From positions 1-33,227 of IMG/VR virus record IMGVR_UViG_3300030372_000108: a stretch of DNA of 33,227 bases, one strand, 5' to 3'. The notes under the pieces are model-generated. The model ran no database searches, had not been told where the DNA came from, and saw only the letters and a list, made by a program, of their open reading frames with translations. Shown in pieces: positions 1-33,227 of the stretch. A program made the translations under genes and the position numbers. The stretch's first letter is position 1. Every line of letters begins with the position of its first letter. This DNA comes from a virus. Lineage: Duplodnaviria > Caudoviricetes.

Positions 1-152
1 CTAAGTCATTGTTTTTATTTATTTCTTTTTACTTGTATATAGAAATAATTTCTATATCATTATATATATTAACAACTAGCAAAGGATTATAAAATGAAAT
101 ATCAAACATTCTTATTAATAGCATTGTTTCAATTTATACTAATATTACCAAT
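1..152. repeat. Left direct terminal repeat
   Basis: 1-152 matches 33075-33227 except for one extra A in the right copy (CTAGC vs CTAAGC). Confidence 0.95.
33..70 (+). promoter_or_regulatory. Putative sigma70 early promoter with overlapping inverted repeat
   Basis: TTGTAT (33-38), 16 nt, TATCAT (55-60); inverted repeat ATATAGAAAT-A-ATTTCTATAT (37-57) spans the spacer. Confidence 0.5.
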
Positions 153-267
153 TAGCTTTTATCTAATGACTATTGGCTTTGTTGGTCTATATTTTACATT
201 ACTAATGATTAGCAGTTTAATCGCTGTAATAGCTTTATACTATCCATTAATTAACATTAACGACTAA
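94..267 (+). CDS. 57-aa two-TM membrane protein (not in ORF track)
   Basis: MKYQTFLLIALFQFILILPISFYLMTIGFVGLYFTLLMISSLIAVIALYYPLININD*; AAAGGA RBS upstream. Confidence 0.75.
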   Translation: MKYQTFLLIALFQFILILPISFYLMTIGFVGLYFTLLMISSLIAVIALYYPLININD

Positions 268-284
268 TAGAAAAGGAAAAAACA

Positions 285-578
285 ATGAAAGTAACAAACA
301 TGACAAGTAACAAAGGCAATAAGATAGCAAATCAATTTATTGTATATGACGATAACAATAACAAATATTTCCAATCTTATAACTCTACTATCGTAAAGAT
401 AAGTAACTTTATAAAAAATAGTGATGGGTTGCCCTTATCATCAATAAGCCTTGATGAAAAATATTGGAACTACTCTACAACAACAAGTAAGTATAGAAAT
501 ATATTTCTTGAGGAAACAACCAAAGAAACACAGAAAAAAATAGACCAAGGTATTTATATTCTTACTAACCTAAATTAG
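285..578 (+). CDS. Conserved phage early protein, unknown function
   Basis: 97 aa; FQSYNS...YWNYSTTTSKY motif typical of small phage early proteins; AAAAGGA RBS. Confidence 0.8.
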   Translation: MKVTNMTSNKGNKIANQFIVYDDNNNKYFQSYNSTIVKISNFIKNSDGLPLSSISLDEKYWNYSTTTSKYRNIFLEETTKETQKKIDQGIYILTNLN

Positions 579-630
579 TCTTGTTACCCTTGTTAGTCTG
601 GCTTGACCAGACTAGCGAGAGCTACAAGCT
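577..630 (+). promoter_or_regulatory. Long imperfect intergenic hairpin (processing site or terminator)
   Basis: TAGTCTGG-CTTGA-CCAGACTA core (594-614), extended by CTTGT/ACAAG (580-584/624-628). Confidence 0.6.
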
Positions 631-658
631 CACAACCTAGCAACAGAAAGGCTATAAC

Positions 659-964
659 ATGAACGATTACATTAAATCTATTACAATACCTTACATAATT
701 ACTGCTGGACATGGTTATGTAAAAATATCTTACTACGATTTAAAAGGCTTTAATATAAAACTAAATCAGTTTTCTAATTTTAGCTTTTATAATCCTAACA
801 ATGCTTGTGTATATCTTGAAGAAGATTGTGATGCTAACAAGCTGGTAAAGCTTCTTGAAAGTAAAAAGATAAAAGTATCTTTTAAAGAAATAAGACAAGA
901 TAATTTTGTACCAGCAGAAAACAAAAACTTTTATTATTTAGATGAAGTAAAGGAACAATTCTAA
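659..964 (+). CDS. Conserved phage early protein (GHG...YLEEDCD motif)
   Basis: 101 aa; TAGHGY and YLEEDCDA motifs; GAAAGG RBS. Confidence 0.8.
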   Translation: MNDYIKSITIPYIITAGHGYVKISYYDLKGFNIKLNQFSNFSFYNPNNACVYLEEDCDANKLVKLLESKKIKVSFKEIRQDNFVPAENKNFYYLDEVKEQF

Positions 965-1066
965 ATGAAAAACATATTTAAATTAATAGCTACTAGCCTA
1001 ATAGAATTATTATTTTTATTCACTATTTTTGGTTATGCAATATTCATACTAATAATATTTAGCTAA
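965..1066 (+). CDS. 33-aa single-TM microprotein (not in ORF track)
   Basis: MKNIFKLIATSLIELLFLFTIFGYAIFILIIFS*; ATG directly follows the upstream stop; AAGGA upstream. Confidence 0.6.
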   Translation: MKNIFKLIATSLIELLFLFTIFGYAIFILIIFS

Positions 1067-1075
1067 CAAAAGATT

Positions 1076-1145
1076 TGTATAGGCTGGTTTTGTACCAGCT
1101 TATACATTAACAAGCCTGTAACAGGCTTAAAAAGGCACTAATGCC
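1076..1145 (+). promoter_or_regulatory. Tandem intergenic hairpins
   Basis: 13-bp stem TGTATAGGCTGGT/ACCAGCTTATACA (1076-1106); AAGCCTGT/ACAGGCTT (1112-1128); GGCA/TGCC (1134-1145). Confidence 0.6.
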
Positions 1146-1173
1146 ATAACTAGCAAAAGAGAAAGACAATAAC

Positions 1174-1404
1174 ATGACAAATCATGAACATTACACAAAA
1201 AAGAGAAAGAAAAAACAAGCTGAAAGAGCGAAGGCAATGAAATCCTTAACTGCTGAGCAGCTACAAGCAATCTTTAAAACTCACAGCACTTTAAAAGATG
1301 CAATAAGCATGATAACAGAGTGCCAGGATTTGTATTTATCTGACATAAGAAAGCTAGAGCAATGCTTTTGGGAAATACAAAACGAATTTAACTTAGAACA
1401 ATAA
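1174..1404 (+). CDS. Hypothetical early protein
   Basis: 76-aa ORF, basic N-terminus and helical C-terminus; purine-rich leader. Confidence 0.7.
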   Translation: MTNHEHYTKKRKKKQAERAKAMKSLTAEQLQAIFKTHSTLKDAISMITECQDLYLSDIRKLEQCFWEIQNEFNLEQ

Positions 1405-1411
1405 AATAAAA

Positions 1412-1440
1412 GGCGTTGCATACATGACAGATGCAACGCC
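1412..1440. terminator. GC-rich hairpin (terminator-like on - strand)
   Basis: GGCGTTGCAT/ATGCAACGCC 10-bp stem preceded by an A-run, which is a U-run on the - strand. Confidence 0.55.
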
Positions 1441-1470
1441 CTAACCTAGCAAAGGTAAGGAGATGTTACT

Positions 1471-1650
1471 ATGCAAATGACGAAAGAGCAATTTAAAACT
1501 ATCAGAACTCGATTACAATATACACAAAACGAGTTCGCAAATTTACTTGGAATAACAATAAGAATGATAAGTTATTACGAGTCAGGACAAAGACCAGTAA
1601 GTAAAACAGTTTCTATTTTAACGAATAGAATATATCAAGACGAGAAATAG
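1471..1650 (+). CDS. XRE/Cro-family helix-turn-helix regulator, 59 aa (not in ORF track)
   Basis: MQMTKEQFKTIRTRLQYTQNEFANLLGITIRMISYYESGQRPVS...; TQxxxAxxLG..YExG HTH pattern; AAGGAG RBS. Confidence 0.88.
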   Translation: MQMTKEQFKTIRTRLQYTQNEFANLLGITIRMISYYESGQRPVSKTVSILTNRIYQDEK

Positions 1651-1659
1651 GAGAGAAAC

Positions 1660-1872
1660 ATGACATTAATTACTTTTGAAATACAAGACGGAGAATATTC
1701 TTATGAACAATATAGCATATTCACAAAAGAATTGACTGAAAAAGAAATGATTGAAGAAGTTTATGGTATTGATGGAATTGATTATAGACAATGTAAAGTA
1801 ACATCTTCATCTAAAATAACAGATAAAGAAGCTAAGACACTTAGAAAATTTGGAATAGCTTACATAAATTAA
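1660..1872 (+). CDS. Hypothetical early protein
   Basis: 70-aa ORF with AGGAG RBS. Confidence 0.75.
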   Translation: MTLITFEIQDGEYSYEQYSIFTKELTEKEMIEEVYGIDGIDYRQCKVTSSSKITDKEAKTLRKFGIAYIN

Positions 1873-1894
1873 ATAAAAAAAGAGAGTCTATCTC

Positions 1895-1926
1895 TATCTA
1901 TGCACTGCTATAGCAGTGCATAGATA
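1895..1926. repeat. Perfect 32-bp palindrome at the convergence of two transcription units
   Basis: TATCTATGCACTGCTA|TAGCAGTGCATAGATA, no spacer. Confidence 0.95.
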
Positions 1927-2080
1927 TGTTAAAAGTTATACTATATTACAAACTCTAATATTTTTTTTAATTTTTATAGTTTACATTCATCTAAGCTAAG
2001 ATACATAAACTATGTTTTGCTCGTTGCCATACGGCTTTGCTTAGTCAGCATAGCTGATTATACGAGGGAGCAAAATTCTG

Positions 2081-2329
2081 TCAAGAAAATAATTTATCCT
2101 GGATATTCTTGCTTACATAACCATGCACAAAACGAGTTACATCTCTCATTCTTCTTTCACTATCTGTAAGCTCTGTATAGTACACCCAATAAGCCTCTAA
2201 AGTCATTCTTGCCATAGGTTCATTTACATTTGGCAATACATTCATAGCTAACAAAACATCTATATATTTTTCTTTTGTTTTGGATAGACGAGCTTGCTTT
2301 TTAAATATATGAAAATTATTTTTTGCCAT
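2081..2329 (-). CDS. Hypothetical protein
   Basis: Likely start MAKNN at 2329, a TAATG overlap with the upstream stop; ORF track extends to 2341. Confidence 0.7.
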   Translation of the reverse strand: MAKNNFHIFKKQARLSKTKEKYIDVLLAMNVLPNVNEPMARMTLEAYWVYYTELTDSERRMRDVTRFVHGYVSKNIQDKLFS

Positions 2330-3165
2330 TATCCTGTACACTCTCCACCATCAGCTTGACAGAAATAACCTTGTTGCTCAAACACCCAATCTTGTTGATT
2401 GAATACAAAGTCAGACAATGATGCTAAGTTTCTGTCTCTATTAAATTGTTTTCCAAATCTTTTTTCTGTGTTTAGCCACCATTCTGCACGTTCAGGATTC
2501 TCTTTCATCATCATAGCTAATTGAGATTCAGACTTTAAAAAACATAAATCACAGTTACCTTTTAAAGTTTTCCCACCAACAACAGGTAAATTTAGTTTGA
2601 ATGGTTGACTGCTCCAAAAGTTATTTACATCTACTAGTGTGTCATTAGCTTCATAGATAGGATAATAAGGATAGAATCCATCTCTATAATCTGTCTTGTA
2701 TCGCCTTGGTTCATCTGCTCTTATACCTAAAGCATGGTTCCATTTACTCCAACCTAAAGACTTTAAATATTTACCAGAAGTTTGTATCTTTAGAACACCT
2801 GTGCAGAACCTTTGCATAGCATTAGGTAGCCTACCATATTTATCAATTAACTTATCAAATGGTTCGCCATTACGACTAGCTGAGTTATGATTTACTTCTT
2901 TAAATGTATTCTTGCCATCAACCTCATCATATTCTAGCCATGTGATATTAACATTCCACCTATCAGAACACTCTTGAATAAAATCTAAAGTTTCATTCAT
3001 CTCTCTGCCTGTATTTGTAAAGATAATCTTAGCTCTGTTAGGCAATCCATTGTTAGCTTCAAGTATTTTGTAAAGCATATACCCACTAGTACGACCACCA
3101 CTAAAACTAATCTGCACATTTCCATTAGGTAATATGTAGTTATTCTTTGACATTGGCACACTCAT
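2329..3165 (-). CDS. PAPS-reductase-family (PP-loop) protein with Cys motifs
   Basis: SFSGGRTS PP-loop, NTGRE, RFCT..LK, GIRADEPRR, GNCDLCFLK, C-terminal CQADGGEC. Confidence 0.85.
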   Translation of the reverse strand: MSVPMSKNNYILPNGNVQISFSGGRTSGYMLYKILEANNGLPNRAKIIFTNTGREMNETLDFIQECSDRWNVNITWLEYDEVDGKNTFKEVNHNSASRNGEPFDKLIDKYGRLPNAMQRFCTGVLKIQTSGKYLKSLGWSKWNHALGIRADEPRRYKTDYRDGFYPYYPIYEANDTLVDVNNFWSSQPFKLNLPVVGGKTLKGNCDLCFLKSESQLAMMMKENPERAEWWLNTEKRFGKQFNRDRNLASLSDFVFNQQDWVFEQQGYFCQADGGECTG

Positions 3166-3406
3166 AACCTGTCATTACATAACCAATAATATCTTGCCAA
3201 CTATCTGTATGGTCAGGTGTTTCCATAAGTCTAGCTTGTTTTACGGCTATCATACAAAGAGCTACTTGTTCAGGTGTAACGTCAGTATCTAACAACACAG
3301 ACCATAGACGAGAAATACGAGTATGATTATCTACAATAGAACCATAGTCTTGTCCTCTGTCTTGTATAACATCAGCAGTTTTTTGTAATAATTCAAACTT
3401 ATCCAT
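3140..3406 (-). CDS. DUF6378-like phage protein
   Basis: DRGQDYG...N..RI..LWS..L and K.ARL....H.DSW.DI.GY motifs. Confidence 0.8.
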   Translation of the reverse strand: MDKFELLQKTADVIQDRGQDYGSIVDNHTRISRLWSVLLDTDVTPEQVALCMIAVKQARLMETPDHTDSWQDIIGYVMTGYECANVKE

Positions 3407-3785
3407 CTCTTTCCCTCACAATATAAAACCATGTATCTATATCAACCTCACAAACTAAGTCATGCCCAGCACTAAAGTTCCTCGACAGGACATCAAGAGA
3501 AATGACACATTTTATAGGAGAATTATTAAACTTGTATATCAATACAGGTGTTAATTTTAAGATCGCAGCAGATTCTTTTGTTTGTACCCACCAGCTAGGC
3601 TTAAACGTTGTGGCTTTTTTATAGGCTTTACATTCAATAGACCAGCCAGGAATAACAATGTCAGGTTGACCCTTTTCTTGATACTGAGATTGTATATTTC
3701 TCTTGGCATCATAGTTGAGGTTTTGTTTGATGAGTTTACAAACTTGTAATTCAAAAGTTGCTCCTTTCCTACGACTATCTGCCAT
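3399..3785 (-). CDS. Holliday junction resolvase (Hjc-like PD-(D/E)XK)
   Basis: SRRKG..FE, PDI, IECK motifs. Confidence 0.85.
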   Translation of the reverse strand: MADSRRKGATFELQVCKLIKQNLNYDAKRNIQSQYQEKGQPDIVIPGWSIECKAYKKATTFKPSWWVQTKESAAILKLTPVLIYKFNNSPIKCVISLDVLSRNFSAGHDLVCEVDIDTWFYIVRERDG

Positions 3786-3990
3786 CTATCATTCTCTCTT
3801 GCATTTGTTTGAGAAAGTCATTGGCAGTTACCTGACCAAGCGTGGCTAACTCAATCTTGTTCATAGTGTCAGGATTAGGAAACCTCTCTGACTTCACTAA
3901 CCTACAAATAGCTGAACGAGTTAACCCTGATTTGATGGCAAACTTGTTTTGTGTAAGTCTATTCTGTTTTATGTAATCAATTAATTTCAT
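3775..3990 (-). CDS. Cro-like helix-turn-helix regulator
   Basis: Probable start MKLIDYIK at 3990; LTQNKFA..SG..RSAI.RL...R.P...I..AT.GQVT.NDF is a Cro-like pattern. Confidence 0.88.
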   Translation of the reverse strand: MKLIDYIKQNRLTQNKFAIKSGLTRSAICRLVKSERFPNPDTMNKIELATLGQVTANDFLKQMQERMIDGR

Positions 3991-3996
3991 ACTGCT

Positions 3997-4025
3997 ATGA
4001 TATTTAGTTGTTGACAATCTGTCAA
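3997..4025 (-). promoter_or_regulatory. Leftward sigma70 promoter giving a leaderless mRNA
   Basis: TTGACA (4025-4020), 17 nt, TATCAT (4002-3997); predicted +1 falls on the ATG at 3990. Confidence 0.8.
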
Positions 4026-4072
4026 TTATAATTAAATAATATGTTGACAGTAAAGATTATAAAGCATAATCT
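4011..4072 (+). promoter_or_regulatory. Rightward sigma70 promoter(s)
   Basis: TTGACA (4044-4049), 17 nt, TAATCT (4067-4072); second TTGACA at 4011-4016 with AATAAT at 4035-4040. Confidence 0.65.
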
Positions 4073-4104
4073 AGTAATCAATAGCAAAGGAAATGAGGAT
4101 AGAC

Positions 4105-4245
4105 ATGGATAAAGAATATAAAAAATTATTAAAATCTTTAGAGGACATTACAGGTCAAATGGAAATGGAAAAGCTCACATTTGAACAAGCATTAGAAACA
4201 TTGAGGAGCATAACCAAGTACTATGAGGATAGGAAAGGACAATAA
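4105..4245 (+). CDS. 46-aa helical protein, weakly XseB-like (not in ORF track)
   Basis: MDKEYKKLLKSLEDITGQMEMEKLTFEQALETLRSITKYYEDRKGQ*; GAGG RBS. Confidence 0.7.
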   Translation: MDKEYKKLLKSLEDITGQMEMEKLTFEQALETLRSITKYYEDRKGQ

Positions 4246-4247
4246 TT

Positions 4248-5432
4248 ATGAATGTATTAAGTTGTTTTGATGGTGCAAGTTGCGGCCAATTAGCCTTACA
4301 AAAACTTGGAATAATTTTTAATGGAAAAGAAAACAATTACTTCGCCTCAGAGATAGATAAGTATGCAATACAAGTTACACAAGCAAATTTTCCCAACACA
4401 TTTCAATTAGGAGATATAAGAGATTTAGATCCTTATGAAGTATCTTGTTGGGATATTGACTTAATGATGGGTGGCAGTCCTTGTCAGGGATTTTCATTTG
4501 CTGGTAAACAACTTAATTTTAACGATCCAAGATCTAAATTGTTTTTTGATTTTATAAAACTAAGAGATATTGTTAAGCCTAAATATGTTTTATTAGAAAA
4601 TGTTAGAATGAAAAAAGAGTCAGAGGATATTATATCTGATTACATGGGTTGCAATCCAATAAGAATAAACTCATCACTATTGTCAGCACAAAGTCGAAAC
4701 AGATTATATTGGTTTGTTAAGTTAGTTGACGATAAATATGTACCAGTTAATGTTTACCAACCACAAGACAAAAGTATATTTATAAAAGATATTCTTGAAG
4801 AACTACCTTTTGGAGATATACCTAACTATCTTTCTAATCATTGGGGTGGAGAGCCAAGAGGTAACAAGGTTAAATCAATAGACGATCCTAAAGCAAACTG
4901 CCTTACTGCATCTATGTATAAAGGACAGATTCCAACATACATAAAAAAAATTATTCCAAAACAAAATCCAACAGTATCAAAGGATGGCCTCATAAGAGTT
5001 GGAAGTGCTGATCTCAATGGTCACGATTACTTAAAAAGAGTTTACTCTAGGCATGGCAAGGCTCCGACTTTAACAGCAAATGGTGGTGGCAACTTAGAGC
5101 CAAAGGTAGGCATAGCCAGGATTGTTAACAGAAGATTAGATGAAAACGGCACAAGAAAAGATTATCAACTTGAGCTGCCATTTACAAAAGTAATTGAGGT
5201 TAGACAAGATGACAAATCAAACTGCCTTACAACCTTACAAAAAGATAATGTTGTTGTGAAAGAAGAAGTTTATGCTTGGCGAAAGCTAACTCCACTTGAG
5301 TGTGAACGTCTACAAACCATGCCTGATAACTACACTAATCATGTGTCTAATAGTCAGCGATACAAGATGATAGGCAATGGTTGGACAGTAGATGTTATTG
5401 CTCACATATTGAAAGGAATACAACATGGCTGA
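4248..5432 (+). CDS. DNA (cytosine-5)-methyltransferase
   Basis: Motif I FDGASCG, IV GSPCQGFS, VI ENV, VIII QSRNR, IX RKLTP.ECERLQ, X YKMIGNG. Confidence 0.95.
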   Translation: MNVLSCFDGASCGQLALQKLGIIFNGKENNYFASEIDKYAIQVTQANFPNTFQLGDIRDLDPYEVSCWDIDLMMGGSPCQGFSFAGKQLNFNDPRSKLFFDFIKLRDIVKPKYVLLENVRMKKESEDIISDYMGCNPIRINSSLLSAQSRNRLYWFVKLVDDKYVPVNVYQPQDKSIFIKDILEELPFGDIPNYLSNHWGGEPRGNKVKSIDDPKANCLTASMYKGQIPTYIKKIIPKQNPTVSKDGLIRVGSADLNGHDYLKRVYSRHGKAPTLTANGGGNLEPKVGIARIVNRRLDENGTRKDYQLELPFTKVIEVRQDDKSNCLTTLQKDNVVVKEEVYAWRKLTPLECERLQTMPDNYTNHVSNSQRYKMIGNGWTVDVIAHILKGIQHG

Positions 5433-6315
5433 GATACCTGATTATAGATTAAACTTTGGTATGAAACACGAAAGTGCAAGTAACGGAACTATTACTAAAG
5501 ATGAAATGGTGCTGAAACATTACCTTAGAAAAGAACACAACATGAGCTTTCCTATGGCATCAAGACCAATATCAGGCATCAAAGTACAGACAGGTGTTGA
5601 TTGTGCTATGGGATTACATAACTTTAGTCCAATCAGAGGACAACAAGACCCTATGGAAATCAATGAGTCTGTTAGATATGCACTCACAGAGTATCAAGGC
5701 TACACACCTAGAACATGGGATAATGGCAAAGATGCAGAAGAATACGAGGAGTTTCGTGAGCATCTACCTGAAATGGTTAAGCACGCAGTTGATGGACTGC
5801 ACAAGTATTTTGAGGGTGTCAATCGTATTGAGGGTGAATCAATGAAGCAATTTGTTGAACCTAAGATAGATGTACCAATAGTTTTATATCAGGATTACTC
5901 AGGTGGTGGCAGACAGATAGATTTAAAATGCTCTCTACCTATGAGAAACCCACCAAAGAAAGATGGAACTAGGTCTTGGCGAGTACCTAAACCTAAAACA
6001 GAGCCATCAGCACAACAAGTTATGCAACAAGCAGTCTATTGGAAAGCTACAGGAGAGAAACCAGCTTTGTTATTTGTTACGGCATCAGGCTATAACATAG
6101 TAGACGAAACGAATTGTGAGCTTATGACAGAAGAAAGTCTGCAAAGAGCTTATGATGACATGGTACGTTCTTGGTTAGTCACTCAGAACTTACTAAAAGC
6201 AAGCAGAGGTTCATGGAAAACACTAGCTGGTATGGTTAATCCTGACATGGTGCAACTATCAGCAAGACATGGACCTAACATAACCAATCTAGCAAAACAA
6301 CTATGGGAGATTTGA
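5425..6315 (+). CDS. PD-(D/E)XK-superfamily exonuclease
   Basis: E...D...IDLK and Q(Q)AVY motifs; sits in the recombination module with SSAP and SSB. Confidence 0.7.
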   Translation: MAEIPDYRLNFGMKHESASNGTITKDEMVLKHYLRKEHNMSFPMASRPISGIKVQTGVDCAMGLHNFSPIRGQQDPMEINESVRYALTEYQGYTPRTWDNGKDAEEYEEFREHLPEMVKHAVDGLHKYFEGVNRIEGESMKQFVEPKIDVPIVLYQDYSGGGRQIDLKCSLPMRNPPKKDGTRSWRVPKPKTEPSAQQVMQQAVYWKATGEKPALLFVTASGYNIVDETNCELMTEESLQRAYDDMVRSWLVTQNLLKASRGSWKTLAGMVNPDMVQLSARHGPNITNLAKQLWEI

Positions 6316-6316
6316 C

Positions 6317-6676
6317 ATGACAAATCCAATAACATTAAGACGAAACAACGATCCTTACACTAGCCACGAAAGTGCTAACAAAGTAGAAGCAAATCAAATG
6401 GAAAAAATAGTGTGGGAAGTCATAGATTCTTTTGGCGAAACAGGGTGTATTTCAGATCAGGTGCAGTATGCTCTAGCACAATACCGATACAGCACGATTA
6501 CAGCACGCTACAAGGCACTAAAAGATAAAGGACTAGTGATTGTAGATGGAACGGCTATTAAAGGCGAGAGTGGCAGAAATCAGCAAAAGATGTGGAGTTC
6601 AAGACATTATCTACATAAATCTGTAACTGACGAAGATATTGCACAACATCAGGCAGAGGAAAGGGCAGGGATATGA
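6317..6676 (+). CDS. Winged-helix DNA-binding protein
   Basis: R.NDP.TSH..A N-terminus; ITARYKALKDKGLV...R.Q..W wing. Confidence 0.7.
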   Translation: MTNPITLRRNNDPYTSHESANKVEANQMEKIVWEVIDSFGETGCISDQVQYALAQYRYSTITARYKALKDKGLVIVDGTAIKGESGRNQQKMWSSRHYLHKSVTDEDIAQHQAEERAGI

Positions 6677-6948
6677 CTTTAAAGATAGAACAAAATATCC
6701 CAATACCCTCAAAGCAAAAAAATGGAAAACATATGGGCAAAGCAAGGCTTATGGATATTGGAGACAGCGTTTTTATAGAAGCTGTAAAAGCAGATATAGG
6801 ACAATTTGCTGACTATAATCGTGAAACAAGAAAGATAGCTATGAACTTTGCCAATGCTCTTAGACGGATTGGAATGAAATCTACCATGAGAATTGTAAGA
6901 GATGATGATAATGTGTTGCTTGGTTTCAGAGTATGGAGAGTAGAATGA
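6673..6948 (+). CDS. Small phage protein (IEQNIPIP...GDS...RVWRV family), putative DNA-binding
   Basis: Conserved motifs; ATGA overlap with the upstream gene. Confidence 0.75.
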   Translation: MTLKIEQNIPIPSKQKNGKHMGKARLMDIGDSVFIEAVKADIGQFADYNRETRKIAMNFANALRRIGMKSTMRIVRDDDNVLLGFRVWRVE

Positions 6949-7130
6949 TAAACGAATTAGTCAATAAATGGCAAAAACAAATGACTGATACTGAACAGTA
7001 TCATGCACAAGCTATAGATCTATTAGAGAAACGTATAGCTAAATTAGAGAATAAGCACAAAGTTGTTGCGGATCAAAACGTGGTGCTTATGGAAATGTTG
7101 AGTAAAATTATAAGAGGTAAAAATGAGTAA
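6945..7130 (+). CDS. Hypothetical coiled-coil protein
   Basis: Probable start at ATG 6945 (ATGA overlap, GGAG RBS). Confidence 0.65.
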   Translation: MINELVNKWQKQMTDTEQYHAQAIDLLEKRIAKLENKHKVVADQNVVLMEMLSKIIRGKNE

Positions 7131-7815
7131 CTTAGCAAAAACTATGGACACTATCGCAGACTTACACAAGTCGCATGGTGTCAAACAAAAAGGTGGCAAA
7201 CTTTATACACAGGTTGTGCACAGGATGGAAGCCTTTAGACGTATACATGGCACAGACTTTGGTCTTGATACTGAGATATTAGTCAATGATGGCAAGCGAG
7301 TTGTTGTCAAAGCTATTATCACAGACAAAGACAATCGCAAAGTAGGTGCTGGTATGGCAGAAGAAATCAGAGGACAGGGCATGGTCAACACTACATCTGC
7401 CCTAGAGAACGCTGAAACATCTGCAATAGGTAGAGCTTTGGCTAGTCTTGGATTGGCTGGTGGCGAGTATGCAAGTGCAAATGAAATGGATGCAGTTGTC
7501 AGAAAGACGGAAGCTATCAAAGAAAAGCCTAAACCTGTGAAAAAACCTAAGATAGAGTTGAAAGACTTACCACCAAAAGAAATTAAAATACCTAAAATAA
7601 CACCTGAAGAAAGGAGAGAAAGACACGAAGCAAAGGTTCCTGACTTTGAACATTGGTGTCAGCAGAAAAGAACTAAAGATCAATTAGATGCTTATTACAC
7701 TGATTCACAGTCTACCTTAGACGAAATGAAAGAACATAACCCTGACTTGTATAAGAAAGCAATTCAGATATTTGTTAAATATTTAAATGAATTTGAAAGG
7801 AAAACAAATGGCTAA
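7123..7815 (+). CDS. Single-strand annealing protein (Sak/Rad52-like)
   Basis: Y..V..R...FR and SALENAETSAIGRALA.LG motifs; followed by SSB. Confidence 0.75.
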   Translation: MSNLAKTMDTIADLHKSHGVKQKGGKLYTQVVHRMEAFRRIHGTDFGLDTEILVNDGKRVVVKAIITDKDNRKVGAGMAEEIRGQGMVNTTSALENAETSAIGRALASLGLAGGEYASANEMDAVVRKTEAIKEKPKPVKKPKIELKDLPPKEIKIPKITPEERRERHEAKVPDFEHWCQQKRTKDQLDAYYTDSQSTLDEMKEHNPDLYKKAIQIFVKYLNEFERKTNG

Positions 7816-8146
7816 TAAATACATAAAAACTATGAACATAACCTTGTACCCTAACTCAGAGGGTAAAGCTACACATGGTAACTCTAATTGGAAACCATAC
7901 AAAGATGGCTCCCCAGCAGACATACATCTTAGAAAAGATGCTAAGTATTCTGTAAAATTATTTGGTAATGATGATGGCACGTTTGGTCTTGCCGTATCAG
8001 AGGTGGTGCAAGGAGTATACACAGATAGTATATCTGATGGAGTGTCACAACCTGGAATGAAATCACTAGCTCAGACAATAGACCCACCAAAACCTAGTCC
8101 TATTGCTGCTTTAAAAGACGAGCTTGATGATGAAATACCATTCTAA
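7808..8146 (+). CDS. Single-stranded DNA-binding protein-like
   Basis: Probable start MANKY at 7808; acidic C-terminal tail LDDEIPF. Confidence 0.7.
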   Translation: MANKYIKTMNITLYPNSEGKATHGNSNWKPYKDGSPADIHLRKDAKYSVKLFGNDDGTFGLAVSEVVQGVYTDSISDGVSQPGMKSLAQTIDPPKPSPIAALKDELDDEIPF

Positions 8147-8501
8147 ATCATACTATTCCACACAGGAAGCTACCGAACTGATGTTTGGAGATACACCAAG
8201 CAATAGAAAAAGACTAATTCGTTTGCTACAAACAGGAGAAGTCAAAGGTAAAAAGTTTGGTAAGAGATGGTTTGTATTCGCAAGTGAGATAGATGCAGTA
8301 ATGGTATTCGAGGATTGCCCAAAAGCAGTAGCAGAATATGAGCTAGAAGCAAACGTCAAAAGCTACAAACCTGTATCTACAGAAGTCCATGCAGGAGTAT
8401 CAGATTTAGGTGGCATTATTATTGATTCACAAAAGCACGATTACAAGCATGGATCAGCTAGAAATGGCACTAGATTTAGTCACAAAAAAGAGGATAAATA
8501 A
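8124..8501 (+). CDS. Excisionase-like (HTH_17) DNA-binding protein with C-terminal extension
   Basis: YYSTQEA.EL...RL...GEVKGKKFGKRWFV motif. Confidence 0.7.
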   Translation: MMMKYHSKSYYSTQEATELMFGDTPSNRKRLIRLLQTGEVKGKKFGKRWFVFASEIDAVMVFEDCPKAVAEYELEANVKSYKPVSTEVHAGVSDLGGIIIDSQKHDYKHGSARNGTRFSHKKEDK

Positions 8502-8633
8502 TTATTTCTTTTTCTTAGACTTCATTATCTTTTTTTGCAAAGCACTAGGCAATGTCTTTTGCTTTGCAGTTAGACCCTTTTTCTTAGCTGGTCTACCTCT
8601 TTGACTTCCGTAAGTTCCTTTACCCATTGGCAT
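8502..8633 (-). CDS. 43-aa highly basic protein
   Basis: MPMGKGTYGSQRGRPAKKK...KSKKKK; AAAGGAG RBS supports start 8633 rather than 8801. Confidence 0.8.
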   Translation of the reverse strand: MPMGKGTYGSQRGRPAKKKGLTAKQKTLPSALQKKIMKSKKKK

Positions 8634-8667
8634 TGTAGTCTCCTTTTTTAGTTGTATGTATTCGTAT

Positions 8668-8964
8668 TTACTTCTTTTTTCCTTTATTACGCTTACTAAT
8701 TGCAGCAGCTTTTCTTTTAGCGTCTGCTTTACTACTAGCACCCCATGCACGAAGCGACAATAGTAATCTTGTAGGCTTTCCATTTTTCTTTTCAGGTCCA
8801 CGCATACCTCCCATTCTAGCTAGAAAACTTGCTCGTCTTGGATTGTCTCCTCTTTTTACAGGAGCTTTTAATGTACCACCCTTATATGATGCACGACCTT
8901 TGGCATTTAGTCCACCCTTGGGATTCTTACCTGCCTTACGTTGCCATGCTGGAGTCTTAGGCAC
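8668..8964 (-). CDS. Basic protein, DUF6321-like
   Basis: AWQRK.GKNP.GGLN.KGRASY...RRASF.ARM.GM.G...SLRAW motif. Confidence 0.8.
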   Translation of the reverse strand: MPKTPAWQRKAGKNPKGGLNAKGRASYKGGTLKAPVKRGDNPRRASFLARMGGMRGPEKKNGKPTRLLLSLRAWGASSKADAKRKAAAISKRNKGKKK

Positions 8965-9403
8965 TGTCTACGTTCCTCATTCTTTCACATAATCTCTCTG
9001 CACGATTAGTAACTTGTTCATACCATTTACTATCTTGCATCTGGTTAGCTGCTTCTTGCCAATCTTTATCTAATACAGCTTTCTTCATCTTGTGGAACCT
9101 AGAAAGCCTTGGTCTGCCTAGATTAAACATCATATTGCCTATGATCTTTTGCACTTCTTCAGGCAAACTGTCAAAGTCATCATACAAATATCTACATTCT
9201 TCTAATGTTACATTTATATCTTTTTCAAATAACTCATTAACTCTATCATCTGAAACAATAGTTCCAACAGGCTGGTCATATTCTTCATCCCATTCAGTAA
9301 CCAAGTGACCCACACCTAGCGTCTTTAAATTTAAATGGTCTAAATACACAGAGTTTACACAACCTTCATCTGCCTTTATTTCATTTTTTAGATCTTCTAT
9401 CAT
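8957..9403 (-). CDS. Endolysin, T4-type lysozyme (GH24)
   Basis: DEG..Y.D..(G)..T.G.GH catalytic E/D/T pattern; M.FNLG, AA.QM.DSKW..Q..NRA.RL. Confidence 0.92.
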   Translation of the reverse strand: MIEDLKNEIKADEGCVNSVYLDHLNLKTLGVGHLVTEWDEEYDQPVGTIVSDDRVNELFEKDINVTLEECRYLYDDFDSLPEEVQKIIGNMMFNLGRPRLSRFHKMKKAVLDKDWQEAANQMQDSKWYEQVTNRAERLCERMRNVDSA

Positions 9404-9663
9404 TAAGTAATCTTTCTAAATCTTTTCGTTTTTGCTGCAATCTTTTTGGGTTGTTTAGATACCTGTTTACCTGATCTACTTGCTCTGCGTTTAGCAGCCG
9501 TAGTCTTGGCGTATTCTTTGGAACTAAGAGCCTTAATTGCTTTTTCAGGAAGATAACGTTCACCTGTAGCCTTTGACCCTTGTGTACTAGGCTTGCCACT
9601 CTTGGTTCTCCACTTTTGCTTTGTCCAAGACTTTAATGATCTTTGTCGTTTTGTAAGTGCCAT
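9403..9663 (-). CDS. Basic protein, C-terminal half of a DUF5872-like domain
   Basis: SLK.WTKQKWRTKSGK...ERYLP.KA...EYA.T..KR...GKQ..KQP. Confidence 0.8.
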   Translation of the reverse strand: MALTKRQRSLKSWTKQKWRTKSGKPSTQGSKATGERYLPEKAIKALSSKEYAKTTAAKRRASRSGKQVSKQPKKIAAKTKRFRKIT

Positions 9664-9818
9664 TATTTACCAACTTTTTTCATAGCTTTCTTGTGACTAG
9701 CTGTAAATGACATACCTGCCATCATGTCCTTTTTCATGCTAGACATATGTTTTGCACTATGATGTTTGGCATGACGTTTAAGAGTTTCTTTTTGTCTTGA
9801 GGTTAGTGCTTTCTTCAT
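9663..9818 (-). CDS. 51-aa His/Met/Lys-rich protein (not in ORF track)
   Basis: MKKALTSRQKETLKRHAKHHSAKHMSSMKKDMMAGMSFTASHKKAMKKVGK*; GGAGG RBS; overlaps at both ends. Confidence 0.8.
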   Translation of the reverse strand: MKKALTSRQKETLKRHAKHHSAKHMSSMKKDMMAGMSFTASHKKAMKKVGK

Positions 9819-9991
9819 CTGTAGCCACCTCCTTTAGCTTTATATTGTTTGGCAAGCATCTGTGCTTTTCTAGCTGACCATTGTCCAGGTCTACCACCTT
9901 TACCACTAGATTTAATCCTATTAAACAAAGCCTTTCTCATAGTAGGCTTGGTGTAGTTGCCTGATTTGTTGACTGTTGATTTCTTTTTCAT
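9815..9991 (-). CDS. 58-aa basic protein, N-terminal half of a DUF5872-like domain (not in ORF track)
   Basis: MKKKSTVNKSGNYTKPTMRKALFNRIKSSGKGGRPGQWSARKAQMLAKQYKAKGGGYR*. Confidence 0.82.
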   Translation of the reverse strand: MKKKSTVNKSGNYTKPTMRKALFNRIKSSGKGGRPGQWSARKAQMLAKQYKAKGGGYR

Positions 9992-10093
9992 TTATCTACC
10001 TTGTCTTTTTTTTACACATTGCACATGACGATAATAGAAATAATTACCAATCTTATTAAAAAACTTAGATAATTTCAACCAGTTCCACATCAT
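9992..10093 (-). CDS. 33-aa basic amphipathic peptide (not in ORF track)
   Basis: MMWNWLKLSKFFNKIGNYFYYRHVQCVKKRQGR*; fills the gap exactly with ATGA coupling. Confidence 0.6.
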   Translation of the reverse strand: MMWNWLKLSKFFNKIGNYFYYRHVQCVKKRQGR

Positions 10094-10200
10094 TTCTTTT
10101 TAATCTTCTTTAATACACCCTTGAGTGTCTTTGCTTGTTTAGCGTGTGACTTACTAGCTTTGGTCAAACCTTTAATAACTTTTTTTATTTTTTTCTTCAT
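10090..10200 (-). CDS. 36-aa Lys-rich amphipathic peptide (not in ORF track)
   Basis: MKKKIKKVIKGLTKASKSHAKQAKTLKGVLKKIKKK*; ATGA overlap with the holin stop. Confidence 0.7.
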   Translation of the reverse strand: MKKKIKKVIKGLTKASKSHAKQAKTLKGVLKKIKKK

Positions 10201-10604
10201 TTTTTCATGTTCTCCCTTGCAACACCTTTTGATTTCTCGAATGATCTCATACCACCAAGTCCTAATAATGATAGTGTTAATGTCATCAATTCTCCTGTGT
10301 TTAACTCAGGCAATATAACATCAGGCATCCATATACTTGTTGCCCATTCTGCAATCGGCATCAGAAAAAATTGTGTCAATAAACCTAATGCACAAATCCA
10401 CATGATAGCTGGTCTAGCTCCAGCAACAAATAAACTAGGATGTTTCGCTTGAACAACATTAGCTTCTATCTGACCTTTGGCTAGTTCTTGTGCGTGTTTC
10501 TGTGCAATCGTAGCTAAGTCATGTGCTAGTTTATTCTTTTGGTCTTTGTCCTCTATAAACTTACCTAGTAAGTTACTTACTGGACCTATTAACGCTGTTA
10601 ACAT
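10197..10604 (-). CDS. Holin (GTA 3TM-holin-like)
   Basis: Start MLTALIGPV (GGGAG RBS); FVAG.RP.I.WIC and LLGLGGMRSFEK.KGV motifs. Confidence 0.88.
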   Translation of the reverse strand: MLTALIGPVSNLLGKFIEDKDQKNKLAHDLATIAQKHAQELAKGQIEANVVQAKHPSLFVAGARPAIMWICALGLLTQFFLMPIAEWATSIWMPDVILPELNTGELMTLTLSLLGLGGMRSFEKSKGVARENMKK

Positions 10605-10809
10605 TGTTGTCTCCCTTATGTTCGTGACCCATCCATATACCAAATACACCAGTCATAACACCCATAACTACAGATACAAACGCAGACTGACTAGCTGTTG
10701 GTGCATCTAAATCCATAAACCATTCGGCACATCTCCAGGACATTATTGTACTAGCAAGCATCATAAATCTTGGTAGTATCTTCCATCTTAAAAAAGTATC
10801 TACATTCAT
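10573..10809 (-). CDS. Small two-TM holin-like protein
   Basis: WKILPR.MML...WFM.L..PT..QSAFVS..G.MTG.F.IW. Confidence 0.7.
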   Translation of the reverse strand: MNVDTFLRWKILPRFMMLASTIMSWRCAEWFMDLDAPTASQSAFVSVVMGVMTGVFGIWMGHEHKGDNNVNSVNRSSK

Positions 10810-11015
10810 TGTATTAAAATCTCATTTAATCCAAAGCCTTCCAATAAGACTAAAGTAAAAAATAACAAAAGAATACCACCTGCTATCAACTTACCACTAA
10901 AATTAGTGGAGCCAATCTTAATAGCAACAAACTCATTACCTAGTATTCTTAGCGATAACTCAAAGCTGTTTTGTCCTATGTCTAAGTTAACAATTTTCTT
11001 TTTATCTTCTGTCAT
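10806..11015 (-). CDS. Small membrane protein
   Basis: FELSLRILGNEF motif plus C-terminal TM segment. Confidence 0.7.
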   Translation of the reverse strand: MTEDKKKIVNLDIGQNSFELSLRILGNEFVAIKIGSTNFSGKLIAGGILLLFFTLVLLEGFGLNEILIQ

Positions 11016-11215
11016 TAGTAAACTCTCACTTTCTTTTCGTCTACTTGTGGTACAAGTTTACATATACATTTGTATATTACTTCCTCACCAGTAGCACTGT
11101 CATATGTTTGTTCACTTAAATACTTTGTATAATAACTACAATCATTAATAGATCTAAAATAAATTGTACCATTTAATGATCCATTAAGATAACAAGCCAA
11201 CATAAATGCTGTCAT
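11015..11215 (-). CDS. Small four-Cys protein
   Basis: 66 aa, C..YF.S..DC..Y...C.C; translationally coupled on both sides. Confidence 0.7.
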   Translation of the reverse strand: MTAFMLACYLNGSLNGTIYFRSINDCSYYTKYLSEQTYDSATGEEVIYKCICKLVPQVDEKKVRVY

Positions 11216-11943
11216 TTTGCTATACTCCTTAAACTTTCCATTATTTGATCTATGTTAGGTTCTTTACCATTAGGATTAAGAACACATTTATATTTTCTAG
11301 GACAGCCAATATGTATGTCAGTAAATTCTAACTCATATGTTTTATTAGCACCTTGATATATACAAGCCATTTTATCTTTGTAAACTTTTTGTTTCATTAA
11401 TCTACAAGTTGTCATAGTTGGTAAAACTATTTCACCTCTTTGTATTTTTTGTTGTCTTGTATAATCTTTAGCAAATGCTTTTACATACATAGCAATGATA
11501 ATACCTAATACTGCAATAACACAGAAAACAATCCCTGCTGTTTGCAATACATCAATTATTTCTTTTTGCTTTTGTCTGGCTTCAATACGTTGAATTTTTT
11601 TAGCTTCTTTAACTTTGTTTATTCTATCTGCTCGTTCAGCTATGATCTGATCCCATGCAGTAGGACCAAATCTAAGATTAATCATGTTCTTTAATTCATT
11701 TCTTTTTTCTTCAAGCAGTTTCCTATCAATGAAATCAGATGCACTTGATTCAACAGATCCAAACTGTTCAGCAATAGACATACCTTTACCTGATGATTTA
11801 TTCATTTGAGCTTCCCCCTCAAAGAATCCATCAATCTGTTTAGCTATATCTTTTATATCGTTGACTGTACCTATGTTGCTCTTTATGAAATCTACTGACT
11901 TTTGTACTAGAGCAATACCAGTAAGAATTTCTGCAACTACCAT
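11212..11943 (-). CDS. Membrane protein: helical N-domain, TM, four-Cys C-domain
   Basis: 243 aa; TM IVFCVIAVLGIIIAMYV; TTCRL..ACIYQGAN..GCPRKYKC. Confidence 0.75.
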   Translation of the reverse strand: MVVAEILTGIALVQKSVDFIKSNIGTVNDIKDIAKQIDGFFEGEAQMNKSSGKGMSIAEQFGSVESSASDFIDRKLLEEKRNELKNMINLRFGPTAWDQIIAERADRINKVKEAKKIQRIEARQKQKEIIDVLQTAGIVFCVIAVLGIIIAMYVKAFAKDYTRQQKIQRGEIVLPTMTTCRLMKQKVYKDKMACIYQGANKTYELEFTDIHIGCPRKYKCVLNPNGKEPNIDQIMESLRSIAK

Positions 11944-11945
11944 AC

Positions 11946-12113
11946 TTACCTCAAGAGCAACCCTGCCATCATTAGTATCATAGTACCTGCTGTACCAATC
12001 ATAATTGCTTCAATGCGTTTGATTCGTAAGATAGTTTCTTTCCATCTCTCAGCACATACTGCTTCATGTGTATCTATCTGTGCTTTTACTTCACTGGCTT
12101 TAACCATTTGCAT
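11946..12113 (-). CDS. 55-aa XhlA/holin-like membrane protein (not in ORF track)
   Basis: MQMVKASEVKAQIDTHEAVCAERWKETILRIKRIEAIMIGTAGTMILMMAGLLLR*; HEAVCAER motif plus C-terminal TM. Confidence 0.8.
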   Translation of the reverse strand: MQMVKASEVKAQIDTHEAVCAERWKETILRIKRIEAIMIGTAGTMILMMAGLLLR

Positions 12114-12258
12114 CTATCTCTTTAGCAATATCTTGTATACGTCTTTCCAAAACATTGATGGTAGTAAAAAAATGACCTTTACCACCACCTTCTGTTTGAG
12201 TCTTTAAATATGCAACTTCATCTTTTAATGCTAACAAATGTTGTAATTTAGATTTCAT
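12100..12258 (-). CDS. 52-aa hypothetical protein (not in ORF track)
   Basis: MKSKLQHLLALKDEVAYLKTQTEGGGKGHFFTTINVLERRIQDIAKEIDANG*; AAGG RBS. Confidence 0.7.
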   Translation of the reverse strand: MKSKLQHLLALKDEVAYLKTQTEGGGKGHFFTTINVLERRIQDIAKEIDANG

Positions 12259-12282
12259 CTACCTTGCCTTTGTCTTAAATAT

Positions 12283-12504
12283 TTAACTAACTTTTTTCTC
12301 TTTTGGTTCTTCAAGTGATGCAAGTAATTTATTGATAAACGCATCTTGTGCCACACTAGACTGGTCTAACTCAAACCTAAGATTAGTGACCTTTTGCTGT
12401 AAGACCTTTATGTGTGATACTATTAGTTTTTGGTTGGCATCGAAGTTATTTTGGTCATATTCTTTATCGTAAATCTTAATAATATTAGAATTATCTTTTG
12501 TCAT
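12283..12504 (-). CDS. Small coiled-coil protein downstream of tail fibre (possible chaperone)
   Basis: 73 aa; I.DKEY...LQ.K...L.F.LDQ..VA..AF...L pattern. Confidence 0.75.
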   Translation of the reverse strand: MTKDNSNIIKIYDKEYDQNNFDANQKLIVSHIKVLQQKVTNLRFELDQSSVAQDAFINKLLASLEEPKEKKVS

Positions 12505-12795
12505 TTATACCTCTTGTGATTCTTTCCATGTTTTGTAATTAGCTTTGACTGTATCTGTCCAAACTGCATTTGCTACTGCCTGAACATCTGCATCTAATCC
12601 TGAAATATCTGTTGCAGTATGTGTCCACTTACCATCTGAATCTTTATCTGAAATAAAAGGTGTATAGCCAGTTCTATGGAAACTTCTATTAATCTCTACA
12701 CCATCTTCTTTAATAATAGTTGCTTGCCTTACTTGGATTTGCCAACCATTTATTACTTCAATTTTATCATTTTCTATAGTTTTTGTAATTGCCAT
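12505..12795 (-). CDS. Tail fibre assembly chaperone-like protein
   Basis: DKIEV...QVR.A..I..DG.EI.RSFHR...VQAVANAVWT; follows the fibre gene. Confidence 0.7.
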   Translation of the reverse strand: MAITKTIENDKIEVINGWQIQVRQATIIKEDGVEINRSFHRTGYTPFISDKDSDGKWTHTATDISGLDADVQAVANAVWTDTVKANYKTWKESQEV

Positions 12796-12804
12796 AATTT
12801 TCTC

Positions 12805-14943
12805 CTAAGATGTTGTTCTATAAGTACCTACCATAGTGTACTGTCCATTGTCTCTTTGAACATATGTGCCAGACTGCCAAGCACTACTGCCATTGCCTTC
12901 TCTAAAAGTAACATGACCACTTCCTGATGCTACAGAACCATTTGAAAACATTATACCCACAACACCAAAAACAGCAGTTTCTGCCAAATGAAATATTACT
13001 GCATTGTCTGTTACAAAAGGTAGTCCAGCAACTTCTAAACCACTACCACCATTATCTGTGTTAATAACCATTCTTGCTTCAATATGCACTAACTGACCTA
13101 CTTTTACATATTTAGCTGTATGAGTACCTTGTGTTGGCTCTGTTCCACTTTCTCCTCTAATTGTTGGTGACCAAGTGCCTTCTTCATAATCGTCAAGAGT
13201 ATTTGCATCAGTATTTGATGTTGCACCTAAGACAATACCCTTACCAGCAGTCGCAAAAACTAAATCACCAGTACCCACATGAACATCGCCACCTGATTTA
13301 ACAACTAAATCACCTGCATTGCCATCAACTCCAATCTCACCACCTATAATAGCTACATCACCTATGCCTTTAATTCTAAAGACACCACTTGAACTATTAT
13401 CTCCAGTTCCAAATATTTGTGCTGTAACTGCTTCACTATTGTTTTGAAATTGTAACCCTAATACTTGAGATGCAGTATCTCCAGTAGTTCTGAATGTCAT
13501 TAAATCATTATTACTGCCATCAATGAGAAACTTACCATTTAATGTTGTTAATCCACCAACAGTTAAAGTAGATGCCATATCGACTGCACCATCTATGTCC
13601 ACAACATCAAGGTTAGTTGTGCCATCTACATCTATGTCACCTGATATATCTAATGATCCGAATGTTCCTACACCAGTAGTTGTAATCGCTGATGAGCCAG
13701 TATCAATCGTTCCAAATCCAGAGGTTATTGATCCTGAGTTTAATGCACCAGTTGTAACTATGCTTGAACTACCTGCAACAGCAGATGCTCCAATATCACT
13801 TAATACCTCACTTGCAGATCTACCCTCTATTGACGTACCTGCCACTCTAAGAAAGTCATCATCAGCCACGCCACTTGTAAAAACTGGTATGTTCGTATTT
13901 GATATTCCAGTAGTGAATGTAGATATTGTTGTCCAGGCAGAACCAGTATAAACCTTTAAAACATTTGAGCTGGTATTAAAATATAAATCACCAGCAGTTA
14001 ATGAATCTCCATCATTATCAACAGATGGATCACTAGACTTAGCACCAAGAAATATATCATCAAAATTATCTAAAGCTGTTGCTGCACTTGCTGCACTAGC
14101 TGCTGCTGCTGTTGCACTATTTGATGCGTTAGTTGCTTGAGTAGACGCTGTACTTGCACTTGTGCTTGCATTTGATGCCTGAGTAGATGCTGTGCTTGCA
14201 CTACTCGCTGCTGCCGTTGCTGAAGATGCAGCAGCAGTGGCTTTTGTTGTTGCAGTTGTTGCAGATGTTGCTGCTGATACGGCATCTACTAATAATTCAA
14301 AATGATCTGTGTCTGTTAGTGTGTCTCCAATAACTGAGTCTGCAACACAAATGTATATATTGTTTAGTTGTGCTGTAGTTGTAGCCTTGACTATATCTCT
14401 TACAGTAAAAGCTGCTGTAGTTGTTGTTGCACTGTCACCTTTAAATGTACCTAATTCCTGTGTAACAGCTAATTCACCACTTGCATTAAAAGATAATACC
14501 TTACTAGCTCTGTCTGTTGCTGACGTTGTAAATTCTGTAGATGTCATTGTATTAGTTCTTGATAACTTAATACTTCTATCTATTTCTTCCTGCATTTGCT
14601 GTGATATAAATGTCAGTCTGTCTAACGCATCTTCATGTGTGGCTGCTGGAAAAGGATCATTTGCAACATAGTCTGTAGCTTGCGTTATACCCATGTTACG
14701 TCTAATAACAACAGTAACGCCACTAGCAGGAGCAGAACCAAACACAACATTACCACCACTTGCATTACCTGCATTTGTAACTGTGTAATGAGTTGTAAGT
14801 GACTGCACTGTTTCTGCACCAGTAGATGCTCTCAGTATTACAGTTAAGTCAGCATCTGCAAATATCTTAAAGCCATAGGCAAATGTTGTGGTACTGCCGT
14901 TGCCACTATAGCTGTTTCTTGTTGTGGTGCTACTAACTGTCAT
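12805..14943 (-). CDS. Tail fibre protein
   Basis: T7 gp17-like N-terminal anchor (YSGNGSTTTF.YGF), Ala/Ser/Thr-rich stalk, beta-rich repeats, LDDYEEGTW tip domain. Confidence 0.92.
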   Translation of the reverse strand: MTVSSTTTRNSYSGNGSTTTFAYGFKIFADADLTVILRASTGAETVQSLTTHYTVTNAGNASGGNVVFGSAPASGVTVVIRRNMGITQATDYVANDPFPAATHEDALDRLTFISQQMQEEIDRSIKLSRTNTMTSTEFTTSATDRASKVLSFNASGELAVTQELGTFKGDSATTTTAAFTVRDIVKATTTAQLNNIYICVADSVIGDTLTDTDHFELLVDAVSAATSATTATTKATAAASSATAAASSASTASTQASNASTSASTASTQATNASNSATAAAASAASAATALDNFDDIFLGAKSSDPSVDNDGDSLTAGDLYFNTSSNVLKVYTGSAWTTISTFTTGISNTNIPVFTSGVADDDFLRVAGTSIEGRSASEVLSDIGASAVAGSSSIVTTGALNSGSITSGFGTIDTGSSAITTTGVGTFGSLDISGDIDVDGTTNLDVVDIDGAVDMASTLTVGGLTTLNGKFLIDGSNNDLMTFRTTGDTASQVLGLQFQNNSEAVTAQIFGTGDNSSSGVFRIKGIGDVAIIGGEIGVDGNAGDLVVKSGGDVHVGTGDLVFATAGKGIVLGATSNTDANTLDDYEEGTWSPTIRGESGTEPTQGTHTAKYVKVGQLVHIEARMVINTDNGGSGLEVAGLPFVTDNAVIFHLAETAVFGVVGIMFSNGSVASGSGHVTFREGNGSSAWQSGTYVQRDNGQYTMVGTYRTTS

Positions 14944-14990
14944 ATCTACCTCATTTTTTTGTTATATACTTTTTTTGTAAAATAATCAAA

Positions 14991-17591
14991 TCAAAACCTA
15001 ACTGCTGATCTTGATGGTGGTATGTAATATTCTTGATCTGTCTCTCTTTCAATCTTTCTTTCCATCCTTTTTAAATAACCTGGATTTGTTTTTTCCATCA
15101 TTCCATATAAAAATAAATAATCTAATGCTGTCTTTGTATAAAATAAATTTATAAATGGTGTATTAGACACTATCATTCTAAATCCATTTTTTGTAACTTG
15201 ATCTGTTTTGCCCTCTAATAAACTTGACCATAACTTTAACGCATCTGCTGCCGTTCCAAACGTAGGTCCAGCAAATGTCTCTAATGGAGATCTGCCAAAT
15301 CTATTAAACTCACCAAAAACAAAATCACCATATATACCAGCACCACCACCCTGCGTAAATGCTCTCACAAAAGTTCTGTAATTAAATCCCTCTCTATCAT
15401 CATATACTTCTGCTGGACTTTTACCTTTCAATATATCTTTAGTTGTCATAGATAAATAACCCATTACAGTAGTTCCAACCATCATTTGTGCTAAACCATA
15501 TATACCACTTTCTCCAGCTTGTTTTTTTGCATGATATTGTTGTGACATACCTTTGGTAACATATGTTATTGGAAACCCTTTTAACTGCATGATTGCTCTG
15601 ATAGCTTCGCCTAATACTGTACCTCTTTCTGTACCCATGTTCATTATGGCTCTTTCTTTAGCACCTGGAGTTGGTATAGCTGTATCGGCTGCATCTGTTA
15701 AGTATGATGACAATTTTGTTCTAAGATTATCTTTGTACCTTTGTAACTCTACATCAGTTACTTTTTTTAATTTTCTTTTTCTTGTTAGGTTAGCTTCTCT
15801 TAAAGCACCTGCTTGTAGTATAGAAGCATCAACATCATCAACAGCAGACGGAACCAAGTAATCGTTACCATCTAACGCTTTCTTTTCCATAGAACTATAA
15901 ACTGCCCAATCTTCTGCATTTATACCGTATCTTTGTAGATTGAGCCTTGTCTTTGTCGGTATACTATCAAATGCTCTGTTTGTGTATGACGCTAAATCTG
16001 CTGAGATCATTCTTGCCAATCCAGTTTTTTGTGCATTGTTCCACCAAGCCATACCATTTAATCTAAAAAACATCTGGTGCATTTTACCCATCATTCCTGG
16101 CAAACTATCATTAGCACCAAACCTAGAGTGCACATCACCTAAAAAGTTTTCAACACCTACATTTAACAAGTAAGCTAATTGTTTTTGTTCTTTCCCACTA
16201 TAGTTCCTAAAAATATCACTAAATGCTTTTGCATATGAGGTGAATATATTTCTATCTGTTCTTGAGTTAATAAAAGATGCTTTTGTAGCTATATCCGAAA
16301 AAGATGATATTGTTGCTGCACCTAGTTTTGCCATGTTTTGTAACATACGCCAAGCTGCACCTATACCTGCAAAATCCACAGTGCCACCTAATAACAGTCT
16401 GCCTGAACCTCTGGCTCTTGTTGTGCCATCTAACTCTTTAAACTGGTTTTCTAACCTTTTTATTTTTATTGTATCTTTAGCCTTAAAGTTAGTTTTATTT
16501 ATTTCTTGTGCATCTTTTAATATTCTATCAAACATAGCTTTTGGATTAGTGCCAAATGTTTCCATCAAACCTATTGACTGAGCATCATGTATTATACCAT
16601 TTGTAACTGCTTCACTAAATTTTTGTCTTGTAAATTTAGACGCATACTCAAATGCAGCTTGACCATCCTTGAAATGTATAACTCTTGATGTGCTTAGTTT
16701 TTTGGCTAAGTTAGATGGTCCTGTAAATCCAAGTAACTGATCTCCCATTTTGTCTGTACCATCCACTTTTTGATGCTGACCTGACACTAAGTTGTCATAT
16801 ATATCGCCTATAAAATCTTGATCTGTATATTCAACACCATCTTTAAACTGACTTTTACTTTCAAATGTCTGCTCACTAAGTCTAATATATGAACCACTAC
16901 CATCCTGCTCCAACATATAATTTACCCAATTATCTTTACCCTCTTTCCTTAACATAATTGGATCATGTCCTTGACGCACAACATAATTTTTCAGTTCGCC
17001 TATGACAGCACCATTTCTATTTTTTCTTTGTAAAATTTGTTTTTGTAATTTTTGCACAATTTGTGCTATCTCAACTGCTTCTTTTGCACCAGCTACACTT
17101 AAATCCATAGAATCAGGTCCGTCAAACATAGCCTTATATATCAACTCATCTAAATCACCTGATTTAAATAAATTTTCTAAATCTTTGTTTTTTAGAAGTG
17201 CAAGTAATTGTCCTGTGTATTCTGTACTAATTGCTTGTTGCCTTCTGTCAACGCTACCTAATCCATCATTAATAACCCTTATATCACCAGTTAATATTGC
17301 TTCTAACGCTTGACCTGGATTGTCAGGATTATCTTTTAACTTTGTCATAATCTTTGTGTAGGCTCTCATGTTGAGTAACCTAGTTTTTCTCATAATAGCA
17401 GCGTTTATTCTTGCTTGTTTTGCTATTTCTTTTGCTAAATTAAATAAATCTAAGTTTTGATCTGCACCTGCATTAGCCATTTTTTTAGCTAATTTTTTTT
17501 CTAGTATAGCTACTATCTCTTGAGCTTCGTCTGCTCCTAAGTTTATACCTGCTCTTTTAGCTGCTTCTAATACCTCATCTACGCAACTCAT
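14991..17591 (-). CDS. Internal virion (ejection) protein
   Basis: 866 aa, helical; position before the fibre; QLKGFP and GGG.GIYGDF motifs. Confidence 0.8.
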   Translation of the reverse strand: MSCVDEVLEAAKRAGINLGADEAQEIVAILEKKLAKKMANAGADQNLDLFNLAKEIAKQARINAAIMRKTRLLNMRAYTKIMTKLKDNPDNPGQALEAILTGDIRVINDGLGSVDRRQQAISTEYTGQLLALLKNKDLENLFKSGDLDELIYKAMFDGPDSMDLSVAGAKEAVEIAQIVQKLQKQILQRKNRNGAVIGELKNYVVRQGHDPIMLRKEGKDNWVNYMLEQDGSGSYIRLSEQTFESKSQFKDGVEYTDQDFIGDIYDNLVSGQHQKVDGTDKMGDQLLGFTGPSNLAKKLSTSRVIHFKDGQAAFEYASKFTRQKFSEAVTNGIIHDAQSIGLMETFGTNPKAMFDRILKDAQEINKTNFKAKDTIKIKRLENQFKELDGTTRARGSGRLLLGGTVDFAGIGAAWRMLQNMAKLGAATISSFSDIATKASFINSRTDRNIFTSYAKAFSDIFRNYSGKEQKQLAYLLNVGVENFLGDVHSRFGANDSLPGMMGKMHQMFFRLNGMAWWNNAQKTGLARMISADLASYTNRAFDSIPTKTRLNLQRYGINAEDWAVYSSMEKKALDGNDYLVPSAVDDVDASILQAGALREANLTRKRKLKKVTDVELQRYKDNLRTKLSSYLTDAADTAIPTPGAKERAIMNMGTERGTVLGEAIRAIMQLKGFPITYVTKGMSQQYHAKKQAGESGIYGLAQMMVGTTVMGYLSMTTKDILKGKSPAEVYDDREGFNYRTFVRAFTQGGGAGIYGDFVFGEFNRFGRSPLETFAGPTFGTAADALKLWSSLLEGKTDQVTKNGFRMIVSNTPFINLFYTKTALDYLFLYGMMEKTNPGYLKRMERKIERETDQEYYIPPSRSAVRF

Positions 17592-19270
17592 TAACTTTTA
17601 CTCCTAATAACGCATTGTGCTCCAACCTGTGTTGCCGTATCATAAGATACTCTTGCTTTTTCTGCTGCATCATCTACTTCTTTCATAGTCCTTTTTGCAC
17701 CTTCTAAAGTTTTCTTGGCAACGTCTGGTAGTGAATTTATTATTTCAGGGTCCTCTAATTCTAACATCATAGCTTCGTTTTCTGCTTCTATATCTTCTAC
17801 TTTTATCTCTCCTAGATCAGCAGTATCGGAATCTATTTCATCTACTTTGTCAGCATACTCGTCTAATTTACCTAATTTTTGCTGACCTATACTTGCTGTA
17901 TCTCTTTGATCGTTAAGTTGCTGTGGTGTTAGCTGTACGCCCTCTTGTGTAGTTACAGTTTCTTCTATAGTGTTAGTATCTTTTGCACCAGGTTGAGTAG
18001 TTTGCTTTGTTATAGGATCTTTTGGTCTTACAACTTTCTTGCCTTTCAATCTATCCAAAGCAATGTCTAACGCTTTCAAACTTGACTTTTTGCTTGCAAC
18101 TTTAGCTTCATCTACAACAATTCTTTCTTTTTTGAATAAACCTTCCTTAACCTTGACTCCTGCTTCTGCTTCTTCAAGTTGATTTTCTACAATAAACTTT
18201 GCTTCTTCTAATGATTTTATTGAATCTTTCTTTGTTTTTCCTTTAGTTAGTTCACTGATACTAAAAGAAAAATCATCTTCTCCAGCTTCTGTCATATCAA
18301 TTTTAAAATCTTCATCATAAGGGGATTTGCTTGCAACATCACTTTGATCTACAACCTTTTCTGTACCATCAGTGTCTTTAATAGTAACGATACCCTCGTC
18401 ATCAACCCTTACCTTTTCTACTACTCTTGGCTCACCATCTGTATTATAAACTGTAATAGTTTCATTTTGTTCTGCTTGAGGCTTTATTGTAGTTGTTTCT
18501 GCATCTTTTATAATAGGATCAACTTTTACTTGCTGATCTCCTAACGCTTGCCCTAGTGCAGTTTGCTCTGCTCTTGCCCTTGTCTGTGGTGGTGTTCTAT
18601 TTATTCTATCTGATATTTTACCAAACCCAACATGAAGTCCACTTCCTAAAGAACTACCTACAGCAACATTTAGAAAACTATCTAGCAAAGTATAACTTTG
18701 ATCTTGTTCAGCAGCAGCAGCACCTATAATTAATGGCTCTAAAACAGCAGCACCAACGGCTCCGTCAACAGCACCTTTCATAGCTCTTGAGCCGCTTTTG
18801 CCAAACTTAGCTGCCATTGCTGCAACTCTAGCAGGACCAACAGCAGGTATAAACGCACTAGCTATATTTAACGGATCAAGAAAACTACCAGCAATAGCCA
18901 CACCAAACTGTGCAGCACCTAGACCAAAACCACCTTTAGATCTTTGTAAAGTTATCTGAAATTCACGCCTTCTATCTGCTCTTTCTGCTAATAGCTGTGC
19001 CAATCCTTCTTTAATACCATCATCACCAACTTGTATGCCATCTCTAAAGTATTCGCTTTCTGCCCATGTTTCTTTAGATATAATATTACCTGCATCAGCT
19101 TTGCCTGTATATTGTTCAGCTAGTCGGTCTAGGGCATTTATAGGATTGTAGTACATGGTTTCTTGGAATGTCGCACCTAAAACATCTAAGGTTCCAACCT
19201 TTGACAGATCAAAATATTGGTTTGTTAAATTAGGATCATCAGTCTGCTCTGGTATATACATTCCTACCAT
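17591..19270 (-). CDS. Internal virion (ejection) protein
   Basis: 559 aa; Gly/Ala-rich hydrophobic region around LDPLN; acidic C-half. Confidence 0.75.
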   Translation of the reverse strand: MVGMYIPEQTDDPNLTNQYFDLSKVGTLDVLGATFQETMYYNPINALDRLAEQYTGKADAGNIISKETWAESEYFRDGIQVGDDGIKEGLAQLLAERADRRREFQITLQRSKGGFGLGAAQFGVAIAGSFLDPLNIASAFIPAVGPARVAAMAAKFGKSGSRAMKGAVDGAVGAAVLEPLIIGAAAAEQDQSYTLLDSFLNVAVGSSLGSGLHVGFGKISDRINRTPPQTRARAEQTALGQALGDQQVKVDPIIKDAETTTIKPQAEQNETITVYNTDGEPRVVEKVRVDDEGIVTIKDTDGTEKVVDQSDVASKSPYDEDFKIDMTEAGEDDFSFSISELTKGKTKKDSIKSLEEAKFIVENQLEEAEAGVKVKEGLFKKERIVVDEAKVASKKSSLKALDIALDRLKGKKVVRPKDPITKQTTQPGAKDTNTIEETVTTQEGVQLTPQQLNDQRDTASIGQQKLGKLDEYADKVDEIDSDTADLGEIKVEDIEAENEAMMLELEDPEIINSLPDVAKKTLEGAKRTMKEVDDAAEKARVSYDTATQVGAQCVIRSKS

Positions 19271-21879
19271 TAGAATAACTGCCCTGTTGTTTTAAAATGA
19301 TCTATTAGCTTACGTTTTTTTTCTATTATCATACCTGCACCAGACTCTATTTCATTATACTTGTCTAATGTTAAAGCAAGATTTTCAAAACTTACAGTTA
19401 TGAATGGTGACATACCTGACGGAACTCCAGGCATTGTGCCTGAGTCTTTTCTTTTAACCATGTTACCTAACTGATCTACCATATATACACCAGTACCATC
19501 TGTTGTTGTTCTCCATGTACCTCTTGATGTTAAATCTGTGTAATACTGTTCTTGCCATTGACTTTTTGCTGCGTCATCTAATCCTAATGGTGCAGGTGGT
19601 GCTTCTATTGTTTCTTTTAAATAATCAACATTGTAAACTATAGATGTTTGTAAAATATCACCAAGAGAGTTAGCGACAGGTTCATATTCAATGCCAAATC
19701 TTACAGGTGTTTCATTTACTTGAACAAAGGTATTATGATTTCCAACAACTTCGTCATATGCCCTTTTTGCTGCTTCCGTAGGGTCAGAAACCAAACCTTC
19801 TCTTAAATAATAATTAGCTGTATTTATCGCTATGCTTCTTAAATTTTGTATATGATTAGCTCTACCTTTTGTAAATCCACCACTTAAAACATCATCAAAT
19901 CCACCACCAACTATACTTATAGAATAGTCACTAAAGTAATCAGACATTTCTGAACTTACAGTCTCTCTGTCAGCTTTAGGTACGCCAACAATAGAGTCCT
20001 TATTTAATTTTATATTTTCTGCTGTGTTAGCAGTAATTGCACCTTTAATCCTTACATCATTCGGATAAGCAAGCAAAAGATTATCTACAGTTGTTATTTT
20101 TCCTGTATTAATTAAATGTCGTAAAACTTTGTTTTGATGTGCTCCAAAACTTTTTATAAAATCATTACCAATTTTTGCCTTTTGATTATATGGAATACCT
20201 GTTTCATTAAACTCTGCTTCAAACGCATCTAACTGTGCATTAGATGTAACCCTTCTTTCCATTGCAGGTATATCCATTTCAGCTTGTATACTCAACATTT
20301 TGCTTATAGTTATTTCTTCTTTTGGGTTTTGCGATTTATAATAACCAATAAAATCATCTTTGATTAATTTATCTCTTACACTTACTTGTGCTTTAAAAGA
20401 ATTATAAACTAATTCATCTTCTTTTTTTCCTGATTTATCCCAATTAAATTTTAATTCATTTAACTTGTCTACTGTCGCTTGCTTGCTATTAAACTTGATT
20501 GATTGAAAAGCACCTGATGCTTTAATCTCAGCATTTATTGTCTGTTTAAATTCATTAGCTAGTTTAAATTCTTCTGCTAAATTTAAAGTGTTAAAAACCT
20601 GATCTACTTTCTGTTTGTTTTCGTCACTAATAACACCATCACCACGCAAATCAGATGTTATGTCACCAATAACTGTTAAAGAATTAGCAACTGCCCTTTT
20701 TGCCTTTTCTTTAATTTCTACATTAATAATTTGCCTTATGACTTGCCTTGAACCAGCGTTTTCTATTTCAGGAAATAATCTATCACTCCCTTTGACATCA
20801 ACATTGTTAAGCATATTTTTAAGCTCAGACAATGATTTGTCTTGAATATTTACATTAAGATTATTTCTTATGTCATTGATTTCTTTAGATAATAATTCGT
20901 TACGTCTTGTTTCTGCTTTTGCTTTTACGCTTTCTAATATTCTTATAGGTAACTTACTTGGGTCTACGTTTATCTTTATTCCTTTTTCATTAGTAATTCC
21001 TATTAAACCACCAGACTTAAGTTTTTGTAATTCTTTTTCAAATTCTTTGTCATCAGTAAATGCTTTGTCATTACTTAAAAATATATTACTTGCTAATCCA
21101 TCTGCGTATTCGTTTTCTACTCTTTTTTCTTCTGCGTCTAACAATGCGTTTAACTTTAAACTTGTATCAGGCATAAATGTTTCATTTTTTAAATTAGCTT
21201 TTAATTCTGTTAATTCTTCTAAGCTATTTGCATTTCCTGATAATAGAGTATAATCATTTATCTTTATGACATTAGATGCCTGATCATATGTTTTATAATC
21301 TAGGTTTGCAGTTTCACCATTTTCAGTAGCTATATTTATAGTCTCTCTTAACTCTTGCTCCATAGCATTTCGTAAAGGATTACCTATAGGCAATTTGCTT
21401 ATTTCAACAATTAGATTATTACTAGCATTTTTATGTAAGGTAGAATTATAGTCTCTTCCTCTATCAAAAGCAAAGTTCTTAGCAACCTGCATCTTTGATC
21501 CCTGATGCAGTATCATCTGTGTTTTTATTGATTTCTGTTGGTTTGGTGTCAAACCTTTTTTAGAATAGTTTTTCTCAAACTTAATGTTAAGATTTTTAAT
21601 TTCATTTTCAGCTTCTGTTGTACTTCTAGCTTTACTGTTTCTAATGACATCATTTACTTCATTATTATATTGTGTTTTCAATTCGGCAAATGCAGCCTTT
21701 GTGTTTTCTTCTTTTTCTTTCATGCCAAACTGATAAGCTACATCACCAGCTTTTCTAAACAAATCACCTGTAGCTAATTGAGCACCAACAAATGCTTGTG
21801 GGTCTGCTCTTACATTAAATTGAGTTGTAGGAGCCTTCACTCTTTGTCCTAATTGATCGTATGTAGGTATCTTTGGCAT
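19270..21879 (-). CDS. Internal virion protein (gp15-like position)
   Basis: 869 aa, helical; MPKIPTY N-terminus typical of podovirus core proteins. Confidence 0.75.
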   Translation of the reverse strand: MPKIPTYDQLGQRVKAPTTQFNVRADPQAFVGAQLATGDLFRKAGDVAYQFGMKEKEENTKAAFAELKTQYNNEVNDVIRNSKARSTTEAENEIKNLNIKFEKNYSKKGLTPNQQKSIKTQMILHQGSKMQVAKNFAFDRGRDYNSTLHKNASNNLIVEISKLPIGNPLRNAMEQELRETINIATENGETANLDYKTYDQASNVIKINDYTLLSGNANSLEELTELKANLKNETFMPDTSLKLNALLDAEEKRVENEYADGLASNIFLSNDKAFTDDKEFEKELQKLKSGGLIGITNEKGIKINVDPSKLPIRILESVKAKAETRRNELLSKEINDIRNNLNVNIQDKSLSELKNMLNNVDVKGSDRLFPEIENAGSRQVIRQIINVEIKEKAKRAVANSLTVIGDITSDLRGDGVISDENKQKVDQVFNTLNLAEEFKLANEFKQTINAEIKASGAFQSIKFNSKQATVDKLNELKFNWDKSGKKEDELVYNSFKAQVSVRDKLIKDDFIGYYKSQNPKEEITISKMLSIQAEMDIPAMERRVTSNAQLDAFEAEFNETGIPYNQKAKIGNDFIKSFGAHQNKVLRHLINTGKITTVDNLLLAYPNDVRIKGAITANTAENIKLNKDSIVGVPKADRETVSSEMSDYFSDYSISIVGGGFDDVLSGGFTKGRANHIQNLRSIAINTANYYLREGLVSDPTEAAKRAYDEVVGNHNTFVQVNETPVRFGIEYEPVANSLGDILQTSIVYNVDYLKETIEAPPAPLGLDDAAKSQWQEQYYTDLTSRGTWRTTTDGTGVYMVDQLGNMVKRKDSGTMPGVPSGMSPFITVSFENLALTLDKYNEIESGAGMIIEKKRKLIDHFKTTGQLF

Positions 21880-21882
21880 ATC

Positions 21883-22350
21883 TTATCCCATCAATGTTGC
21901 TGCTTTTGCACCAGATTCAAGTAAATTTGCATAAGCTCTGGTTTTGATTGCAGATGCTCTTGATGCACCTGTAGCTCGTATCATAGCAGCCTGTGCTGTT
22001 TTTGCTTGTTCTTGTATGCTACTTGCGTATCTAATAGCTATTGCATCTTCTTCTGTTTTCATAAATGTATCTTTTAATGCAAGCAAATTACTACCAGTGC
22101 CTACGACAACACCTGACTTTGCAGCAGATACCCTTTGTGCTGAAACTAGTTTATCAGAACCTTGTCTTAGCCTTTCTTGCTCATCTCTTGCAGAACGCTG
22201 TAACAAAACTCTTTCATTTTCAGCAATTTTAGCATTGTACTCAGCAGTCAATTTTGCTTGTTTCGCAGCAGCTTGATCTGCCTTAAAACCCAATATTGCA
22301 CCTAATCCTGTTGCTGCTGCTGCTGTGTTACTTCCACCACCTTGCCCCAT
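21883..22350 (-). CDS. Internal virion protein (T7 gp14-like)
   Basis: Ala/Gln-rich; Q....AKSGV...GS motif; follows the GNAT gene. Confidence 0.8.
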   Translation of the reverse strand: MGQGGGSNTAAAATGLGAILGFKADQAAAKQAKLTAEYNAKIAENERVLLQRSARDEQERLRQGSDKLVSAQRVSAAKSGVVVGTGSNLLALKDTFMKTEEDAIAIRYASSIQEQAKTAQAAMIRATGASRASAIKTRAYANLLESGAKAATLMG

Positions 22351-22775
22351 TACGTTACCCTCGCAAAACGATAATAGTCCGAACCATCAGGACCATACTT
22401 CTTCATTAAACCTTCATTCTCAAACCCTAACCACTCTACATATCTTATAGCTTGCTTATCATTAGTATGCACACTTGCTTGTATGCGTTGCAACTTTGCA
22501 TCTTCTTGAACATGGTCTAACAATATACTGGAGTATTTAGCTGCTGCAAAAGGTTTGTCATAGGCAATGCTTGACATAATAAACCATGCTTCGCCTACAT
22601 CTTTCCACAATCCATATACACCACCAATCATAAATACCTTACTTTCTAGCAATGCTGTGTATGCACTAATACAGCTTTCTTTCATCATAGCTGCTTTTGA
22701 GCTTTCTGGAAAATGAAAATTAGTTTCTATCATTTCTAAATCTTCTTTTTCAAAATTTTTTATCTTAAGCATCAA
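22350..22775 (-). CDS. GNAT-fold acyl/acetyltransferase (T7 gp13-like position)
   Basis: GEAW, RIQA.V, A.R...WLGF..EG.M..YG.DG.DY motifs. Confidence 0.85.
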   Translation of the reverse strand: MMLKIKNFEKEDLEMIETNFHFPESSKAAMMKESCISAYTALLESKVFMIGGVYGLWKDVGEAWFIMSSIAYDKPFAAAKYSSILLDHVQEDAKLQRIQASVHTNDKQAIRYVEWLGFENEGLMKKYGPDGSDYYRFARVT

Positions 22776-25173
22776 ATGTATTAGACCTTCTCATAATAGC
22801 TAGTATTGTCATAGGCAACGCCTGTGTTTGCCTTATAACAATCTTTGCATCATTATCATACCCTGATGGAAAAGATATTTCTTTATCACCACTAAACAAT
22901 GGTACGGCTTCATCCATATTCATACTACTATCTCTAAATGGCAATCTGTCAAGATTATCTGTATCTGGACCTAATTCTGCACCAACTGTCTGAAAGAATC
23001 TAGCCGTTACACCATGTATTCTCTTTATCTTACCTTGTGCAATGCCATCTTCTGCACCTGCTTCCATACGCAATGTTTCTAATGATGATGTATACCCATA
23101 ACCAATGTGAACCTTTGATGCACTTCTATCTAATGTGATTGCACCACCACTGACTGTTTTATCTGCGTGTGCAGATCCATCAGCTAAAATGGTTACTGTC
23201 ACACCCTCAAGATGATTTAAGCCTGTAATAGACGTTGTAGCACTACCACTGTATGTTAAGCCACTATCAACAAAGAAAGCATCTTCTACATCATCATTAA
23301 AATATAATGACTTGAGAAAAACTATATGTCTTACAGTTGCACTGTTAATTGTTCTTTTTACACTTAAATAAACCTGATCTTCTGCACCACTAGGTATAGC
23401 TGTAATACTTTCTACTATGCCACTGCCACCTAAACTGTGCTCATGCCAACCCACTGTAGCGTTAGCTCTGTCATAAGTTAATCCAATAAGTCTGCCATCA
23501 CTGTGAACAAACCATAATAATAACTCAGGCTCTTGCTGCCAAACCATGTCAGTTAAGCCACCTCTAGCCAAATGATCTGCCAATACAGTTAAATCAACAC
23601 CTAACAATCCATCTGTATCTAAATCAAAAGTTATTTCTTTTACTTTTTCTGCACCCTTTTGTATTAGTATTGTACTGTTACCTGCTCTCAATGGCTTTAC
23701 TGTACCTGTGCCAAACGTAGTTTCTCTAAGAACATTTACATTTGTAGGTGTGACTGGCTCTGATCCTGCACCACCTGACAGTGTAAACTCAGCACTTGTA
23801 GTTAATAATTGTAAGAATCTAGCTGGTAATAAGTGCTTTATCACGTTTACTTGATCTGATGCTATCGTTACATTTATGGCTGCGTCATCTTCTGTTCCTG
23901 GTGTATGGTTCTCGAAATCAGCAGAAACACTACCAAAAATAGTCTGTGGCTGACTTGTAGTTCCAGCAAAGTATAATCGTTCTTCATAGAAACCTATTGC
24001 TCTTGGAAACCCAGTAGTCGCACTAAAACTACCTAGTGACCATTTTGCAGTCGCATTACTTGAACCAACAACTTGTGCTGGTAAAACAGCTATACCACCA
24101 TCATCTGTTTGAACTGATGCTGTAACTGTTGTTGCATTAGTAAATGCAGTAATCTTTACATACCCTGTATCATCATGCCTGTATTCCCAATTCAAACTGC
24201 CATATGTTTCTGTACCTGATGTGTGTACTGGTGGCGTGTTACCTGATGTCTGCGTAGAACCAGTCGTATGTTTGTATACATGACCATTAAATCTTACAAA
24301 AACATTATTGGCATAACTTGTACTAGCTGCCCATTCATCATAGGTTATCTCTAATACTTCACGAAACCTTATTAATCTACCAACATCTGTGCTTGCAAAT
24401 AAATCAGCACTTGCTGTAATTGTTACAGAACCATTGTCTGCTGAAGCATACAAAGTAGTTGTCGTTATGTTTTCATCAAGGTAAGGACCATCAGTAAAAT
24501 CAATATCTGTCAATGTCCACGATGTATGACTTGTTCTTGTTAGTTTTGCAGGCTCATGACTATTATGTGCAAGGAACAAAACATCTGCTGATTGTGCAAA
24601 GTTAATGCTGGATAACTGGCTTGTCGTGTAAGTCGTTGTTATTTCTACTATTTTACCAACTGTTCCTGCACTTCCATAAGTTGTAAAAGCTGAACTGTTT
24701 ACACCACTTAACTGAAATGTATTAGTTGTTTTGCCTGCAACTGTAAACTCTCTGTTATTCACCTCTGTCATACCAACAACACCAGTAATAAATACTCTGT
24801 CACCATTATTCAAACCATGTGAATTAGATGTTACCACTGCTGGATTTGCTTTTGTTATTGCAGATATTGCTGTCGTAGCTTCTGTAACTAATCCACCATC
24901 TTTAAATACTCGTATGTAATTATTACCAAACTCTAATACATAGGCTTGTGTATCACTAAACTCGAAGTTAATTAATCTTACCTGACCACCATCTTTTGTG
25001 GTTCCTGCGTAATATGTTCCAGGTCTGCGTGTTGTACCACCCTGAGGAAATACAATCATATTAGTTAGATCTTTTACAGCTTCATTATATTTCTGTAAAT
25101 CAATCCTGCCTTCTAATCGTGGAGAGATCTCACCTGCTCTGAAATTGGTGATAATAGACGATACTCTAGCCAT
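22765..25173 (-). CDS. Tail tubular protein B / nozzle (gp12/Bbp13-like)
   Basis: NF.AGE.SP...GR.D, QGG..RRPGT, FAQSAD, FYEERL.F and VGWH.H motifs. Confidence 0.92.
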   Translation of the reverse strand: MARVSSIITNFRAGEISPRLEGRIDLQKYNEAVKDLTNMIVFPQGGTTRRPGTYYAGTTKDGGQVRLINFEFSDTQAYVLEFGNNYIRVFKDGGLVTEATTAISAITKANPAVVTSNSHGLNNGDRVFITGVVGMTEVNNREFTVAGKTTNTFQLSGVNSSAFTTYGSAGTVGKIVEITTTYTTSQLSSINFAQSADVLFLAHNSHEPAKLTRTSHTSWTLTDIDFTDGPYLDENITTTTLYASADNGSVTITASADLFASTDVGRLIRFREVLEITYDEWAASTSYANNVFVRFNGHVYKHTTGSTQTSGNTPPVHTSGTETYGSLNWEYRHDDTGYVKITAFTNATTVTASVQTDDGGIAVLPAQVVGSSNATAKWSLGSFSATTGFPRAIGFYEERLYFAGTTSQPQTIFGSVSADFENHTPGTEDDAAINVTIASDQVNVIKHLLPARFLQLLTTSAEFTLSGGAGSEPVTPTNVNVLRETTFGTGTVKPLRAGNSTILIQKGAEKVKEITFDLDTDGLLGVDLTVLADHLARGGLTDMVWQQEPELLLWFVHSDGRLIGLTYDRANATVGWHEHSLGGSGIVESITAIPSGAEDQVYLSVKRTINSATVRHIVFLKSLYFNDDVEDAFFVDSGLTYSGSATTSITGLNHLEGVTVTILADGSAHADKTVSGGAITLDRSASKVHIGYGYTSSLETLRMEAGAEDGIAQGKIKRIHGVTARFFQTVGAELGPDTDNLDRLPFRDSSMNMDEAVPLFSGDKEISFPSGYDNDAKIVIRQTQALPMTILAIMRRSNTFDA

Positions 25174-25174
25174 A

Positions 25175-25771
25175 TTAGAACCTTGCGTTAGTGTAAGTAT
25201 CTGCCTGTAATTGTTCTGGATAACCCTCTAGTGCATCCATGCTCCTAGCTTCACTTAATCTTGCTTGATATAAAGAATACATAGATTGAGCTAAAGCATT
25301 ACTACCAGTTATGGCATAAGCTGTTTCTGACGCTAATCTGTGTGCAATCGTACTACTAAGCAAAGGATCAAACTGCTCTGTGTCTGTAACTCTGCCTATA
25401 TAAATAATAGAACAACTACCCTCATTCGATAATACTTTTCTACCCTCTATCTTAAACATTACATTACTGTCGTAAGCTGCAATGTCATTATTTACGTTAG
25501 AGTTCCAAAAAGATACAACCCTTAAACAATAAGGATCTGTTGGTAGTGTAAATTGACTGGAGAATCCAAATGCAGGTGCGTCACTATCTTTCGCTAACTC
25601 TGCTCTTGTTATAGCTACGTTCCAAGTATGTGCTCTAAGAACGGCATCTCTTACTGTTTCAAATCTTCTGTTACAAAGTCGTGCTTCTTTAGAGTTTTCT
25701 GTCAATGCAGTAATAGTTGCTGCACCAAGCAAATCCATAGCTTCATTACAAATGTCTACTACTGACGGCAT
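25175..25771 (-). CDS. Tail tubular protein A / adaptor (gp11-like)
   Basis: S.VDICN.A..LLGA..I, RD.VLR.H.WN.A, LP.D..CLR motifs. Confidence 0.9.
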   Translation of the reverse strand: MPSVVDICNEAMDLLGAATITALTENSKEARLCNRRFETVRDAVLRAHTWNVAITRAELAKDSDAPAFGFSSQFTLPTDPYCLRVVSFWNSNVNNDIAAYDSNVMFKIEGRKVLSNEGSCSIIYIGRVTDTEQFDPLLSSTIAHRLASETAYAITGSNALAQSMYSLYQARLSEARSMDALEGYPEQLQADTYTNARF

Positions 25772-25782
25772 ATCAAACTCCT

Positions 25783-25813
25783 AAAGGTAAGGAGCAGATT
25801 AACTGCTCCCTAC
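25783..25813 (-). terminator. Probably leaky terminator after the capsid genes
   Basis: - strand GUAGGGAGCAG-UUAAU-CUGCUCCUUAC (11-bp stem) followed by a short CUUU. Confidence 0.65.
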
Positions 25814-25820
25814 ATTTTTT

Positions 25821-26303
25821 TTAGTTAACAACATAGTGTATGATAAATGACATATCACCTGCTGTACCACCTGTTGCATTAAAAGTCGCTGCAACGTAGT
25901 AGTAACCACCTGGATCAACTGAAGCACCAGCATTTTCCCATAACTGAGTACCAATAGTATTTATATCGGCTGCTTCTGTTCTGAGATCTGCCACTGCTGT
26001 AGTTCCATCAGCAACAGCAGTAGCATATAGATCTTCGTCTACAACTGTTCCATTTGTCTGATATAAACCTACATTAAATGTGCATGATCCACCGAGTGCA
26101 TCTGCTGCAACACTTAAAGCTGTGATTGATGCGTTACTAGGAATTGGTGCAAGCATAACAATATCATTGTCTGTGCTATCACCAGCAGCTAGTGCGACTG
26201 TACCCTGAGCAACACGCAAAACGCCATGTAGCTCGTGAGCATTACTTGCAACTTGAGGAGTAGCTTCAAAGTTAGCTACAAGAGTTGTGTTTTTAGTAGT
26301 CAT
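25821..26303 (-). CDS. Capsid decoration/cement protein (Bbp16-like)
   Basis: 160 aa, beta-rich, directly after the major capsid gene. Confidence 0.65.
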   Translation of the reverse strand: MTTKNTTLVANFEATPQVASNAHELHGVLRVAQGTVALAAGDSTDNDIVMLAPIPSNASITALSVAADALGGSCTFNVGLYQTNGTVVDEDLYATAVADGTTAVADLRTEAADINTIGTQLWENAGASVDPGGYYYVAATFNATGGTAGDMSFIIHYVVN

Positions 26304-26316
26304 TGTTCACTCTCCC

Positions 26317-27180
26317 TTAAGCTGATTCATCACAATCGATTTGCACAATCTTGGATTCTTCCATGCGTGTGGCTCCAACACTCATGCAATAATAAACCTG
26401 AGTAGCATAACCTTTGTCTGCTCTCTCGTCTATTCTTGCTGATACGTCTTTACCTATGCCTAGAGCAATCCCATCCTCTGCCCATGCGAAACATGAACGG
26501 ATGTTTGATGCAAGCGATAGTCTGTTTGTTACAATAAATTTGAAACCCATGAATGTATCAACTTCACCCTGAACAAGAGCCTTGACTGTATTAAAGTCAG
26601 AACTTGTTACTGATGTAGTATTTAACAGAGCTTCAATCTGATTAGGACCAACTGCAATATACCTTGGTATTGATGGGTCAACGTCAGCTAAATCTAAAAT
26701 CTTTTTAGCTTGAATTAACTTAGCAACAGACATATCTGCACTACCATTTGCAATCTGATTAGCAGCAGCAAAAGATGTAGAGGTTGAACCTGTTTCGCCT
26801 GTAAAAGCTGTTCCAAGTGCAGCAGAAATGATAACGTCATCCATTGCTCTACCCATTGCAGCAGCAGCAGCTTGTGCATAAGAAGATGTTGGATCGATTA
26901 ACATTCTGACTTTATCTTGGTCATCAATTAAATCGGCATACTCATAATCAGCTAAACTCACTCTACGCCTTGCGTGTGGTGTGTCTATCTGTGGAGTGTC
27001 GGCATGACGGCTGGTACGCAACTGTGCAGTAGCAACGCCTACCTGATCGAAAAAAGCATTTTTCCCTGTAATATTCTCTACACGAACTGTGTCTCTAAGA
27101 CGGCTTCCCATCTGTTGAGATAACATCTGCACGTTAGCAGAATACTGTTGGACAAATGCTGTAGTTACTGTGGCTGACAT
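26317..27180 (-). CDS. Major capsid protein
   Basis: FVQQY...V.ML.QQ.GSRLR, D..R.LIDP.S.Y, GR..DD.II, TS.DF..VKALV.G motifs; AAGGAG RBS. Confidence 0.93.
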   Translation of the reverse strand: MSATVTTAFVQQYSANVQMLSQQMGSRLRDTVRVENITGKNAFFDQVGVATAQLRTSRHADTPQIDTPHARRRVSLADYEYADLIDDQDKVRMLIDPTSSYAQAAAAAMGRAMDDVIISAALGTAFTGETGSTSTSFAAANQIANGSADMSVAKLIQAKKILDLADVDPSIPRYIAVGPNQIEALLNTTSVTSSDFNTVKALVQGEVDTFMGFKFIVTNRLSLASNIRSCFAWAEDGIALGIGKDVSARIDERADKGYATQVYYCMSVGATRMEESKIVQIDCDESA

Positions 27181-27220
27181 TTAAGTCTCCTTCGTAAAAG
27201 TTACATTTGATTTATTTACA

Positions 27221-27314
27221 GTGTGCTACCCTTTACGGACACTCCTAGAATTTTTAGCCGACTTTAGGCTATCGTCTATCCGATTGTCTTGAGGACTCGT
27301 TGCCGAGCTACCCT
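27221..27314 (-). promoter_or_regulatory. Structured RNA leader upstream of the major capsid gene
   Basis: Hairpins AGGGTAGCTCG-GCAA-CGAGTCCT and GTGTCC-GTAAA-GGGTAGCAC share a GGGUAGC/GUCC internal-loop motif. Confidence 0.6.
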
Positions 27315-27444
27315 GCATAACCCATTTAAAATATATATCAGCTTGTTTCTCTGGATGCAACAAATCTCTTTGCGTTCCAAATTCTACAGCAAACCTCAAA
27401 CATTCCAAACGAATCTGTTGTGTTGGTGTCAATTCATTATCCAT
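27226..27444 (-). CDS. Small conserved protein between scaffold and capsid
   Basis: IRLECLR.AVE.G...A..YF.WV motif. Confidence 0.75.
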   Translation of the reverse strand: MDNELTPTQQIRLECLRFAVEFGTQRDLLHPEKQADIYFKWVMQGSSATSPQDNRIDDSLKSAKNSRSVRKG

Positions 27445-28282
27445 GAATATATCCCATCAATTCCTGCATACGTTCAACTGCACGTTGTCTTCCTACAGGA
27501 TCTTTCCTATTCCAATAGGCGTGTGTTTTATCGTTCATTATTGTATCAACTTCTTGTTGTGCCATTGCTGGTGTGTATGCCCTGTTAGTTGCATTGTCAC
27601 TGACAGTATCTTCACTTGTTACAGTAGATTTAAAATCTCCCATTGCAGCAAAAGCCTTAATAAAAGCTGGATGATTACCAATTAGTGTTCCATCTTCCAG
27701 TTTCATTTGCAACAAATCACTTCCACCAAACTGTTCAACAATATCTTTTGCAGCCGTTACTTTCTGTTCAAAAGCCTGACCCCATTCTTTTTGAAGTTCT
27801 GCTGCTGTTTTCTCAGCTTGTTTTTCAGCTTGTTCCACCAAACCTTCGCTTGTTTGTTGAACTGTACTCTTATAATAATCCAATACACCTTGTGCTTGCT
27901 GTGGTGTAAGTCTTAGATTATGTGCAATGTCTGCGTATTGTGCAGCAACTTCTTCAGTTATAACATTACCATCAACAGGTAACTCATATCCCTGTGGTGT
28001 TTCTGGTCTGCCTAACTTACTATAAATGTTATCTAAATCTTCTTCTGTAGGATTTTTTGGCAACGGAACCTTATCGCTACCTATCAATCTCTGTGCATTT
28101 ACATAACTCCTAGCTAAATTACCAACATCTTTTATTGGCGATAGACTAGGGTGCTCCCTTAATTCCTCTGGTATCATTTCCATGAAACTGTTACCAGACC
28201 CACCTTCTGCAACCTCGGCTGGTGTTTCCAACGCTGTAGGCTGTACTGGTTCGGCTACCTGTTCAGCAACTTGTTCTGACAT
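27437..28282 (-). CDS. Capsid scaffolding protein
   Basis: LA.SY..AQ.LIG, LGRPE.P..Y, LT..QAQ, L..EWG motifs; acidic and helical. Confidence 0.88.
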   Translation of the reverse strand: MSEQVAEQVAEPVQPTALETPAEVAEGGSGNSFMEMIPEELREHPSLSPIKDVGNLARSYVNAQRLIGSDKVPLPKNPTEEDLDNIYSKLGRPETPQGYELPVDGNVITEEVAAQYADIAHNLRLTPQQAQGVLDYYKSTVQQTSEGLVEQAEKQAEKTAAELQKEWGQAFEQKVTAAKDIVEQFGGSDLLQMKLEDGTLIGNHPAFIKAFAAMGDFKSTVTSEDTVSDNATNRAYTPAMAQQEVDTIMNDKTHAYWNRKDPVGRQRAVERMQELMGYIHG

Positions 28283-28284
28283 AT

Positions 28285-28497
28285 CTACTCCTCTTTCATC
28301 ATGTTATATATGTGTAGTATTACTGCCCTTTTACCTTCTTCAAAGGCTGTAGCATTGGCATCCCCAGCTACATAACTTGAAGCACGCCAGTTACAACGTA
28401 TCTCCAAATCCTCTAAAACCTTTTTACCAGCATTATCCCCAAAAGCATCCTTATACATTACCTTGAGCTGTGCTATTTGCTCACTCATTTGCACCAA
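28285..28497 (-). CDS. Bbp19-like small protein
   Basis: Y...F....GKKVL.DL...AF.EG.R.V.L.I; between portal and scaffold. Confidence 0.8.
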   Translation of the reverse strand: MVQMSEQIAQLKVMYKDAFGDNAGKKVLEDLEIRCNWRASSYVAGDANATAFEEGKRAVILHIYNMMKEE

Positions 28498-30076
28498 CCA
28501 TTCTTACTGCTTGTGCTGCCTGACCAACTGTAGCCACATCCTCTTGCTCCATTTGTCTTTCCATCTGCTCTTGCTGCATCATTGCACGCTGTTCTCTTTC
28601 TTCATCAACGGCTGATTGTGGCTTCAAGACTCTCTTTGGAACACCTAAAGCATCAGTTAGATAAGTAACCAATCCATCAGGATCAATGTGATCTCCAACT
28701 GGTAATGACTGTGACAATGGCATTAGTATTTCTAAAGCTCTCATTACACCATTAACAGAGCTAGACTTTTGTGCTCTTGCCAATGGCGATACATACTCAA
28801 TATCAATATCTAATCCTTGTAAAACCTCTGGTGGTACAGAAAGCATATCTGCACGCAACATCAAAGCAAACGCCCTATCAATCAAAGGTCTTAGCATTTC
28901 GTTCATTAATCTACCAAGCACAGGACCTATAACTCTCATTCTTTCTTCTTGTCTTTGTATAACTTCTGTTGCTGTCATATTAGGCGTACTGCCACTTAGT
29001 AATTGGTCAACGAAAAAAGCAGAACGAATTGCCATCCTTCGTTGTTCTTCCATGTTTAATCCAATAGGTATATTAGCACCAGTTTGTAGTGGTGTTATAG
29101 TATCTCTTGAACCTGATCTGTAAAAATTGAGACCTCCAGGCTGGGTTCTAATGGGGAGCAAGAACCCATCATCAGGCACTAATAGTGGAGGATCTATCAT
29201 TTTTTGTGCTGCTTGTATGATTGTTTTAGACATCAAGTTAATCATCTTTACATCTGGCAATGCAACCATAGCTGGAGATCTACCCATCACTTCTCCTGTT
29301 GCCTTTAAGAAGCGTGGTACAACGTAAGGTAGTTCCTGAAAACCACTCTCTGCCAATATCATTTTTGTTTCCATGCAAATATACATAGATGCAAATGGCA
29401 TATTCTTATTATCTCGTTTCGTTGGATCTCTTTCTTTTCTAGGCATAACAACATGAAGTATCTCTACATTCTCATCAGGTTTCTTCTCAAATGTTTTTCT
29501 TATAAATGGACCTACATTATCAACGCCAAATCTTTGCACAGCTTGTCTTGCAGGTAGTTCATACTTTCTAAACACAGTATCAACAATGCCATACTGATCT
29601 TCTGTTACATAAAACTCTGATATATGTCTTGTACTAAATCGTAATGTTTTGTCATCCATCTCAACAAACATACACCCAGTACCAAATACAACTAGGTCAA
29701 CATACATCTCATGGACTTCTGTTTCAAAGTTAGACATAGTAAAGGCACGCATCATTCTTTGCGAGGAATCTTCCAGCCATCTTTGTACGTCTTCATCTCT
29801 GCCTAGTTCTTCATCTTTCATTGTCAAATGAAACCATGGCGTTGCACCAGATGTCAGCATACCATGTAAACTAGACGATAATAAATCTACTGATTGTAAA
29901 GCTGTACCATCAAAGATAAGCTCCATTCTCTTTTCACCACGACTTCTTTTCTTAACTATGTCTGCCTTTCTTGGCAACATATAGTCAGCTAACTCTTGGT
30001 AATGATTATTCCAGTTATCTCTCTGACCTTCAACGTGTTGAAATCTAGCAACTATATCTTTGACATTCATCATCAT
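28481..30076 (-). CDS. Portal protein (T7 gp8-like head-tail connector)
   Basis: DL.VFGT, GE..GRSP...ALPD.K, DPPL, MTATEV..R.EE...LGP...RL..E.L.P motifs. Confidence 0.95.
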   Translation of the reverse strand: MMMNVKDIVARFQHVEGQRDNWNNHYQELADYMLPRKADIVKKRSRGEKRMELIFDGTALQSVDLLSSSLHGMLTSGATPWFHLTMKDEELGRDEDVQRWLEDSSQRMMRAFTMSNFETEVHEMYVDLVVFGTGCMFVEMDDKTLRFSTRHISEFYVTEDQYGIVDTVFRKYELPARQAVQRFGVDNVGPFIRKTFEKKPDENVEILHVVMPRKERDPTKRDNKNMPFASMYICMETKMILAESGFQELPYVVPRFLKATGEVMGRSPAMVALPDVKMINLMSKTIIQAAQKMIDPPLLVPDDGFLLPIRTQPGGLNFYRSGSRDTITPLQTGANIPIGLNMEEQRRMAIRSAFFVDQLLSGSTPNMTATEVIQRQEERMRVIGPVLGRLMNEMLRPLIDRAFALMLRADMLSVPPEVLQGLDIDIEYVSPLARAQKSSSVNGVMRALEILMPLSQSLPVGDHIDPDGLVTYLTDALGVPKRVLKPQSAVDEEREQRAMMQQEQMERQMEQEDVATVGQAAQAVRMVGANE

Positions 30077-30077
30077 C

Positions 30078-30299
30078 TTATCCTAACAAAGTTGGTGTGC
30101 CACCTGTGCCACTCATGCTTGTGGATGTTTCTCCTAGCTGACCAGCAACAATCGTACTGCCACGCCCTCTACGTTTCTTTCTCTCTTGTGCTTCAGCTTC
30201 ACCAGCTAATACGGCAGCTTTCTCATAATCAGCTTTATCAGGTTCTTCTGGAACTGGTGGTGGTGGTGGAACGTAAACTTTTGGTTTAAGAAATGACAT
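30078..30299 (-). CDS. Small virion/tail-assembly protein (gp7.3-like position)
   Basis: Pro-rich N-terminus, RRGRGSTI, C-terminal TLLG; directly upstream of portal. Confidence 0.75.
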   Translation of the reverse strand: MSFLKPKVYVPPPPPVPEEPDKADYEKAAVLAGEAEAQERKKRRGRGSTIVAGQLGETSTSMSGTGGTPTLLG

Positions 30300-30308
30300 T
30301 GCAATCTC

Positions 30309-30722
30309 CTATGTTATTGCTTTTTTGCTTTTTGGTCGTGTAACCACGCCATAGCCTTCCATAATTGTACCAGCTTGTCCTGACCTTTTACCTCTTGTGG
30401 CATATCTTGTTGTAATTGTTGGCTTTTCATCTTCAATAACTTCAGGTGTAACTTCTGGTGTTACCTCTGGTGTTACTGGTGCTCTATAATCCATTTTGTC
30501 TGTACCAGTTACAGTCTCTACAATTTCTTTAGTCAATTTCTTCACTGGTCTTTCCAAAGGCTCAACTATCTCAGCACCAACCTTTTCAACTACATTTATA
30601 GCTTTCTTTACTGGTCTTTCTAATGGTTCAACAACTTTTTTTTCTATATCTTTTGGTAAATCACCAACTTCTTTAACAATCTTTTTAGCAACTTTTTTTA
30701 TTTTCTTTGGAGCACCACCCAT
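30309..30722 (-). CDS. Lys-rich amphipathic repeat protein (probable virion protein)
   Basis: MGG start, VEPLERPVKK twice at 22-aa spacing, (TPEV)3, RGKRSGQAGTI. Confidence 0.75.
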   Translation of the reverse strand: MGGAPKKIKKVAKKIVKEVGDLPKDIEKKVVEPLERPVKKAINVVEKVGAEIVEPLERPVKKLTKEIVETVTGTDKMDYRAPVTPEVTPEVTPEVIEDEKPTITTRYATRGKRSGQAGTIMEGYGVVTRPKSKKAIT

Positions 30723-30723
30723 T

Positions 30724-31131
30724 TTACTTTCCTTTCACAATATGCCACCCTAACTTTTCAGTCTCAGGTCTAAACCAAAAGGCTTTCTTATAGCCACTAC
30801 GCATAAACATTTTCTTTAAAACAAGAAAACCTATTCTTGTATAACCTTTTTTTGCAATAAAGTCTACTAACCAAACATCACTGCCACCACCCTTATATCC
30901 ATTTACAGGAAAATGTTTTGTTTCCACATACTCATCTACCTGTTCATTTGTAGGGAAACCCCATGTAGCAAACATCAATGGCTCCTGATAATCATTCCTA
31001 ATAATCTTATACTGTCTAATTGATAAAGGTTTTTCAATATATTTTTGTACCATACCAACATCCCAATTTCTGTGATGCTCACTATACTGCACCATTTCTA
31101 AAGCATCTTCATAGTCTTGACCATACATCAT
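30724..31131 (-). CDS. RTX-toxin-activating lysine acyltransferase (HlyC/TAAT family)-like
   Basis: SEHHRNW, QY, P..FATW, G..VWLVDFIA..G match the HlyC motifs SPLHRNW, QY, PVAYCSW, GDRKWFIDWIAPFG. Confidence 0.85.
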   Translation of the reverse strand: MMYGQDYEDALEMVQYSEHHRNWDVGMVQKYIEKPLSIRQYKIIRNDYQEPLMFATWGFPTNEQVDEYVETKHFPVNGYKGGGSDVWLVDFIAKKGYTRIGFLVLKKMFMRSGYKKAFWFRPETEKLGWHIVKGK

Positions 31132-32414
31132 AGCGTAAAAGGATTGTACTCATTTACTGCCACAGATTGTGGTGGTCTAGTCATCACAGTACGATTCTCC
31201 AACCCAATAGCTAAATACCTAAACGCATCAGCACTATGACTTGTAAAGTCATGGCGTGGCTGATCTCTGAATATCTTCTTTCTTTCATCCCACTCCTGCC
31301 TATATTGTCTTAGCATCTCAAGACCTTCAGCACATTTATCCCTATCAAAGTAACATTTAGGTAACATCATCCTCGCAGCATTAATACCATCAGCAACTTT
31401 CATCTTCGGTATAACCCTAAAACGTATACCCAAACTAAATGCAGTCTCTAATCTCGATTTCCCACTACCCAGTTCTCGAACCTCAATATCATGTGGAGCA
31501 AGATGATCTCCCCAGTGATAATCTTTCTTTCGCAATACTTCAGCGTAATGGTCCAAGCCAACGCCACTATTCTCATAATAGTCAATAACATTAACAGCAC
31601 CCCCTCTATAAACCTGTGCAAACCAAATAGCCGTACTATCATTAATACCTAAATCCCAAGCCGTATGTACTGGCAACGCAGGATCGTATGGCACTCTCGT
31701 AATCTTTCCATTGTCATCTAAGTCAGCAAGCAACTTACCATAATACGCACCAATAATCGCAGCCGTAAATGAACACTCATACTCCTGCTCATACTGCTCT
31801 GGTGTCATTTGCAACTGTGCAGCTTCCAGCTCCGTATCTTTCACTAGCTTAGTCTCACTTGCCTTGGCAATCTTCCAGTACCATTGGTCAGACCCTTCCT
31901 CATCCTGCTCTCGTGCCTGTTGCAATATATCAAAAAAATGATTATGACCTGCTGGTGTACCTAAAAAGATCGCACTACCCTCTCTGTCGGATAGGGCTGG
32001 TCTTACAACCTCCCCCCATACCCTGGGATTTTGCATCCCATACTCGTCAAACACACACAAATCCAAGTATATACCTCTCAAAGCATCTGGATTCTCACCT
32101 GACAATAACATTATCCTGCCATTATTAGGAAAGTCTGCCCTTAACTCAGTCTCGTTAAATGTAACTCCTGGTATAACACCAGCATAATACTTTACATAAT
32201 CCCAACTAATCCTCTTAGCTTGCGTAAACGTAGGAGCCACCAAAGCAACTCTTGGTCTTGGTAAAGGACAAGTCAAAACGTGTTTAATCATATGATTGAC
32301 AGCAAACACAGTCTTACCAAATCGCCTGTGCATCACAAGCACATTCCATCTTTTCAAGTGTTTGTGCATCTCAGCCTGTAAGTCTCTAGGCTTATAGGGT
32401 ATCTTAACTTGCAT
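31128..32414 (-). CDS. terL: Terminase large subunit
   Basis: Walker A HRRFGKT, Walker B CVFDEY, GTP.G.N.F, nuclease WDLG..D and H.ADAFRY. Confidence 0.96.
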   Translation of the reverse strand: MQVKIPYKPRDLQAEMHKHLKRWNVLVMHRRFGKTVFAVNHMIKHVLTCPLPRPRVALVAPTFTQAKRISWDYVKYYAGVIPGVTFNETELRADFPNNGRIMLLSGENPDALRGIYLDLCVFDEYGMQNPRVWGEVVRPALSDREGSAIFLGTPAGHNHFFDILQQAREQDEEGSDQWYWKIAKASETKLVKDTELEAAQLQMTPEQYEQEYECSFTAAIIGAYYGKLLADLDDNGKITRVPYDPALPVHTAWDLGINDSTAIWFAQVYRGGAVNVIDYYENSGVGLDHYAEVLRKKDYHWGDHLAPHDIEVRELGSGKSRLETAFSLGIRFRVIPKMKVADGINAARMMLPKCYFDRDKCAEGLEMLRQYRQEWDERKKIFRDQPRHDFTSHSADAFRYLAIGLENRTVMTRPPQSVAVNEYNPFTL

Positions 32415-32793
32415 CCTCTGTACCAGTCTCCCAAACTATCTTCAATGAACCATCACTAATCTCAACGCCTGTTCTATTCTTAGCTTCACCAAACCTGTCT
32501 GGTAATACCTTCTGCACCTTCCATCTTACATGATGTCCATAATCTCTCAATAAATTAGGGTCATAGTTCTTTCGCCCATGCAACGCATCTCCATACATAT
32601 CCTCTAGCTCCTCAAGTGCTTTCTCAGCAGCCTGACGTTGTGCAGTCTTTACATTGCTGTCTAGTTCCGTATCTTTGCTCATATAGCGATATAACGTAGC
32701 ACGACTGACCTTTGCATCTGCACAAGCCTTTACCAAGCTGTGTCCGTCTGTAATGGATGATATGATGTGCTCTTGTTTTGCTTTGCTTATCAT
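32404..32793 (-). CDS. terS: Terminase small subunit
   Basis: N-terminal HTH (G.SL..AC....VSRATLYRY), RWK..K..P.RFG; overlaps the terL start. Confidence 0.85.
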   Translation of the reverse strand: MISKAKQEHIISSITDGHSLVKACADAKVSRATLYRYMSKDTELDSNVKTAQRQAAEKALEELEDMYGDALHGRKNYDPNLLRDYGHHVRWKVQKVLPDRFGEAKNRTGVEISDGSLKIVWETGTEDAS

Positions 32794-33074
32794 GTGTGTG
32801 TAGAACTACCTATTAACATATATAAATGCGTGCAGGTGCGTGTGGGTGGCATACCTTATTATTTGCTCCCCCCATGCCTTGCTTTTTTGCACTGCATATA
32901 CTTTTTATTATTGCCTGGTTCATGTTTCTTTATTTGCCGTATGAGATTGTCTTAACTCAGTGTATATTAAAACGTAAATACTGTTCCCCTTTTATATGCA
33001 ATCAATAAACTAATTAGCTGCTGGAATCAATAATATTTTTACTGTAATAAATAGTAGCTGGAAAAACTATTTTA

Positions 33075-33227
33075 CTAAGTCATTGTTTTTATTTATTTCT
33101 TTTTACTTGTATATAGAAATAATTTCTATATCATTATATATATTAACAACTAAGCAAAGGATTATAAAATGAAATATCAAACATTCTTATTAATAGCATT
33201 GTTTCAATTTATACTAATATTACCAAT
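33075..33227. repeat. Right direct terminal repeat
   Basis: 153-bp copy of 1-152 with a 1-nt insertion. Confidence 0.95.

Follow-up and report, generated by a model that had tools for sequence, protein, structure and literature searches.

Why does a tailed phage without RTX repeats or a T1SS carry a gene of the HlyC acyltransferase family, and what would the enzyme acylate? The question is raised by ORF135, a gene of a 33-kb, podovirus-like genome (IMG/VR record IMGVR_UViG_3300030372_000108, rated 100% complete), which we analyzed over its whole length of 33,227 nucleotides, hereafter the window. Our preferred answer, to which comparison of sequences leads us to assign a probability of about 0.45, is that ORF135 acylates the alpha-amine of Gly2 in the adjacent, T7 gp7.3-like protein ORF137 from host acyl-ACP.

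Locus and genome context

The last 153 bases of the genome repeat its start, and its head genes are HTVC010P-like, terL being ~51% identical to that of HTVC010P. The sequencing runs that contain this DNA are marine or viral metagenomes; in RNA runs, only small shares of the ORF135-ORF137 locus are represented. On the minus strand, the genes follow each other in the order terS, terL, ORF135, ORF137, ORF73, and portal (Table 1). The terL stop and the ORF135 start overlap in an ATGA, and ORF137, with an AGGA ahead of it at 30730 to 30733, begins 1 base past the ORF135 stop. Lysine makes up 16% of ORF137 (22 of 137 residues), and its N-terminal half is amphipathic, with a hydrophobic moment of 0.56 to 0.66 (windows from residues 2 to 52), the median for ORF starts of the genome being 0.20. 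A preliminary description of this DNA had reported the 1-base spacing and a Lys-rich, amphipathic product, and the coordinates and composition agree with it.

The same description had noted that the apparently complete genome contains neither RTX repeats nor a T1SS, and our searches bear this out. The RTX nonapeptide was absent from the 55 ATG ORFs of at least 70 aa, and none of the 30 ORFs scanned with Pfam, a subset of the total, matched an RTX or T1SS family; the genome thus lacks the nonapeptide repeats and the T1SS of an RTX toxin operon (rtxCABD). Elsewhere in the window, a gene with a PAPS-reductase domain (2329 to 3165) and a cytosine methyltransferase gene (4248 to 5432) possibly serve DNA modification.

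Table 1. Features of the acyltransferase locus and of a second GNAT-fold locus (positions in the window)
Feature	Positions	Strand	Basis or remark
Terminase large subunit (terL)	31128..32414	-	Upstream neighbor of ORF135; Pfam and PHROG
ORF135, HlyC/TAAT-family acyltransferase	30724..31131	-	PF02794, predicted fold, dN/dS
Ser17 codon, ORF135	31081..31083	-	Aligns with S of ApxC SPLH
His20 codon, ORF135	31072..31074	-	Equivalent of ApxC His24
Asp90 codon, ORF135, predicted catalytic base	30862..30864	-	Aligns with D of ApxC WFIDW
Arg121 codon, ORF135, conserved basic residue	30769..30771	-	Kept across viral homologs
ORF137, candidate substrate, T7 gp7.3-like	30309..30722	-	Homologs next to enzyme; feature match to PF11653 clusters
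Gly2 codon, ORF137, proposed site of acylation once Met is removed	30717..30719	-	Met-Gly counts
GKR (residues 111 to 113 of ORF137), part of basic family motif	30384..30392	-	Aligned partner C-termini
ORF73, phrog_831 small pre-portal protein, related basic motif	30078..30299	-	PHROG; weak profile match
Portal (head-tail connector)	28481..30076	-	Downstream neighbor; Pfam and PHROG
Second GNAT-fold gene, T7 gp13-like, phrog_308	22350..22775	-	phrog_308 E 2e-13; weak GNAT Pfam matches under cut-off
Internal virion protein, phrog_418, Met-Gly start	21883..22350	-	PHROG; directly 3' of the gp13-like GNAT gene

Family, predicted fold, and active site of ORF135

By sequence profile and predicted fold, ORF135 is a HlyC/TAAT-family protein. 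It matched the Pfam HlyC family (PF02794) with 37.5 bits (cut-off 25; E 2.6e-9); NCBIfam gave no match for ORF135 or ORF137. A PDB search with the single sequence found ApxC at an E value of 0.19, below a chance beta-lactamase match, so a profile search was needed, and a profile of 22 homologs retrieved ApxC only (E 4.8e-6). The best Foldseek match of a model predicted from 28 homologs (pLDDT 84.5) was again ApxC (PDB 4WHN; E 6.9e-8, TM 0.72), and VIA-align placed it at Z 14.8 (rmsd 2.2 A over 129 residues), the next match being at Z 10.7; N-terminal acetyltransferases were among the lower fold matches. In the profile alignment, S17, H20, and D90 fall on the SPLH and WFIDW motifs of ApxC, and no gap interrupts the alignment of the loop behind the catalytic strand. 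The HMM and structure searches that the preliminary description had proposed as a check therefore point to the TAAT variant of the GNAT fold, and the motif residues that it had named in the 135-aa ORF after terL are all in place. Matches in a viral fold library, to phage "host range protein" and "host specificity protein A," were weak.

The Ser/His/Asp set was invariant in 22/22 clade homologs, down to 35% identity. In a wider viral sample, the Ser and His positions are mostly Phe/Tyr among the matches listed, and Tyr replaces His20 in 79 of the 101 homologs listed there. Of 128 library representatives, 114 have Asp at position 90; in the viral sample, D/E at this position and the Q, Y, W, and G columns were preset by the search pattern and are thus no evidence of conservation. 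The position of Arg121, not set by the pattern, is Arg in 99/101 viral homologs (among the matches listed) and in 110/128 representatives, and its putative role is ACP binding. The family has many members (419 representatives at E 0.001), and the ORF135 gene is under purifying selection (dN/dS of 0.12 to 0.31 in 12 pairs). From family membership, we infer that the acyl donor would be acyl-ACP.

ORF135 has in common with HlyC, CyaC, and ApxC the family, the fold, the Ser/His/Asp site, and a gene position directly before the presumed substrate. It differs from them in size, being a single domain of 135 aa compared with ~170 aa, and in setting, a viral morphogenesis operon. It may also differ in its acceptor: the known enzymes modify an internal Lys, whereas the comparative signal described below favors an N-terminal Gly.

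Conservation of the gene pair in close relatives

We then looked into the conservation of the two genes in related phages, which had been suggested as a further check, and found the pair to be stable. A portal-anchored search located the enzyme gene between terL and portal in 57/57 loci spanning these genes, down to ~81% portal identity, and ORF137 homologs follow it in 46/48 loci, the remaining 2 being cut. The N-terminal part of the partner is highly variable in this clade and consists of Lys-rich repeats, of an unrelated Gly/Ser-rich domain, or sometimes of both in tandem; partners with Lys-rich repeats range from 94 to 234 aa. The C-terminal motif of the partner is conserved. While the N-terminal regions are freely swapped, Gly2 stays: 49 of the 52 distinct partner starts are Met-Gly, or 50 if one GTG start is counted. 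One class of clade partners has a flexible Gly/Ser start and no amphipathic helix, which counts against a lipid anchor at Gly2. In three loci (L007, L010, and L013) compared with 30724 to 32414 of the window, synonymous divergence was ~0.6 in the enzyme gene and ~0.17 in terL, which argues that the enzyme-partner cassette has been exchanged between close phages.

Starts of coupled downstream proteins in viral and bacterial loci

Outside this clade, HlyC-type genes occur in other marine phages, as the preliminary description had stated: six pelagiphage records (HTVC115P, 103P, 104P, 026P, 111P, and 112P) carry genes annotated as "toxin-activating lysine-acyltransferase" (bioRxiv 10.1101/2019.12.14.876532, available in part). 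These belong to the same Pfam family as ORF135 and likewise to marine phages; they differ in being ~22% identical to it, in having a Phe/Tyr-type active site, and in their partners.

Each of two motif scans of viral contigs covered 120 loci, out of estimated totals of 370 and 150. Among these 240 fetched loci, 238 were HlyC-like (the other two, L180 and a locus from the second sample, are non-HlyC and were left out), and 228 could be scored, 10 having no callable downstream gene; the scans favor AT-rich marine phages, and many loci are near-duplicates. The coupled downstream gene starts with Met-Gly in 185/228 loci among the matches listed, and in 24 of the 28 enzyme clusters with data (60% identity, same matches) most members do so. 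For comparison, 1/120 of the other ORFs of the first sample start with Met-Gly. A bacterial scan listed 120 matches, of which 67 were HlyC-like and 53 were dropped as non-HlyC; here, 6/20 coupled downstream genes start with Met-Gly (among the matches listed), 5 of them from one Rhodobacteraceae group.

At least four families are represented among the partners, and BLAST finds no link between them when the first 45 residues are left out. Among the matches listed, Gly2 is present in 60/62 ORF137-like proteins, 49/59 J-like tail proteins (phrog_31), 6/6 members of a family of 318 to 551 aa, and 3/3 proteins like HTVC115P gp45. Since PHROG scans of the last two families gave weak tape-measure-like matches or none, we call them ejection proteins by gene position. 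The enzyme tree contains two well-supported viral clades, both with the Met-Gly rule, and support for the link of these clades to the bacterial group is 0.36. As far as the sequences go, a Met-Gly start, not GKR, is the feature common to unrelated partners. In the genome studied here, only two ORFs of at least 70 aa start with Met-Gly, ORF137 and the phrog_418 protein, and each follows a GNAT-fold gene. The protein after the gp13-like GNAT of HTVC010P starts with Met-Ser, which counts against the Gly2 reading.

Of the 43 non-Gly cases among the matches listed, 23 are explained by ATGA overlaps, which cannot encode Gly2. Some of these partners have a leader ending in Gly, followed by a helix homologous to the Met-Gly form. 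Such leaders, with Gly where homologs begin, were seen in L120, L123, L127, L157, L170, and L647 (HTVC027P gp82), and their sequences suggest that the leader is removed before any modification. Seven pooled viral partners (among the matches listed) start with Met-Pro, against the Gly2 reading. The largest exception to the rule, HTVC103P, resolves: its enzyme gene lies in the replication region, yet gp58 keeps Met-Gly. This protein is homologous to the partner in HTVC115P (29% identity, E 2e-21), and its gene comes directly after the one that in HTVC115P lies before the enzyme.

Among the bacterial loci, L437, L471, L476, L495, and L524 have Rhodobacteraceae-type HlyC-like genes coupled to Met-Gly proteins of ~300 aa, which by eye combine a repeat domain with a Hint-like domain. 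In L465, a HlyC-like gene is followed 9 bases on by a gene for a 78-aa protein that looks ACP-like by eye.

These counts bear on the most serious alternative, which we nevertheless regard as unlikely, that the enzyme acylates an internal Lys of its partner, for instance in the Lys-rich N-terminal helix, Gly2 being a mere trait. Acylation of internal Lys is the canonical chemistry of the TAAT substrates described, and TAAT recognition sites are poorly conserved (PMC8510554, available in part); the clade enzymes have Ser, His, and Asp intact, ORF137 offers 22 Lys, and Met-Gly persists where HlyC is not found (see below). Set against this, 26 of the 60 distinct Met-Gly starts among the matches listed have no Lys in their first 20 residues, although long partners may have Lys elsewhere; the median hydrophobic moment of the starts is 0.51 versus 0.20; and Gly2 is constant in the clade while the N-terminal regions around it are swapped and total length varies.

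Relatives without HlyC and contents of the tail-gene slot

We also anchored a scan on the J-like partner, which yielded 96 loci, 8 of them too short to judge. With HlyC (n = 70), the partner starts with Met-Gly in 43, Met-Ala in 17, and Met-Ser in 10; without it (n = 18), 12 start with Met-Gly-Phe-Phe and 6 with Met-Phe or Met-Trp. The enzyme can thus occur without Gly2, and Gly2 without the enzyme. All 7 distinct starts without HlyC have at least two aromatics in residues 2 to 6, compared with 0/25 starts with HlyC, a contrast that rests on two or three lineages. Partners without adjacent HlyC in L309 to L404 (tail-anchored) and in L649 have Phe/Trp-rich tips and belong to two unrelated families, and in another partner family, a member without the enzyme starts with Met-Gly-Phe-Phe; HTVC202P does not fit the pattern. 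From these starts, aromatic tips possibly replace the lipid anchor where HlyC is absent.

Met-Gly is also kept without detected HlyC in the tail protein of HTVC202P, both pre-portal proteins of HTVC010P, and phage 023Pt_psg01, in addition to the 12/18 tail loci, and may therefore be a family trait. These absences are soft, because the whole-genome HlyC search missed 1/5 known positives; the five HlyC-less tail contigs searched are 24 to 61% complete, and this search and one further search for HlyC absence had no positive control. Pelagiphages with the L-like/J-like tail gene block have been described as podoviruses by morphology. The slot between these two tail genes (L304 to L308, L108, and L110) contains HlyC, a standard GNAT, DUF6950, or nothing.

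Such variation would suit an enzyme with a different target, be it a lipid, a host protein, or some other protein of the virion, or one that chaperones amphipathic N-termini without catalysis, adjacency then reflecting co-expression only. DUF6950 can occupy the slot, the enzyme gene is dispensable in close relatives such as HTVC202P and sits in the replication region of HTVC103P-type phages, and most sequences of the wider viral sample (among the matches listed) have Phe/Tyr in place of Ser/His. We consider this second alternative improbable in view of the repeated tight coupling to unrelated Gly-start partners, the conservation of Arg121, and the full Ser/His/Asp set of the clade; moreover, CdiC and ApxC can in part do without the His (PMC8510554, available in part).

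A third possibility is short-chain acylation of the N-terminus or of Lys from acetyl-CoA or another acyl-CoA, for protection or charge tuning in tail assembly and with no membrane anchor. It draws on the ordinary GNAT in the same slot of phage DSL-LC06, on the N-terminal acetyltransferases among the lower fold matches, and on gp7.3-like proteins being basic and binding DNA (PMC11784390, available in part). We give it little credence: the ORF135 model is clearly nearer ApxC (Z 14.8) than any CoA-using GNAT (Z of 10.7 at most), the gap-free loop after the catalytic strand fits ApxC as well, and the aromatic-rich starts without HlyC point to hydrophobicity.

ORF137, T7 gp7.3, and the GKR motif

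ORF137 combines a Met-Gly start, Lys-rich amphipathic N-terminal repeats, a TPE linker, and a conserved basic C-terminal motif. It has no Pfam (PF11653 included) or PHROG match of its own. In Atlas language-model features, it resembles the PF11653 (T7 gp7.3) clusters at 0.91, with 164 shared, slightly fewer than the 170 that true members typically have; an HMM of its C-terminus matched T7 gp7.3 at E 0.38 in a test of 10 sequences. T7 gp7.3 has a Met-Gly start, a Lys-rich N-terminus, and a pre-portal position in common with ORF137. We thus predict from these likenesses a small tail or ejection protein of the gp7.3 type. The earlier suggestion that ORF137 is a virion or ejected protein is in keeping with the Atlas features, which recall small T7 virion proteins, and finds no backing in PF11653 or PHROG. 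T7 gp7.3 sits in the tail channel around DNA, with two Lys near its C-terminus contacting the DNA end, and is described as an assembly scaffold (PMC11784390, available in part), which counts against the Gly2 reading.

The C-terminal motif of ORF137 weakly cross-matches both pre-portal proteins of HTVC010P (~9 bits) and ORF73 (7 bits; hhalign probability 21% over 16 columns); no HlyC was detected in HTVC010P, yet its pre-portal proteins share a similar basic motif weakly. The GKR of ORF137 lies where the preliminary description had placed it, and its proposed role as the acyl site does not stand. That K112 of this motif is acylated is highly improbable and was rejected: 39 of the 53 distinct C-termini of partners have GKR at the aligned position, and HlyA sites fall in Gly-Lys motifs (PMC8510554, available in part), but the Lys is Arg in 5/53 (in L002 beside an enzyme 93% identical to ORF135), the preceding Gly is absent in 9/53, GK[R/Y] occurs in only 11/60 Met-Gly partners (among the matches listed, many cut at contig ends), GKR is near chance in the genome (50 GK and 3 GKR motifs across 55 ORFs), and a similar motif exists without HlyC. 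With these substitutions, the weak cross-matches, and the gp7.3 Lys that hold the DNA end, GKR is a poor candidate site and, by analogy, more likely binds DNA or the tail.

Proposed mechanism and known systems

Methionine aminopeptidase removes Met before Gly2. We propose that the host enzyme would in this way expose Gly2 of ORF137, that Asp90 of ORF135 would activate the Gly2 amine, and that a fatty acyl chain would move from host acyl-ACP to this free N-terminal amine. The acylated basic amphipathic N-terminus would be packaged in the virion and, at infection, its lipid would help anchor the virion protein to the outer membrane or LPS, a role like that proposed for acylated CdiA (PMC8510554). 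The basic C-terminal motif would meanwhile bind DNA or the tail, as in T7 gp7.3.

Gly2 acylation is supported by the TAAT family and fold, the purifying selection, the 57/57 loci, Met-Gly across unrelated partners, the Lys-free starts, the position of both Met-Gly ORFs of the genome after GNAT-fold genes, the aromatic starts of enzyme-less relatives, and the CdiC precedent discussed below. It is weakened by the Lys specificity of the characterized TAATs, by Met-Gly in relatives without HlyC, and by the 27/70 HlyC-linked tail-anchored partners that start with Met-Ala or Met-Ser. When the Gly2 reading and its rivals are taken together, acylation of the partner at some site with some chain is probable.

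The closest precedent is CdiC of class IV contact-dependent inhibition, a TAAT that lipidates a non-RTX protein, for which a role of the lipid in anchoring LPS binding has been proposed; relatives without cdiC are known, and they have lost the acceptor (PMC8510554, available in part). A TAAT acting on a non-RTX protein and the existence of enzyme-less relatives are common to both systems. They differ in that CdiC acylates a bacterial secreted effector on Lys1467 (same source), whereas here a phage protein with a candidate acceptor is concerned.

In T7, gp6.7, gp7, and gp7.3 precede portal gp8 as small pre-portal proteins, and gp7.3 is Met-Gly and Lys-rich, as is ORF137 (PMC11784390, available in part). 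No Pfam or PHROG homology was detected between the two sets, and the available part of that paper does not mention acylation. The weak fold matches to phage "host range protein" and "host specificity protein A" hint that gp7, which precedes gp7.3, may be GNAT-like.

Among non-enveloped animal viruses, picornavirus VP4 and reovirus mu1 are penetration proteins N-myristoylated on Gly2 by NMT, a host double-GNAT enzyme that depends on acyl-CoA. Met removal, Gly2 acylation, and lipid-assisted membrane entry would, by analogy, be common to that process and the one proposed here. The enzymes differ: ORF135 does not have the double-GNAT architecture of NMT and would be a single-domain, virus-encoded TAAT, presumably dependent on ACP.

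Significance

The main text of the pelagiphage preprint, available without supplements, mentions HlyC once, as a figure abbreviation, and contains no substrate or gene-pair analysis (bioRxiv 10.1101/2019.12.14.876532). The literature covered, which included few subscription papers, held no report of the HlyC-partner pairing, the Met-Gly rule, or a substrate, of a fatty-acylated tailed-phage protein, or of a TAAT acylating an alpha-amine. What was known is the annotation of HlyC-type genes in pelagiphages; what is new is their pairing with Met-Gly partners as a broad pattern.

More tentatively than for ORF135 itself, we suggest that tailed phages, abundant pelagiphages included, may carry a gene for an N-terminal glycine fatty-acyltransferase of their own, a TAAT whose target has shifted from Lys to the alpha-amine. 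As a prokaryotic counterpart of viral N-myristoylation, this enzyme would lipidate the virion protein that is first to contact the envelope, whether gp7.3-like, an ejection protein, or a J-like tail-tip protein. Phe/Trp-rich tips would then be an enzyme-free substitute, and GNATs of the gp13 and gp7 types possible equivalents in T7-like phages. Predicted sites in cultured pelagiphages are HTVC115P gp45, HTVC103P gp58, and HTVC026P gp48, with HTVC202P, in which no HlyC was detected, as a natural control. If true, the proposal would mean that virion assembly includes an additional post-translational step, would assign a function to the acyltransferase slot that recurs in tail and ejection operons, and would make a small enzyme for N-terminal lipidation available. 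It would also account for the way in which short-tailed phages infecting abundant marine bacteria gain their first grip on the outer membrane.
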